A stretch of DNA of 55,604 nt from Bacteroidaceae bacterium (GTDB lineage: Bacteria; Bacillota_I; Bacilli_A; RF39; UBA660): assembly GCA_963616135.1 (NCBI GenBank), contig CAVEJT010000002.1:1-55604 (forward strand). The letters run 5' to 3'. Below the pieces are notes generated by a model, which had not been told where the DNA came from, made no database searches, and saw nothing but the letters and a program-made list of their open reading frames with translations. Both the position numbers and the translations under genes were made by a program. Shown piece after piece: positions 1 through 55,604 of this stretch (its first letter is position 1; each line of letters begins with the position of its first letter).

Positions 1-72
1 CCATATTTCATATATACTCGATATTAAATATAATATTTGGATTTTTTACTTACGATATAATTATAAAGTTAA

Positions 73-101
73 TTGCAAATACCAATAAAAAATGATATAC
101 T
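73..101 (+). promoter_or_regulatory. sigma-A type promoter (TTGCAA-17-TGaTATACT) for the 117..545 gene
   Basis: TTGCAA at 73-78, a 17-nt spacer and TATACT at 96-101, with an upstream TG (extended -10). Confidence 0.5.
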
Positions 102-116
102 TTATATGGTGATAGT

Positions 117-545
117 ATGTCTAAGAGAAGAGTTCCCAAAGTATCTAAAAGAAGACTTAGTTGTTTTGGGCCTATTTGTTTAATAATAATAGTGTATTTT
201 TCGTTTAGCTTATTATATAATATTTACACAATTTATGAATTGACAGTTGAAAAAAAGCAATTAGAAGAAAAGTATGTAAAATTACAAGAAGAAGCTGAAC
301 AATTAAAAATAGATATAGAAAAATTAAATGATCCAGAATATTTAGCTAATTATGCAAGAGAAAATTACTTATATTCTAAATCAGGTGAATATATTATACA
401 AATGGGTGATGAATACTCACAAACTACAGAAAAAATTGATACAATTAATACAACAATAAATAAAAATTATTTAATAATAGGACTATGTGTACTTGTATTT
501 TTAATATTTATATATATACTATCTAAAGGTAAAAAGAAAAAATAA
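117..545 (+). CDS. septum formation initiator family protein (FtsB/DivIC/FtsL-like)
   Basis: N-terminal TM helix, then a coiled coil (KKQLEEKYVKLQEEAEQLKIDIEKL) and a DPEYLANYARENYLYSKSGE motif typical of DivIC/FtsB. GGTGA RBS upstream. Confidence 0.6.
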   Translation: MSKRRVPKVSKRRLSCFGPICLIIIVYFSFSLLYNIYTIYELTVEKKQLEEKYVKLQEEAEQLKIDIEKLNDPEYLANYARENYLYSKSGEYIIQMGDEYSQTTEKIDTINTTINKNYLIIGLCVLVFLIFIYILSKGKKKK

Positions 546-580
546 AAGGAACTATAATTTTACAGTTCCTTTTTTTTCAT
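545..580. terminator. bidirectional intrinsic terminator between convergent genes
   Basis: Perfect 9-bp stem aaaggaact/agttccttt (545-553 / 564-572), flanked by an A-run and a T-run. Confidence 0.7.
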
Positions 581-1094
581 CTACATTATTTCCATCAAAG
601 TAATCACGAGCTTTATAACCCTTTAATACAGCTATTAAATTAGTAGGAAAAGATTTAACTAATTTATTATAATCAGTAATAATATCATTATAATATTTTC
701 TTAATCCAACTATTTCGGATTCTGATTCCATAAGATTGATTTCTATTCTAATAAATTCTTTACAATTTTGTAATTTACTATATTTTTCTTTTAAAGCATG
801 AAATTCATTAATCGCATCATATAAATTTCTATCTAATTCAAAATTAGTAAGTTTTTTAGATCTTAAATTTTCTATCATTTGTAATATTGGTTCTTCAGTT
901 TCAATATTAGCATTTATTATACCTATTGATTTATTTAGAAGATCAAATCTTTTTCTTAATACTGCATCTATATTAACATCAGCTTCATTAATTCTAATTA
1001 TATAATCTTGATAACGATTATAAATAGATATTAATACTATTAGTATTAGGCATACTACAATTATTACTGATAGTGCTACTACAATAGTACTCAT
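552..1094 (-). CDS. lemA: LemA family membrane protein
   Basis: N-terminal TM followed by a LemA-like region (YNRYQD...NEADVNIDAVLRKRFDLL). I moved the start to the ATG at 1094, which is preceded by AAGGTGA. The track ORF extends to 1118. Confidence 0.7.
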   Translation of the reverse strand: MSTIVVALSVIIVVCLILIVLISIYNRYQDYIIRINEADVNIDAVLRKRFDLLNKSIGIINANIETEEPILQMIENLRSKKLTNFELDRNLYDAINEFHALKEKYSKLQNCKEFIRIEINLMESESEIVGLRKYYNDIITDYNKLVKSFPTNLIAVLKGYKARDYFDGNNVDEKKGTVKL

Positions 1095-1153
1095 ACACAT
1101 CACCTTATCTATAGACAATTATAACAAATTTTTAATTTCTTATCAATACTTTT

Positions 1154-1513
1154 TTATCCTTTAGATGGATAAAATTGTTGAACAGTATTAATCTCTTCAT
1201 CAAATTTAATATAATCTACATATATCATTAATAATAAATACCATTCGCCAGTAGTAGGATCACTTAAAATAATATGATCTCTACCAGATTGTTCTATAAT
1301 ACCGGTAAATACTTTATCACTCCAATCTTTAGAATCAGCAAAAGATTGATAAATAGATACTTTTTTACCTTTATTAACTCTTAAAATATTTTCTATATAA
1401 GATTGTTCATCAGGTATATATTCCTGAACACTTGATTGATTTGGAGTAGGCATACCATTAGAATATAAAGGTGTACCTGGAAATTTATTATTATTCATAT
1501 AATTGTTATTCAT
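1154..1513 (-). CDS. gerQ: spore coat protein GerQ-like
   Basis: Q/N/P-rich N-terminus, then YIENILRVNKGKKVSIY...GRDHIILSDPTTGEWYLLLMIYVDYIKFDEEI, which closely follows my recollection of the B. subtilis GerQ (YwdL) core. Confidence 0.7.
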   Translation of the reverse strand: MNNNYMNNNKFPGTPLYSNGMPTPNQSSVQEYIPDEQSYIENILRVNKGKKVSIYQSFADSKDWSDKVFTGIIEQSGRDHIILSDPTTGEWYLLLMIYVDYIKFDEEINTVQQFYPSKG

Positions 1514-1582
1514 AAAACCGTCCTTTCTTTAAAATATATTTCAAAAAATTTAGAAATATGCTATAATTATCTTGGTGATAAT

Positions 1583-2146
1583 ATGAAAGTTAGTATAGGA
1601 GTGTCGGGAAGACATATTCATCTGACCCGCGAGCATTTAGAAATTTTGTTTGGAACGGATTACAAATTAGAAAAAAAGAGTGATTTAAAACAACCTGGTC
1701 AATTTGCTTCTAGTGCTTTAGTAACTCTTAAAACAGATAAATCCATAATAGAACATGTTAGAGTTTTAGGACCTCTTAGAGATTATACACAAGTTGAAAT
1801 AAGTAAAACAGATGCTCATAAATTAGGAATAAATCCACCAGTTAGGAATTCAGGGGACTTAATAGATAGTAGTCCTGTAACAATCATAGGTCCTATGGGT
1901 AGTATAGATTTAAAATACGGATGTATAATAGCAACTAGACATATACATATTAGACCAGATCAAATGAGAGCTTACAGTTTTGAAGGTAGAAAGACTGTTA
2001 ATGTAAAATTACCTGGTGAAAAAGGTGGAATAATTTACAATGTATATCTAAAAGTAAGTGAGGAATCATTTTTTGAAATGCATTTAGATTTAGATGATGC
2101 TAATGCTCATTTAATAAATAATGGTGATATAGGAGAGATAATATGA
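1583..2146 (+). CDS. pduL: phosphate propanoyltransferase / phosphotransacylase PduL
   Basis: Two PduL repeats with GxSxRHIHL (VSGRHIHLTREHLE) and ATRHIHIRPDQ motifs. Confidence 0.85.
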   Translation: MKVSIGVSGRHIHLTREHLEILFGTDYKLEKKSDLKQPGQFASSALVTLKTDKSIIEHVRVLGPLRDYTQVEISKTDAHKLGINPPVRNSGDLIDSSPVTIIGPMGSIDLKYGCIIATRHIHIRPDQMRAYSFEGRKTVNVKLPGEKGGIIYNVYLKVSEESFFEMHLDLDDANAHLINNGDIGEII

Positions 2147-3213
2147 AAAAAAGATATTTATTAATATTATTAATTACACTTTTAACTTCAATTTGTTTTG
2201 TTATCCCAATAAAAGTTGAAGCAAAAGCAGAGTACTATTGTACTTATAGTACATCTAGTAAAGATATAAAAATTAAATTTAGATTAGACTTGGGAAGAGA
2301 TGGAACAGAAGCTGAAAAAGCAGAACTTTATGGTAAAGATGTTGTACTTAATACATCATTGTCTTCCACTAACTCCGAAAAAGTACAAAATTGGTCTTCA
2401 AAATTTAAGAAAATTAACTTTACGGGACGAGATTATTATCATAAAAATATAAGTTGCCCACCAAAAGCAATTTTAGTATTAGATCGCCCAAGAGATTGGT
2501 GGTTTTTACGAGAAGAATGGAAAACTACTTATTATTTATTTGTTTCAGATCAAGATCATATAAATGAATTTCAAAAAGCAATAAAGAAAGAGTATTCAAA
2601 AATAGTAGATGGTTACCCAATCGTTTTTGATTTAAATCAACAAACAAAAGAAGAAAGTCCAGAAACACCTGCTTCCTGTTTAGAGTTTAACGAAAAAGCA
2701 AGTAAAAATGCAAAAAAAGGAACAGCCGAATATTATTCATGCGAAAACAACCCATACTTTGCTTGTATATGGAATGATAAATATGGTTATTGTAATGTTG
2801 ATAATTTACAATATGTAATGTGTGGAGATGCACGTGATATTCCAAAGGATGTTCCAGCACTCATTAGTTTTTTTGTAAATTTGCTTAAAATAGCAACTCC
2901 AATTATTTTGATAGCTACAAGTATGATTACTTTATTAAAAGCACTTTCTGCTTCTAAAGAGGATGAAATTAAGAAAGCTAAAAATGCTTTGCTTAGAAAA
3001 ATAATAGCTTCTGTTATGGTATTCTTTGTGATATCAATTGTACAGTTTGTAATATTAAAAGTAGCTCAAACGAGCGAAGCAGAGAATATATCATCTTGTA
3101 TGTCATGCTTCCTAAATAATGATTGTTCAGTAAATACATATTATAAAACTACTGTAAGTGGTGTAGATATTTGTACAAACCTTTATGGTGAAGATGTTAA
3201 GTGTAGTAAATAA
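2143..3213 (+). CDS. Cys-rich exported protein with a C-terminal two-TM hairpin (uncharacterised)
   Basis: Signal peptide (LLILLITLLTSICFVIPIKVEA), a ~200 aa Cys-rich ectodomain, two TM helices separated by SASKEDEIKKAKNALLRK, and a Cys-rich tail. The ATG overlaps the pduL stop (ATGA). Confidence 0.6.
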   Translation: MKKRYLLILLITLLTSICFVIPIKVEAKAEYYCTYSTSSKDIKIKFRLDLGRDGTEAEKAELYGKDVVLNTSLSSTNSEKVQNWSSKFKKINFTGRDYYHKNISCPPKAILVLDRPRDWWFLREEWKTTYYLFVSDQDHINEFQKAIKKEYSKIVDGYPIVFDLNQQTKEESPETPASCLEFNEKASKNAKKGTAEYYSCENNPYFACIWNDKYGYCNVDNLQYVMCGDARDIPKDVPALISFFVNLLKIATPIILIATSMITLLKALSASKEDEIKKAKNALLRKIIASVMVFFVISIVQFVILKVAQTSEAENISSCMSCFLNNDCSVNTYYKTTVSGVDICTNLYGEDVKCSK

Positions 3214-3242
3214 TTGACAAAATAAGTATTGTGTGCTAATAT
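3214..3242 (+). promoter_or_regulatory. sigma-A promoter TTGACA-17-(TGc)TAATAT
   Basis: TTGACA at 3214-3219, TG at 3234-3235, TAATAT at 3237-3242. Confidence 0.6.
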
Positions 3243-3243
3243 T

Positions 3244-3272
3244 AAGACGTCTAAAAAAGACGTCTTTTTTTT
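3244..3272 (+). terminator. intrinsic terminator (perfect 9-bp stem plus T-run)
   Basis: aagacgtct / agacgtctt with an aaaaa loop, followed by T8. Confidence 0.75.
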
Positions 3273-3283
3273 GAGGTGATGTT

Positions 3284-4144
3284 ATGTCAAAAATAATAAC
3301 CATTCCATCTAGTATAGATGAAATAAATAAAACATTAGATATAATAGATGGTTTTATAATTGGAATAGATAATATGAGTGTTAATACTAATTTAAATATA
3401 TCAATAAATAGTATTAGTATATTAGATGATTATAAAGATAAAGATATTTTTATTTCTTTAAATAAAAATATGCATAATATAGATTTGAAACATTTGAAAG
3501 ATATTATGATTAAACTAAATAACTATAATATAAAAGGTGTTTTATATTATGATGTTGCAGTATTACAAATATATAAAGAAATAAAACCTAATTATGAATT
3601 AGTATGGTCACAAGAACATTCAACAACTAATTATAGTACAATTAATTATTGGTATGAGAAGGGTGTTAAATACACATATTTATCTAGTGATATAACTTTT
3701 GAAGAAATAAAAGAGATTAAACAAAATAGTAAATCAACATTATTAGTAAATTTATTTGGATATTTACCTATGTTTGTATCTAAAAGACATATAGTTAAAA
3801 ACTACTTAAATTATTTTAAATTAAAAGACTCTTCAAAAATTAATTATATGGAAAAAGAAAATAAGATATATCCTATAATAGATAAAGAGATTGGAACTAT
3901 GTGTTATTCTAATAATATATTAAATGGATTAAAATATAGTTTAGATTTACTTGATTGTTATATAGTATTAAATAGTTTAGATATTGATTTAGATAAATTT
4001 ATTTGTGTTATTAATTTATTTAGAAATGTTAATAGTAAAAATATAGAAGAAAGTAATAATAAAATAAATAATATGTTTAATAATGTAGATTTGGGATTTC
4101 TAGAAAAAAAGACAATATATAAGGTGAAGAAAAATGATAAATAA
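3284..4144 (+). CDS. peptidase U32 family protein, YrrN/TrhP-type (tRNA ho5U34 synthesis partner)
   Basis: Overlaps and precedes a canonical U32 gene and lies upstream of greA, as in my recollection of the B. subtilis yrrN-yrrO neighbourhood. Weak U32-like sequence (SQEHSTTNY). Confidence 0.55.
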   Translation: MSKIITIPSSIDEINKTLDIIDGFIIGIDNMSVNTNLNISINSISILDDYKDKDIFISLNKNMHNIDLKHLKDIMIKLNNYNIKGVLYYDVAVLQIYKEIKPNYELVWSQEHSTTNYSTINYWYEKGVKYTYLSSDITFEEIKEIKQNSKSTLLVNLFGYLPMFVSKRHIVKNYLNYFKLKDSSKINYMEKENKIYPIIDKEIGTMCYSNNILNGLKYSLDLLDCYIVLNSLDIDLDKFICVINLFRNVNSKNIEESNNKINNMFNNVDLGFLEKKTIYKVKKNDK

Positions 4145-5333
4145 ACCAGAATTATTATCTCCAGCAGGTGATTTAGAAAGATTAAAGATAGCGCTTTTAT
4201 ATGGTGCAGATGCTGTATATATAGGCGGACCATTATTAAACTTAAGAGCAAACGCCATTAATTTTACAATGGAAGAAATAAAAGAAGGTGTAGAATTTGC
4301 TCATAAATTAAATAAAAAAGTATATGTTACTATTAATATAATGATACACAATGAAGAAATAAAGGAAATAAAAGAGTATTTAAAAACAATAGAAAAAATA
4401 GGTGTAGATGCAATAATAGTAAGTGATCCAACTATTATTGATATTGCTCGTAAAAATACTAATCTAGAAATACACTTATCAACACAAGCAAGTACTTTAA
4501 ATATAGAGGCTTGTAAGTATTGGAAAAGTGAAGGAGTAAGTAGAATTGTACTTGGAAGAGAATGCACTAAAAAAGAGATAAAGGAAATAATTGATAATGT
4601 AGATATAGAAATTGAAACATTTATACATGGAGCTATGTGTGCAGGTTATAGTGGTAGATGTGTTATGTCTAATTTTTTAACTAATAGGGATGCTAACCGT
4701 GGAGGATGTAGTCAGATATGTAGATGGGATTTTGATTTATTAGATGAAAATAAAAAACAAATAAAAGGTGATAGACCATTTACATTTTGTTCTAAGGATT
4801 TATCTATGTTAAAATATATACCTGATATGATTGATATGGGTATTGCTTCATTTAAAATAGAGGGTAGAATGCGTTCTTTATATTATATTGCTACAGTAGT
4901 TTCAATATATAGAAAAGTTATAGATGAATATTGTAACGATAAATTAAATTATACATATAATATGGAGTATGAAAGAATACTTTCTAATTGTGCCAATAGA
5001 GATTCAATAACACAATTCTTTAATGGAGTTTATGATGAAAATTGTAGTTATTATAATGGAAGAGAAGAGATATCTAATCAGGATTTTTTAGGGATAGTAT
5101 TAGACTATGACGAGACTACAAAAATAGCTACAATAGAACAAAGAAATTATTTCAAAAAAGGTGATATTGTAGAAATATTTGGACCCAAGCATGATACTAT
5201 TATATATAAAATAGATAAGATTATAAATGCTGATAATGAAATTATAGATGTTGTAAGGCATCCTAGAGAAATTGTAAAAATTAGTATAGAAAATAAATTA
5301 AATACATATGATATGATAAGAATCAAAAGATAG
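4134..5333 (+). CDS. peptidase U32 family protein (YrrO/TrhP-like)
   Basis: ELLSPAGD...ALLYGADAVYIGG..., a Cys cluster HGAMCAGYSGRCVMSNF, and FKIEGRMRS. These are typical U32 collagenase-like family motifs. Confidence 0.85.
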   Translation: MINKPELLSPAGDLERLKIALLYGADAVYIGGPLLNLRANAINFTMEEIKEGVEFAHKLNKKVYVTINIMIHNEEIKEIKEYLKTIEKIGVDAIIVSDPTIIDIARKNTNLEIHLSTQASTLNIEACKYWKSEGVSRIVLGRECTKKEIKEIIDNVDIEIETFIHGAMCAGYSGRCVMSNFLTNRDANRGGCSQICRWDFDLLDENKKQIKGDRPFTFCSKDLSMLKYIPDMIDMGIASFKIEGRMRSLYYIATVVSIYRKVIDEYCNDKLNYTYNMEYERILSNCANRDSITQFFNGVYDENCSYYNGREEISNQDFLGIVLDYDETTKIATIEQRNYFKKGDIVEIFGPKHDTIIYKIDKIINADNEIIDVVRHPREIVKISIENKLNTYDMIRIKR

Positions 5334-5362
5334 TTGACAAAACTAAATTTATGTAGTATTAT
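5334..5362 (+). promoter_or_regulatory. sigma-A promoter TTGACA-17-TATTAT for greA
   Basis: TTGACA at 5334-5339, TATTAT at 5357-5362. Confidence 0.5.
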
Positions 5363-5399
5363 TTTGTATGTTTACAAGAAAAGATTGAGGTGAACGATT

Positions 5400-5870
5400 A
5401 TGTCAAAAGATAAAGAATTATATGTAACAGAAGAAGGATTAGAAGAAATAAAAAAAGAATTAGATGAATTAAAGCTTGTAAAAAGACCTGAGGTTATATC
5501 AGCTCTTAAAGATGCTAGAGCTCAAGGTGATTTAAGTGAAAATGCAGAATATGATGCAGCTAGAACAGAGCAAGCAGTAGTAGAATCTAGAATAAAAGAG
5601 TTAGAGACTATGTTAGAACGTGCAGTAGTTATAGAAAAAGTTAATACTGATGTAGTTTCTATAGGTACTAAAGTAACAATAGAATATGTTGATGATGATG
5701 ATCAAGAAGAATATTCTATAGTAGGTAGTCAAGAAGCAGATCCTTTTTCTAATAAAATATCAAATGAATCTCCAATAGCTAAGGCTATTTTAGGATTAAA
5801 AGTAGGAGATGTAGTATCTGTTGAAAGTCCAAATGGAAAATATGACGTTAAAATTTTAGCAATTAATTAA
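5400..5870 (+). CDS. greA: transcription elongation factor GreA
   Basis: GDLSENAEYDAAR motif, 156 aa, coiled-coil N-terminus plus a C-terminal FKBP-like domain. Confidence 0.95.
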   Translation: MSKDKELYVTEEGLEEIKKELDELKLVKRPEVISALKDARAQGDLSENAEYDAARTEQAVVESRIKELETMLERAVVIEKVNTDVVSIGTKVTIEYVDDDDQEEYSIVGSQEADPFSNKISNESPIAKAILGLKVGDVVSVESPNGKYDVKILAIN

Positions 5871-5932
5871 AACAGTAAATTTTTTTGCTGTTTTTTTATT
5901 TTTATGTTAATATAATAATAGGATGTGATAAT

Positions 5933-6646
5933 ATGTTATTTAGAAAAGCAATTTTAATAGTTCATGGATTTGCAGGAGGCACTTATGATGAAGAGGCTTT
6001 AGCAAACTATCTAGAACTTAATAAATTTTATGATGTATATCAATTTACACTACCAGGTCATGAAAAAAATTTAAGTAAGGTTAAATATAGTGAATGGATT
6101 AGTGCAAGTGAAAAACAAATAGAGTGGTTAATAAGTAAAGGTTATAACAAAATTTATTTATTAGGTCATAGTATGGGTGGAGTAATTGCTACATACTTAG
6201 CTTCTAAATATAGTGAGGTAAAAAAACTAGTTTTAGCCGCACCTGCTTTTCAATATTTAGATGTAATAAAAGATAATTTAAATGTCACAAAATCACTTAA
6301 GATGACTCCGAAAGTAATAAAGACTTATGGTGGAGATGAAATATTTGCTAGACTCCTTAAATTAAATCCAAGTGCTATAAGAGAATTTATGTCATTAATA
6401 AAAGAATATTATAATTATCCAAAAGAAATAAAATGCCCAATATTATTAATACAAGGAAAAAATGATAATTTAGTGCCACTTACTTCTGTAAAATATGTAT
6501 ATGATAGTGTAAAATCTAAAGAAAAAAAATTAGTTTATGTAAACTCTTTAACACATGATATTTTTAGAAGTAATAGAGATGAAGAGATTTATAAACTAGT
6601 AGAAGACTTTTATAAAAAGGGTGGTAGTGGTATATCAACAATATAG
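5933..6646 (+). CDS. alpha/beta hydrolase (carboxylesterase/monoacylglycerol lipase-like)
   Basis: HGFAGG oxyanion region, GHSMGG nucleophile elbow, C-terminal His (LTHDIF). Start moved to the ATG at 5933. Confidence 0.8.
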   Translation: MLFRKAILIVHGFAGGTYDEEALANYLELNKFYDVYQFTLPGHEKNLSKVKYSEWISASEKQIEWLISKGYNKIYLLGHSMGGVIATYLASKYSEVKKLVLAAPAFQYLDVIKDNLNVTKSLKMTPKVIKTYGGDEIFARLLKLNPSAIREFMSLIKEYYNYPKEIKCPILLIQGKNDNLVPLTSVKYVYDSVKSKEKKLVYVNSLTHDIFRSNRDEEIYKLVEDFYKKGGSGISTI

Positions 6647-6710
6647 GAATTTTAAAATAATTCCTTTTTTTAATGTTATGTGATATAATACATACATTGG
6701 AAGTGATATT

Positions 6711-7733
6711 ATGAAAACTGATGATTTTGATTTTTACCTACCAGAGAATTTAATCGCACAAACACCTTTAGAAAGACGAGATTCTTCAAGATTATTAATA
6801 TTGGATAAAGAAACAGGAGAAATTACACATAAACATTTTACAGATATAATAGATTATTTAGATAAGGATGATATATTAGTTTTAAATGATACAAAAGTAA
6901 TGCCTGCAAGACTTTATGGTGTTAAGAATGAAACAAATGCAGTAATAGAAATACTTATGTTAAAAGAAAAAAATAAAGATGTTTGGGAATGTTTAGTAAA
7001 GCCAGCAAAAAGGGTAAAGGTAGGTACAGTTGTAAAATTTTCAGATGAATTAAACGCAGAATGTATAGGTATAGGTGAGGAAGGCATTAGAATATTTAAA
7101 TTTAATTATAAAGGAATATTCTATGAAATATTAGATAAATTAGGAGAGATGCCATTACCACCATATATTCATGAAAAATTAAAAGATAAAGATAGATACC
7201 AAACTGTATATGCTAAAAATATAGGTAGTGCAGCCGCACCAACAGCGGGCTTACATTTTACAGAAGATTTAATAAAAAAAATAAAAGCAAAGGGTATTAA
7301 AATGGAGTATATAACACTACATGTTGGACTTGGAACATTTAGACCTGTTAATGTAGAAGATGTAACAAAACATAAAATGCATAGTGAATTTTATCAAATG
7401 AGTAAAGAAGTGGCTGATGTTTTAAATGATGCTAAAAAGAACCACAAAAGAATAATAAGTGTTGGTACGACTTCTACAAGAACACTTGAAACAATAATGA
7501 ATTTATATGGTGAATTTAGAGAATGTAGTGGTTGGACAGACATATTTATATATCCTGGGTATAAATTTAAGGCAATAGACTCATTAATAACAAATTTTCA
7601 CTTACCTAAAAGCACATTAATAATGTTAGTAAGTGCTCTAGCTAGTAAAGAAAATATAATGAATGCATATAAAGAAGCAGTTAAAGAAGAATATAGATTT
7701 TTCTCATTTGGAGATAGTATGTTTATAAAGTAG
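6711..7733 (+). CDS. queA: tRNA preQ1(34) S-adenosylmethionine ribosyltransferase-isomerase QueA
   Basis: [30 protein letters not shown] and [10 protein letters not shown] motifs. Confidence 0.95.
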
Positions 7734-7739
7734 GTATTT

Positions 7740-8408
7740 ATGGAAAAAAAAGAGATAGGAAAAAAGAAATTTTTGGGTAGTGGAAATTTTAATAAATGTT
7801 ATACATTAGAAAATGGAAATGTATATAAAGAATTTGGTAAACCTCTTAATTTAGTAGAAATAGATAGATTTAAATATTTATTAGAATATAGGAATTCTTC
7901 AATGGCATTTCCATTTGACTTTGTATATGATAATAATAAATTCTATGGTTATATAACAGAAAAAGCACCCGGTATAGTAATGGAAAAAGCATTTGAAAAA
8001 TCCAATATATTAGACATGTCTACTAATTCTATTAGAGTTGAAAAAGATATTAAGTACATATCGGACGGACTTATAATAATGTATGATTTTCATGATAACA
8101 ACTTTATGTATGATGGTAAAAAATTTACAATAATTGATTTTGATGAATATGCCAAGGTATCAATATATAGTAAAGATGAAATAATTAAAAGAAATACTAA
8201 AATATATAAGGGATTGTTTTATGAATTATTCAATGGAATTTTAAAAACAAATAGAAATACAAGTTATGTAGTAAATAGAATACAAAAGTATTATCATTTA
8301 GATATGACAGCAAGTGAAATGCTATATCAAATAAAAGAAGATTTGGATAAATATTATAAAACAGATATAAATAAACCAGAAGATATAAAACAAATAATAA
8401 GTAGGTGA
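7740..8408 (+). CDS. small protein-kinase-like fold protein (uncharacterised)
   Basis: Gly-rich loop LGSGNFNKCY, VYKEF lysine, catalytic-loop-like DFHDNNFMY, metal-binding IIDFDEY. Confidence 0.45.
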   Translation: MEKKEIGKKKFLGSGNFNKCYTLENGNVYKEFGKPLNLVEIDRFKYLLEYRNSSMAFPFDFVYDNNKFYGYITEKAPGIVMEKAFEKSNILDMSTNSIRVEKDIKYISDGLIIMYDFHDNNFMYDGKKFTIIDFDEYAKVSIYSKDEIIKRNTKIYKGLFYELFNGILKTNRNTSYVVNRIQKYYHLDMTASEMLYQIKEDLDKYYKTDINKPEDIKQIISR

Positions 8409-8411
8409 TTT

Positions 8412-9299
8412 ATGGTAATTTGTATAGTAGGTCCAACAGGAATAGGTAAAACTAAGCTAAGTATAGAACTTGCTAAAAAATTAAATGGTGAGGTAATAAA
8501 TGCTGATAGTACGCAAGTATACAAAGACCTTGATGTAGCAACCGCTAAAATAACTGAGGAAGAAAAAGATGGAATACCTCATCACTTATTTGATATAAAA
8601 AATATAGAAGAAAATTATACAGTATATGATTATCAAAAAGATGCGAGAAAAGTAATTGACGATATATTAAGAAGAGGTAAAACACCAATACTTGTTGGTG
8701 GTACAGGATTATATATAAAAGCATGTTTATATGATTATAAATTTAATGAAGAATTAGCTAAAAAAGATTATAGCCTGATACCATTAGATGAACTTTATCA
8801 ACAATTATTAAAAATAGATCCTAATACTAATATACATCATAACAATAGAAAACGAATAGAAAGAGCTCTTGATTACTATTATTCAAATAATGAGACTTTA
8901 AGTTCTAAAGAAAAAACTAATAAATTATTATATGATACATATTTTATAGGACTTACTTGTGATAGGGATATTTTATATAATAGAATTAACAAAAGAGTAG
9001 ATATGATGGTAGATAATGGTTTGTTAGAAGAAGCTAAAAAAATTTATGATACAAATATAAGAACAAAAGCAGTATTAACTCCTATAGGATATAAAGAATT
9101 GTTTAAATATTTTGATGGTGAAATACCATTAGATGAATCTTTAGAACTTATAAAACAAAATAGTAGAAGGTATGCTAAAAGACAATATACTTGGAATAAT
9201 CATCAAATACCAGTTAAGTGGTTTAATGTAAATTTTGATTGTTTTAATACAACAGTTAATGAAATTTTAAAATATTTATCAAAATCTAATATATCGTAA
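8412..9299 (+). CDS. miaA: tRNA dimethylallyltransferase MiaA
   Basis: P-loop GPTGIGKT, INADSTQVYKDLDVATAK, GGTGLYI. Confidence 0.95.
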   Translation: MVICIVGPTGIGKTKLSIELAKKLNGEVINADSTQVYKDLDVATAKITEEEKDGIPHHLFDIKNIEENYTVYDYQKDARKVIDDILRRGKTPILVGGTGLYIKACLYDYKFNEELAKKDYSLIPLDELYQQLLKIDPNTNIHHNNRKRIERALDYYYSNNETLSSKEKTNKLLYDTYFIGLTCDRDILYNRINKRVDMMVDNGLLEEAKKIYDTNIRTKAVLTPIGYKELFKYFDGEIPLDESLELIKQNSRRYAKRQYTWNNHQIPVKWFNVNFDCFNTTVNEILKYLSKSNIS

Positions 9300-9383
9300 T
9301 GTAAACTAAATTTATAAGTAAGTAGTTTTATTTACTTATTTTTTTTGATGTGTTATAATTTAGTCATAATAGGAGGGATAAAT

Positions 9384-10571
9384 ATGAGATGTGTAGGTAC
9401 TGTTGTTAGAGGTATAAGAACACCTATAATAAAAGAACATGATGATTTAGCTAATATAGTTGTAGATTCACTTATGAAAGCTAAAGAAAGTGAAGGATTT
9501 GAATTTAGAGATAGGGATGTAGTTGCTATAACTGAGGCAGTTGTTGGAATTAGTGAAGGTAATTATGTTACTGTCGATGATGTTGCTTTGGACGTACAAA
9601 ATAAGTTTCCAAGTAAAAATATTGGGGTTGTATTTCCAATATTAAGTCGTAATAGATTTTCTATTATTTTAAAAGGTATAGCTCGTGGTATGGATAAAAT
9701 TACTATGTTACTTAGTTTTCCATCAGATGAAGTTGGAAATGGAATTTTAGATGAAGATTTATTAGATAAAAGTAAGTATAATTTATCAAGTGTTATAACA
9801 GAAGATGAATATAAAGAAACTTTTGGTTCTTGGATACATCCATTTACTGGTATTAATATGGTGGATTTTTATAGAGAACTAATTGAAAGTGAGAATTGTA
9901 AAGTAGAGTTTGTGTTTGCTAATGATCCAAAAGAAATACTAAACTATACACAAGATGTACTTAACTGTGATATTCATACAAGATTACGTACAAAAAAAAT
10001 ATTAGAAAACTCTGGAGCTCATACTGTTTATGGACTTTATGAGGTTATGAATAAGTCTATTAATGGTAGTGGATTTAATCCAGATTATGGACTTTTAGGT
10101 TCTAATAAATCAACTGAAGAAAGATTAAAGTTATTTCCAAAAACAGGTGATAAGTTAGTTTTAGATATTCAATCTAAATTAAAAGATTTAACTGGTAAAA
10201 ATATAGAAGTAATGGTATATGGTGATGGAGCATTCAAAGATCCTGTTGGACATATTTGGGAACTTGCTGATCCAGTAGTTTCACCTGCGCACACTAACGG
10301 TTTAAATGGGACTCCTAATGAAATAAAACTTAAATATGTATCGGATAATAAATTTGCTAATTTAAAAGGTGAAGAATTAAAAAATGCTATTAAAGAAGAA
10401 ATAAGAAATAAAGATAAGAATTTAAAAGGTCAAATGATTACTCAAGGAACTACTCCAAGAAGAATAACTGACTTAATAGGTTCACTTTGTGATTTAACTA
10501 GTGGTAGTGGAGATAAAGGTACACCTGTTGTATTTATTCAAGGATATTTTGATAATTTGGCAGATGAATAG
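9384..10571 (+). CDS. CofE-like (F420-0:gamma-glutamyl ligase family) protein, function unknown in Firmicutes
   Basis: The N-terminus MRCVGTVVRGIRTPIIKEHDDL and DRDVVAITEAVV resemble the CofE-like family as I remember it. Start set at the ATG at 9384, after AGGAGGG. Confidence 0.5.
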   Translation: MRCVGTVVRGIRTPIIKEHDDLANIVVDSLMKAKESEGFEFRDRDVVAITEAVVGISEGNYVTVDDVALDVQNKFPSKNIGVVFPILSRNRFSIILKGIARGMDKITMLLSFPSDEVGNGILDEDLLDKSKYNLSSVITEDEYKETFGSWIHPFTGINMVDFYRELIESENCKVEFVFANDPKEILNYTQDVLNCDIHTRLRTKKILENSGAHTVYGLYEVMNKSINGSGFNPDYGLLGSNKSTEERLKLFPKTGDKLVLDIQSKLKDLTGKNIEVMVYGDGAFKDPVGHIWELADPVVSPAHTNGLNGTPNEIKLKYVSDNKFANLKGEELKNAIKEEIRNKDKNLKGQMITQGTTPRRITDLIGSLCDLTSGSGDKGTPVVFIQGYFDNLADE

Positions 10572-10658
10572 ATAAGTATAAATTTAAAGAATTTATACTA
10601 TGAGAATAAAAGAGTTAAACTCTTTTATTTTTATGTTATAATATTTATTGGTGATAAA

Positions 10659-12872
10659 ATGCAAGATTATGTAAAAGGAATATTTAGACAAATTATATTT
10701 AAAAGTGATAAAGGATATATAATAGGTCTTTTAAAAGTTACTGAAACAAATATTGTAGAGATGCAAGATTATATAAATAGATCTATTACTTTTACAGGTT
10801 ATTTTGCAGATTTAAATATAAATGAAAAATATATTATGTATGGTGAGATTGTAAATCATCCTAAATATGGATTTCAATACAATGTTACTAGTAGTGAGAG
10901 AATTAAACCAGATGATAAAGATGGTATTATAGAATTTTTATCTAGTGATCTTTTTAAAGGTATTGGAGAAAAAATGGCAACTAGAATAGTAAATATTTTA
11001 GGTGATAAAACACTTGATATGATTTTAGAAGATAAAACTTGTCTTTATCAAGTGCCAAAATTATCTGAAGAAAAAATAAATATAATTCATGATACATTAG
11101 TAAAATATGAAGAATCACATGAAATAATTGTAAAATTAACTGAATTAGGTTTTTCTATGAGAGATTCACTTTCTATTTACAATATGTATAAGAGTAATAC
11201 AATTAGAATAATTGAGAATAATATATATAGAATAATAGATGATGTAGATGAAATCAATTTTACTAAAGTAGATGAAATAGCAACCAAAATAAATGAAGAT
11301 AATTATAATATAAATAGAGTAAAAGCATGTATTATTTATGTTATGAAAAATATAAGTTTTTCAAAAGGTGACACATATTTATATCTAAATGAAATATATG
11401 AAGGAGTTTCATATTATTTAAAAACAGATATATCTAGTGATCTTTTTGATGAGGCTATAAATGAGTTAGATGGTGAATTAAAAATAAAAATAGAAGAAGA
11501 TAGATACTATATTTTTGATGAATATGAATCTGAAGAATATATAGCTTCTAAAGTTAATTATTTGATAAATAAACCTGTTAGTAAATATAAAAATTTAGAT
11601 TTAAGGATAAAAGAGTTAGAAGATAAATATGAAATTAAGTATAGTCCTAGGCAAGAAGAGGCTATAATAAAAGCTTTAGAAAACAATATAGTAATTGTAA
11701 CAGGAGGTCCTGGTACAGGAAAAACTACTATAATAAAAGCTATAGTTGATTTGTATAAGAAATTAAATAAATTAGAACTCAAAGAATTAATAAATTCAAT
11801 CGCACTTTTAGCGCCCACAGGAAGAGCAAGTAAACGTATGAGTGAATCTACTAATTTACCAGCTACTACAATTCATAGATTTTTAAAATGGAATAAAGAA
11901 ACAGATGAGTTTATGGTTAATGAATATAACCCAGATTTTTCTAATTTAATAATAGTAGATGAAGTTAGTATGATAGATAATCATTTAATGAGTAGTTTAC
12001 TTAAAGGACTTACAAATAATATTAAGTTAGTATTAGTAGGAGATTATAATCAATTGCCTAGTGTTGGTAGTGGAAATGTTTTAAAAGATTTAATAGATAG
12101 TGATATTATTGATGTAGTTGAACTTGATTTATTATATAGACAAGATGAGTCTAGTTATATACCTGTACTTGCTAATGAAATAAAAAATGAAACTTTAGAA
12201 GATGATTTTTTAATAGATCGAGATGATTATAAATTTTTAGAATGTTCAAGTGATGCTATTGTTCCAAGTTTAGTAAATATAGTAAAAAAAGTAATAAGTA
12301 AAGGCTATGATTATAAAAGAGTACAAATAATGGCTCCAATGTATGCTGGTGTAAATGGAATAGATAATATAAATAAAGTTTTACAAGATGTATTTAATCC
12401 ATCTTGTGTAGGATGTAAAGAAATAAAGTATGGAGATGTTATTTTTAGAGAAAATGATAAGATACTACAACTTGTTAATGACCCAGATAATAATGTATTT
12501 AATGGTGATATAGGTGTAATAAAAGATATAAATTATAAAGGAAAGAGTGGACATCCTGAGATTACAATAGATTATTATGGAACTATTGTTACATATCAAG
12601 CAAAAGATTTTAATAAATTTAAACATGGATTTATTATAAGTATACATAAAAGTCAAGGTAGTGAATTTGAACTTGTAATAATGCCAATTTGTTTATCGTA
12701 TAAAAGAATGCTTTATAAAAAATTAATTTATACAGGAATAACACGTGCTAAAAAAAGATTAATAATAATAGGAGATCCTAATGCATTTATGTTTGGCATT
12801 AAGAAAACTATAGAATATTCTAGAAAAACTAATTTATTAGAAAAATTAACTAATAAATTGTATAATAAATAA
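10659..12872 (+). CDS. recD2: ATP-dependent RecD-like DNA helicase (RecD2, SF1B)
   Basis: Walker A GGPGTGKTT, DEVSM, LVGDYNQLPSVG, SIHKSQGSE, and an N-terminal HhH region. Confidence 0.9.
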   Translation: MQDYVKGIFRQIIFKSDKGYIIGLLKVTETNIVEMQDYINRSITFTGYFADLNINEKYIMYGEIVNHPKYGFQYNVTSSERIKPDDKDGIIEFLSSDLFKGIGEKMATRIVNILGDKTLDMILEDKTCLYQVPKLSEEKINIIHDTLVKYEESHEIIVKLTELGFSMRDSLSIYNMYKSNTIRIIENNIYRIIDDVDEINFTKVDEIATKINEDNYNINRVKACIIYVMKNISFSKGDTYLYLNEIYEGVSYYLKTDISSDLFDEAINELDGELKIKIEEDRYYIFDEYESEEYIASKVNYLINKPVSKYKNLDLRIKELEDKYEIKYSPRQEEAIIKALENNIVIVTGGPGTGKTTIIKAIVDLYKKLNKLELKELINSIALLAPTGRASKRMSESTNLPATTIHRFLKWNKETDEFMVNEYNPDFSNLIIVDEVSMIDNHLMSSLLKGLTNNIKLVLVGDYNQLPSVGSGNVLKDLIDSDIIDVVELDLLYRQDESSYIPVLANEIKNETLEDDFLIDRDDYKFLECSSDAIVPSLVNIVKKVISKGYDYKRVQIMAPMYAGVNGIDNINKVLQDVFNPSCVGCKEIKYGDVIFRENDKILQLVNDPDNNVFNGDIGVIKDINYKGKSGHPEITIDYYGTIVTYQAKDFNKFKHGFIISIHKSQGSEFELVIMPICLSYKRMLYKKLIYTGITRAKKRLIIIGDPNAFMFGIKKTIEYSRKTNLLEKLTNKLYNK

Positions 12873-12941
12873 AAAACTAGAGATAATAAAAATGTATATA
12901 ATTTATTTATATACAAGTCATATTTCTAGTGAGGTGAAATT

Positions 12942-13094
12942 ATGAAAATAGTAAAATCGATGGCTTTAATAGCTGTTGGTGCTGGAGCCGTGCTAGCTTA
13001 CCAAAAATATAGTGAGCCAGTAATGGAAAAATTAGAGGATATAGCCGATAGTGCTATGAAAAAAGCAAGTAAAAAACTAGAAGATATGGGTTAA
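12942..13094 (+). CDS. small (50 aa) membrane-anchored hypothetical protein
   Basis: Not in the ORF track (too short). GAGGTGA RBS 5 nt upstream, a TM-like ALIAVGAGAVLAY followed by a charged helix, and a strong terminator directly after. Confidence 0.5.
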   Translation: MKIVKSMALIAVGAGAVLAYQKYSEPVMEKLEDIADSAMKKASKKLEDMG

Positions 13095-13097
13095 TAA

Positions 13098-13121
13098 AAA
13101 GGAAACTTTAGTTTCCTTTTT
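13098..13121. terminator. bidirectional intrinsic terminator
   Basis: aaaggaaac-ttta-gtttccttt perfect 9-bp stem with flanking A and T runs. Confidence 0.75.
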
Positions 13122-13824
13122 ATGTTAACATAAATAGAATAAAAGAAAGTAATAACATAATACCGTTATGTATAAAGTGAATACTCATTGATACACATAT
13201 ATTTTTAGATTTACAATAGATATAAGCAAATATAAATCCTGGGATACTATAAGGTATTATAAATAATAAATCAATAGGAGCATTAAAACTTCCTAATACA
13301 TGTAAAGACCCAAAAACAAGTCCTGAGATAATTATAAAAAGTATATCATTTTTATAAAATATCTTTCTAAAAGATAATCTAAATACTAATTCTTCTAGAA
13401 CAGGCGCTATAAATACAGTTACTACAAATGTATATATAGGAGCTATTTTTAGATTATCCATAATAGTTTGTTGATTATTTGATGTAAGTGATGTCGTAAA
13501 ATTTGTTATTAAAATATTAGCTATCATCATAAGTCCTAACATCATAAACCAGTATTTTATATATTCTTTAAAATATTTAGTATTATTTTTTATAAAATCT
13601 TTTAAATTAGGAATAAAATCTTTTTTGTATATATATACTATTATTAAAGTTAAAATAAGTTCATAAAAACCTAAATAAATACTTTTAACAGTAATACTTA
13701 ATTTATTATAATCAACACCAAATAAATTTAAAACATTAATATATATAGAAGAACCTATAAAATATAATAGAATTACTCCAATACCAGTCAAAATGCTTTT
13801 TATATTAATACGTTTTTTTTCCAT
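13120..13824 (-). CDS. CPBP family intramembrane glutamic endopeptidase
   Basis: Polytopic, with an EELVFR motif, FGSLH and a C-terminal HFIHN, as in the CAAX/Abi protease family. Confidence 0.85.
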   Translation of the reverse strand: MEKKRINIKSILTGIGVILLYFIGSSIYINVLNLFGVDYNKLSITVKSIYLGFYELILTLIIVYIYKKDFIPNLKDFIKNNTKYFKEYIKYWFMMLGLMMIANILITNFTTSLTSNNQQTIMDNLKIAPIYTFVVTVFIAPVLEELVFRLSFRKIFYKNDILFIIISGLVFGSLHVLGSFNAPIDLLFIIPYSIPGFIFAYIYCKSKNICVSMSIHFIHNGIMLLLSFILFMLT

Positions 13825-13893
13825 ATATCCTCCATATCTATTATATATTATACCAAAATTTAATAAAAAAATCTTTTATTTTTCTATAAAAGA

Positions 13894-13945
13894 TGATATA
13901 ATTAGTATGTTGCAAGCAAGAGTGGGAAAAAACCCACTCTTTAAA
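13894..13945 (+). promoter_or_regulatory. rimP-nusA promoter (TGaTATAAT) plus a leader hairpin that is a candidate NusA-dependent attenuator
   Basis: Extended -10 at 13894-13902. 9-bp stem aagagtggg/cccactctt (13918-13941) followed by an interrupted U tract. Confidence 0.45.
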
Positions 13946-13962
13946 TTAATTTGGAGGTGTTC

Positions 13963-14217
13963 ATGGAAATTGCAGTTAAAGTGAGAAATCTAATAGAAGA
14001 CAAAATAAAAGAAGCGGGTTTTATATTAGATGAGGTATTATATGTAGAAGAGGATAATAATTATTATTTGAGAATTATTATTGATAAGAATGGTGTTATA
14101 GATGTATCAGATTGTGTTACAGTAACTAGGATAGTAGATCCACTATTAGATGAAGTAGATTACATAGAAAATAGTTATATATTAGATGTATGTTCTAAAG
14201 AGAAAGGATGTGAATAA
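13963..14217 (+). CDS. rimP: ribosome maturation factor RimP, N-terminal domain only (84 aa)
   Basis: Sits immediately upstream of nusA. ...YYLRIIIDKNGVIDVSDCVTVTRIVDPLLDEVDYIENSYILDVCS follows the RimP N-domain up to the LEVSSPG position, then stops. GGAGGTG RBS. Confidence 0.65.
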   Translation: MEIAVKVRNLIEDKIKEAGFILDEVLYVEEDNNYYLRIIIDKNGVIDVSDCVTVTRIVDPLLDEVDYIENSYILDVCSKEKGCE

Positions 14218-14218
14218 T

Positions 14219-15403
14219 ATGGATAGTAAAGAATTTAAGAAAACACTAGAAATATTAGAAAAAGAAGGTATAGATAAAGATTATATAATAGAAGCTATGT
14301 CTTTAGCGCTTTTAAGTGCTTACAAAAAACAAACAGGACTTCCAAATGGAAGAGTAGAATATGATGAAGATAATATGCGTTTTAAATTATTTTCATTTAA
14401 AACAGTGGTGCTTGATGAAAAACATAAAGAATCATTAGATGAAGATAATATCCCAATGGCTGATGAAGAAATTCTAACAGAAGAACAATTAGAAGATGAA
14501 GAATTAGAAGATTTACCAGAAGAATTTAGATATAGACCATTTGTATTTAATAATAAAATACATATAACACTTGAGGATGCTAGAAAAATAGATCCTAGTA
14601 TTAAAGTTGGAGATACTATAGAAGAAGAAGTAACTCCAAAGGATTTTGGTAGAGTTGCTGCTGCTACTGCTAAACAAGTTGTAATTCAAAAAGTTCGTGA
14701 GGCAGAAAGAAATAATATAGCTCGTGAATTTGGTGAAAAACAAGATGAAATGATGTCAGGTACAGTAGAAATGGAAGATGAGAATAATTATTATATTAAT
14801 TTAGGAAAAACTCAAGGATTACTTCCAAAAACTGAAATAATACCAGGTGAAAAAATTCAAATGGGTTCAACAATAAAAGTATACATAAGTAAAGTTGATA
14901 TTAATTCAAAAGGTGCTTTAATACTTTTAAGTAGAAAACATTTTGGTTTTGTAAAAAGATTATTTGAACTTGAAATACCAGAAATTAGTGATGGAACAGT
15001 ACTTATTTATAGTATAGCTCGTGAAGCAGGTAACAGAACTAAAATAGCTGTATATTCTGAGATTAGTAATGTAGATCCAATTGGAGCTTGTATAGGAGAA
15101 AGAGGTACAAGAATAGCTAATATATTAAATGAATTAGGTGGAGAAAAAATAGATATTGTAAAATATTCTAAAGATCCTGTAGAATTTATACAAAATGCAC
15201 TTAGTCCTGCAAAAGATTTAAGAGTATTTATATTAGATGAAAAAACTAAAGAAACTATGGTTGTAGTTGATGATAAAAATTTAAGTTTAGCTATAGGTAA
15301 AAAAGGTATAAACGTAAAACTTGCTAGTCGTCTTACACATTATAATTTAGAAATAAAAACAATAGAACAAGTACATGAAGCTGGAATAAATATTTTAGAG
15401 TAG
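14219..15403 (+). CDS. nusA: transcription termination/antitermination factor NusA
   Basis: S1 and KH domains (DPIGACIGERGTRI, LAIGKKGINVKLA). Start set at the ATG at 14219. Confidence 0.95.
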   Translation: MDSKEFKKTLEILEKEGIDKDYIIEAMSLALLSAYKKQTGLPNGRVEYDEDNMRFKLFSFKTVVLDEKHKESLDEDNIPMADEEILTEEQLEDEELEDLPEEFRYRPFVFNNKIHITLEDARKIDPSIKVGDTIEEEVTPKDFGRVAAATAKQVVIQKVREAERNNIAREFGEKQDEMMSGTVEMEDENNYYINLGKTQGLLPKTEIIPGEKIQMGSTIKVYISKVDINSKGALILLSRKHFGFVKRLFELEIPEISDGTVLIYSIAREAGNRTKIAVYSEISNVDPIGACIGERGTRIANILNELGGEKIDIVKYSKDPVEFIQNALSPAKDLRVFILDEKTKETMVVVDDKNLSLAIGKKGINVKLASRLTHYNLEIKTIEQVHEAGINILE

Positions 15404-15410
15404 GTGAGTC

Positions 15411-15671
15411 ATGAAAAAGATACCAATGAGATCATGTGTAGTGACTTTAGAAAAATTACCTAAAAAAGAACTAATAAGAGTTGTTAGAACTCCAGAAGGA
15501 AATGTAATTGTTGATGAGTCAGGAAAAGCAAATGGTAGAGGTGCTTATTTAAAAAAAGATTTAAATACATTTAATATTGCTCAAAAAAATAAAATATTAA
15601 ATAAAAAATTAGAGGTTGAAGTTCCTGATTCTATATATGATGAGTTAAGAAAATTAGTAGGTGAAATATGA
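15411..15671 (+). CDS. ylxR: YlxR family RNA-binding protein (DUF448)
   Basis: PMRSCVVT...LIRVV...GRGAYL motif, in the conserved position after nusA. Confidence 0.9.
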   Translation: MKKIPMRSCVVTLEKLPKKELIRVVRTPEGNVIVDESGKANGRGAYLKKDLNTFNIAQKNKILNKKLEVEVPDSIYDELRKLVGEI

Positions 15672-16147
15672 AAAGAGAAGATTATATAACTTGGGAAGAG
15701 TATTTTATGGGGTTAGCGCTTCTTTCAGCAGAAAGAAGTAAAGATCCAAATTCACAAGTGGGGGCTTGTATAGTAGATGATAATAATAAAATAATTTCAG
15801 TAGGATATAATGGAGCTCCTCGTGGTTATGATGATGATAAGAATATGTCTTGGGAAAGAGAAGGAGATTTCTTAGATACTAAGTATGCATATGTATGTCA
15901 TTCAGAATTAAATGCAATTTTAAATTCAAAAAGTTCAGTTGAAGGATGTAGAATTTATGTGACACTTTTCCCATGTAATGAGTGCGCTAAAGCTATAATT
16001 CAATCAGGAATTAAAGAAATTGTTTATTTAAGCGATAAATATAATGGCACAGAAGGCAATTTAGCATCTAAAAAAATGTTAGATGCTTGTGGAATTCCTT
16101 ATAGAAAATATAATCAAAAAGGAAAAGAATTAGTATTTAAATTATAG
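15668..16147 (+). CDS. dCMP deaminase (eukaryote/T4-like DCTD type)
   Basis: WEEYFMGLALLSAERSKDPNSQVGACIV..., HSELNAI, PCNECAKAIIQSGIKEIVY. The start overlaps the ylxR stop (ATGA). Confidence 0.9.
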   Translation: MKREDYITWEEYFMGLALLSAERSKDPNSQVGACIVDDNNKIISVGYNGAPRGYDDDKNMSWEREGDFLDTKYAYVCHSELNAILNSKSSVEGCRIYVTLFPCNECAKAIIQSGIKEIVYLSDKYNGTEGNLASKKMLDACGIPYRKYNQKGKELVFKL

Positions 16148-16155
16148 GTGAGGTT

Positions 16156-16581
16156 ATGGATAGAGAATATATGGATAAAGCCTATGAACAAGCAAGTAAG
16201 TCTATTTGCTTACGTGCTCATGTAGGAGCTGTGTTTGTTAAAAATAATAAGATAATTGCTCAAGGATATAATAATGTTGTAGGTGGAATAAGGCCATGCT
16301 TAGAACAAGGGTGTTTAAGAGATGAATTAAAAATACCAAGTGGGGAAAGAAGAGAAGTATGCAGAAGTATATGCGCTGAGCAGTTAGCAATCAGTGAGGC
16401 TGCTAGAAATGGTATTGAAATAGATGGAAGTACGGCATACATTACTACATTTCCATGTCACATATGTGCTAAACTTTTAGTAAGCAGTGGCATAAAAGAA
16501 ATAGTTTATGATCAAGATTATCCAGATGCCTTATCAAAAAGATTTTTAGCGGAGGCAGGTACTAAAATAAGAAAATTGTAG
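16156..16581 (+). CDS. ComEB-type cytidine/deoxycytidylate deaminase paralog with a CAE active-site variant
   Basis: CLEQGC structural-Zn-like motif, CAEQLAI in place of HAE, PCHICAKLLVSSGIKEIVY. Confidence 0.7.
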   Translation: MDREYMDKAYEQASKSICLRAHVGAVFVKNNKIIAQGYNNVVGGIRPCLEQGCLRDELKIPSGERREVCRSICAEQLAISEAARNGIEIDGSTAYITTFPCHICAKLLVSSGIKEIVYDQDYPDALSKRFLAEAGTKIRKL

Positions 16582-16596
16582 AAAGAGGTGTAAATT

Positions 16597-18693
16597 ATGA
16601 TGAGTGTATTAGAATACGCACAAGATGTAAACAAAACCTTAAAAGAAATATTAGATTTATGTAAAAAATTAAATATATCAGTTTCAAATGAAGATGATAT
16701 GTTAGATGAAGAAGCTATTACAGAACTTGATGGAGTTATTTCTTCTTTAGAAGAAGAAATGGATTTAGAATATGAAGAAGAATTAATAGAAAAAGAAAAT
16801 AAAAAACAAGAAAATATATCAAGTGGACCAAAGCAAAAGAAACAAAATCAAGCAATAAATAAAGCTAAAATTAATAAAAAAGAATTAGCTAAAAAGAAAA
16901 AAGAAATGTATAAAAACAAAGAAAAACTTATAAGTAACGGACCAGTACAAAATTCAAATGTAGTAACTTATAAGGAAGGTATGACTATTGGAGATTTAGC
17001 AAAAGAGTTAAATGTTTCATCAGGAGAACTTGTAAAAAAATTATTTATGTTAGGTATACTTGCTACTGTAAATAATAAAGTTGATTTTGATAATGCAGAA
17101 TTGTTAGTATCAGAATATGGTAAAGAATTACAGAAAGAACAAATAATAGATGAAACTAAATTTGAAGAATTTGATATTCAAGATAATGAAGAAGATTTAG
17201 TTAAAAGACCTCCAGTAGTTACTATTATGGGACATGTTGATCATGGTAAAACTACTTTATTAGATACAATCAGAAAAACAAGTGTTGCAGAAGGAGAAGC
17301 TGGAGGTATTACACAGGCTATAAGTGCTTATCAAGTTAAAGTAAAAGGTGAATATATAACATTTATAGATACACCAGGACATGCAGCCTTTACAGAAATG
17401 AGAGCACGTGGAGCTTCTATTACTGATATAGTTATTATAATAGTAGCTGCAGATGATGGAGTTATGCCACAAACAAAAGAAGCAATAGACCATGCAAAAG
17501 CAGCAGGCGTTCCAATTATTGTAGCTATAAATAAAATAGATAAATCTGGAGCTAATGTAGAACGTGTAATGAGTGAACTTGCTGAATATGATCTTACTCC
17601 AGATACTTGGGGTGGAGATACAATATATTCACAAATAAGTGCTAAAAATGGAACAGGAATAGAAGAATTATTAGACAATATATTATTGGTATCAGAAATG
17701 GAAGGATATAAAGCAAATCCATCTCGTTATGCAAGTGGTAGTGTAGTTGAATCTAGACTTGATAAACAAGTAGGTCCTATAGTTACAATACTTGTACAAA
17801 ATGGTACATTAAGACTTGGAGATCCTATAGTAGTAGGTACAAGTTATGGTAAAGTAAGAACACTTAAAAATGATAAAGGTGAGGAAATTACAGAAGCTTA
17901 TCCAAGTCAGCCAGTAGAAATTACAGGACTTAATAATACACCAAGTGCTGGAGATAAATTTATGGCCTTTGAAACAGAAAAACAAGCTAGAAGTATAGGA
18001 GAAGCTAGAAAAGAAGAAGAACACTTAAAACATAATGCAAAAAGTGCAGTATCCTTAGAAGATATATTTGCTAAAATACAAGAAGGTGTAAAAGAAATTA
18101 ACGTAATTGTAAAGGCAGATGTAAATGGATCTAGTGAAGCTGTAAAAAATTCTTTAGAAAAAATTGAGGTAGAAGGTGTTAAAGTAAAAGTACTTAGAAG
18201 TAGCGTAGGAGCTATTACCGAAAGTGATATAGTACTTGCTAATGCATCTAATGCTATAATAATTGGATTTAATATAAGACCAAATAATACTATAAAAGAT
18301 TATGCAAAAGAAAAAGGCGTAGAAATTAGACTTTACGATATAATTTATAAAGCGGTAGAAGACATGGAAGCAGCAATGAAAGGTATGTTAGATCCAGAAT
18401 ATGAAGAAAAAGTAATTGGTAGTGCGGAAGTAAGACAATTATTTAAATTTTCTAAAGTAGGAACAATAGCAGGTAGTTATGTCTTAGATGGGGTAATTAA
18501 ATCAAATTCAAAAGTACGTATAATAAGAGATAGTGTTGTTATATATGATGGTGAAATTAATTCTATTCAAAGAGAAAAAGATAGTGCAAAAGAAGTTAAA
18601 AAAGGCTTAGAATGTGGTATAACAATCAATAACTTTAATGATATTAAAGTAGGAGATGTTATAGAGGCCTATGAAATGGTAGAGAAAAAATAA
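16597..18693 (+). CDS. infB: translation initiation factor IF-2
   Basis: GHVDHGKTTLLD, DTPGH, NKID GTPase motifs and a K/E-rich N-terminal region. Confidence 0.97.
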   Translation: MMSVLEYAQDVNKTLKEILDLCKKLNISVSNEDDMLDEEAITELDGVISSLEEEMDLEYEEELIEKENKKQENISSGPKQKKQNQAINKAKINKKELAKKKKEMYKNKEKLISNGPVQNSNVVTYKEGMTIGDLAKELNVSSGELVKKLFMLGILATVNNKVDFDNAELLVSEYGKELQKEQIIDETKFEEFDIQDNEEDLVKRPPVVTIMGHVDHGKTTLLDTIRKTSVAEGEAGGITQAISAYQVKVKGEYITFIDTPGHAAFTEMRARGASITDIVIIIVAADDGVMPQTKEAIDHAKAAGVPIIVAINKIDKSGANVERVMSELAEYDLTPDTWGGDTIYSQISAKNGTGIEELLDNILLVSEMEGYKANPSRYASGSVVESRLDKQVGPIVTILVQNGTLRLGDPIVVGTSYGKVRTLKNDKGEEITEAYPSQPVEITGLNNTPSAGDKFMAFETEKQARSIGEARKEEEHLKHNAKSAVSLEDIFAKIQEGVKEINVIVKADVNGSSEAVKNSLEKIEVEGVKVKVLRSSVGAITESDIVLANASNAIIIGFNIRPNNTIKDYAKEKGVEIRLYDIIYKAVEDMEAAMKGMLDPEYEEKVIGSAEVRQLFKFSKVGTIAGSYVLDGVIKSNSKVRIIRDSVVIYDGEINSIQREKDSAKEVKKGLECGITINNFNDIKVGDVIEAYEMVEKK

Positions 18694-19028
18694 TGTCAGT
18701 AAAGAATGAAAGAATAAATAGTAATATTTTAAAAGAGTTGAGTTATATAATAGCAAACGAAGTAAAAAATCCTAATATAAAATTTGTAACAATAACAGCT
18801 GTTGATGTTACAAGTGATTTGAGTTATGCTAAGATATATTTCACAACATTAGATGATAAAATAGAGACATTAAGGGCTCTTAAGAGTGCAAAAGGTTATA
18901 TAAGAAAAGCACTTGCTGACAGAGTAGAATTAAGACATATTCCTGAATTAGAATTTATTTATGATGAATCTATAGAATATGGAAAACATATAGAAGATAA
19001 AATAAAAGAAATACATGAAAAAAAATAA
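18693..19028 (+). CDS. rbfA: ribosome-binding factor A
   Basis: Follows infB. ITAVDVTSDLSYAKIYF...LRHIPELEF motifs. Confidence 0.95.
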   Translation: MSVKNERINSNILKELSYIIANEVKNPNIKFVTITAVDVTSDLSYAKIYFTTLDDKIETLRALKSAKGYIRKALADRVELRHIPELEFIYDESIEYGKHIEDKIKEIHEKK

Positions 19029-19029
19029 A

Positions 19030-19066
19030 AAGAATCACACTTCATTGCTGAGTGTGATTCTTTTTC
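19030..19066. terminator. bidirectional intrinsic terminator
   Basis: Perfect 12-bp stem aagaatcacact/agtgtgattctt plus a T-run. Confidence 0.8.
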
Positions 19067-19953
19067 TAGTTTTGATTTGCTTCTATGTAAATATTTTTAT
19101 CATAATTGTGTTCTACTTGATCCAATGAAAGTAATTGTTCTGTGGATATCATGAAGAAATTATGTATTAAATATTGCTTGCCATCACTAGCAATCGGATC
19201 ATCCCAAGTAGCATCTAAGTGATACCAAACCCCATCTAAATTAATCAAATTCCATATATGGTTTTCTGAGGTTATCTTATAATTAATAATTCCTAATCTA
19301 TCAAGATATATCGCCATGATATCACTATAACCACCACAAATAGATTTACCAGTAGTTATTAAATTATAGGCAGTATATGAATTTAAAGTGTTTGCTTCAT
19401 CATATACTGTGTTATTTATAACAAAATCATGAAATACTTTTATTTTATCATAATTGCTCATAGAGTCATTTAAATTATTAGCTATAAAAGTATCAATATA
19501 TTTATTAATAAATGTAATTTCACCATTATTATAAACTTTTTTAATTTTTACAGTAATTTTGTTGTTTTTATCAACATCAATATTTATGCTGGAGAATGAA
19601 TTATATGGATGAACAAAATTATTGATGTTAGCTATAGTAATTTGCTCATCTATAAGCTTTTTTACATCAGCAGTACAACCATCATACTTACACGTGAAAG
19701 AATAACAATCATCACCACTATTTATAATACTATAGAACATATTTAATATTTCTTGATAATTATTAACCGAATTTGAATCAATGTTTTGAACAAAAGCAAA
19801 ATCATTTTTTAGATAATACTCATTATATGTTAATACCTTGTTACTTCCTTTATAAATAATTTCATCATTTATAAAACCAGAAATGTTATCTCTAAAAAAA
19901 TATACAACTATTAGTATTGAAAACAAAAAAAATATTTTAAAAAGGTCTTTCAT
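19066..19953 (-). CDS. transglutaminase-like cysteine peptidase domain protein, membrane-anchored
   Basis: N-terminal TM. Cys-His-Asp core: SICGGYSD ... HIWNLINLDGVWYHLDATWDD. Start set at the ATG at 19953, after AGGTGA. Confidence 0.75.
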   Translation of the reverse strand: MKDLFKIFFLFSILIVVYFFRDNISGFINDEIIYKGSNKVLTYNEYYLKNDFAFVQNIDSNSVNNYQEILNMFYSIINSGDDCYSFTCKYDGCTADVKKLIDEQITIANINNFVHPYNSFSSINIDVDKNNKITVKIKKVYNNGEITFINKYIDTFIANNLNDSMSNYDKIKVFHDFVINNTVYDEANTLNSYTAYNLITTGKSICGGYSDIMAIYLDRLGIINYKITSENHIWNLINLDGVWYHLDATWDDPIASDGKQYLIHNFFMISTEQLLSLDQVEHNYDKNIYIEANQN

Positions 19954-20061
19954 AGTATCACCTAACATAATTATAACATACAGTAAAAATTTATGCCACC
20001 AAAAAACATTAACTTATAAAATATTTTAAGTAATATTAAAATAAAAATAAAAAGGAGTGAA

Positions 20062-20325
20062 TTACTCCATAGAATTAACTTTTTTACTTAATCTAGATTT
20101 GTTTCTAGCACTTGTGTTTTTAGAAGTTACTCCTTTTTGAGTAGCTTTATCTATAGCTTTTATAGCAGTTTTTAATTTATCGTTAGCTTTTTCTTTATCT
20201 TTAGAAGCAACAGCTCTTTCTACATTTTTAATAGCTGTTTTCATACTAGCAGTAAATTCATTATTAACTTTTTCTTTTTTTACATTCACTAAAACTCTTT
20301 TTTTAGCATTCTTTAAATTTGGCAT
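20062..20325 (-). CDS. rpsT: 30S ribosomal protein S20
   Basis: MPNLKNAKKRV..., 87 aa, basic. Confidence 0.95.
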   Translation of the reverse strand: MPNLKNAKKRVLVNVKKEKVNNEFTASMKTAIKNVERAVASKDKEKANDKLKTAIKAIDKATQKGVTSKNTSARNKSRLSKKVNSME

Positions 20326-20423
20326 AAATTCACCTCCAAGTCACATATACACATATTTTAACAAAAAATTGTAAAAAATGCAATAAAATAAAGAAATTTG
20401 TTAAAAATAATAGTGGTGATTGT

Positions 20424-21443
20424 ATGAATAAAGAAGTAGATTTAGAAAAATATCAATTAAGAACAGATTTAGCTATAGATGAGGTAGAGGAAAAAGAGTC
20501 TTTAAAAGGTGTTAAATGTAAAGTAAAGAGCATTGATAATATTAAAGTTACTGATGTTACATTAAGTGAAAAAAATGAGTTAAATAGAAAAAAAGGTAAA
20601 TATATAACATTAGAATTTGAAGATGTTACAGATAGTGATAATAAAGAAAAAGTAACAAGTGTTTTAACTAATACATTAAAAAGAATATTAAAAGTAAAAA
20701 AGGAATCTTTAGGACTTGTTGTAGGGCTTGGTAATGATAAATCTACTCCTGATTCATTAGGACCACTTGTAATAAACAATATAGTAGTGACAAATCATAT
20801 TTATTTATTAGATAATTTAAGTGAAGGTTATAATAGAGTGGCTGCTATAAATCCAGGAGTAATGGGGCAGACAGGTATAGAGACTAGTGATATAATAGAA
20901 TCCATTGTAAACAAAATAAAACCAGATTATTTAGTAGTAATAGATTCACTTGCAAGTAAATCAATAGAGCGATTAAATAAAACCATTCAAATAACAGATA
21001 CTGGGATACACCCAGGAAGCGGTATAGGTAATAAAAGAAAAGAAATAAGTTTAGATACAATAGGAATACCAGTTTACGCAATAGGAGTTCCAACTGTTGT
21101 GGATGCTACTGTAATAGTAAGAGACACAATAAACTTTATATATAAAAATTATGCATTTAATAAGGAATATATGAAAGATCCAAAAAGTAAACTTACATTT
21201 AATAATGTAAATTATTTGAATAAAGAAATAATAGAAAATATAGATGATAAAAAAGCATTACTTGGATTAATTGGGACATTAAATCAAGATGAGCTTGAAA
21301 GATTAATATACGAAGTATTAAATCCCATTGGTTATAATTTAATGGTTACTCCAAAAGAAATAGACTTTGTAATTGATAAGCTATCTTTAATTATTGCAAA
21401 TTCAATAAATAAAACAATTAATAATATTGACAAAATAAAATAA
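20424..21443 (+). CDS. gpr: germination protease GPR (spore endopeptidase)
   Basis: RTDLAIDE N-terminus, GLGNDKSTPDSLGP, ITDTGIHPGSGIGNKR motifs. Confidence 0.9.
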   Translation: MNKEVDLEKYQLRTDLAIDEVEEKESLKGVKCKVKSIDNIKVTDVTLSEKNELNRKKGKYITLEFEDVTDSDNKEKVTSVLTNTLKRILKVKKESLGLVVGLGNDKSTPDSLGPLVINNIVVTNHIYLLDNLSEGYNRVAAINPGVMGQTGIETSDIIESIVNKIKPDYLVVIDSLASKSIERLNKTIQITDTGIHPGSGIGNKRKEISLDTIGIPVYAIGVPTVVDATVIVRDTINFIYKNYAFNKEYMKDPKSKLTFNNVNYLNKEIIENIDDKKALLGLIGTLNQDELERLIYEVLNPIGYNLMVTPKEIDFVIDKLSLIIANSINKTINNIDKIK

Positions 21444-21456
21444 ATTGTGCTATACT
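21427..21456 (+). promoter_or_regulatory. sigma-A promoter TTGACA-18-(TGc)TATACT inside the gpr 3' end
   Basis: TTGACA at 21427-21432, TATACT at 21451-21456, with an upstream TG. Confidence 0.55.
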
Positions 21457-21487
21457 ACTATTGTAGAAAAGGTAAGGTGGTGAGAGT

Positions 21488-21895
21488 ATGAGAAATAAGA
21501 AAGGTTTTACTTTAATAGAGTTATTAGCTGTAATCGTTATTTTAGCAATCATTGCATTAATCGCAACTCCAATAGTATTAGGTATAATAGAAAATGCAAG
21601 AAATAATGCCAAAAATCGTAGTGCAGAACTTGTAATTCAATCTGTTGAATTAGCTTATAGTACGGCATTTATGGAAAATAATGGTAAAGCACCTGCTATA
21701 GCAGATGTACAAAAAGCATTCAAAATGGATAAAGCTAATTGGAAAGTAGAAGATAGTAAAATGACTATAACTACTGACGATGGTGTTACATGTACAGTAG
21801 CTACTACAAATAATAATTTAGTAGTTACTTGTGATGCTAAAGATAGTAATGGTAATAATTATAAAACTTCAACATCAATGGAATTAGCTCAATAG
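21488..21895 (+). CDS. prepilin-type N-terminal cleavage/methylation domain protein (type IV pilin/pseudopilin-like)
   Basis: KKG|FTLIELLAVIVILAIIALIATP class III signal, with Glu at +5 relative to the predicted G|F cleavage site. Small C-terminal globular domain with 2 Cys. Confidence 0.85.
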   Translation: MRNKKGFTLIELLAVIVILAIIALIATPIVLGIIENARNNAKNRSAELVIQSVELAYSTAFMENNGKAPAIADVQKAFKMDKANWKVEDSKMTITTDDGVTCTVATTNNNLVVTCDAKDSNGNNYKTSTSMELAQ

Positions 21896-21998
21896 TCTTA
21901 TAGTTAGAATTAGCACTATTTAAAGAGTTTGATTAATTCAAACTTTTTATTTTGTAAAAATTATGGTATAATATCAACATTGAAAGAGGGGAGATAGT

Positions 21999-23312
21999 AT
22001 GAGAAAACCAGTAGTTGCCCTTGTAGGAAGACCTAATGTAGGAAAAAGTACAATATTTAATAAGTTAGTAGGAAGAAAAATATCTATAATAGAAGATACT
22101 CCAGGTATAACACGAGATAGAGTATATGGAAATGTTTCTTATTACAACTATAAATTTCACCTTATAGATACAGGTGGTATTGAAAGTGGAGTAGCTGACT
22201 TTAATAATGAAATAAAAATGCAAGCAAGTCTTGCTATAGATGAAGCTGATATTGTTGTATTTGTAGTAGATGGTAAGGAAGGCTTAACTAGTGATGACTT
22301 CTTAGTTCGTGATATGCTTATGAAAGTAAGTGATAAAGTAATAGTTGCTATAAATAAATGTGATAGTAAAAAAATTAAGGAAACAGAATACGAGTTTTAT
22401 GAATTAGGATTTGATAAACTTGTTAAAGTAAGTGGAGAGCAAGGTGATGGAATAAGTGATCTATTAGATATTATTACATCTAATTTTCCTAAATTTGAAG
22501 AAGATGAAGATGATACTAAAGTAAAATTTTCTATAATAGGAAGACCAAATGTAGGTAAGAGTAGTTTAGTAAATGCATTACTTAATGAAGATAGGGTAAT
22601 AGTGTCAAATATAGCTGGAACTACTAGAGATGCTATAGATACAGAATTTAATTATAATAATGAAAAATATGTAGTTATAGATACAGCTGGTATGAGAAAA
22701 AGAGGTAAAGTATACGAAAATGTTGAGAAATATAGTTTACTTAGAAGTTTAAAAGCTATAGATAGATCTGATGTATGTGTTATTGTTATTAATGCAGAAG
22801 AAGGTATTATAGAACATGATAAACATATAGCAGGGTATGCTATAGATGCTGGTAAAGCAGTTGTTATAGTTGTAAATAAATGGGATTTAATAGAAGATAA
22901 AGACATGGCTATTAAAAAGTGGAAACAAGATGTTGAAGCTAATTTTGCTTTTATGGATTATGCTAAGGTAGTATTTTTAAGTGCTAAAACAAAGAAAAGA
23001 ATACATACATTAATGCCAGAAATATTACAAGCTTATGAAAATAGTAAAAAAGAGATAAAAACTAGTGTTTTAAATAAAGTTATAATGGATGCTTATGAGT
23101 TGAATATACCACCTAGTTATAAGGGAAAAAGGCTTAAAATTTATTTTACATCTCAGGTAAAAAGTGCTCCTCCAACATTTAATATTCAAGTAAATAGTAA
23201 AGGTTTAGTACATTTTTCTTATAAAAGATATTTAGAAAATAAAATAAGAGAAGCTTTTGATTTTAGTGGAACACCAATTGTAATTAATTTTAAGAGTAAA
23301 GGAGAACAATAA
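21999..23312 (+). CDS. der: ribosome biogenesis GTPase Der (EngA)
   Basis: Two tandem G domains (GRPNVGKST twice) plus a KH-like C-terminus. Confidence 0.97.
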   Translation: MRKPVVALVGRPNVGKSTIFNKLVGRKISIIEDTPGITRDRVYGNVSYYNYKFHLIDTGGIESGVADFNNEIKMQASLAIDEADIVVFVVDGKEGLTSDDFLVRDMLMKVSDKVIVAINKCDSKKIKETEYEFYELGFDKLVKVSGEQGDGISDLLDIITSNFPKFEEDEDDTKVKFSIIGRPNVGKSSLVNALLNEDRVIVSNIAGTTRDAIDTEFNYNNEKYVVIDTAGMRKRGKVYENVEKYSLLRSLKAIDRSDVCVIVINAEEGIIEHDKHIAGYAIDAGKAVVIVVNKWDLIEDKDMAIKKWKQDVEANFAFMDYAKVVFLSAKTKKRIHTLMPEILQAYENSKKEIKTSVLNKVIMDAYELNIPPSYKGKRLKIYFTSQVKSAPPTFNIQVNSKGLVHFSYKRYLENKIREAFDFSGTPIVINFKSKGEQ

Positions 23313-23356
23313 TTGTTTTCTTTTTTTATTTATGATAAAATTATAGTGGTGATGAT

Positions 23357-24655
23357 ATGAAAAATATTGATACAAAAAAGGTATTAACGATTTTTACGCT
23401 TTGTATATTATTAGTAATACCATTTATTAGAATATTATCTTTTTATTTGCAATATTACAATGTAATAAACAATTATGATTCTATAAATATAGCTATAATA
23501 TTATATATAAGTATACCTTTTTTATTGTACACTTATGTATATAATATAATAAAAACAAAAAAATTAAATTACTATGATTATATATTCTTTTTGTTTATTT
23601 TAATAGGAATTTTAGTATGCATGTTTTCTATAAATAAAAATATATCAATATTTGGTAAAAATTATAGACATGGTGGTTTTTTAACTTTGTTTACATACTT
23701 TTTGTTAGTCGTAAATTGGATTAGATATGGAAATAAATTAGATATCTCTAGATTTATTAAACTTTTAATAATTATTTCAGTAATAAATTCAATATATGCT
23801 TTATTTCAAATTTACACTCCTTTTAATTTTATAATTAAATATTCATTAGATATTAATATGGCATGTGGTATACTTGGAAACCCTAATTTCTTTGGAAGTT
23901 ATATAGTAACTGTTTTAAGTATAGTTACTTATGAATATTTAATTGAAAATAAAAAAACTATAAGTTTAATTATTTTATTTTTTATTTCTTTAGTAAATTG
24001 TCAATCTACAGGACCTTTTTTAACTTATATACTTGTTTATATATTAATATTGATTTTGTGTTTAAAGAAAATAAATGTAAAAAAATATTTAATATTACTA
24101 CTTATTTTAATTGTTACTTGTGTTATGACACTTATTCTAAATTATTTATTAACTGATGTTTTTAAGGTTAATTTTAAAAATAATTCTACATTTAGATGTG
24201 AAATATGTGACATTAAAAGAAACAGTAAAACTATAGATAATGGGAGAATTGACATATGGAAAAACACTTTAAAAATAGTTAAAAAACATCCAATACTTGG
24301 TGTAGGATATGATAATTTATATTTGGCTTATCCTAATAAATCAAAAGAATCAGTAGTATTTTCTATAACTAATAGTTCTGTAAAGAAAAAAGATTCAAGA
24401 GGAGCTGTTATAGTTGATAATGCTCATAATATGTATTTAAATTCACTTGTATCTGGTGGAATGTTGGGTGTAATACCTTTTATAATTTTGCTTGCTATAA
24501 CATTGTTTAAGGGATTAAAACAAAAAGACAAAACTTTATTTTTTGCTTTCCTTGCATTTTCTATTCAAGGATTTGCTAATATAAATATGCTTACAACCAC
24601 ACCTATCTATTTTATAATAATTGGTTTTATTTTATCTCTGGAGTGTCAAAATTAA
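23357..24655 (+). CDS. O-antigen ligase (Wzy_C) family membrane protein
   Basis: Polytopic. GRIDIWKN...GVGYDN...DNAHNMYLNSLVSGGMLG motif. Confidence 0.8.
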   Translation: MKNIDTKKVLTIFTLCILLVIPFIRILSFYLQYYNVINNYDSINIAIILYISIPFLLYTYVYNIIKTKKLNYYDYIFFLFILIGILVCMFSINKNISIFGKNYRHGGFLTLFTYFLLVVNWIRYGNKLDISRFIKLLIIISVINSIYALFQIYTPFNFIIKYSLDINMACGILGNPNFFGSYIVTVLSIVTYEYLIENKKTISLIILFFISLVNCQSTGPFLTYILVYILILILCLKKINVKKYLILLLILIVTCVMTLILNYLLTDVFKVNFKNNSTFRCEICDIKRNSKTIDNGRIDIWKNTLKIVKKHPILGVGYDNLYLAYPNKSKESVVFSITNSSVKKKDSRGAVIVDNAHNMYLNSLVSGGMLGVIPFIILLAITLFKGLKQKDKTLFFAFLAFSIQGFANINMLTTTPIYFIIIGFILSLECQN

Positions 24656-24689
24656 ATATTAAACATAAACTATTGTAGGAGGTTTTTTG

Positions 24690-24932
24690 ATGGGATTTTC
24701 AGATTCTTTCTTTAATAGGGTAGAGAAAAAAACTAATGTAGATAAAGATACTATTCTTGATTTAGCTAAAAAACTACAACAAAATGATTTGAAAAACGAA
24801 GGGACATTAAGGGAAGTTATTCAAACATTAAGTAAAATGACTGGTAGAGATGTATCAAAAGAACAAGAAGATAAAATAATTAAAACAGTTGTAAATGATA
24901 ATGTTCCTAAGGATATAGATAAGTTAATTTAA
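24690..24932 (+). CDS. spoVIF: stage VI sporulation protein F
   Basis: FFNRVEKKTNV...LAKKLQQNDLKNEGTLREVIQTLSKMTGRDVSKEQEDKII follows my recollection of SpoVIF (YjcC). ATG at 24690, after AGGAGG. Confidence 0.7.
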   Translation: MGFSDSFFNRVEKKTNVDKDTILDLAKKLQQNDLKNEGTLREVIQTLSKMTGRDVSKEQEDKIIKTVVNDNVPKDIDKLI

Positions 24933-24977
24933 TTAACTTTTTTTTTGTAATATGTTATAATTAACATAGGTGATTTG

Positions 24978-25967
24978 ATGTTTAAAATAGGAGATGTGGA
25001 ATTAAAAAACAGGGTCGTTTTAGCGCCTATGGCTGGCATTTCAAATAGTGCATATAGAACTATTATAAAAGAGATGGGAGCAGGTCTTATAGTTGCTGAA
25101 ATGGTAAGTGATAAGGCAATAATGTATGGTAATAAAAAAACTTGTGATATGCTTTATATGACTGATTTTGAAAGACCTATAAGTCAACAAATTTTTGGTA
25201 GTGACAAGAATTCTTTTGTATACTCAGCTAAATACATATATGAAAATATGCATCCAGATATTATAGATATAAATATGGGATGCCCTGTACCTAAAGTTGC
25301 TATAGGGGCTCAAGCTGGTAGTGCACTTTTAAAGGATCCAAATAAAGTATATGAAATAGTACATGCAGTAGTAGAATCAGTACCAATACCAGTTACAGTT
25401 AAAATTAGAAGTGGTTGGGATAGTAATAGTATTAATGCTGTAGAAATTGCTAAAATAGTAGAAAAGGCAGGAGCAAGTGCTATTACAGTTCATCCTAGAA
25501 CACGTGCTCAAGGTTACAGTGGAAAAGCTGATTGGAATATTATAAAAGAGGTTAAAGAAAATGTAAATATTCCTGTAATTGGTAATGGTGATATAAATAG
25601 TTGTTATGATGCTAAAAGAATGATAACTGAAACTCATTGTGATGCTATTATGATAGGTAGAGGAGTTCTAGGTAATCCATGGCTTATAAAGGATTGTGTT
25701 GATTATTTAGAACACGGTATAGAACCTAAAGATGTTACTTTAGAAGATAAAATAAATATGATAAAAAAACATTTAAATTTATTAATAAAAACAAAACCAT
25801 ATAAAGTAGCCTTATTAGAAATAAGAAGTCATGCTGCATGGTATTTAAAAGGTCTTCCATCATCAAAAGAATTAAAAGAAGCTATATTTAAAACTAAGAC
25901 TGAAGAAGAGTTAATTAATTTACTTGATAATTATTTGACACAAGAGAATGTAAAGGATTATAATTAA
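24978..25967 (+). CDS. dusB: tRNA dihydrouridine synthase DusB
   Basis: LAPMAGISN, DINMGCP, HPRTR, IGNGDI motifs. Confidence 0.93.
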   Translation: MFKIGDVELKNRVVLAPMAGISNSAYRTIIKEMGAGLIVAEMVSDKAIMYGNKKTCDMLYMTDFERPISQQIFGSDKNSFVYSAKYIYENMHPDIIDINMGCPVPKVAIGAQAGSALLKDPNKVYEIVHAVVESVPIPVTVKIRSGWDSNSINAVEIAKIVEKAGASAITVHPRTRAQGYSGKADWNIIKEVKENVNIPVIGNGDINSCYDAKRMITETHCDAIMIGRGVLGNPWLIKDCVDYLEHGIEPKDVTLEDKINMIKKHLNLLIKTKPYKVALLEIRSHAAWYLKGLPSSKELKEAIFKTKTEEELINLLDNYLTQENVKDYN

Positions 25968-25979
25968 ATTGGTGATAGT

Positions 25980-27035
25980 ATGGATAAAATAGAAGCAAAT
26001 CAAGGTTTACCATATAAATTAATAAAAAATAGATTTTTCCATAATCAACAATATAAAGATTTATTATATATAGTAAATAAAAATATACCAGGTATAAAAT
26101 CTGATGAAGTAATAGAAATGTTTAAAAATTTAAATACTACTGGATGCTCATGTGCTATGCTTGCTAATTCTTTAGTAGATCAAATTTATAAAAATGATGA
26201 AGATTTTAAAAATGTATTTGGTTTTTCTTGCTTAACAAAAGGTAAAATTGATTGTAATAAATTAATGGTAGATATATTTTCTAAATTATATAAGATAATG
26301 AAAATAAAATTTGTAGAATATCAAAATTATAAATTTAATAGTTTAAAAGAAGCACAAGAGAGTCTTTTAGGTAGCAAATATATAGATGATTCGAGTGCTA
26401 CACTTGATTTATTTAACAATGGATTTGTCGCAAACGGTACTTTAAATAATCAACTTTTATTTAAGAGTAAAATACCGACAGTAACTGAATATGTAGGAGA
26501 TGTTGGTAAAATAGCTAAAGAAAAATTTGGTATTGATTGGATTAATTCTATAGATCAATTAAAAAAACTTTGTACTAATAAAAACATAGAAATGGAATGT
26601 AAAGATGTAAATATATATGAGAAATTGACTGGATTAGGTACAAATAATTTTAATTTTTGGAGTAATTACTATTTAAGTCAATATAATATAAATATAGGAT
26701 TAGTTAATGAACAAATATCGGTTAGAGATTTTAATAATGATTATAAATCATTTATGGATTATATAAACAATTTAAATGTAAGTGGATATTCTATTAGTAT
26801 TTCATCACCACCTAATGGTGAAGCATATATGCATACAAAAAAAAGTTTATCATGGAGTAAAATATCTATTCATAATGCCGGACATATAATGTTATTTAAA
26901 AGATTTGATGAAAATCAAGATATAATAGTTTCGTCTTATGGAGAAGAGTATATTATTCCCAAAGAATATTTTAATGTTTTAGAATTTAGAAAGATAAAAA
27001 CAATAGATCAAGATTCAAAAGAAAAAAGTAGATAA
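25980..27035 (+). CDS. hypothetical cytoplasmic protein with papain-fold-like Cys/His motifs (C39-like?)
   Basis: NTTGCSCAMLANSL near residue 55 and HNAGHIMLFKRFDENQDIIVSSYGEEY near the C-terminus. No signal peptide. Confidence 0.35.
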   Translation: MDKIEANQGLPYKLIKNRFFHNQQYKDLLYIVNKNIPGIKSDEVIEMFKNLNTTGCSCAMLANSLVDQIYKNDEDFKNVFGFSCLTKGKIDCNKLMVDIFSKLYKIMKIKFVEYQNYKFNSLKEAQESLLGSKYIDDSSATLDLFNNGFVANGTLNNQLLFKSKIPTVTEYVGDVGKIAKEKFGIDWINSIDQLKKLCTNKNIEMECKDVNIYEKLTGLGTNNFNFWSNYYLSQYNINIGLVNEQISVRDFNNDYKSFMDYINNLNVSGYSISISSPPNGEAYMHTKKSLSWSKISIHNAGHIMLFKRFDENQDIIVSSYGEEYIIPKEYFNVLEFRKIKTIDQDSKEKSR

Positions 27036-27045
27036 GGTGATAATA

Positions 27046-27945
27046 ATGCAAGAAAATTTAGAAAAAATTAAAAGATTTTTTAAATACAATATGAATATTA
27101 AAAATATATTATTTAATACAAAACCACAAGAAACAGATAAATATAATAAAGAAACTTTAATTAAATATAGTGATAAATTATTTCAAGCTATTAATGATAT
27201 AGAATATTATATGAATGTAATGTTAGAAGATTTTAACTTTTTAGATGAAGATAAAAAATACTTTAATAATTATATAAAAGCATTAAAAAATGAACTTATT
27301 AAATGTGGTTATGATTTTAATAAATTATCTACATTTTATACAACTTTTTTTACGAATATGAGTGAAGAACTTGTTAATAAAGTGGGTAATCAAATAAAAG
27401 GTGCAAGTATGTATTCCTATGTTGATTTAAAAGAAGCAAAAAGTTTAAATGAAATGCTTCATATAGTTCATCAAACTATAATAAATAATGAAAATAATTT
27501 TAGAAATTTACCTGTAATTTCTAGAAAACAAAATCATGAAGGAAATAATATAACTCTTTATGGTGAAGATACGACTATTTCTAGAGTAGTATTTAATTCT
27601 ATACCTATTTCAATAGATACTGATTTTGTAGAAATTATGTCGGTAGATGAAACTAAAGTAAATTTAATGATACGAGATATTGGACATGCATTATCTATAG
27701 AAATAGAACAAAAAGATGATAAATGCATTATAAGATATTTTATACCAAAGATTTGTAATATTGACATGGTAAATAATTTAAAAGGTGTAAACAAGGTAAA
27801 GAAGGGTGATAACTACACAGTAGGAGTTTTTGAAACAACCTTAGAAAAATTACCTTTTGAATTATCTGGAGTTCCAACAGATATAGATATGTTTAAAGAA
27901 GGTGGAGTTTATTATAACGAGGATGTTGAAAACAAAACTTTATAA
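27046..27945 (+). CDS. hypothetical protein (no recognisable domain)
   Basis: AAGGTGA RBS. Starts 11 nt after the stop of the previous gene. The coding strand has the purine-rich bias typical of this genome. Confidence 0.5.
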   Translation: MQENLEKIKRFFKYNMNIKNILFNTKPQETDKYNKETLIKYSDKLFQAINDIEYYMNVMLEDFNFLDEDKKYFNNYIKALKNELIKCGYDFNKLSTFYTTFFTNMSEELVNKVGNQIKGASMYSYVDLKEAKSLNEMLHIVHQTIINNENNFRNLPVISRKQNHEGNNITLYGEDTTISRVVFNSIPISIDTDFVEIMSVDETKVNLMIRDIGHALSIEIEQKDDKCIIRYFIPKICNIDMVNNLKGVNKVKKGDNYTVGVFETTLEKLPFELSGVPTDIDMFKEGGVYYNEDVENKTL

Positions 27946-27976
27946 AGAAAATCAATGAAAATTTATCATTGATTTT

Positions 27977-28672
27977 TTAGATATCTTTATTATTTTTTAA
28001 AAACTCTCTTAGCATTTTTGTAAGTGCTCTTTTTTCTATTCTAGATACATAACTTCTAGATATCCCCATCTTTTTAGCAATCTCTTTTTGTGTTATCTCA
28101 TCAGTATCATATAATCCATATCTGTAGGTAATTATTTCTTTTTCTCTATCATTTAATACTGATAAATATTTTTTCATGTCATCTATACTATCTTCTTTAT
28201 GAATATCAAGAGCAAAGTCAGGTGCTGGAGTTTTTAATATATCAAGTATTGTAATTTCATTACCTTCTTTATCAAATCCAACTGATTCATTTATACTAAT
28301 ATCTTTATTTCTTTTTTTGTTATTTCTAAAATTCATTAAAATTTCATTTTCTATACATCTTGCAGCGTACGTTGTAAGCCTAGTATTTTTTGATTTAGAG
28401 TAGCTGTCAACACCCTTTATGAGACCAATAGTACCTATACTAATAAGATCATCTACATCATCAGTTTTACTATCATATTTTTTAACTATATGCGCTACTA
28501 ATCTTAAATTGTGTTCAATTAGTTTTGCTCTAGCGTCTTTATCACCCATATTTGCTTTTTCTACATACATATCTTCTTCTTCTTTAGATAAAGGATCAGG
28601 AAAACTATTATTTGAATAGGCTGCTGTAAAGATAAAAAAATCTTTAAATAGCCATTTAAAAAAATTTAACAT
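27977..28672 (-). CDS. sigK: RNA polymerase sporulation sigma factor SigK (pro-sigma-K, uninterrupted)
   Basis: Pro-sequence MLNFFKWLFKDFFIFTAA then YSNNSFPDPLSKEEE, IEHNLRLVAHIVKKY, DLISIGTIGLIKG, YAARCIENEILM, GISRSYVSRIEKRAL. Start set at the ATG at 28672, after GAGGTG. Confidence 0.85.
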   Translation of the reverse strand: MLNFFKWLFKDFFIFTAAYSNNSFPDPLSKEEEDMYVEKANMGDKDARAKLIEHNLRLVAHIVKKYDSKTDDVDDLISIGTIGLIKGVDSYSKSKNTRLTTYAARCIENEILMNFRNNKKRNKDISINESVGFDKEGNEITILDILKTPAPDFALDIHKEDSIDDMKKYLSVLNDREKEIITYRYGLYDTDEITQKEIAKKMGISRSYVSRIEKRALTKMLREFLKNNKDI

Positions 28673-28796
28673 AAAACACCTCAAAATAATATATGTTTTA
28701 CACATTTTGTCCTATACTGTGTAAATAATAAAAAAATGAACAAACTAAATATTGACTAGTATTTTAATATGAATTAAAATTGAAATAGGTGATATT

Positions 28797-29228
28797 ATGG
28801 CTATTAGTAATGTAATGAAAAAAGAAGAATTATATATAAGAGATGCAATAGAAAATGGAATAAGTGCAGAATCTATTAATCAAACCATATCAAATATGTT
28901 AAATAACACTAATAGATTTAAAAGCACACCTAAACAAACTAAAGAGGTTATAGAAACTATAGTTGATAGTAAGTCTAGTATAAGAAATATAGATGATAAC
29001 ACATTTTCTTCTGGTTTTGTAAGAAAAAATAATTTAAAATTAAAAGATGCTTTGAATAATGGAATTATGCCTTATGAAGTTGTAAATTCATTATCTAATA
29101 ATAATGGTAGAAAACTAAAGTTTACAGTTAGATTAATTTCTAACATGAAAAAACAAGAATTAAAATTGAGAAATCAAAAAGCAAATCAAAATAATTATCA
29201 AATGGTATATAAAAGAGGTAATATGTAA
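28797..29228 (+). CDS. hypothetical protein with an internal duplication
   Basis: KKEELYIRDAIENGISAESINQTISN versus KNNLKLKDALNNGIMPYEVVNSLSN. Divergent from sigK. Confidence 0.5.
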   Translation: MAISNVMKKEELYIRDAIENGISAESINQTISNMLNNTNRFKSTPKQTKEVIETIVDSKSSIRNIDDNTFSSGFVRKNNLKLKDALNNGIMPYEVVNSLSNNNGRKLKFTVRLISNMKKQELKLRNQKANQNNYQMVYKRGNM

Positions 29229-29292
29229 ACAGTATTATCTTTTTTTGTTGTCAAAAACATTTGTTTGTGTTATACTTTATATGGTGATAAAA

Positions 29293-29844
29293 ATGTATGA
29301 ATATATAAAGGGTAAAGTAATAAACCAAGATAGTAATTATATAGTGGTTGATAACAATGGGGTAGGTTATTTAGTATATGTACCTAATCCTTATTCATTT
29401 GAATTAGATAAAGAATATATTGTATATGTTTATCAATATGTAAGAGAAGATGAAATGTCTTTATATGGATTTAAAACAAAAGAAGAAAAAAATTTATTTT
29501 TAAAATTAATAAATGTAAAAGGTTTAGGATGTAAAATGGCTCTTCCAATGCTTGCTACTGGTTCAATAGATGGTATTATGGATGCTATAGAAAGGGAAAA
29601 TATATTATATTTAAAGAAGTTCCCTAAGATAGGTGATAAGGTAGCTAGACAAATAATTTTAGATTTAAAAGGTAAACTTAATATGACAGTTACAAGCAAA
29701 AATAAAGAGTTAGATGAATTAGTAGATGTTTTAAAGGGATTAGGTTATAAACAAGCAGATATAAATAAAATATTACCTTCGATAAATGATAATTTGAATA
29801 TAGAAGATCAAATAAAGGAAGCATTAAAATTAATGTTGAAATAA
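29293..29844 (+). CDS. ruvA: Holliday junction branch migration complex subunit RuvA
   Basis: MYEYIKGKV..., LYGF, HhH motifs (VKGLGCKMA, FPKIGDKVARQI). Start at the ATG at 29293. Confidence 0.93.
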   Translation: MYEYIKGKVINQDSNYIVVDNNGVGYLVYVPNPYSFELDKEYIVYVYQYVREDEMSLYGFKTKEEKNLFLKLINVKGLGCKMALPMLATGSIDGIMDAIERENILYLKKFPKIGDKVARQIILDLKGKLNMTVTSKNKELDELVDVLKGLGYKQADINKILPSINDNLNIEDQIKEALKLMLK

Positions 29845-29846
29845 TT

Positions 29847-30347
29847 ATGAGAATAGGGATAGATATAGATGATACGTTACTTGATACAAGTAAATCTTTT
29901 GATAAAGTAATAAAAAAGTATAATGTTAATTTTTCAAAGAAACTAAATGATAAATGGACATCTGAAGAAAGAGAGTTTATATGTGCAAATTATATGTTTG
30001 AAACTTTAGTAAATGCTAAACCTAAAGAAAAGTCTCAAGAAGTTGTAAAGAAATTGCAAGAAGAAGGGCATAAATTATATGTTATAACTGCAAGAGGAAA
30101 TATTCATTGTAAAAATATAGAAGAAGAAACTTATAAAATAATAAAAAATCTATATAATATAGATGAGTTTTATTTTGGATATTCTAATAAACAAGATAAA
30201 GCAAAGTCCCTAAAGTTGGATTTAATGATAGATGACAATATAAGTGTTTATAATAGTATTAAAAATATAGGTATAGACTGCATTTTATTTGGAGATAAAA
30301 TTAAGACATGGGATGGAGTTTTAAAATATATAGAAAGTGGTGATTAG
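29847..30347 (+). CDS. HAD-superfamily hydrolase, 5'(3')-deoxyribonucleotidase-like
   Basis: DIDDTLLD (DxDxT) motif, ITAR, DDN. Inserted between ruvA and ruvB. Confidence 0.55.
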   Translation: MRIGIDIDDTLLDTSKSFDKVIKKYNVNFSKKLNDKWTSEEREFICANYMFETLVNAKPKEKSQEVVKKLQEEGHKLYVITARGNIHCKNIEEETYKIIKNLYNIDEFYFGYSNKQDKAKSLKLDLMIDDNISVYNSIKNIGIDCILFGDKIKTWDGVLKYIESGD

Positions 30348-31343
30348 TTGGAACGATTAATAAGTGAAGAAGAAACAATAGAAGATAATTTTGAACAAAA
30401 TATAAGACCAGACACTTTAGATGATTATGTTGGTCAAACTGAAGTTAAAGAGAATTTATCTATATTTATAAAAGCTGCAAAGTTAAGAGAAGAGACTTTA
30501 GATCATGTATTATTATATGGTCCACCTGGGCTAGGTAAGACAACTCTTGCATTTATAATTGCTAATGAATTAGGAAGTAATATAAAAACTGCAAGTGGTC
30601 CTTCAATTGAAAAAAGTGGTGATTTAGCAGCTATATTATCATCATTAGAGCCTGGTGATGTATTGTTTATAGATGAAATACATAGAATGCCAAGATTTGT
30701 AGAAGAAATATTATACTCAGCTATGGAAGATTTTACATTAGATATAGTTGTTGGTAATGATTCTTCTAGTAGAAATATTAAAATAGATTTGCCACCGTTC
30801 ACACTTGTTGGGGCAACAACGAGAGCAGGAGATTTAACTAGTCCTTTAAGAGATAGATTTGGAATAATAAATAAATTAAATTATTATACAGAAGAGGAAT
30901 TAAAACAAATTGCCCTTAGAACTAGTAGAGTTTTAAATTGTCCAATAGATATAGATGCAGCAGGTGAGCTTGCTAGAAGAAGTAGAGGCACACCACGTAT
31001 TTGTAATAGATTATTTAAAAGAGTTCGAGATTTTGCTTTAGTTATGGGAAACGGCAATATAGATCTAAAAATTACAAAACATGCATTAGATAAACTAAAA
31101 GTTGATAGTTTAGGTTTAGATGAAACTGACTATAATTTATTAAAATCTATAATAGAAAAATTCAATGGTGGACCTGTTGGAATTGAAGCAATTGCATCTT
31201 CAATAGGTGAAGAACAAACTACAATAGAAGATGTATATGAACCATATTTACTTCAAAGAGGTCTTTTAAAAAGAACACCTAGAGGAAGAATTGTTACAGA
31301 GAAAGCTTATAAACATTTGGGTATAGCTTATAAAGAAAAATAA
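30348..31343 (+). CDS. ruvB: Holliday junction branch migration DNA helicase RuvB
   Basis: [33 protein letters not shown]. Confidence 0.97.
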
Positions 31344-31383
31344 TAAATTAATGTAATTTGCAAATAATATTAAAGGTGATAAT

Positions 31384-32448
31384 ATGAAAAAAATCTTAGT
31401 GGCATTATTAATTTTATTATTGTTTGGATGTTCTAGTAGTAAAGAGATTAAGAAACAACAAAAAGATGCAATAGAAGAATCGCCTAAAGAAGAAAAAGTA
31501 TTAACAGAAGAAGATTATAAAAACAATAATGTGGATGAGTTAGGGGAAGTACCTATTATGATGTATCATGGTATTCATAATAAAAAAAACAGTGAAACAA
31601 AGTATACTGGTGGAAATGTTGATAAGGATGGATATCAAAGAACTAGTGAAGCTTTCGCAAATGATTTGGAATTTTATTATAATTCTGGATATAGAATGAT
31701 TAGACTTACTGACTATGTAGATGGTAATATAGATGTTGAACTTGGAAAAAGCCCTATTATTTTAACATTTGATGATGGATTAGAAAATGCTATAAAAGTA
31801 ACAGGAGTAGATTCTAAAGGAAATATTATAATAGATCCAAATAGTGCGGTAGGAATTTTAGAAGATTTTAAGAAAAAATATCCAGATTATAATGTAACTG
31901 CAACTTTCTTTGTAAATGGTGGAATATTTCAACAAGAAGAGTATAATGAAAAAATATTAAAATGGTTAATAGATAACGGATATGATATTGGAAATCACAC
32001 ATATACACATGTAAATTTTAGTCAAGTTGACTCAAATAAATCAATAGAAGAAGTTGGAAAACTTTATGAATTACTTGATAAAATAATACCTGAAAAATAT
32101 GTTAATATAGTAGCTCTTCCATTTGGTTCTCCATATAAATTGGATCATGAAAATATGCAATATATATTTAATACAAACTATAATGGAAAAGAGTATATTA
32201 CAAAATCAACTTTAAGAGTTGGTTGGAAAAGTGAAAGTTCTCCATTTTCTCAAGATTTTAATCCAAAATTTTTAAAAAGAATAAGGGCCTATGATAATGA
32301 TGGTAAAGAATTTGATATAGAAATGAATTTTAAATTGTTAGAAAATAATAGATATATATCTGATGGAAATAAAGATACAATAGTAGTACCAAAGACAGAA
32401 GAACAATTAATAAAACAGACATATGGAAAGAAAATAATAACTTATTAG
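31384..32448 (+). CDS. polysaccharide deacetylase family lipoprotein
   Basis: Lipobox LLLFGC. NodB motifs LTFDDG and GNHTYTH. Confidence 0.85.
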   Translation: MKKILVALLILLLFGCSSSKEIKKQQKDAIEESPKEEKVLTEEDYKNNNVDELGEVPIMMYHGIHNKKNSETKYTGGNVDKDGYQRTSEAFANDLEFYYNSGYRMIRLTDYVDGNIDVELGKSPIILTFDDGLENAIKVTGVDSKGNIIIDPNSAVGILEDFKKKYPDYNVTATFFVNGGIFQQEEYNEKILKWLIDNGYDIGNHTYTHVNFSQVDSNKSIEEVGKLYELLDKIIPEKYVNIVALPFGSPYKLDHENMQYIFNTNYNGKEYITKSTLRVGWKSESSPFSQDFNPKFLKRIRAYDNDGKEFDIEMNFKLLENNRYISDGNKDTIVVPKTEEQLIKQTYGKKIITY

Positions 32449-32528
32449 AGAATAGTTTTACATTATTCTCTTTTAGTTTACAAAATTAGAAAAATATGAT
32501 ATATTATTTTTAGTTAGTGAGGGATATT

Positions 32529-33767
32529 ATGAATATGCAAAGGACTTATTATGATATACTAGGAGTAGAACAAGATGCGAGTTTTGAAAATATAGAGAAA
32601 GCTAGAAATAGGATGAAATATGGTGAACCCGAAGATAGAGTTCCTTTTAGAATGTGGAAAGATGTAGATGAAGCTTATGATGTATTATCAAATCCAATAT
32701 CTAGAAAAAACTATGATGAATCATTAAAAGAAAAGAAAAATGAACCAACACCAGAGCCAACACCAGAACCAGAGCCAACATCACAACCAGAGCCAACATC
32801 ACAACCAGAGCCAACACCACAGTCAGAGCCAACACCAGAGCCAGAGCCAACACCAGAGCCAGAGCCAACACCAGAACCAGAGCCAGAACCAAAATCAGAG
32901 TTATATAATCAATTCAATGAACAACAATTAAATCCTTCTAAATTTAATTCATTTATGAAAAGTAAAGTAAAACCAAAAGCAATTAAAATTGGAGAATATT
33001 TGCCAGTATTGGCATTACCATTACCATTTGCAATAACTTTTGCTTTTGTTCAAAAACATTTATATAAAAAATATGGAAAAGGTGCAATAACTTTAATTCG
33101 AGATAATCATATTAAAAAGATAAAAGATTTAAAAATAGAAACTGGAGTAATGGATTTAGAGAAAGAGTATGAAGAAAAATTATCAAATGAAATAGATAAT
33201 TTATTATCAAAACCTCATAATAACTATAGTCTTCAAATAAAAAAGCTTAGATATCAAAATCATTTAGAATTGTGGAAAAAAATGTTTGAGACTAAATTAA
33301 ATGAAATTCAAAAAAACAAGTCCAGTTTGAAAACTAGGTTAGAGTTAATTTCAATAAAAAATCAAATATTAAATTCAGAGTCTAAATTGAAAAGAATAGA
33401 AAATTCTATAGAAAAATATAATAAAATTACTAATGTAGGTGTATTAAAAAATGATGAATTTGAATTTGAGTCTCGTTTATCTAGATTAAATAAATCAATT
33501 TCAGATAAAATGCAAAAAATAAATGATATCAAAGATGATCCTAATTCTTTGAAATTAGAAAAAGAACAGTCAAAATTAAAAAAACTTGTTATAAAAAGAA
33601 ACATAAAGGGTTCAAAAATTAAACTTCAAAAGGGTGGTATTGGTAAGGTAGCTAAGTTATCAAATCCTAATATAATAACAACCCATAATGTAAAGAAAAT
33701 GGATGATAGTGAATTTATTAATTATATAACTGATTTTTCTAATGAAAAATCAAGTAAAGTAAAATAA
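32529..33767 (+). CDS. J-domain-like membrane protein with a Pro/Glu/Thr repeat linker and a coiled-coil tail
   Basis: YYDILGV...[15 protein letters not shown] frame of a J domain, but no HPD tripeptide. PEPEPT repeats, one TM ([17 protein letters not shown]), K/E-rich C-terminus. Confidence 0.6.
32742..32890 (+). repeat. in-frame tandem repeat (12-18 nt units, CCAGAGCCAACA-type) encoding (E/T/S/Q)P-rich repeats
   Basis: Directly visible reiteration of ccagagccaaca(cca/tcacaa) and ccagagccagagccaaca. Confidence 0.9.
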
Positions 33768-33791
33768 AAAAAGCATATTTTCAATGCTTTT

Positions 33792-33965
33792 TTATTTTTC
33801 AACTTTATTTAATGTTCTTTTTTCTCTAGCGCTCATTCTTACTTTAGTACCATCTTCTAATGTAACTAATTGTAAATTTACTTTTTGAGCATGTTTAGTA
33901 GCTCTACAAGAATGAGATCTTCTATTACCAGATAATGGTTTTTTATTAGTTGCTTTAACTGCCAT
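33792..33965 (-). CDS. rpmB: 50S ribosomal protein L28
   Basis: MAVKATNKKPLSGNRRSHSCRATKHAQKVNLQ..., GGAGGA RBS. The track ORF is over-extended at the 5' end. Confidence 0.95.
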   Translation of the reverse strand: MAVKATNKKPLSGNRRSHSCRATKHAQKVNLQLVTLEDGTKVRMSAREKRTLNKVEK

Positions 33966-34048
33966 AATATTCCTCCATTCAAAGTTTTTCTTCCTATGCC
34001 AATAAAGTTTATCATATTTTTTGTGATATGTCAACAAAATTTAATAAA

Positions 34049-34411
34049 TTAAGGGCTTAACCAGCTAAAATACGGTATATTTCTTAATATTCCAAATACT
34101 ATAGCTAATACTATAATTGTATATAATATAGAATTTTTAATTGTGATATTTTTCTTTGTTATTACTTTTATTAAATTTAGTATTATAAACAAAATTAATA
34201 ATATAAATGCAAAACAATTATAATGAAATGCATCTATAAATTTTAATCTTATTATAGATATAAACATTCTAGTAATACCACATCCAGGGCAATAAAGACC
34301 AGTTATTTTATGAAATATGCAAGGAATTGGATATCCTGTTAAATATAAAAATAGTATTATAAAAAAGAATATCATTATTATAATATATTCTTTTTTGTTT
34401 TTTTTAAGCAT
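34049..34411 (-). CDS. DUF2752 domain membrane protein
   Basis: CPGCGITR motif between TM helices. Confidence 0.75.
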   Translation of the reverse strand: MLKKNKKEYIIIMIFFFIILFLYLTGYPIPCIFHKITGLYCPGCGITRMFISIIRLKFIDAFHYNCFAFILLILFIILNLIKVITKKNITIKNSILYTIIVLAIVFGILRNIPYFSWLSP

Positions 34412-34751
34412 TTATTAATTTATTTAAATCACTTTGGATTAAACATTCAGCAACTATTCCAAGTCCAAATATATAAAGAACTAAATATAATACTGAATTA
34501 TCTGAAATATTAATATTCTTTTTTTCTCCAGCACTCGCTAAAGATTTACCCATTTTATATGCCCAATAGTATCCATAAATTCCACATGTAATTAAAGTTA
34601 ATAAAAATGCAGTACCACCCGAAGTATTAAATTCAACTCCATCATTTAATCTAACTGCATCGTCAGTCATAGATATAAACCAAATAATTCCATAAATTCC
34701 GCATGTAAAAATAGATAGTATTATACATAATGCAATATTTTTTTCTTTCAT
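34404..34751 (-). CDS. DUF4234 domain membrane protein
   Basis: Duplicated CGIYG(I/Y)(I/Y)W TM motif. Overlaps the downstream gene by 8 nt. Confidence 0.75.
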   Translation of the reverse strand: MKEKNIALCIILSIFTCGIYGIIWFISMTDDAVRLNDGVEFNTSGGTAFLLTLITCGIYGYYWAYKMGKSLASAGEKKNINISDNSVLYLVLYIFGLGIVAECLIQSDLNKLINA

Positions 34752-34856
34752 AAAACACTCCTTCCTATTAAAACTATATCATATTTATGTAGTTTAAACA
34801 ATAAATATTTAAAAAAAATAAAAATTATAGTAAAATATATGTAGGAGGGATAGATT

Positions 34857-37775
34857 ATGTATACACCATTTTATATTAAGACAGATAACAGTTTACAAAC
34901 TTCGTTAATTAAAATAAAAAATTTAATAGAGTTTGCTAAAAAAAATAATATAAAATCTTTATCTATAACAGATAATAATATGTATGGTGTTATGGATTTT
35001 TATAAAATGTGTATAAATAATGATATCAAACCTATAATAGGTTTAGAAATTGTGTATAACTTTAAAAAAATAGTTTTATATGCAATAAATTATGATGGAT
35101 ATAAGAATTTAATAAAGTTATGCACACTTTCTTCATATAAACAAATTGAAATAACTGATTTAGAAGAACATTCTAAAAGTTTAGTGTGCATAACATCTTC
35201 TGTTGAACTTTATAATGAGCTAAAACCACTTTATGAGTATATCTATATTTCATATAAAAATAGAGAAGAAATGGATAATATAAAAGAAAAAAATAAAATA
35301 TATATGAATGAAACTTTGTATATAAATAAAATTGATAAAGAATTAATAAAATATATAGATGCAATAAGAGAAGGAAAGACAATAGATAATATTGATAGTA
35401 CTCACTATGATAATTATATATTGACAGAAGATGAGTATAATACTAATTATAGTGAAAGTATAGATAATAATCATTTTATAACAGATTTATGTAATGTAGA
35501 AATACCTTTTAAACAAAAATTAATGCCTTCATACATCAATCAAGAAGGTGTAGATAGTTATACTTATTTAAAGAAAAAATGTATAGAAGGATTAAGAAAA
35601 CATTTTGGTAATACAGTTCAAGAAATATATAAAGAAAGACTTAAATATGAATTAAATATAATAAACAAAATGGGATTCTGCGATTATTTTTTAATTGTAT
35701 CCGATTATGTAAAGTTTGCTAAAGACAACAATATAATAGTAGGCTCTGGTAGGGGAAGTGCAGTTGGTTCACTAGTATCATATTGTTTAATGATAACTGA
35801 TGTAGATCCAATAAAATATAATTTGTTATTTGAAAGATTTTTGAATCCGGAACGTGTAAGTATGCCAGATATTGATATAGATTTTGAACATGAAAAAAGA
35901 GAAGATGTAATTAATTATTGTATTAATAAGTATGGTAAAAAGAAAGTAGTACCTATAATAACATTTGGAACATTAGGAGCTAAACAAGCAATAAGGGATG
36001 TTTGCAAAGTTTTAGATATTGAACAAGGTCTTGTAGATAATTTATGTAAATTAATAGATTCAAAGAAATCGTTAATGGAAAATTATAATGAAAACAAAAA
36101 AATAAAAGAGTTATTAGATAGAAAAAGTAAACTTAAGGAAGCTTATAATATTTCAGTAAAATTGGAAGGTTTAAAAAGACATACATCAATACATGCTGCT
36201 GGAGTTATTATGTCTAATATAGATTTAGATGAGGTAATACCACTTGATAAAAGTCATGATTTCTATGTAAGTGGATATGATATGACTTATTTAGAAGAAC
36301 TTGGTTTACTTAAAATGGACTTTTTAGCTATCAAATATTTAACTACAATTCATAATATAATAGATAGTATAAATAAAAGACATAATTTAAGTATAAAATT
36401 TGATTCTATACCACTTAATGATCCAAAAGCAATAAGTGTATTTACTAAAGCAGATACTATTGGTATATTCCAATTTGAATCAGATGGTATGATTAACTTT
36501 TTAAGAAAATTAAAAGTAAGTAATATGAATGATTTATTTGCTGCAATTGCTTTATTTAGACCAGGTCCTATGAAAAATATACCTACATATATAAATAGAA
36601 AAAATGGTAAAGAAAGAATAGATTATATAGATCCATCATTAGAACAAATTTTAAAACCTACGTATGGTATTATGATATATCAAGAACAAATAATGCAAAT
36701 CGCACAAATTATGGCAAATTATTCATTGGGTGAAGCAGATATATTAAGAAAAGCTATGAGTAAAAAGAAAAAAGATATATTACTTATGGAAGAAGAAAAG
36801 TTTACAAAAAGAGCTATTGATAAAGGCTATGATAAAGTATTAGTTAAAAATGTATTTGATTTGATGCTTAAATTTGCAGAATATGGATTTAACAAATCAC
36901 ATTCAATAGGTTATTCAATAGTAGCATACAAAATGGCATATTTGAAGGCATATTTTCCTAAAGAATTTATTACATATTTATTATCTATGGAGATTAATGA
37001 TAGTAATAAAACAAAGCAATATATATATGAGGCAAAAAAGAATAATATAAAAATTTTAATGCCAGATATTAATTTAAGTAATAAAAAATATGAAATAGAA
37101 GACAACGGTATTAGATATCCACTTACTAATATAAAAAATGTTGGAATACTTACTACCGATTTTATAATTAAAGAAAGAGAATCCGGTAAATTTGTAGATA
37201 TTTATGATTTTATTAGAAGATGTTATGGAAGAGGAGTTAATAGTAAGACATTAGAATCTTTAATATATTCAGGTGCACTTGATAGCTTTGGTTATAATAG
37301 AATGACATTAGTAGAGAATCTTGATTTAATTATAAATTATGGAGAGTTAATTAAAGATTTAGATAGAGAATATGCTCTAGAACCTGAACTTGCTATAAAA
37401 GATGAGTTTTCTAAAAAAGAATTATTGGCTCATGAGCTTGAATTGTTTGGATTTTATTTAAGTGATAATCCAATTACAGATATTAAAAACAAATTAAATA
37501 ATATTGTTAATTTAAATGAAATAGAACTTTATTTTGATAAAATAATAAATTCAGTAGCTATTATAGATAAGATAAAAGAAATAACAACATCTAAAGGAGA
37601 AAGTATGTGTTTTATAACAGGAAGCGATGAAGTATCACAAGCTGATATAGTGTTATTTCCTCGTGTGTATGAGAAAGTTGATATAAAAGTAGGGGATACT
37701 ATATTAATTCAAGGTAAAGTAGAAAAGAGATTTGATAAATATCAAATTGTTGTAAATAAATTAAAAAAATTATAA
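34857..37775 (+). CDS. dnaE: DNA polymerase III alpha subunit DnaE
   Basis: PHP domain N-terminus, GSGRGSAVGSLVSYCL, PDIDIDF, HAAGV, FNKSH motifs. Confidence 0.97.
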   Translation: MYTPFYIKTDNSLQTSLIKIKNLIEFAKKNNIKSLSITDNNMYGVMDFYKMCINNDIKPIIGLEIVYNFKKIVLYAINYDGYKNLIKLCTLSSYKQIEITDLEEHSKSLVCITSSVELYNELKPLYEYIYISYKNREEMDNIKEKNKIYMNETLYINKIDKELIKYIDAIREGKTIDNIDSTHYDNYILTEDEYNTNYSESIDNNHFITDLCNVEIPFKQKLMPSYINQEGVDSYTYLKKKCIEGLRKHFGNTVQEIYKERLKYELNIINKMGFCDYFLIVSDYVKFAKDNNIIVGSGRGSAVGSLVSYCLMITDVDPIKYNLLFERFLNPERVSMPDIDIDFEHEKREDVINYCINKYGKKKVVPIITFGTLGAKQAIRDVCKVLDIEQGLVDNLCKLIDSKKSLMENYNENKKIKELLDRKSKLKEAYNISVKLEGLKRHTSIHAAGVIMSNIDLDEVIPLDKSHDFYVSGYDMTYLEELGLLKMDFLAIKYLTTIHNIIDSINKRHNLSIKFDSIPLNDPKAISVFTKADTIGIFQFESDGMINFLRKLKVSNMNDLFAAIALFRPGPMKNIPTYINRKNGKERIDYIDPSLEQILKPTYGIMIYQEQIMQIAQIMANYSLGEADILRKAMSKKKKDILLMEEEKFTKRAIDKGYDKVLVKNVFDLMLKFAEYGFNKSHSIGYSIVAYKMAYLKAYFPKEFITYLLSMEINDSNKTKQYIYEAKKNNIKILMPDINLSNKKYEIEDNGIRYPLTNIKNVGILTTDFIIKERESGKFVDIYDFIRRCYGRGVNSKTLESLIYSGALDSFGYNRMTLVENLDLIINYGELIKDLDREYALEPELAIKDEFSKKELLAHELELFGFYLSDNPITDIKNKLNNIVNLNEIELYFDKIINSVAIIDKIKEITTSKGESMCFITGSDEVSQADIVLFPRVYEKVDIKVGDTILIQGKVEKRFDKYQIVVNKLKKL

Positions 37776-37863
37776 AGTCGAAAAAAAGTATATGAAAATA
37801 TTCCATTTTTATTAATTATGTGTTAAAATACTTATAGTAGACGTTAGAATTGGAGGAATAAAC

Positions 37864-38265
37864 ATGGGTTTTATCAAAGGTTTATTTAATGATAAAGAGG
37901 AAAATCAAGCTGGTAACAGTAATGAATACTATGATTTAAAAGCAGAGGATGCGCTTACTGAGGAAGGTGGAGCTAAGATGATTCTTTTAGAACCACGTGC
38001 TTATTCAGAAGCTCAACAAATAGCTGATCATTTGAAAAAAAGAAATACAGTAGTAGTAAATTTAAAAAGAGTTACAAGTGATCAAGCTAAAAGAATCATG
38101 GATTTCTTAAGTGGTACTATATATGCGATTAAGGGTAATATACAAAAGATTGGTAGTGGAATTTTTTTGTGTACTCCAAATAACATAAATGTACAAGGTA
38201 AGATTACTGATGATAATGATAAAGAAAAAGAAACTGATGAAGATAATATTAATCTAGAATGGTAA
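37864..38265 (+). CDS. sepF: cell division protein SepF
   Basis: [25 protein letters not shown]...[14 protein letters not shown] motif. Confidence 0.9.
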
Positions 38266-38273
38266 AAAAATAC

Positions 38274-38302
38274 TTGAAAAATTAGAATATGTGTGCTAAT
38301 AT
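38274..38302 (+). promoter_or_regulatory. sigma-A promoter TTGAAA-17-(TGc)TAATAT for divIVA
   Basis: TTGAAA at 38274-38279, TAATAT at 38297-38302. Shares the 12-nt GTGTGCTAATAT block with the promoter at 3231-3242. Confidence 0.55.
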
Positions 38303-38328
38303 ATTAAGCACAGCGTTTGAGGGTAGAG

Positions 38329-38811
38329 ATGCTTATGGAAAATAATAGGACATTTAAAAATTATACTCCCGAAGAGGTTGATAGATTCTTGGATCAAATT
38401 ATCAAACAAGTAGAAAAGATGATTGATGATAATAAGATAAAAAATCAAGAAATTGCTTTAAAAGATAAGAGGATTAAAGAATTGGAGAGCATGTTAGAGG
38501 GAACTAAAGGTGCAAGGGAGAAGCTTGCTCACTATGAAAGACTTGAAGGAACTTTAAATAGGGCACTTATGATGGCTCAAAAAACTTCAGATCAAATTAA
38601 ATCTAATGCTCATAAAGAATCTGAAATAATCTTAGAGGATGCTAAAAAGAATGCTAGTCGTATAGTTAATGAATCCCTACTCAAAGCAGAAAAAACAGAA
38701 ATGGAAGCAGAAATGCTTAAAAGAAATGTTAATGTATTCAAACGTAAATTAAGAGGAATAATAGAAGCTCAACTAGAAATGGTTGATGATATTGAAAAAG
38801 TAGATTTTTAA
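38329..38811 (+). CDS. divIVA: DivIVA domain-containing cell division protein
   Basis: FKNYTPEEVDRFLDQI N-terminal DivIVA motif and a coiled coil. The start is ambiguous (38317 TTG, 38329 ATG or 38335 ATG). Confidence 0.85.
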   Translation: MLMENNRTFKNYTPEEVDRFLDQIIKQVEKMIDDNKIKNQEIALKDKRIKELESMLEGTKGAREKLAHYERLEGTLNRALMMAQKTSDQIKSNAHKESEIILEDAKKNASRIVNESLLKAEKTEMEAEMLKRNVNVFKRKLRGIIEAQLEMVDDIEKVDF

Positions 38812-38814
38812 AAC

Positions 38815-39020
38815 ATTTGATGGAGACGATATAATAAGTATCTTAAAGAGAGCTTGTGGTTGGTGCAAACAAGTAAGTGATTATTATATAAATCACTCTT
38901 GATGTTTTTGATGGATAAGATTAAAACGGTAACGCGTTATAGTTTAAAGATAATAGTAACTATTATGAAATAGGGTGGTACAGTCTATATTAGGCCCCTA
39001 TGTCATAGTAGTTTTTTTAT
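38815..39020 (+). promoter_or_regulatory. T-box riboswitch leader (presumed tRNA-Ile responsive) with terminator
   Basis: AGAGAG at 38847-38852, distal-loop GGTGCAAA at 38862-38869, and T-box core AAATAGGGTGGTAC at 38968-38981. Terminator helix 38958-38967 / 39004-39013, then a T-run. Confidence 0.8.
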
Positions 39021-39031
39021 TAGGAGGGTTT

Positions 39032-39136
39032 ATGGAAAAAGTAGAGGATAAAATAAAAAGATATCAAAAACAGGCAGAAGAATTAAAATGTATAAGAAAA
39101 GAAATAGAAAGACAATATAAAGAATTTAAACATTAA
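39032..39136 (+). CDS. candidate 34-aa micro-ORF (MEKVEDKIKRYQKQAEELKCIRKEIERQYKEFKH)
   Basis: AGGAGGG RBS 6 nt upstream of the ATG. Lies between the T-box terminator and the ileS RBS. Below the ORF-track length cutoff. Confidence 0.35.
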   Translation: MEKVEDKIKRYQKQAEELKCIRKEIERQYKEFKH

Positions 39137-39157
39137 GTAAAAAAATGGGAGGTAAAA

Positions 39158-42100
39158 ATGAAATTTAAAGAATTAGATAAAAGAAAAAATAGTGATGTAG
39201 AAAGTGATTTAACTGAAAAATTTATTAAAGAGGATTTATTGGAACAAACAATAGAAAATAGAAAAAATAGTGAGAACTTTGTATTTTATGATGGTCCAGC
39301 TACTGCAAATGGAATGCCAGGTATTCATCATATGCTTGCTAAATTATTAAAAGATACATATTGTAAATATAAAACTATGCAAGGATTTAGAGTACTTAGA
39401 AAAGTAGGATGGGATACACATGGATTACCAGTTGAAGTTCAAGTTGAAAAAGAATTAGGTTTTAATGGTAAAGGTGATATTGAAAAATATGGAATAAAAG
39501 CATTTAATGAAAAATGTAGAGAAAGTGTTTGGAAAAATGAAGCTGCTTTTAAGGATTTTACTAATAAGATGGGACAATTCATTGATTTAAAACATCCATA
39601 TATTACATATGATAATAATTATATTGAAACTGAATGGTGGATATTAAAGAAATTTTTTGATGAAGGACTAATTTATAATGGACTTAAAATACTTCCATAT
39701 TGTCCTAGATGTGGTACTGGTCTTGCAAGTCATGAGGTTGCTCAAGGATATAAAGAAATAACTGTTAATACAGTTACAGTACCATTTAAAGTAAAAAATC
39801 AAGATAATACATATTTACTTATATGGACAACTACTCCTTGGACACTTATGTCAAATGTTGCTGCTTGTGTAAATCCTAATGAAGTTTATGTAAAATGTTT
39901 ATCTAAAGGATATAATTTTATAGTAGCAGAAAAATTAGCAAACAAAGTATTAGGTGATGATTACGAAGTAGTAGAAAAATATAAAGGAAAAGATTTAGAG
40001 TATTTAGAATATGAACAATACTTAGATTTCTTAAAAGTAAATAAAAAAGCATTTTTTGTAACTTGTGCAGATTATGTAACTATGGAAGATGGTACTGGTA
40101 TAGTTCATATGGCTCCAGCATTTGGACAAGATGATTATGAAGTTGGACTTAAATATGATTTACCTATGTTAAATCCAGTTGATGAAAATGGTTGTTATAA
40201 AGAGGGACCTTGGAAGGGAAGACTTGTAGTAGATCCAGAGTTAGAAATAGAAATAATTAAATACTTATCAAGTCACGATAAATTATTTAAAAAACAAAAA
40301 ATGGTTCATAATTATCCACATTGTTGGAGATGTAAAACACCATTAGTTTATTATTCTAAACCAAGTTTATATATAAAAGTAACTGACTTTAAAGATAAAA
40401 TAATTGAAGCTAATAAGACAGTTAATTGGCACCCAGATTATGTAGGAGAAAAAAGATTTGGTAATTGGCTAGATAATTTAAATGATTGGGCAATATCACG
40501 TAATAGATATTGGGGTACCCCAATTCCTTTATGGGAATGTGAATGTGGTCATAAAGAAATGATAGGTTCACGTAAAGAATTAGTAGAAAAATCTATTGAA
40601 GATATTGATGAGACTATAGAACTTCATAGACCTTATGTAGATGATGTACATATTAAATGTAGTAAATGTGGTAAGGCTATGACAAGAATAACTGAAGTTA
40701 TAGATTGTTGGTTTGATTCTGGTTCTATGCCATTCGCACAATATCATTATCCATTTGAAAACAAAGAATTGTTTGAATCTCAATTTCCAGCTGATTTTAT
40801 AAGTGAGGGAATAGATCAAACAAGAGGTTGGTTTTATTCATTACTTGTTATATCAACTTTTGTAACAGGTAAAAGTCCTTATAAAAATGTACTTGTAAAC
40901 GATTTAATTACTGATAAATTTGGTCATAAAATGCATAAAAGTAAAGGTAATGCAGTAGAACCTTTTACAGTAATAAAGAAATATGGTGCTGATCCTATTA
41001 GATGGTATATGTTATATACATCACCAGTATGGACACCACTTAGATTTGATGAAGATGGTATAAAAGAAGTACAATCAAAATTCTTTAATACTTTAAAAAA
41101 TACATATGCATTCTTTAGTATGTATGCTAATATAGATAATATAGATCCAAAAGAATATGATATAAAATATGAAGATATGGAAGAAATAGATAAATGGTTA
41201 TTATCTAAATATAATAAATTAGTAAGAAAAGTAACTAATAGTATGGATAATTATGATTTAACTACAAGTGTTAGAGAAATACAAAACTTTGTAGCAGAAG
41301 ATTTATCTAATTGGTATATTAGAAGAAATAGAAGAAGATTTTGGGCTTCAATTAACGATACATCAAAGCTTGCAGTATATAAAGTAACATATGATGTACT
41401 TGTAGGTGTTTGTAAACTTATCGCACCATTCGCACCATTTACATCAGAAGAGATATATACTAAATTAACAGGTAATAAATCAGTACATTTAGCCGATTAT
41501 CCAAAATGTGATGAGACATTAATAAATGAAAAGATTGAATCTAGAATGGATTTAGTAAGAGATTTAATAAGTCTTGGAAGAAATATAAGAGAAGAAGTAA
41601 AAATTAAAGTAAGACAACCTTTAACAGAAGCATTATTGGATGCTAAAAATAAATCATTAATAAGTGATTTAGTTGATTTGATAAAGGAAGAATTAAATGT
41701 TAAAGAAGTTAAATTTATTAGTGATGTAGAAAACTATATGAATTTTACTGTTAAACCAAACTTTAAAGAAGTAGGAAGAACATTTGGACCTCTTATAAAA
41801 GAATTCCAAGAAAAATTATTAAATTTATCTACAGAAGATATAAGCAAACTTCAAAATAATGAAATAATTAAAATGACAATAGGAGATAAAGAATGGGATA
41901 TAACACATTCTATGGTAGATATAAGAACAAATTCAAAAGAAGGATTCGATGTAGCTACAGACTCTAATAATTTCATTATAATTAATACTGAACTTACTAA
42001 TGATTTAATTATGGAAGGTATAGCGCGTGAACTTGTATCTAAGGTACAAAATATGAGAAAAGCTAAAGATTTTGATATAGCTGATCGTATAACACTTTAT

Positions 42101-42256
42101 TATAATGGTGATGATGAGGTAACAGAAGCTGTATCTGAGTTTGAAGAATTTATAAAAAATGAAACCTTATCAGTAGACATAGTAGTTAAATTCAATCTAA
42201 CTGAAGAAGTTGATTTAAATGGTCATATGACTTATATAGATGTAGAAAAAGTTTAA
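39158..42256 (+). CDS. ileS: isoleucine--tRNA ligase, type 2 (eukaryote-like, ~1030 aa)
   Basis: FYDGPATANGMPGIHHMLAK (HIGH region), KMHKSKGN (KMSKS), and editing-domain TTPWTL. The length and N-terminus fit type-2 IleRS. Confidence 0.97.
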   Translation: MKFKELDKRKNSDVESDLTEKFIKEDLLEQTIENRKNSENFVFYDGPATANGMPGIHHMLAKLLKDTYCKYKTMQGFRVLRKVGWDTHGLPVEVQVEKELGFNGKGDIEKYGIKAFNEKCRESVWKNEAAFKDFTNKMGQFIDLKHPYITYDNNYIETEWWILKKFFDEGLIYNGLKILPYCPRCGTGLASHEVAQGYKEITVNTVTVPFKVKNQDNTYLLIWTTTPWTLMSNVAACVNPNEVYVKCLSKGYNFIVAEKLANKVLGDDYEVVEKYKGKDLEYLEYEQYLDFLKVNKKAFFVTCADYVTMEDGTGIVHMAPAFGQDDYEVGLKYDLPMLNPVDENGCYKEGPWKGRLVVDPELEIEIIKYLSSHDKLFKKQKMVHNYPHCWRCKTPLVYYSKPSLYIKVTDFKDKIIEANKTVNWHPDYVGEKRFGNWLDNLNDWAISRNRYWGTPIPLWECECGHKEMIGSRKELVEKSIEDIDETIELHRPYVDDVHIKCSKCGKAMTRITEVIDCWFDSGSMPFAQYHYPFENKELFESQFPADFISEGIDQTRGWFYSLLVISTFVTGKSPYKNVLVNDLITDKFGHKMHKSKGNAVEPFTVIKKYGADPIRWYMLYTSPVWTPLRFDEDGIKEVQSKFFNTLKNTYAFFSMYANIDNIDPKEYDIKYEDMEEIDKWLLSKYNKLVRKVTNSMDNYDLTTSVREIQNFVAEDLSNWYIRRNRRRFWASINDTSKLAVYKVTYDVLVGVCKLIAPFAPFTSEEIYTKLTGNKSVHLADYPKCDETLINEKIESRMDLVRDLISLGRNIREEVKIKVRQPLTEALLDAKNKSLISDLVDLIKEELNVKEVKFISDVENYMNFTVKPNFKEVGRTFGPLIKEFQEKLLNLSTEDISKLQNNEIIKMTIGDKEWDITHSMVDIRTNSKEGFDVATDSNNFIIINTELTNDLIMEGIARELVSKVQNMRKAKDFDIADRITLYYNGDDEVTEAVSEFEEFIKNETLSVDIVVKFNLTEEVDLNGHMTYIDVEKV

Positions 42257-42258
42257 TA

Positions 42259-42287
42259 TTGACTAATAAAACATAATAATATATAAT
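42259..42287 (+). promoter_or_regulatory. near-consensus sigma-A promoter TTGACT-17-TATAAT
   Basis: TTGACT at 42259-42264 and TATAAT at 42282-42287, starting 3 nt after the ileS stop. Confidence 0.6.
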
Positions 42288-42354
42288 TAACATAGTAAAG
42301 GTAGTGGTAGTATGATGAAGATATCATTAAGAAAAATCAATAAAAATAACACCT

Positions 42355-42364
42355 GGGGGGGGGG
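42355..42364 (+). repeat. G10 homopolymer tract
   Basis: cctGGGGGGGGGGtatc read directly. I noticed no other G or C run of comparable length in the window. Confidence 0.95.
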
Positions 42365-42400
42365 TATCTAGTTATACTATAATACTATTAGAATATACAA

Positions 42401-42448
42401 ACACAAAGATCTAGAGAATAAAACTCTAGGTTTCTTTGTGTTTTTTTT
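42401..42448 (+). terminator. intrinsic terminator / attenuator upstream of the pilin-like gene
   Basis: Stems acacaaa/tttgtgt and ctagag/ctctag with a small internal loop, then T8. Confidence 0.7.
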
Positions 42449-42488
42449 ACATACCTTTACAAAAGTAAAACAAAGGAGGAGGAAATAT

Positions 42489-43634
42489 ATGAAAAGAAAA
42501 GGATTTACATTAATAGAATTACTAGCAGTCATAGTAGTGCTAGCAATCATTGCACTTATAGCAACACCAATAGTACTAAATATAATAGAGAATAGTAAAG
42601 ATTCAAGTAATAAAAGAAGCATAGAATTATATGGAAGTGCGGTAGAACAAGCAGTAGCAAGAGAAGAAATAAATGGTAATGCTTTACCTAGCGGAAAGTA
42701 TACGACAGAAGATGGTAAAACATTGAAACAAGGTGATATAGAATTCGAAGTAGATTATAAAGGATCTAAAGTAGTATGTGATGTGAATATAACGAGTGAT
42801 GGAGAGGTATCATTAAAGAATTGTAAAGTAAATGGAAAAGCAACAGAATATACATATGGGGATGATGAAATTCCAACACCAAAATCATTTGGAGAAGATT
42901 CTTGGGAAACAATAGTAGCAAATGTCAAAGCAGGAAATACAAGTGCATATAAAGTAGGAGATACAAAGGAAATTAAACTAGAAGGTTTTACAAATGAAGA
43001 AGAAAATAGTAATGGATTATATACAATAAGAATAACAAACAATTCAACACCAGAAGAATGCAATACAGAAGGTTTTTCACAAACAGCATGTGGATTTGTA
43101 ATAGAATTTGTAGATATAATAACAAGACGTAAAATGAATCCATCAGGAAAATATAAAGGGACACAATATGGCTTTGGATGGAATGTAGATGGATGGCCAG
43201 CAAGTGAAATGAGAACATATGTAAATAATAATATATATAATGCATTGCCAGAAGGATTAAAAGAAAATATAATAAATACAAAAGTAGTATCAAGTCATGG
43301 TTCTACAAGTGGAGAGACAAATTTTACATCAGAAGATAAAATATATTTATTATCAACAAAAGAAGTATGGGGAAAAGAAGGAACAACTGATACAATAAAT
43401 TATGATACAGCAGAATCAGAGACAAGACAATTAGATTATTATAAGGCAAATGGAGTAACAACAGCAAATTATTCAGGAGCAATTAAGAACTATAATGGAA
43501 GTCCAGGGTATTGGTGGCTTCGTTCTGCTTATTCCTATTATAATTACAAGTTCTACGACGTGAGCCTCATTGGCCTTTGGAACACCACCAATGCTAGTGA
43601 TGGCAATGGCGTGGCTGTGGCTTTCCGAATTTAG
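42489..43634 (+). CDS. prepilin-type N-terminal domain protein with a large C-terminal WWLRS-type (DUF6273-like, lectin-fold-like) domain
   Basis: KRKG|FTLIELLAVIVVLAIIALIATP signal. C-terminal EDKIYLLSTKEVWG...GYWWLRSAYS...GVAVAFRI. AAAGGAGGAGG RBS. The track ORF start at 42438 is over-extended. Confidence 0.8.
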   Translation: MKRKGFTLIELLAVIVVLAIIALIATPIVLNIIENSKDSSNKRSIELYGSAVEQAVAREEINGNALPSGKYTTEDGKTLKQGDIEFEVDYKGSKVVCDVNITSDGEVSLKNCKVNGKATEYTYGDDEIPTPKSFGEDSWETIVANVKAGNTSAYKVGDTKEIKLEGFTNEEENSNGLYTIRITNNSTPEECNTEGFSQTACGFVIEFVDIITRRKMNPSGKYKGTQYGFGWNVDGWPASEMRTYVNNNIYNALPEGLKENIINTKVVSSHGSTSGETNFTSEDKIYLLSTKEVWGKEGTTDTINYDTAESETRQLDYYKANGVTTANYSGAIKNYNGSPGYWWLRSAYSYYNYKFYDVSLIGLWNTTNASDGNGVAVAFRI

Positions 43635-43695
43635 TATCGATTAAAAGTATTTGGATTTTTTAAAAGAAATGTAATAGAACAAAAAGATAACAAAC

Positions 43696-43722
43696 AAAAA
43701 TAGTGTCTAACACTATTTTTTT
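43696..43722. terminator. bidirectional intrinsic terminator shared by the pilin-like gene and rodA
   Basis: atagtgt-cta-acactat stem with a flanking A-run and T-run. Confidence 0.65.
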
Positions 43723-44848
43723 AATTTCTATATCTTATATTTTCATTTGATATATTAAATATTATTCCTGCCATAATCATATAACTTAAAAGACTTGATC
43801 CACCATAACTTATAAATGGTAGTGTAATACCTGTAATAGGCATAAGACCTAAAGTCATACCAATATTTTGTAATTGTTGATATATAAGCATACCAATAAT
43901 ACCACTTATAACGTATTTATTTATATTATTTGGATTTTCAACTGCTAATTTAATTAGTCTTAAATCAAAAAAAGTAATAAGTCCTAAAAGACATATAGAA
44001 CCAATAAAACCAAAGTTATTAGCAAATACAGCAAATATAAAATCTGTTTGAGGTTCTGGAAAATATATTGGGGTATTATTAATTCCATAACCTAGCATAC
44101 CACCACTACCAATAGAGGTAATACCATTTTCAAGTTGATATCCACTACCACTTGACCAATCTAATAATCTATCTACTCTAAGAAAGAAAGAGGTACCAAA
44201 TATTTTAATAAATAAGTCAGTATTAACAAAGTATGTAATAAGTATGATACCAATTATAACACCAAATATACCAAACAATATAGCAAACCATCTATATCTA
44301 ATTCCAGATACAAAAAGCATTACTAAAGTAATTAACAAATAAATAAGTACAACACCAGTATCAGGTTGCAAGAACGTAAGAATAGCAGGTATACCTACAA
44401 CAATACATACTTTGAGTAAAAATTTAAATTCTTCTGCTATAGTAGGATCTGGGTAATCTTCTTTAAAATTGTTAATCATTCTACCGTTAATAATAATTAA
44501 TATAATTTTCATAAATTCACTAGGTTGAATATTACCAATACCTTTAATTTTAAACCAACAACGAGCATTATTGATATCAGCACCCCAAAATAATACTAAT
44601 ATTAGTGAGATAACTCCTATTATATATAGTATCCAAGCATTTTTATACAGAAAGTTATTACCTGCAATCATGACTAAATAAATGATTATAAATCCGATAG
44701 AATACCAAAGTACTTGTTTTAACATTAAATTAGTTTCTTCACCTAGTAAATTTTGAGCACTCCCAATAGTTATAATACTTATTAAAGCAAATAAAACTAT
44801 ACATAAAAATATACCAATATCCACTTTAAATCTTGATATGTTTTTCAT
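43721..44848 (-). CDS. rodA: SEDS family peptidoglycan glycosyltransferase (RodA/FtsW)
   Basis: ~10 TM protein. QPSEFMK, TDFIFA, PITGITLPFISYGGSS motifs. Confidence 0.9.
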   Translation of the reverse strand: MKNISRFKVDIGIFLCIVLFALISIITIGSAQNLLGEETNLMLKQVLWYSIGFIIIYLVMIAGNNFLYKNAWILYIIGVISLILVLFWGADINNARCWFKIKGIGNIQPSEFMKIILIIINGRMINNFKEDYPDPTIAEEFKFLLKVCIVVGIPAILTFLQPDTGVVLIYLLITLVMLFVSGIRYRWFAILFGIFGVIIGIILITYFVNTDLFIKIFGTSFFLRVDRLLDWSSGSGYQLENGITSIGSGGMLGYGINNTPIYFPEPQTDFIFAVFANNFGFIGSICLLGLITFFDLRLIKLAVENPNNINKYVISGIIGMLIYQQLQNIGMTLGLMPITGITLPFISYGGSSLLSYMIMAGIIFNISNENIRYRN

Positions 44849-44951
44849 AACACCACCATTTATTATCTTACACTATTTATGGTTTTTATACAATAAAAAC
44901 TTAAATATTTATTTTTTTTAAATTTTATAGTATAATTATATTGGTGATTTA

Positions 44952-45263
44952 ATGAGAATAGAATATATAATAGTAATATTAGTATGTTTAGTAATCGCAA
45001 TTGCAATTGCACGTTCTAAGAAAAAAGATTTTAAATTAGAGGCAAATAAACTAATAATGCTTTTGGGTGGTAAGGATAATGTTATTGATTATGAATTTAA
45101 TAAATCTAGATTTGTAGTAACACTTAAAGATATATCTAAAGCAAATAAAGAGGGTATACAAAGAATGGGAGCTCAAGGAATAGTAGAAATTGATAATCAA
45201 TTAAAAATTATTTTAGGTAGTGATGCTAAACAAATAAAAAAATATATTAATGAATTAAAGTGA
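44952..45263 (+). CDS. membrane-anchored PTS EIIB-like domain protein lacking the phospho-Cys
   Basis: N-terminal TM. LLGGKDNVIDYEFNKSRFVVTLKD aligns with the EIIB(Glc) GGxxNI..xxHCxTRLR signature, with Asn in place of the catalytic Cys. Confidence 0.55.
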   Translation: MRIEYIIVILVCLVIAIAIARSKKKDFKLEANKLIMLLGGKDNVIDYEFNKSRFVVTLKDISKANKEGIQRMGAQGIVEIDNQLKIILGSDAKQIKKYINELK

Positions 45264-45266
45264 TAT

Positions 45267-45303
45267 TTCGTCACTTTTTTTCATATTTCGACAAAATTCG
45301 ACA
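45267..45303 (+). promoter_or_regulatory. three Spo0A-box matches (TGNCGAA on the bottom strand)
   Basis: TTCGTCA at 45267-45273, TTCGACA at 45287-45293 and TTCGACA at 45297-45303. A TATACT -10 candidate lies at 45315-45320. Confidence 0.5.
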
Positions 45304-45336
45304 AAATAATTTAATATACTTATATTGGGTGATATA

Positions 45337-46560
45337 ATGAATTTATTTCAAATAGTGTTGTTAGATGTTATATTATTATTATTTCCAATACTTGTTTATT
45401 TAATTTATTTATCTACAAATAAAAACATAAAAGTAAAAAATAAAAAATTATATAGTTCACTTATGCTAATTTCATCTTTTTTTCTGGTTTTAAAATATGG
45501 TATAAATGAGCCTAAAGTTGTACCAATACTGGTACTTAATACAGTAGTTTTAATAGCATATATAGAAGATAAATGGATACTTGCTAATGCACTTGGATTA
45601 TGTATACTTGTAATTCATAGAAGTTATGTAAATTATATTTATTTTTTAATAATACTTTATATAATATTAGGATTATTATATTTAGTTAAAAAGTATAATA
45701 AATTAAATAATATAGTTTTTTTAGAAGCATTTATACTACTAAGTAGTTTAGTATATTTGTTATGGTTAAATATATTTAATTCATATTTATATCAAATGAA
45801 TGAAATAATACTTTCGATATCAGCTTACTTTTTCATTTTAAATATATTATATTTAATGTATGAAATTGGTAGAGGTATTATGAGTACACATACAACATTT
45901 AAAGAATTACAACAAGAAAAACAAATAAGATTATCATTATTTAAAATAACACATGAAATAAAGAATCCAATAGCGGTATGTAAAGGTTATTTGGATATGA
46001 TTAATGTAAGAGATCAAAGACAAGTAGAAAGATATATACCTATAATAAAATCAGAAATAGAAAGATTACTTTCAATATTAGAAGATTTTTTACTCATAAA
46101 TAAAAGTAATCTTAATAAAGATATAATGGATATAAATATGCTTTTAGAAGATACATTAGATAAAGTAAAACCTCTGTTAAAAGAAAAAAATATAGATGTA
46201 AATATGGATACTAGTGAAGATGAAGTATTTATTAATGGTGATTATAATAGATTAAGTCAAGTATTAATAAATCTTATTAAAAATAGTATTGAATCAATAA
46301 GTGATAATGGACTTATAACATTTACAAGTAAAATAAATAATAATAAGTATAATTTAGTTATAAGCGATAATGGCTGTGGAATGACTGAAGAAGTATTAGA
46401 TAAAATAAAAGACCCTTTCTTTACAACAAAAAAAAGAGGATCTGGACTTGGAGTAGCTCTTATATATGAAATAATAGAGGCACATAATGGAAGTATTAAT
46501 TATGAATCTGAATATAATATAGGTACTAAAGTAACAATTACATTACCACTTTATGAATAA
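45337..46560 (+). CDS. orphan sensor histidine kinase with a polytopic N-terminal domain
   Basis: About 5-6 TM, H-box ITHEIKNPIAV, N-box LINLIKNSIES, G-boxes DNGCGM and GSGLGV. No adjacent response regulator. Confidence 0.85.
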   Translation: MNLFQIVLLDVILLLFPILVYLIYLSTNKNIKVKNKKLYSSLMLISSFFLVLKYGINEPKVVPILVLNTVVLIAYIEDKWILANALGLCILVIHRSYVNYIYFLIILYIILGLLYLVKKYNKLNNIVFLEAFILLSSLVYLLWLNIFNSYLYQMNEIILSISAYFFILNILYLMYEIGRGIMSTHTTFKELQQEKQIRLSLFKITHEIKNPIAVCKGYLDMINVRDQRQVERYIPIIKSEIERLLSILEDFLLINKSNLNKDIMDINMLLEDTLDKVKPLLKEKNIDVNMDTSEDEVFINGDYNRLSQVLINLIKNSIESISDNGLITFTSKINNNKYNLVISDNGCGMTEEVLDKIKDPFFTTKKRGSGLGVALIYEIIEAHNGSINYESEYNIGTKVTITLPLYE

Positions 46561-46636
46561 ATGTAAATAAGAGATTATTTTAATTAATAATCTTTTTATT
46601 TTTTATCAAAAATAGTATAATTAAGGTGGTGATAGT

Positions 46637-47311
46637 ATGAAGGGTAAATTAATAGTAATAGAAGGAACTGATTGTAGTGGTAAAGAAACACAAACAAAGT
46701 TATTGGTTGAAAAATTAGAAAAATTAAATAAAAAGTGTGTAAGATTTAGTTTTCCAAATTATGATAGCCCTACAGGTAAAATAGTAGGTGGACCTTATCT
46801 AGGAAAATCGTATATATGTAAAGGATGGTTTAATGAAGGGGCAGTTAATGTAGATCCAAAAGTTTCATCACTTTATTATGCAGCGGATAGAAAATATAAT
46901 ATTGATAAAATAGAAGAAATGTTAAATCAAGGTATTAATGTTATATTAGATAGGTATATATATTCTAATTTAGCTCATCAGGGTGGAAAAATAAAAGACA
47001 AAGAAGAAAGAATAAAAATGTATAAATGGTTAGAGAAATTAGAATTTGATTTACTTGAACTTCCACATGCTGATATAAAAGTTTTTTTGCACATGCCATA
47101 TGAAGTATCTTTAATATTAAAAAAAGATAGGGAAGAGGCTATGGATGAGCATGAGGCATCAAAAGAACATTTGCTTTTGGCAGAGGATGCATATAAAGAA
47201 ATAGCCAAAATGTATGATTTTAAAACTATTGAATGTAATGATAAAAATGTACCTAGAAAAATAGAAAAAATTAATGAAGATTTATTTACTTATGTAAGTT
47301 CAAATTTGTAA
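46637..47311 (+). CDS. tmk: dTMP (thymidylate) kinase
   Basis: IVIEGTDCSGKETQ P-loop and a DRY motif. Confidence 0.88.
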   Translation: MKGKLIVIEGTDCSGKETQTKLLVEKLEKLNKKCVRFSFPNYDSPTGKIVGGPYLGKSYICKGWFNEGAVNVDPKVSSLYYAADRKYNIDKIEEMLNQGINVILDRYIYSNLAHQGGKIKDKEERIKMYKWLEKLEFDLLELPHADIKVFLHMPYEVSLILKKDREEAMDEHEASKEHLLLAEDAYKEIAKMYDFKTIECNDKNVPRKIEKINEDLFTYVSSNL

Positions 47312-47345
47312 TATTTTAATAGGTGTGGTATAATTATCGAGTTGA

Positions 47346-49373
47346 GTGGGTGATAAAGTGATAGAAGTATTAAAGAAGGTCATAGACAAATTGTGTAGAT
47401 ATATAAAAACAAATATATTAATGTCTTCTTTTATAATAAGCTGTTTAATTAATTCAACTCTTGTAAGGTTTCTTACAGTAGCTAATTATTTTGCTATAAA
47501 ACCTATATTAGCTGATTTAGTAGTACTTTTAATAATTACGGCTTTTGGATATTTTATTAAACCAAAACATCAATTTAAATATTTTTTGATATGGAGTATT
47601 ATACTTACTGCTCTTTGTATAATTAATACGGTTTATTATAGTAATTATTTGTCATTTGCGTCTGTTTCGTTACTTAAAACAGCAACTGAACTCGGTGGAT
47701 ATACAGATGCAGTATTTGAAAATATATTGGAGTTAAAAGATTTTATTTTCTTATTACAAATTTTTGTAGTTTGCTTTGTACATTTTCAACTAAAAAAGAA
47801 GAAGTATTATGATAAAGTATCAAATATAGAAAATGGTAAAGTTAGATTTTTAAATATGGTAGTAGTTGCTTTAATAACACTCGGATTTTTTATATCAATG
47901 TTAACAGGTGTAGATATAAGTAGATTAAATAAGCAATGGAATCGATCATCTATTGTTATGGAGTTTGGTATATACACATATCAAGCAAATGATATACTAT
48001 CTTCTGTAAAGACAACTGTAAATGAAATGTTTGGTTATGATGAGGCATATAAAACATTTAGGGAATATTATGAAAATAATAATTTAGAAAAGGAATCTAA
48101 TAAATATACAAATTTATTTAAAGGTAAAAATGTTTTGGTAATTCATGGAGAAAGTATTCAAGGATTTACTATGAATTTGAAATTCAATGGAAAGGAGTTA
48201 ACTCCTAATTTAAATAAAATGTCACAAGAAGGTATTTATTTTTCTAATTTCTATGCACAAGAAAGTGTTGGAAATAGTAGTGATAGTGAGTTTACTTCAC
48301 TTACAAGTTTACTTCCTTCAAATAGTGGTACTGTGTTTATGAATTATTTTAATAGAGATTATGAAACAATATTGAAATTATTAAAAAATGAGGGATATTA
48401 TACATTTAGTATGCATGCTAATAACGGTAGTGCATGGAATAGAAATGTAGCTTATAAGTATTTAGGATATGATGATTTTTATTATTATACTAAGGACTTC
48501 GATATAGATGAAAAAATAGGTTTGGGATTATCAGATAAATCTTTCTTTAGACAAGCTGTAGATAAAATTAAAAATATAAATGAAAAAAATACAAATTGGT
48601 ATGGAACTCTTGTTATGTTAACTAATCATACACCTTTTAGCGATATAGAGGAGCATAGTGATTATTCAGTTAATTATAAAACTGGTCAAACAGATCCAGA
48701 AACTGGAGAAGAACAAGAAATAGAATGGTTAGAGGGAACTAGAATAGGTAATTATTTAAAATCAGTTCATTATGCTGATGAAGCTATAGGAGAGCTTTTA
48801 TCTAATCTAGACTCTAAAGGCCTTTTAGATAATACTGTTGTAGTTTTATACGGAGATCATGATTGCAAATTAAAGAAAAGTGAGTTTAATAAATTGTATC
48901 AAAGTGAATATTATCAAAGTGTATTAATAGATCCAACTAATACAGTAGGAGTAATAGATGAGTTTACTTATGAAATAAATAGAAAAGTGCCATTTATAAT
49001 ATGGTCTAAGGACAAAATTAAATCTAAGTATACGAAAAAAGTAGATGAAGTAATGGGTATGATAGATGTTATGCCAACCTTATCAAATATGTTAGGTGTA
49101 AAACCTAAATATGCTTTAGGTAATGATATATTTAATATAAGTGATAATGTTGTAGCCTTTCCAAGTGGAAACTGGTTAACAAGTAAAGTATATTATAATA
49201 GCTCTAAGCAAGAGTTTAGACAATTAGATATAGATACATCTATTGATATGGATTATATAGATAAATATAATAAGTATGCTGAAGAATTAATAAATGTGTC
49301 GAATGGAATAATAACATATGATTTAATAAAGGCATATGAAACAGGAATTGAGACATTAGGGACTAATAAATAG
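47346..49373 (+). CDS. ltaS: lipoteichoic acid synthase family protein (LtaS-type sulfatase)
   Basis: 5 TM N-terminal domain plus an extracellular sulfatase domain (ESIQGF, NSSDSEFT, GDHD). An alternative GTG start at 47358 is possible. Confidence 0.88.
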   Translation: MGDKVIEVLKKVIDKLCRYIKTNILMSSFIISCLINSTLVRFLTVANYFAIKPILADLVVLLIITAFGYFIKPKHQFKYFLIWSIILTALCIINTVYYSNYLSFASVSLLKTATELGGYTDAVFENILELKDFIFLLQIFVVCFVHFQLKKKKYYDKVSNIENGKVRFLNMVVVALITLGFFISMLTGVDISRLNKQWNRSSIVMEFGIYTYQANDILSSVKTTVNEMFGYDEAYKTFREYYENNNLEKESNKYTNLFKGKNVLVIHGESIQGFTMNLKFNGKELTPNLNKMSQEGIYFSNFYAQESVGNSSDSEFTSLTSLLPSNSGTVFMNYFNRDYETILKLLKNEGYYTFSMHANNGSAWNRNVAYKYLGYDDFYYYTKDFDIDEKIGLGLSDKSFFRQAVDKIKNINEKNTNWYGTLVMLTNHTPFSDIEEHSDYSVNYKTGQTDPETGEEQEIEWLEGTRIGNYLKSVHYADEAIGELLSNLDSKGLLDNTVVVLYGDHDCKLKKSEFNKLYQSEYYQSVLIDPTNTVGVIDEFTYEINRKVPFIIWSKDKIKSKYTKKVDEVMGMIDVMPTLSNMLGVKPKYALGNDIFNISDNVVAFPSGNWLTSKVYYNSSKQEFRQLDIDTSIDMDYIDKYNKYAEELINVSNGIITYDLIKAYETGIETLGTNK

Positions 49374-49447
49374 TCCCTTTTTTAAAAACTATATTATTGA
49401 CAAAAAGTTATATTTAAAGTAATATAATTCAAATAGGAGATGATTGT

Positions 49448-49780
49448 ATGAAAAAGCAACAAAACTACAATGTAAGTAACTTAGGATTTGCTAATATAAA
49501 TATTTATTTTGATGGATTTCCAATAATGGGATATTATACGGTAGTATTAAATAAAGAAAATAAAATCATAGATTTACAATATATAAATAGAAAATTATCT
49601 ACTGATAATACACCAAATGGTTATAGTTATGTTATTGAGTATTTAGAGCCTATGAAAAACTTTGAAAAAAATAAAATAATATTAACTCGTAAAGAAGCTC
49701 TTAAAAGTTTAAAACAACATTTAAATAGTTTTCATAAAAATATGATGGATAATTATGAAATTTTAGTAGTTCAAAAATAA
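49448..49780 (+). CDS. hypothetical small protein
   Basis: GGAGATGA RBS region. Terminators before and after it. No recognisable motif. Confidence 0.45.
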   Translation: MKKQQNYNVSNLGFANINIYFDGFPIMGYYTVVLNKENKIIDLQYINRKLSTDNTPNGYSYVIEYLEPMKNFEKNKIILTRKEALKSLKQHLNSFHKNMMDNYEILVVQK

Positions 49781-49852
49781 TTTAAGATTGTTTATACAGT
49801 CTTTTTTTCTACAAAAAAATATAGTATAATTATGTAGTAGAAAAGAGGATAT

Positions 49853-52006
49853 ATGAACGAAGAAATTATAAAAACGATAAGTAAAGATTTAAATATAACT
49901 TTAAAACAAGTATTAGTTACTTTAAAATTATTAGAAGAAGGTAATACTATACCTTTTATTGCTAGATATAGAAAAGAAGCAACAGGTGCTTTAGATGAAG
50001 AAAAAATAAAAGCTATTGAGGAGGTATATAGTTATCAAGTTAATTTATTAAAAAGAAAAGAAGATGTAATAAGACTTATAGATGAAAAGGGATTATTAAC
50101 AGATGAACTTAAAGATAATATTATGAAATCTACTAAACTAGTAGAGGTAGAAGATCTATATAGACCATTTAAGGAAAAGAAAAAAACTAAAGCAACAGAG
50201 GCTATTAAAAATGGATTAGAAGGTTTAGCTAAGGAAATAATGGCTTTTCCAATTAGTGGTAATATAGAGAGTATTGCTAAAAAGTATTTGAATGAAAATG
50301 TTACTAGTATAGATAAAGCTATAGAAGGTGCTAAATACATTATTGCAGAAAATATAAGTGATAATGCATTCTTTAGAAAGAGTATTAGAGATAATACATA
50401 TAATTTTGGTATTATAAAAAGTAAATTAAAAAAGAATGCTAAAGATGAAAATAAAACATATGACATGTATTATGATTATGAAGAAAAAATTAAATATATT
50501 AAACCTCATAGAATTTTAGCACTTAATAGAGGTGAAAAAGCGGGAGTACTTAGTGTATCTATAGAAAATGATAAAGAAAGAACTTTAGAATATTTAGAAA
50601 AAAGAATAATAAAGAACGATTCTTCTTTTGTAGTTGATATAGTAAAGGATGCTATAGCTGATTCGTATAAAAGATTAATTGAACCTTCTATAGAAAGAGA
50701 AATAAGAAGTGATTTAACTAATATAGGTGAAGAAGCTGCAATTGATAATTTTGGTAAAAACTTAGAGTCACTATTATTAACTCCACCTATGAAAGAACAA
50801 GTAGTATTAGCTTTTGATCCTGGATATGTAAACGGATGTAAAATAGCAGTGATAGATAAGACAGGAAAATATTTAGACAGTACAGTTGTAAAACCATTTA
50901 TTAAAAGTAATAATCAAGATAAGTTAATAGAACAATCAGAAATAATTGTAAAGAATTTAATTGATAAATATAATGTTAATATAATAGCTATTGGAAATGG
51001 TACTGCGTCTAGAGAATCAGAAAAATTTATATCTAATATGATAAAAAAATATAATTTGAACTGTAAATATGTTATAGTATCTGAGGCGGGTGCTTCTATA
51101 TATAGTGCTTCTAAGGTAGCTATTGAAGAATTCCCTGATTTAGCTGTTGAAAAAAGGAGCGCTGTTAGTATTGGTAGAAGATTACAAGACCCATTATCAG
51201 AACTTGTAAAAATTCCACCAGAAGGTATAGGCGTTGGTCTTTATCAACATGATGTATCTAGTAAAAAATTAAGTGAAAATTTGGATTTCGTTGTAAGTAA
51301 AACTGTAAATAGTGTAGGTGTAAATATAAATACAGCATCTCCATCATTATTAAAATATGTATCTGGTATTACTAAAAAGAATATAGATAAATTAATTAAC
51401 TATAGAAATACTCATGGTAAATTTAAATCTAGATTAGAACTTGAAAAGTTATTGAGTGATAAAACTTATGAACAGGCAATAGGTTTCTTAAGAATAACAG
51501 AAGGCGATAATATATTAGATTCTACAGGAATACATCCAGAAAGTTATAAAATAGCTCTTGAATTATTACAAAGCTTAAACATGACTTTAAAAGATGTGGG
51601 TACTAATGAATTAATAGAAAAATTAAATAAAATAAATTTAGAAGAATATAAAGATAAATTATCTACAGATATTTATACTTTAGAAGATGTCGTTAAATCA
51701 CTAAAAAGTCCATCTAGAGATCCAAGAGATGAAATGCCTCAACCATTATTAAAAAGTGATATATTGGAACTTAAAGATTTAACTGTTGGGATGAAATTAC
51801 AAGGAACAGTTAGAAATGTAGTTGACTTTGGAGCATTTATAGACATTGGACTTCATGAAGATGGGTTAGTACATATATCTAAAATAACAAACAAATATAT
51901 AAAACATCCTAGCGAGGTTTTAAGTGTAGGTGATATAGTTGATTGCTATGTTGAAGAAATAAAACTTGATAAAAATAAAGTATCACTTAGTTTATTAGAA
52001 AAATAA
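49853..52006 (+). CDS. tex: Tex-like transcription accessory protein (S1 RNA-binding domain)
   Basis: IPFIARYRKEATG N-terminus, YqgF/HhH middle, C-terminal S1 domain (GTVRNVVDFGAFIDIG). Confidence 0.95.
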   Translation: MNEEIIKTISKDLNITLKQVLVTLKLLEEGNTIPFIARYRKEATGALDEEKIKAIEEVYSYQVNLLKRKEDVIRLIDEKGLLTDELKDNIMKSTKLVEVEDLYRPFKEKKKTKATEAIKNGLEGLAKEIMAFPISGNIESIAKKYLNENVTSIDKAIEGAKYIIAENISDNAFFRKSIRDNTYNFGIIKSKLKKNAKDENKTYDMYYDYEEKIKYIKPHRILALNRGEKAGVLSVSIENDKERTLEYLEKRIIKNDSSFVVDIVKDAIADSYKRLIEPSIEREIRSDLTNIGEEAAIDNFGKNLESLLLTPPMKEQVVLAFDPGYVNGCKIAVIDKTGKYLDSTVVKPFIKSNNQDKLIEQSEIIVKNLIDKYNVNIIAIGNGTASRESEKFISNMIKKYNLNCKYVIVSEAGASIYSASKVAIEEFPDLAVEKRSAVSIGRRLQDPLSELVKIPPEGIGVGLYQHDVSSKKLSENLDFVVSKTVNSVGVNINTASPSLLKYVSGITKKNIDKLINYRNTHGKFKSRLELEKLLSDKTYEQAIGFLRITEGDNILDSTGIHPESYKIALELLQSLNMTLKDVGTNELIEKLNKINLEEYKDKLSTDIYTLEDVVKSLKSPSRDPRDEMPQPLLKSDILELKDLTVGMKLQGTVRNVVDFGAFIDIGLHEDGLVHISKITNKYIKHPSEVLSVGDIVDCYVEEIKLDKNKVSLSLLEK

Positions 52007-52097
52007 TGGTATATAAAGACAATTTGTAATACATTATGAATTGTGATGTATAGTTATAAAGTACCCATTTATTGATGGGTGCTTTTTGTGAGTTTTT

Positions 52098-52143
52098 GAG
52101 TGCAAAAAATGGATTTCGTGCAAAAAAAATGATGTTTCGTGCA
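52098..52143 (+). promoter_or_regulatory. direct repeats TTTCGTGCA (2 copies, 21 bp apart) plus a partial GAGTGCAAAAAAT copy. Candidate regulator binding site.
   Basis: tttcgtgca at 52114-52122 and at 52135-52143, and gtgcaaaaaa at 52099-52108 and 52118-52127. They lie upstream of the promoter TTGAAA (52182-52187)-16-TAAAAT (52204-52209). Confidence 0.4.
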
Positions 52144-52243
52144 TTCGATGTTGATTTATTTTTTTAACATGATAACATACTTTGAAATTTAATTAATTTG
52201 TGCTAAAATATAATTAAATTATAAACTTGATAGGGGGATGAAT

Positions 52244-54139
52244 ATGCAAAAAGATGTTATTTCTGGATATTCTAGTGTTGATAGACCAAGTGAAAAATTT
52301 TATGAAGATAATATAGTTGATAAGATTTTAAGTAATACAGATATGAAAATGTATGACTTTATGAAAGAAAAAAATAAAGGTTTTGAAAATTGTAATATAT
52401 ATTCTTATTTTGGAGAAACTAATACATTTTCTAGTTTTGATAAAAAAGTTGAGGAATGCGCCAAAGCATTAAAAAAATACGGATTGAATAAAGGTGATTG
52501 CATAACAATTTGTTTACCAAATATTCCCGAAACTATGATATATTTTTATGCTTGCAATAGAATTGGGGTAACACCTTATTTAATTGATCCGAGATGTTCA
52601 TTAAAAAGAATAATTGATTGTATGAATATATCTCATTCAAAGTTATTAATTTCTCTTTTGGATATAATGGATAAAACAATAAAACCAAAAGAAATACCAT
52701 CTGATAATATTGTTGTGGTTTCACCAGGTGATGAATTTGTTAAATCTAAGGAAAAACTTTGTAAAACTGCAAGTGAGGTTAAAACTCTTTATTTGGCAAA
52801 AGAACGTTTATATGAATTTAAAAGATTTCTGAAAAGAGATAAGAAAGTATTATTACAAAAAGAGTTTATGTCAGGTGTAGAAAATTATGGATTACTTACT
52901 GATAGTGAATATGATCCGTCTATACCAGCTATTATAGTTAATACAAGTGGAACAACTGGTACTCCAAAAGGAGCTATGGAATCCAATAGAGCATATAATA
53001 TAACTGCAAATCAAATAGATCATATTGCACCAAATCTAAAGAGGGGAATGACATATTTTGGATATATACCATTTTTCTCATTATATGGCTCTGCGGTTGG
53101 CATGCATGCGGCAACTTCACATGGAATAATAGTTGATTTAATTCCTAAAATTGATGCATATAAATTTGATCGAATTTATGCTGAAAAAAAACCTAATATA
53201 GTCATTGGAGTTCCAAGGATATATGAAATGTTTCCTGAGAGCAAGTATATAAATAATTGTGATTTATCTTTTGCAGAATTATTAGTAATGGGCGGAGATA
53301 AGATTTCACCTGTAAAATTGGATAAAATAAATGGAACATTGAAAAAAAATAATTGTAATCATAAAATAACTTATGGTTATGGGTCAACAGAAACAATGAT
53401 GATATCAACTACTACAGATAAAAATGAAACTCATGAATCAGGTAGTTGCGGTGTTTTATATCCTGGTGTGAGTGTAAGAATAACTGATAGGGAAACTTTA
53501 GAAGAGTTACCATATGGCCAAGAAGGTGAAATATATGTTGATACACCAACTATGTTTATGGGATATATTGGGAATGAATTAGAAACACAAAACTCTATAT
53601 TTATTGATTCTAAAACTAATCGAAAGTATTATAAAACGGGAGATAAAGGATATATAACTGAAAATGGTATTTTGTATCATACAGGAAGATTTAAAAGGCT
53701 TATGAAAAGACCAGACGGACATCAAGTTAATTCTGTACCTATAGAAGATGCAATAAATTCTTTTGATGAGGTACAAGATTGCGCGGTAGTTGGAATTAAA
53801 AATTCATATCGAGATGAAGGTGTGATACCAACGGCATTTATTGAATTTAAAAATAAAAATGATAACAATAATAAAGAGTTATTGAAATCTATAATATGTA
53901 ATACTAAGGAAATGCTACCGGGTGAAAGAGATATGGCACTTGCTTATTCCATTATTGATCATATACCATATACAATAAATGGTAAGGTAGATTTTAAAAA
54001 GTTAGAAAAATTAAACTTTGAAGATATAGAATTTATAATTGTTGATGATCCTATATTTGATCAATATTTTATACATGGTGAAGAAATCGAAAAAGTAAAA
54101 TTGAATAATATAAAAGTATTAAAGAAAAAATTAAAATAA
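52244..54139 (+). CDS. AMP-dependent synthetase/ligase (acyl-CoA synthetase-like adenylate-forming enzyme)
   Basis: NTSGTTGTPKGA (A3), GYGSTE (A5), YKTGDKG (A8), GKVDFKKL (A10). The ATG at 52238 is too close to the GGGGG RBS, so I prefer the ATG at 52244. Confidence 0.85.
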   Translation: MQKDVISGYSSVDRPSEKFYEDNIVDKILSNTDMKMYDFMKEKNKGFENCNIYSYFGETNTFSSFDKKVEECAKALKKYGLNKGDCITICLPNIPETMIYFYACNRIGVTPYLIDPRCSLKRIIDCMNISHSKLLISLLDIMDKTIKPKEIPSDNIVVVSPGDEFVKSKEKLCKTASEVKTLYLAKERLYEFKRFLKRDKKVLLQKEFMSGVENYGLLTDSEYDPSIPAIIVNTSGTTGTPKGAMESNRAYNITANQIDHIAPNLKRGMTYFGYIPFFSLYGSAVGMHAATSHGIIVDLIPKIDAYKFDRIYAEKKPNIVIGVPRIYEMFPESKYINNCDLSFAELLVMGGDKISPVKLDKINGTLKKNNCNHKITYGYGSTETMMISTTTDKNETHESGSCGVLYPGVSVRITDRETLEELPYGQEGEIYVDTPTMFMGYIGNELETQNSIFIDSKTNRKYYKTGDKGYITENGILYHTGRFKRLMKRPDGHQVNSVPIEDAINSFDEVQDCAVVGIKNSYRDEGVIPTAFIEFKNKNDNNNKELLKSIICNTKEMLPGERDMALAYSIIDHIPYTINGKVDFKKLEKLNFEDIEFIIVDDPIFDQYFIHGEEIEKVKLNNIKVLKKKLK

Positions 54140-54275
54140 AAGTATATAATGAAAAATGTTTATATACTTTTTTTACGCAAAACCTACATAGATTTATAGT
54201 GTATTTTCTAAAAATATTGAAAAAATATGGATTGTATGATAAAATTTAATTTAAATAGAGGTAGGAGGTAAATAT

Positions 54276-55604
54276 ATGATTCAAAATCCAGGAAATTCAT
54301 TTACATTATTGAGTTTAGTTTATGCAATATTATTAGCATTTGTTTATTTTACTAAACCAAGAGCAAAAAATTTAGAAACAAAAATTTATAATTATATAGT
54401 AATAACTTGTTTAATAGGAAATACAATATCACTTGGAACATATTATTTTATGATGCATTATACTGAATATCCTTTACTTAATGCAATTTTTGCAAGAGCA
54501 TATTTACTGTTTATATTAAGTTTTGTTTCTCTTATATCTTATTATGTTTTGACAATTTCGTTGGGAGAAAAATATTCTGAACAAAAAAGAAATAAATATT
54601 TAAAATATAGTAAAACATTAATTTTAGTTTTTACAATGATTGCTTTTTTCTTATCAATAGTATTACCAATAGAATATGTAAGTGATGCCAACATCATATA
54701 TTCAACAGGACCAGCTGTTAAGTTCGTTTTTACATCTACTAGAATATATGCTTTGATGTGGATCATTGTTTTATTAATAAAAATAAAAAGAATTAAAGAA
54801 AAAAAGTATTGGCCTATGATATTATATATTATTCTTGGAGGCGCTATATCATATATACAAGGAAATCATCCTGAATATTTACTTTCAACTTCAATGATAA
54901 TATTTGTAACATTTTTAATGTATTTTACAATAGAAAATCCAGATGTAAAAATAATGAGAGAATTAGAACTTGCTAAAAATACAGCTGAAAAAGCAAATAG
55001 AGCTAAAAGTGATTTCTTAAGTAGTATGTCTCATGAAATAAGAACACCATTAAATGCAATAAAAGGATTTAGTGGATGTATAGGATCAGCTGAAACTTTA
55101 GAAGAAGCAAAGGAAAATGCAAATGATATAGTAATGGCATCAGATACATTATTAGAGATAGTAAATGGAATACTCGATATAAGTAAAATAGAAGCAAACA
55201 AAATGGAATTAGTAGAAGGCGAATATAATGTACCAGAGATGTTGAAAAATCTAACAAATATGACACATGTAAAAATAGGCGAAAAGGATATAGAATTAAG
55301 ATGTAATTTTGCTGAAGATTTACCAAGTGTATTATATGGAGATAAAGGAAAGGTACAACAAGTAATATTAAATTTACTCACAAATGCAGCGAAATATACA
55401 GAAAGAGGATATATAGATTTTAATATAAGTTGTGTAAATGAAAAAGAAAAATGTAAATTAGTAATATCAGTTAAAGATACAGGAAGAGGAATAAAACAAG
55501 AACAGATGGATAAACTATTTACAAAATTCAATAGACTAGAAGAAGATAGAAATACAACATTAGAAGGAACAGGATTAGGACTTGCAATAACAAAGAATTT
55601 AGTA
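54276..55604 (+). CDS. sensor histidine kinase (5' partial, runs off the window; hybrid type possible)
   Basis: Not in the ORF track because there is no in-window stop. AGGAGG RBS, ~6 TM N-terminal domain, H-box FLSSMSHEIRTPLNAI, N-box LLTNAAKYT, G1 DTGRGI, G2 GTGLGLAI. Confidence 0.85.
   Translation, partial: MIQNPGNSFTLLSLVYAILLAFVYFTKPRAKNLETKIYNYIVITCLIGNTISLGTYYFMMHYTEYPLLNAIFARAYLLFILSFVSLISYYVLTISLGEKYSEQKRNKYLKYSKTLILVFTMIAFFLSIVLPIEYVSDANIIYSTGPAVKFVFTSTRIYALMWIIVLLIKIKRIKEKKYWPMILYIILGGAISYIQGNHPEYLLSTSMIIFVTFLMYFTIENPDVKIMRELELAKNTAEKANRAKSDFLSSMSHEIRTPLNAIKGFSGCIGSAETLEEAKENANDIVMASDTLLEIVNGILDISKIEANKMELVEGEYNVPEMLKNLTNMTHVKIGEKDIELRCNFAEDLPSVLYGDKGKVQQVILNLLTNAAKYTERGYIDFNISCVNEKEKCKLVISVKDTGRGIKQEQMDKLFTKFNRLEEDRNTTLEGTGLGLAITKNLV

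Follow-up and report, generated by a model that had tools for sequence, protein, structure and literature searches.

The window analysed here is an entire contig of 55.6 kb (55,604 nucleotides). It carries, between ileS on one side and ftsW on the other, a gene whose product is a modular type IV pilin-like protein (Table 1). The product starts with a prepilin N-terminus, continues with a pilin head that is variable, and closes with a DUF6273 module whose C-terminal end holds a variable region. Pfam matched N_methyl at aa 2-25 (E 1.6e-7) and DUF6273 at aa 235-380 (E 9.7e-20), and the NCBIfam models IV_pilin_GFxxxE and TIGR02532 were matched as well. The prepilin motif, MKRKG followed by FTLIELLAVIVVLAIIALIATP, has Gly at -1, Phe at +1 and Glu at +5, as is characteristic of a type IV pilin N-terminus. 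In the profile search of PDB sequences, the type IV pilins PilE1, MshA and PilA were matched over the N-terminal ~45-75 profile positions. The window ORFs examined include no genes for pilus machinery; a T2SSE ATPase lies ~8 kb from a paralogue on contig L002. The database contains about 7000 homologues of the protein. The best ones share its architecture, and most of the best 120 join a type IV pilin N-terminus to DUF6273. The protein itself has no near-identical relative in the database and is the 1 member of its cluster. Judged from its sequence, it is very probably a pilin-like protein in which the prepilin N-terminus serves as the anchor in a pilus or pseudopilus and the lectin-like DUF6273 module carries diversified beta strands. 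Its role would likely be that of a variable adhesin.

Table 1. Features of the pilin-like gene and its surroundings (positions in the window; VR, variable region; TR, template repeat)
Feature	Position	Strand	Basis
Leader common to the L027 cis DGR target, missing from the syntenic orthologue	42255..42488	+	blastn
Gene for 381-aa modular type IV pilin-like protein	42489..43634	+	ORF, Pfam, NCBIfam
Class III (prepilin) signal peptide and hydrophobic alpha-1 N-terminus	42489..42566	+	Pfam N_methyl, NCBIfam, PDB-sequence profile search
Globular DUF6273 domain (aa 128-381), predicted, with the VR as last beta strands	42870..43631	+	AlphaFold2 model, Foldseek
TR-homologous block, the VR in the broad sense (TGGCTTCGTTCTGCT ... 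GGCGTGGCTGTGG)	43515..43620	+	Ungapped alignment to L027 TR (9634-9739)
Diversified core of 26 codons, variable at the 20 that have adenine in the L027 TR	43530..43607	+	Column entropy, codon-position differences
IMH-like 3' end, GGCGTGGCTGTGG then CTTTCCGAATT	43608..43631	+	Comparison with L027 TR and relatives' VRs
Degenerate AT-rich remnant in place of the relatives' post-VR stem-loop	43647..43690	+	Alignment, folding
Hairpin ATAGTGT-CTA-ACACTAT between A-run and T-run	43695..43723	.	Sequence reading, folding

The 3' end of the gene stands out by composition. By direct count, its last 38 codons (43518-43631) contain 21.1% A and 45.6% GC, with C at 14, T at 18, G at 5 and A at 1 of the third positions. 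Codons 1-343 (42489-43517) contain 45.7% A, and their third positions are A in 203 cases, T in 102, G in 28 and C in 10. The background over all 55.6 kb is 25.6% GC and 41.8% A. When all 51 ORFs of at least 100 aa in the window were divided into 14,757 in-frame windows of 38 codons, the 14 C-ending codons of the segment were the maximum (median 1, 99th percentile 5), and its A fraction was at the 0.1th percentile. A single other stretch of the window exceeds a GC fraction of 0.42, an 18-nt tandem repeat at 32716-32931. The flip in composition starts near 43470-43500. All of the base and codon counts given for this 3' end in the initial annotation proved correct on recount, and the segment delimited there agrees almost exactly with the TR-homologous block plus its 3' tail.

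In DGRs, a reverse transcriptase (RT) and an accessory protein copy an RNA that bears the TR and misincorporate at TR adenines; the resulting cDNA replaces the VR, and the IMH anchors the 3' end. The closest homologue of the pilin-like protein (P0004, 70% identical) is the cis target in a complete chromosomal DGR cassette of another assembly (ena:ERZ15610075 NODE_1101, referred to as L027). This cassette consists of the target, a 182-aa accessory ORF, the TR, an RT-2 RNA (Rfam RF03077, 74 bits) and the RT (RVT_1, 1.1 kb downstream of the target). The L027 cis VR and TR differ at 13 positions, every one of which is a TR adenine. In related cassettes of the same architecture, the mismatches at adenines and at other sites number 22 and 0 (L034), 23 and 0 (L033), and 16 and 3 (L030), the last case showing that bona fide cis VRs can carry a few non-adenine mismatches. 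L030 and L033 combine an identical RT protein with different cis VRs, which indicates DGR activity in cis. Sequence searches with the 182-aa accessory ORF revealed no significant Pfam family and no PDB match. The related cassettes are surrounded by housekeeping genes, and no phage genes were seen near them; contig L038 ends before the TR is reached, and L039 is broken within it. TRs with the scaffold WWLRSAN.NN..F..V...G....A are also present on the viral contig L003 and on several Clostridia and metagenome contigs. The high-GC, unrelated DGR of L003 was found by a looser TR pattern and serves as an independent example, while the stricter predicted-TR pattern had no match among viral contigs and the TR-pattern scan of genome contigs returned TRs of higher-GC Clostridia only.

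Over the TR-homologous block, the window is identical to the L027 TR at 86 of 106 positions without gaps, both flanks being identical; 14 mismatches are at TR adenines and 6 elsewhere. Counted over 103 nt, mismatches affect 14 of 35 TR adenines and 6 of 68 other positions (hypergeometric P 2.8e-4), the TR in this comparison being that of L027 and not of the window's own genome. The non-adenine mismatches include AAT>AAG and ACT>AAT, and the TR of L034 has A at 2 of the 6 discordant positions. Other templates were tried. The L034 and L040 TRs, from cassettes whose RTs are relatives at 76-79% identity, do not fit the window VR better than L027, and the low-GC TRs of L018 and L023 from the metagenome scan fit worse, with 21-22 non-adenine mismatches. 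L023 was also dropped as a model cassette, since the DUF6273 gene beside it departs from the L023 TR at 33 non-adenine positions.

Within the diversified core, the variable codons alternate with fixed scaffold codons for Ser, Phe, Val, Gly, Trp and Ala, and these scaffold codons are identical to those of L027 and L001, synonymous sites included. The window VR differs from the L027 VR at 10, 17 and 2 sites of codon positions 1, 2 and 3, respectively, and from the L001 VR at 11, 15 and 2. Across 129 homologous VRs, the mean column entropy was 3.33, 2.64 and 0.81 bits for TR codons with two, one and no A (Spearman rho 0.89). The DUF6273 coding DNA just upstream (43248-43523) is 98-100% identical to L027, whereas the VR is only 68% identical. 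The VR is A-depleted, rich in NNC and NNT codons and conspicuous at 25% GC because the TR is built of AAY codons between A-free scaffold codons and ends in a GC-rich IMH. The initial annotation had read the segment as a candidate DGR variable region, and this reading is supported by a closest homologue that is a cis target, whose TR aligns to the segment and whose own VR/TR differences are all at adenines. The AAY-to-NNY codon logic invoked there is borne out by the codon positions of the differences from the L027 VR. The annotation had also expected mismatches only at the adenines of a template copy in the same genome; against the L027 TR, which is from another assembly, 14 are at adenines and 6 elsewhere.

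No DGR machinery was found on the contig. Searches for exact and inexact repeats and an adenine-tolerant scan found no TR, no second copy or repeat of the VR segment and no silent cassette in the window. An RT-motif scan of the window was empty, and tblastn with the P0199 and L023 RTs gave a best E of 0.98; the search with two RTs and the 182-aa accessory ORF gave nothing better than E 0.3. No RT-2 RNA or other Rfam family reached threshold in the window. The absence of TR, RT, accessory gene and RT-2 RNA holds for this 55.6-kb contig, and it was right to describe the segment as an orphan in this window that has neither a TR copy nor an RT beside it.

The 3' end of the VR is conserved. GGCGTGGCTGTGG (43608-43620) is common to the L027 TR, and the next 11 nt (CTTTCCGAATT) are those of the L027 VR and differ from the TR (ATTTCTGTATA), the VR/TR homology stopping after GTGG. 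The IMH-like end as a whole is identical to the 3' ends of the L027 cis VR and of the L001, L036 and L037 VRs. The GGCGTGGCTGTGGC earlier singled out as IMH-like is positioned exactly at the end of VR/TR homology in the L027 cassette. In the relatives, the stop codon of the VR is directly followed by a stem-loop of ~60 nt (AAAAACATTCGGTAGATGAGCTCCGAACGAGAGTGAGGACGATACGAATGTTTTT) with a 12-bp stem around about 36 conserved nt. It is present after the cis targets of L027, L030 and L034 and after the non-adjacent targets L001, L002 and L037, and half of it is present in L036. At 43647-43690 of the window, there is no alignment to this stem-loop and no comparable structure on folding. In BPP-1, retrohoming is promoted by an inverted repeat or hairpin that directly follows the IMH (PMC3240598); by analogy, the post-VR stem-loop may be needed for homing. 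An interpretation of it as a plain terminator only was not adopted, the 36-nt interior being conserved across lineages with different VR scaffolds. The hairpin further downstream probably terminates transcription in both directions, serving also the convergent ftsW-like gene on the minus strand (43721-44848). It was unlisted by the consensus terminator scanner because its stem has too few G-C pairs. Upstream of the gene, blastn aligned window 42255-42674 to L027 7556-7974 (86% over 422 nt). The leader contains a terminator-like hairpin (42407-42433) and a poly-G tract, which is G10 here (42355-42364), G11 in L027 and G10 in L030.

The full-length model of the protein, in which residues 8-61 form a long N-terminal helix, was too poor (mean pLDDT 67.7) and was set aside. 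The DUF6273 domain was remodelled alone with a deeper alignment (AlphaFold2, mean pLDDT 95.8, pTM 0.92). Foldseek matched this model to DUF6273 proteins among viral models, with E down to 4.6e-14 and TM about 0.7; in the PDB, 9qa6 was matched at E 1e-5, followed weakly by C-type lectins at E about 1. The modelled fold appears to be one in common with phage DUF6273 tail-fibre and receptor-binding proteins. According to published work, DGRs target DUF6273, a C-type-lectin-like domain that bears the VR at the C-terminal end (PMC10743442, PMC11792537), and the assignment of the fold to CLec follows PMC10743442, the PDB lectin matches being weak. The lectin-like C-terminal fold expected in the initial annotation stands in so far as the domain is DUF6273, published as C-type-lectin-like; comparison with the PDB did not clearly retrieve a C-type lectin fold.

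The gene has more than one source. Its ileS neighbour is 97.5% identical to that of a sister strain (L036), while L027 is the closer of the two contigs in the DUF6273 part and has the leader in common with the window. At the corresponding site, the syntenic orthologue in L036 carries a VR unlike this one throughout; that VR is eroded at third positions, where the window VR keeps its C. On sequence comparison, the gene is best described as a patchwork in which a cis-type DGR target is the closest match for the leader, the N-terminus and the DUF6273 module, and the flanks are those of the sister strain. The mosaic origin offered as an alternative in the initial annotation holds in part, at the scale of the whole gene, as a product of recombination, but mosaicism is not the cause of the composition flip. 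Elsewhere, proteins with different bodies carry the same VR (P0002/P0008 and P0014/P0015), which indicates that VRs move by recombination. In three paralogue clusters of 8-10 near-identical variants each, the VR has 0-1 variable columns and the body 17-26; these clusters, one of which is that of the syntenic orthologue, lie away from an RT, and the data are consensus assemblies. L037, the single member of these clusters examined for the stem-loop, has it nearly intact.

We propose, at a probability of roughly 85%, that 43515-43631 is a DGR-written VR that is now orphaned and was most likely placed or kept at this site by recombination between paralogues. The VR would first have been written by a DGR at TR adenines and would then have been put or retained between ileS and ftsW by recombination among paralogues. 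Speaking against a DGR-written VR, 6 of the 20 mismatches to the best TR available are off adenines, and the TR and RT behind the comparison come from outside the window's own genome. We lean towards the view that rewriting of the window VR has ceased. That it still acts as a remote target is rather unlikely because the stem-loop is missing and because paralogues away from the RT keep their VR across 8-10 variants, an argument that draws on other paralogues and on consensus assemblies. The fresh look of the VR, with its C-rich third positions and perfect flanks, could equally fit a recent rewrite in trans.

Such a rewrite would require a DGR elsewhere in the genome that provides TR, RT and 182-aa protein in trans and still acts on the VR via the intact IMH, the 6 non-adenine mismatches reflecting a slightly different TR. 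It would be in keeping with an IMH-like end and scaffold flanks that are the same as in a working cis VR, with third positions that are intact in contrast to the syntenic L036 VR, and with a VR completely unlike that of a sister strain so close in ileS. A TR variant with A at two of the discordant positions exists (L034), and RT/TR contigs assemble poorly, as in L038 and L039, so that the cognate DGR could easily be missing from a bin. However, the conserved stem-loop is missing in the window, VRs are invariant in the three paralogue clusters despite the nearly intact stem-loop of L037, and at least one mismatch (AAG) matches no TR seen. The DUF6273 body and the leader are also of the L027 type, which recombination explains and retrohoming cannot. 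Taken together, an active remote target seems unlikely.

An origin without any DGR is very improbable. In that case, a silent cassette or a homologue of higher GC would have donated the 3' end as a mosaic piece, through gene conversion or recombination, and ordinary diversifying selection would account for the differences among homologues. The gene does combine pieces from at least three sources, and the VRs shared by different bodies would suit such an origin. However, the GC-richer composition ends exactly at the TR-homologous block, donor-type genes are just as AT-rich outside the VR, and the window has no silent cassette or repeat of the segment. Moreover, variability falls on precisely the codons that contain adenine in real TRs, third positions are kept, and cis VR/TR pairs differ at adenines only, with the 3 exceptions of L030. 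The TR alignment already largely refutes this explanation. That a tail rich in Tyr, Ser, Asn and Gly merely uses C- and T-ending codons is hardly credible. The peptide is rich in residues with Y-ending codons, but the same residues use A- and T-ending codons elsewhere in the gene, the count of C-ending codons is the highest of the 14,757 windows, and the scaffold codons coincide with those of L027 and L001 even at synonymous sites.

A broader picture can be put forward tentatively. Low-GC gut Firmicutes may possess a chromosomal, non-phage DGR lineage with an RT-2 RNA, a large conserved post-VR stem-loop and a 182-aa accessory protein that is putatively non-Avd-like. Its natural substrates would be type IV pilins of modular build that end in a DUF6273 tip. 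The cis target would be actively rewritten and have a phase-variable poly-G promoter, and copies would be repeatedly seeded around the chromosome by recombination and their VRs then fixed, the window gene being a recent entry. If true, this would amount to a heritable "archive" of DGR-written adhesin specificities. Whether scattered paralogues are live remote targets or fixed records bears on surface-adhesin variation in gut bacteria. The approximately 7000 matching proteins suggest that gut Firmicutes hold many DGR targets that have hardly been described; the only published mention of such pilin targets that we found comes in passing, of a VR in a "GspG-type pilin" domain (PMC11661182). The present case also shows that, in an AT-rich genome, raw composition by itself can suffice to recognise a DGR variable region, even when no retroelement is nearby.

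The system resembles the DGRs with DUF6273 or C-type-lectin-like targets, such as those of Faecalibacterium prophages and "tentaclin" phages, for which BPP-1 Mtd is the prototype. As in those, the VR is at the C-terminal end of DUF6273, the TR consists of AAY codons between a fixed scaffold (WWLRSA..F..V..G..A..), a GC-rich IMH lies at the 3' end of the VR and, in the related cassettes, VR/TR differences are adenine-specific and the RT is downstream of the TR. The accessory ORF of these cassettes also shares homology with a viral DGR's accessory ORF (30% identity, E 1e-22). In contrast to the phage systems, the target here is a chromosomal type IV pilin fusion and not a phage tail protein, the window copy is without any DGR machinery and the related cassettes lie among housekeeping genes. 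The long post-VR stem of the relatives, with its conserved interior, also differs from the short GC hairpin of BPP-1.

Remote DGR targets have been documented in the TvpA paralogues of Treponema denticola and in Lineage 4 DGRs (Wu et al. 2018, PMC5758913). The targets considered here are similar in that several paralogues occur in unrelated chromosomal contexts, share a TR-homologous block and an IMH, and are not phage-associated. That class demands that differences be A-to-N only, with minor exceptions, from a TR of the same genome, whereas the TR used here is that of another assembly. Unlike live remote targets, the paralogues examined have VRs that are fixed across near-identical variants, and many of them may be fossils. 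Like PilB of Streptococcus sanguinis (PMC8179133), the protein is a pilin with a class III signal peptide and a grafted C-terminal module, for which display on a filament is expected; unlike in PilB, the module is a DGR-diversifiable DUF6273, the window has no pilus machinery genes and incorporation into a filament is putative. Bacteroides DGRs that act on Type V pilus adhesins (bioRxiv 10.1101/2024.11.15.621889) have a different target architecture in another phylum, whereas the N-terminus here is that of a type IV pilin. They are nevertheless alike in that gut bacteria vary the adhesive component of a pilus via chromosomal or ICE-borne DGRs.

The last 38 codons of the pilin-like gene (43518-43631) are supported as a variable region (VR) written by a diversity-generating retroelement (DGR) on a modular type IV pilin and orphaned in its own contig. 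The initial annotation described this 3' end as adenine-poor and rich in C-ending codons, and its base and codon counts agreed exactly with our recount. Codons 1-343 contain 45.7% A (third positions: A 203, T 102, G 28, C 10), and the last 38 codons contain 21.1% A and 45.6% GC (C 14, T 18, G 5, A 1); the GC content of the window is 25.6%. All 51 long ORFs of the window together give 14,757 in-frame windows of 38 codons, and their maximum of 14 C-ending codons (median 1, 99th percentile 5) is this segment; the composition flip far exceeds chance. The only other GC-rich patch in the window is an 18-nt tandem repeat (32716-32931, at least 9 copies), which codes for a Pro/Glu/Thr-rich linker inside ORF 32517-33767.

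The protein carries a prepilin methylation motif (aa 2-25) and a DUF6273 domain (aa 235-380, E 9.7e-20) in Pfam, and matches the GFxxxE pilin motif of NCBIfam; its N-terminus, MKRKG/FTLIELL, has Gly at -1, Phe at +1 and Glu at +5. About 7000 database proteins match it, and the pilin plus DUF6273 architecture was found in most of the best 120. DUF6273 has been described as a C-type-lectin-like domain that DGRs target, with the VR at the C-terminus (PMC10743442, PMC11792537). The AlphaFold2 model of aa 128-381 (window 42870-43631) is confident (pLDDT 95.8); tail-fibre and receptor-binding phage proteins with DUF6273 match it at E values down to 4.6e-14. In the PDB, the top entry was 9qa6 (E 1e-5, query-length normalised TM 0.55), and C-type lectins came after it as weak matches only. 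This entry is the Thomasclavelia ramosa IgA peptidase, part of which the model matches; because it is the best solved-structure match, the peptidase may contain a DUF6273-like substrate-binding module. The window also has a small prepilin-type gene, which over its first 96 nt shares 80% identity with the start of the target gene; its product matches DUF4330 weakly and lacks DUF6273.

Coordinates of the target gene and of DGR-associated features in the window and in related loci (L-numbers, contigs of other assemblies or metagenomes; L027, ena:ERZ15610075 NODE_1101)
Feature	Locus	Position	Strand	Remarks
Modular pilin-like gene	window	42489-43634	+	381 aa
Small prepilin-type gene	window	21488-21895		135 aa; alone between germination protease gene and der/engA
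RT-2 RNA	L027	9797-9988		Rfam RF03077, 74 bits, full length; fills spacer between TR and RT gene
Accessory ORF	L027	9034-9582
Accessory ORF	L030	5023-5571
Accessory ORF	L034	1183-1731
Accessory ORF	L040	425-973
Post-VR stem-loop	L027	8930-8985
Post-VR stem-loop	L001	11172-11227
Post-VR stem-loop	L002	11188-11244
Post-VR stem-loop	L030	4908-4966
Post-VR stem-loop	L034	1065-1124
Post-VR stem-loop	L037	about 6175-6235

Across 25 aligned homologues, the protein body was well conserved, and fixed and free positions alternated over the 34 residues past WWLRSA (WWLRSAxSxxTxxFxxVxxxGxWxxxxANxTxGVAVAFRI). At the DNA level, the flanks TGGTGGCTTCGTTCTGCT and GGCGTGGCTGTGGCTTTCCGAATTTAG are common to the window and the Hadza gut contig L001, synonymous sites included, and nearly all differences affect the first two positions of NNY codons; a template repeat (TR) of AAY codons is therefore predicted. 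Pattern scans of public viral, genome and metagenome contigs found real TRs with this scaffold in L003 (a viral contig carrying an entire DGR), several Clostridia genomes and metagenome contigs. The reverse transcriptase (RT) of L023 as query led to another RT, P0199, which shares a 39,654-bp contig with P0004; at 70% identity, P0004 is the closest homologue of the window protein. This contig (L027/L029) carries the P0004 target, a 182-aa ORF, the TR, the RT-2 RNA and an RVT_1 reverse transcriptase.

All 13 mismatches between the L027 VR and its own TR lie at TR adenines; adenine and other sites numbered 22 and 0 in L034, 23 and 0 in L033, and 16 and 3 in L030. Since L030 and L033 have an identical RT protein and different VRs beside it, comparison of these sequences indicates that these cassettes are active. 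They are surrounded by housekeeping genes, and no phage genes were in view. The position of RT-2 would connect this orphan RNA motif with the template RNAs of DGRs. The accessory ORF is 182 aa in all four loci, has no significant Pfam match and no PDB sequence match, and shows 30% identity (E 1e-22) to that of an unrelated viral DGR (L003 2672-3136), which suggests that DUF6273-targeting DGRs have their own accessory family.

The window segment 43515-43620 aligns to the L027 TR ungapped, with identical flanks on both sides. Homology stops after GGCGTGGCTGTGG, the GC-rich end noted initially as IMH-like, and the next 11 nt agree with the L027 VR and differ from the TR. The two sequences mismatch at 20 positions: 14 of the 35 TR adenines and six other sites (P 2.8e-4). 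The L034 TR has A at two of these six positions, and non-adenine changes beside mutated adenines are also present in the bona fide cis VR of L030. Among 129 homologous VRs, column entropy was 3.33, 2.64 and 0.81 bits at TR codons with two, one and no adenines (rho 0.89). The TR alignment and this adenine-tracking variability identify the composition flip as the signature of a TR-derived, adenine-randomised sequence, as had been proposed, and a non-DGR origin is very improbable.

As stated initially, the window, an entire contig, contains neither TR nor RT; the accessory ORF and RT-2 RNA are also absent. Contigs L038 (1-188) and L039 (1-268), which carry RTs, begin about 75 nt 3' of the TR and within its 3' end, respectively. 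The TR/VR repeat presumably makes assemblers collapse there, which would account for the frequent absence of DGR cores from bins holding their remote targets. A conserved stem-loop of about 60 nt (12-bp outer stem, conserved interior of about 36 nt; AAAAACATTCGG...GAGCTCCGAAC...GAGGACG...GAATGTTTTT) is located after the stop codon in the cis targets L027, L030 and L034 and in the non-adjacent targets L001, L002 and L037. It matched no Rfam family, and this DGR lineage may use it to recognize targets. The AT-rich window sequence 43647-43690 is not alignable to it, and the stem-loop is absent. In phage BPP-1, a hairpin directly past the IMH is required for efficient retrohoming (PMC3240598); by analogy, the window copy may be a poor retrohoming substrate. 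In the syntenic Hadza gut contig L036 (sepF, divIVA, ileS, target gene, ftsW, histidine kinase gene, tmk and ltaS; ileS 97.5% identical), the VR is completely unlike that of the window: it has T-rich third positions, departs from the TR at 17 non-adenine sites and has a half-eroded stem-loop behind it. Ten near-identical variants of this orthologue vary at 17 body positions and one VR position; two further paralogue clusters of eight members each gave 26 and 0, and 18 and 0. We therefore consider continued rewriting in trans rather unlikely and favor a VR copy that is now static (probability about 0.6).

Over its DUF6273 coding sequence (43248-43523), the window gene shares 98-100% identity with the L027 cis target and only 84-95% with L036; the 230-nt leader and first 62 codons follow L027 (86%), and codons from about 60 to 125 resemble neither. 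Recombination has thus made the gene a patchwork, and its VR may have been delivered by recombination with a cis-type copy. Because P0002/P0008 and P0014/P0015 carry the same VR peptides on bodies differing by indels and substitutions (alignment A1), recombination appears to exchange VRs, or entire C-terminal modules, among paralogues. The leader also contains a G10 homopolymer (42355-42364) in this 25% GC genome; the L027 cis target is preceded by G11 (7655-7665), and in L030 G10 (3684-3693) lies between TTGACA and TAGAAT. These poly-G runs resemble promoter tracts for slipped-strand phase variation of DGR-target pilins.

DGRs are known, as are DUF6273 targets and remote targets. Pilin-fused DGR targets are barely described, and the sole literature mention that we found is a passing one (PMC11661182).
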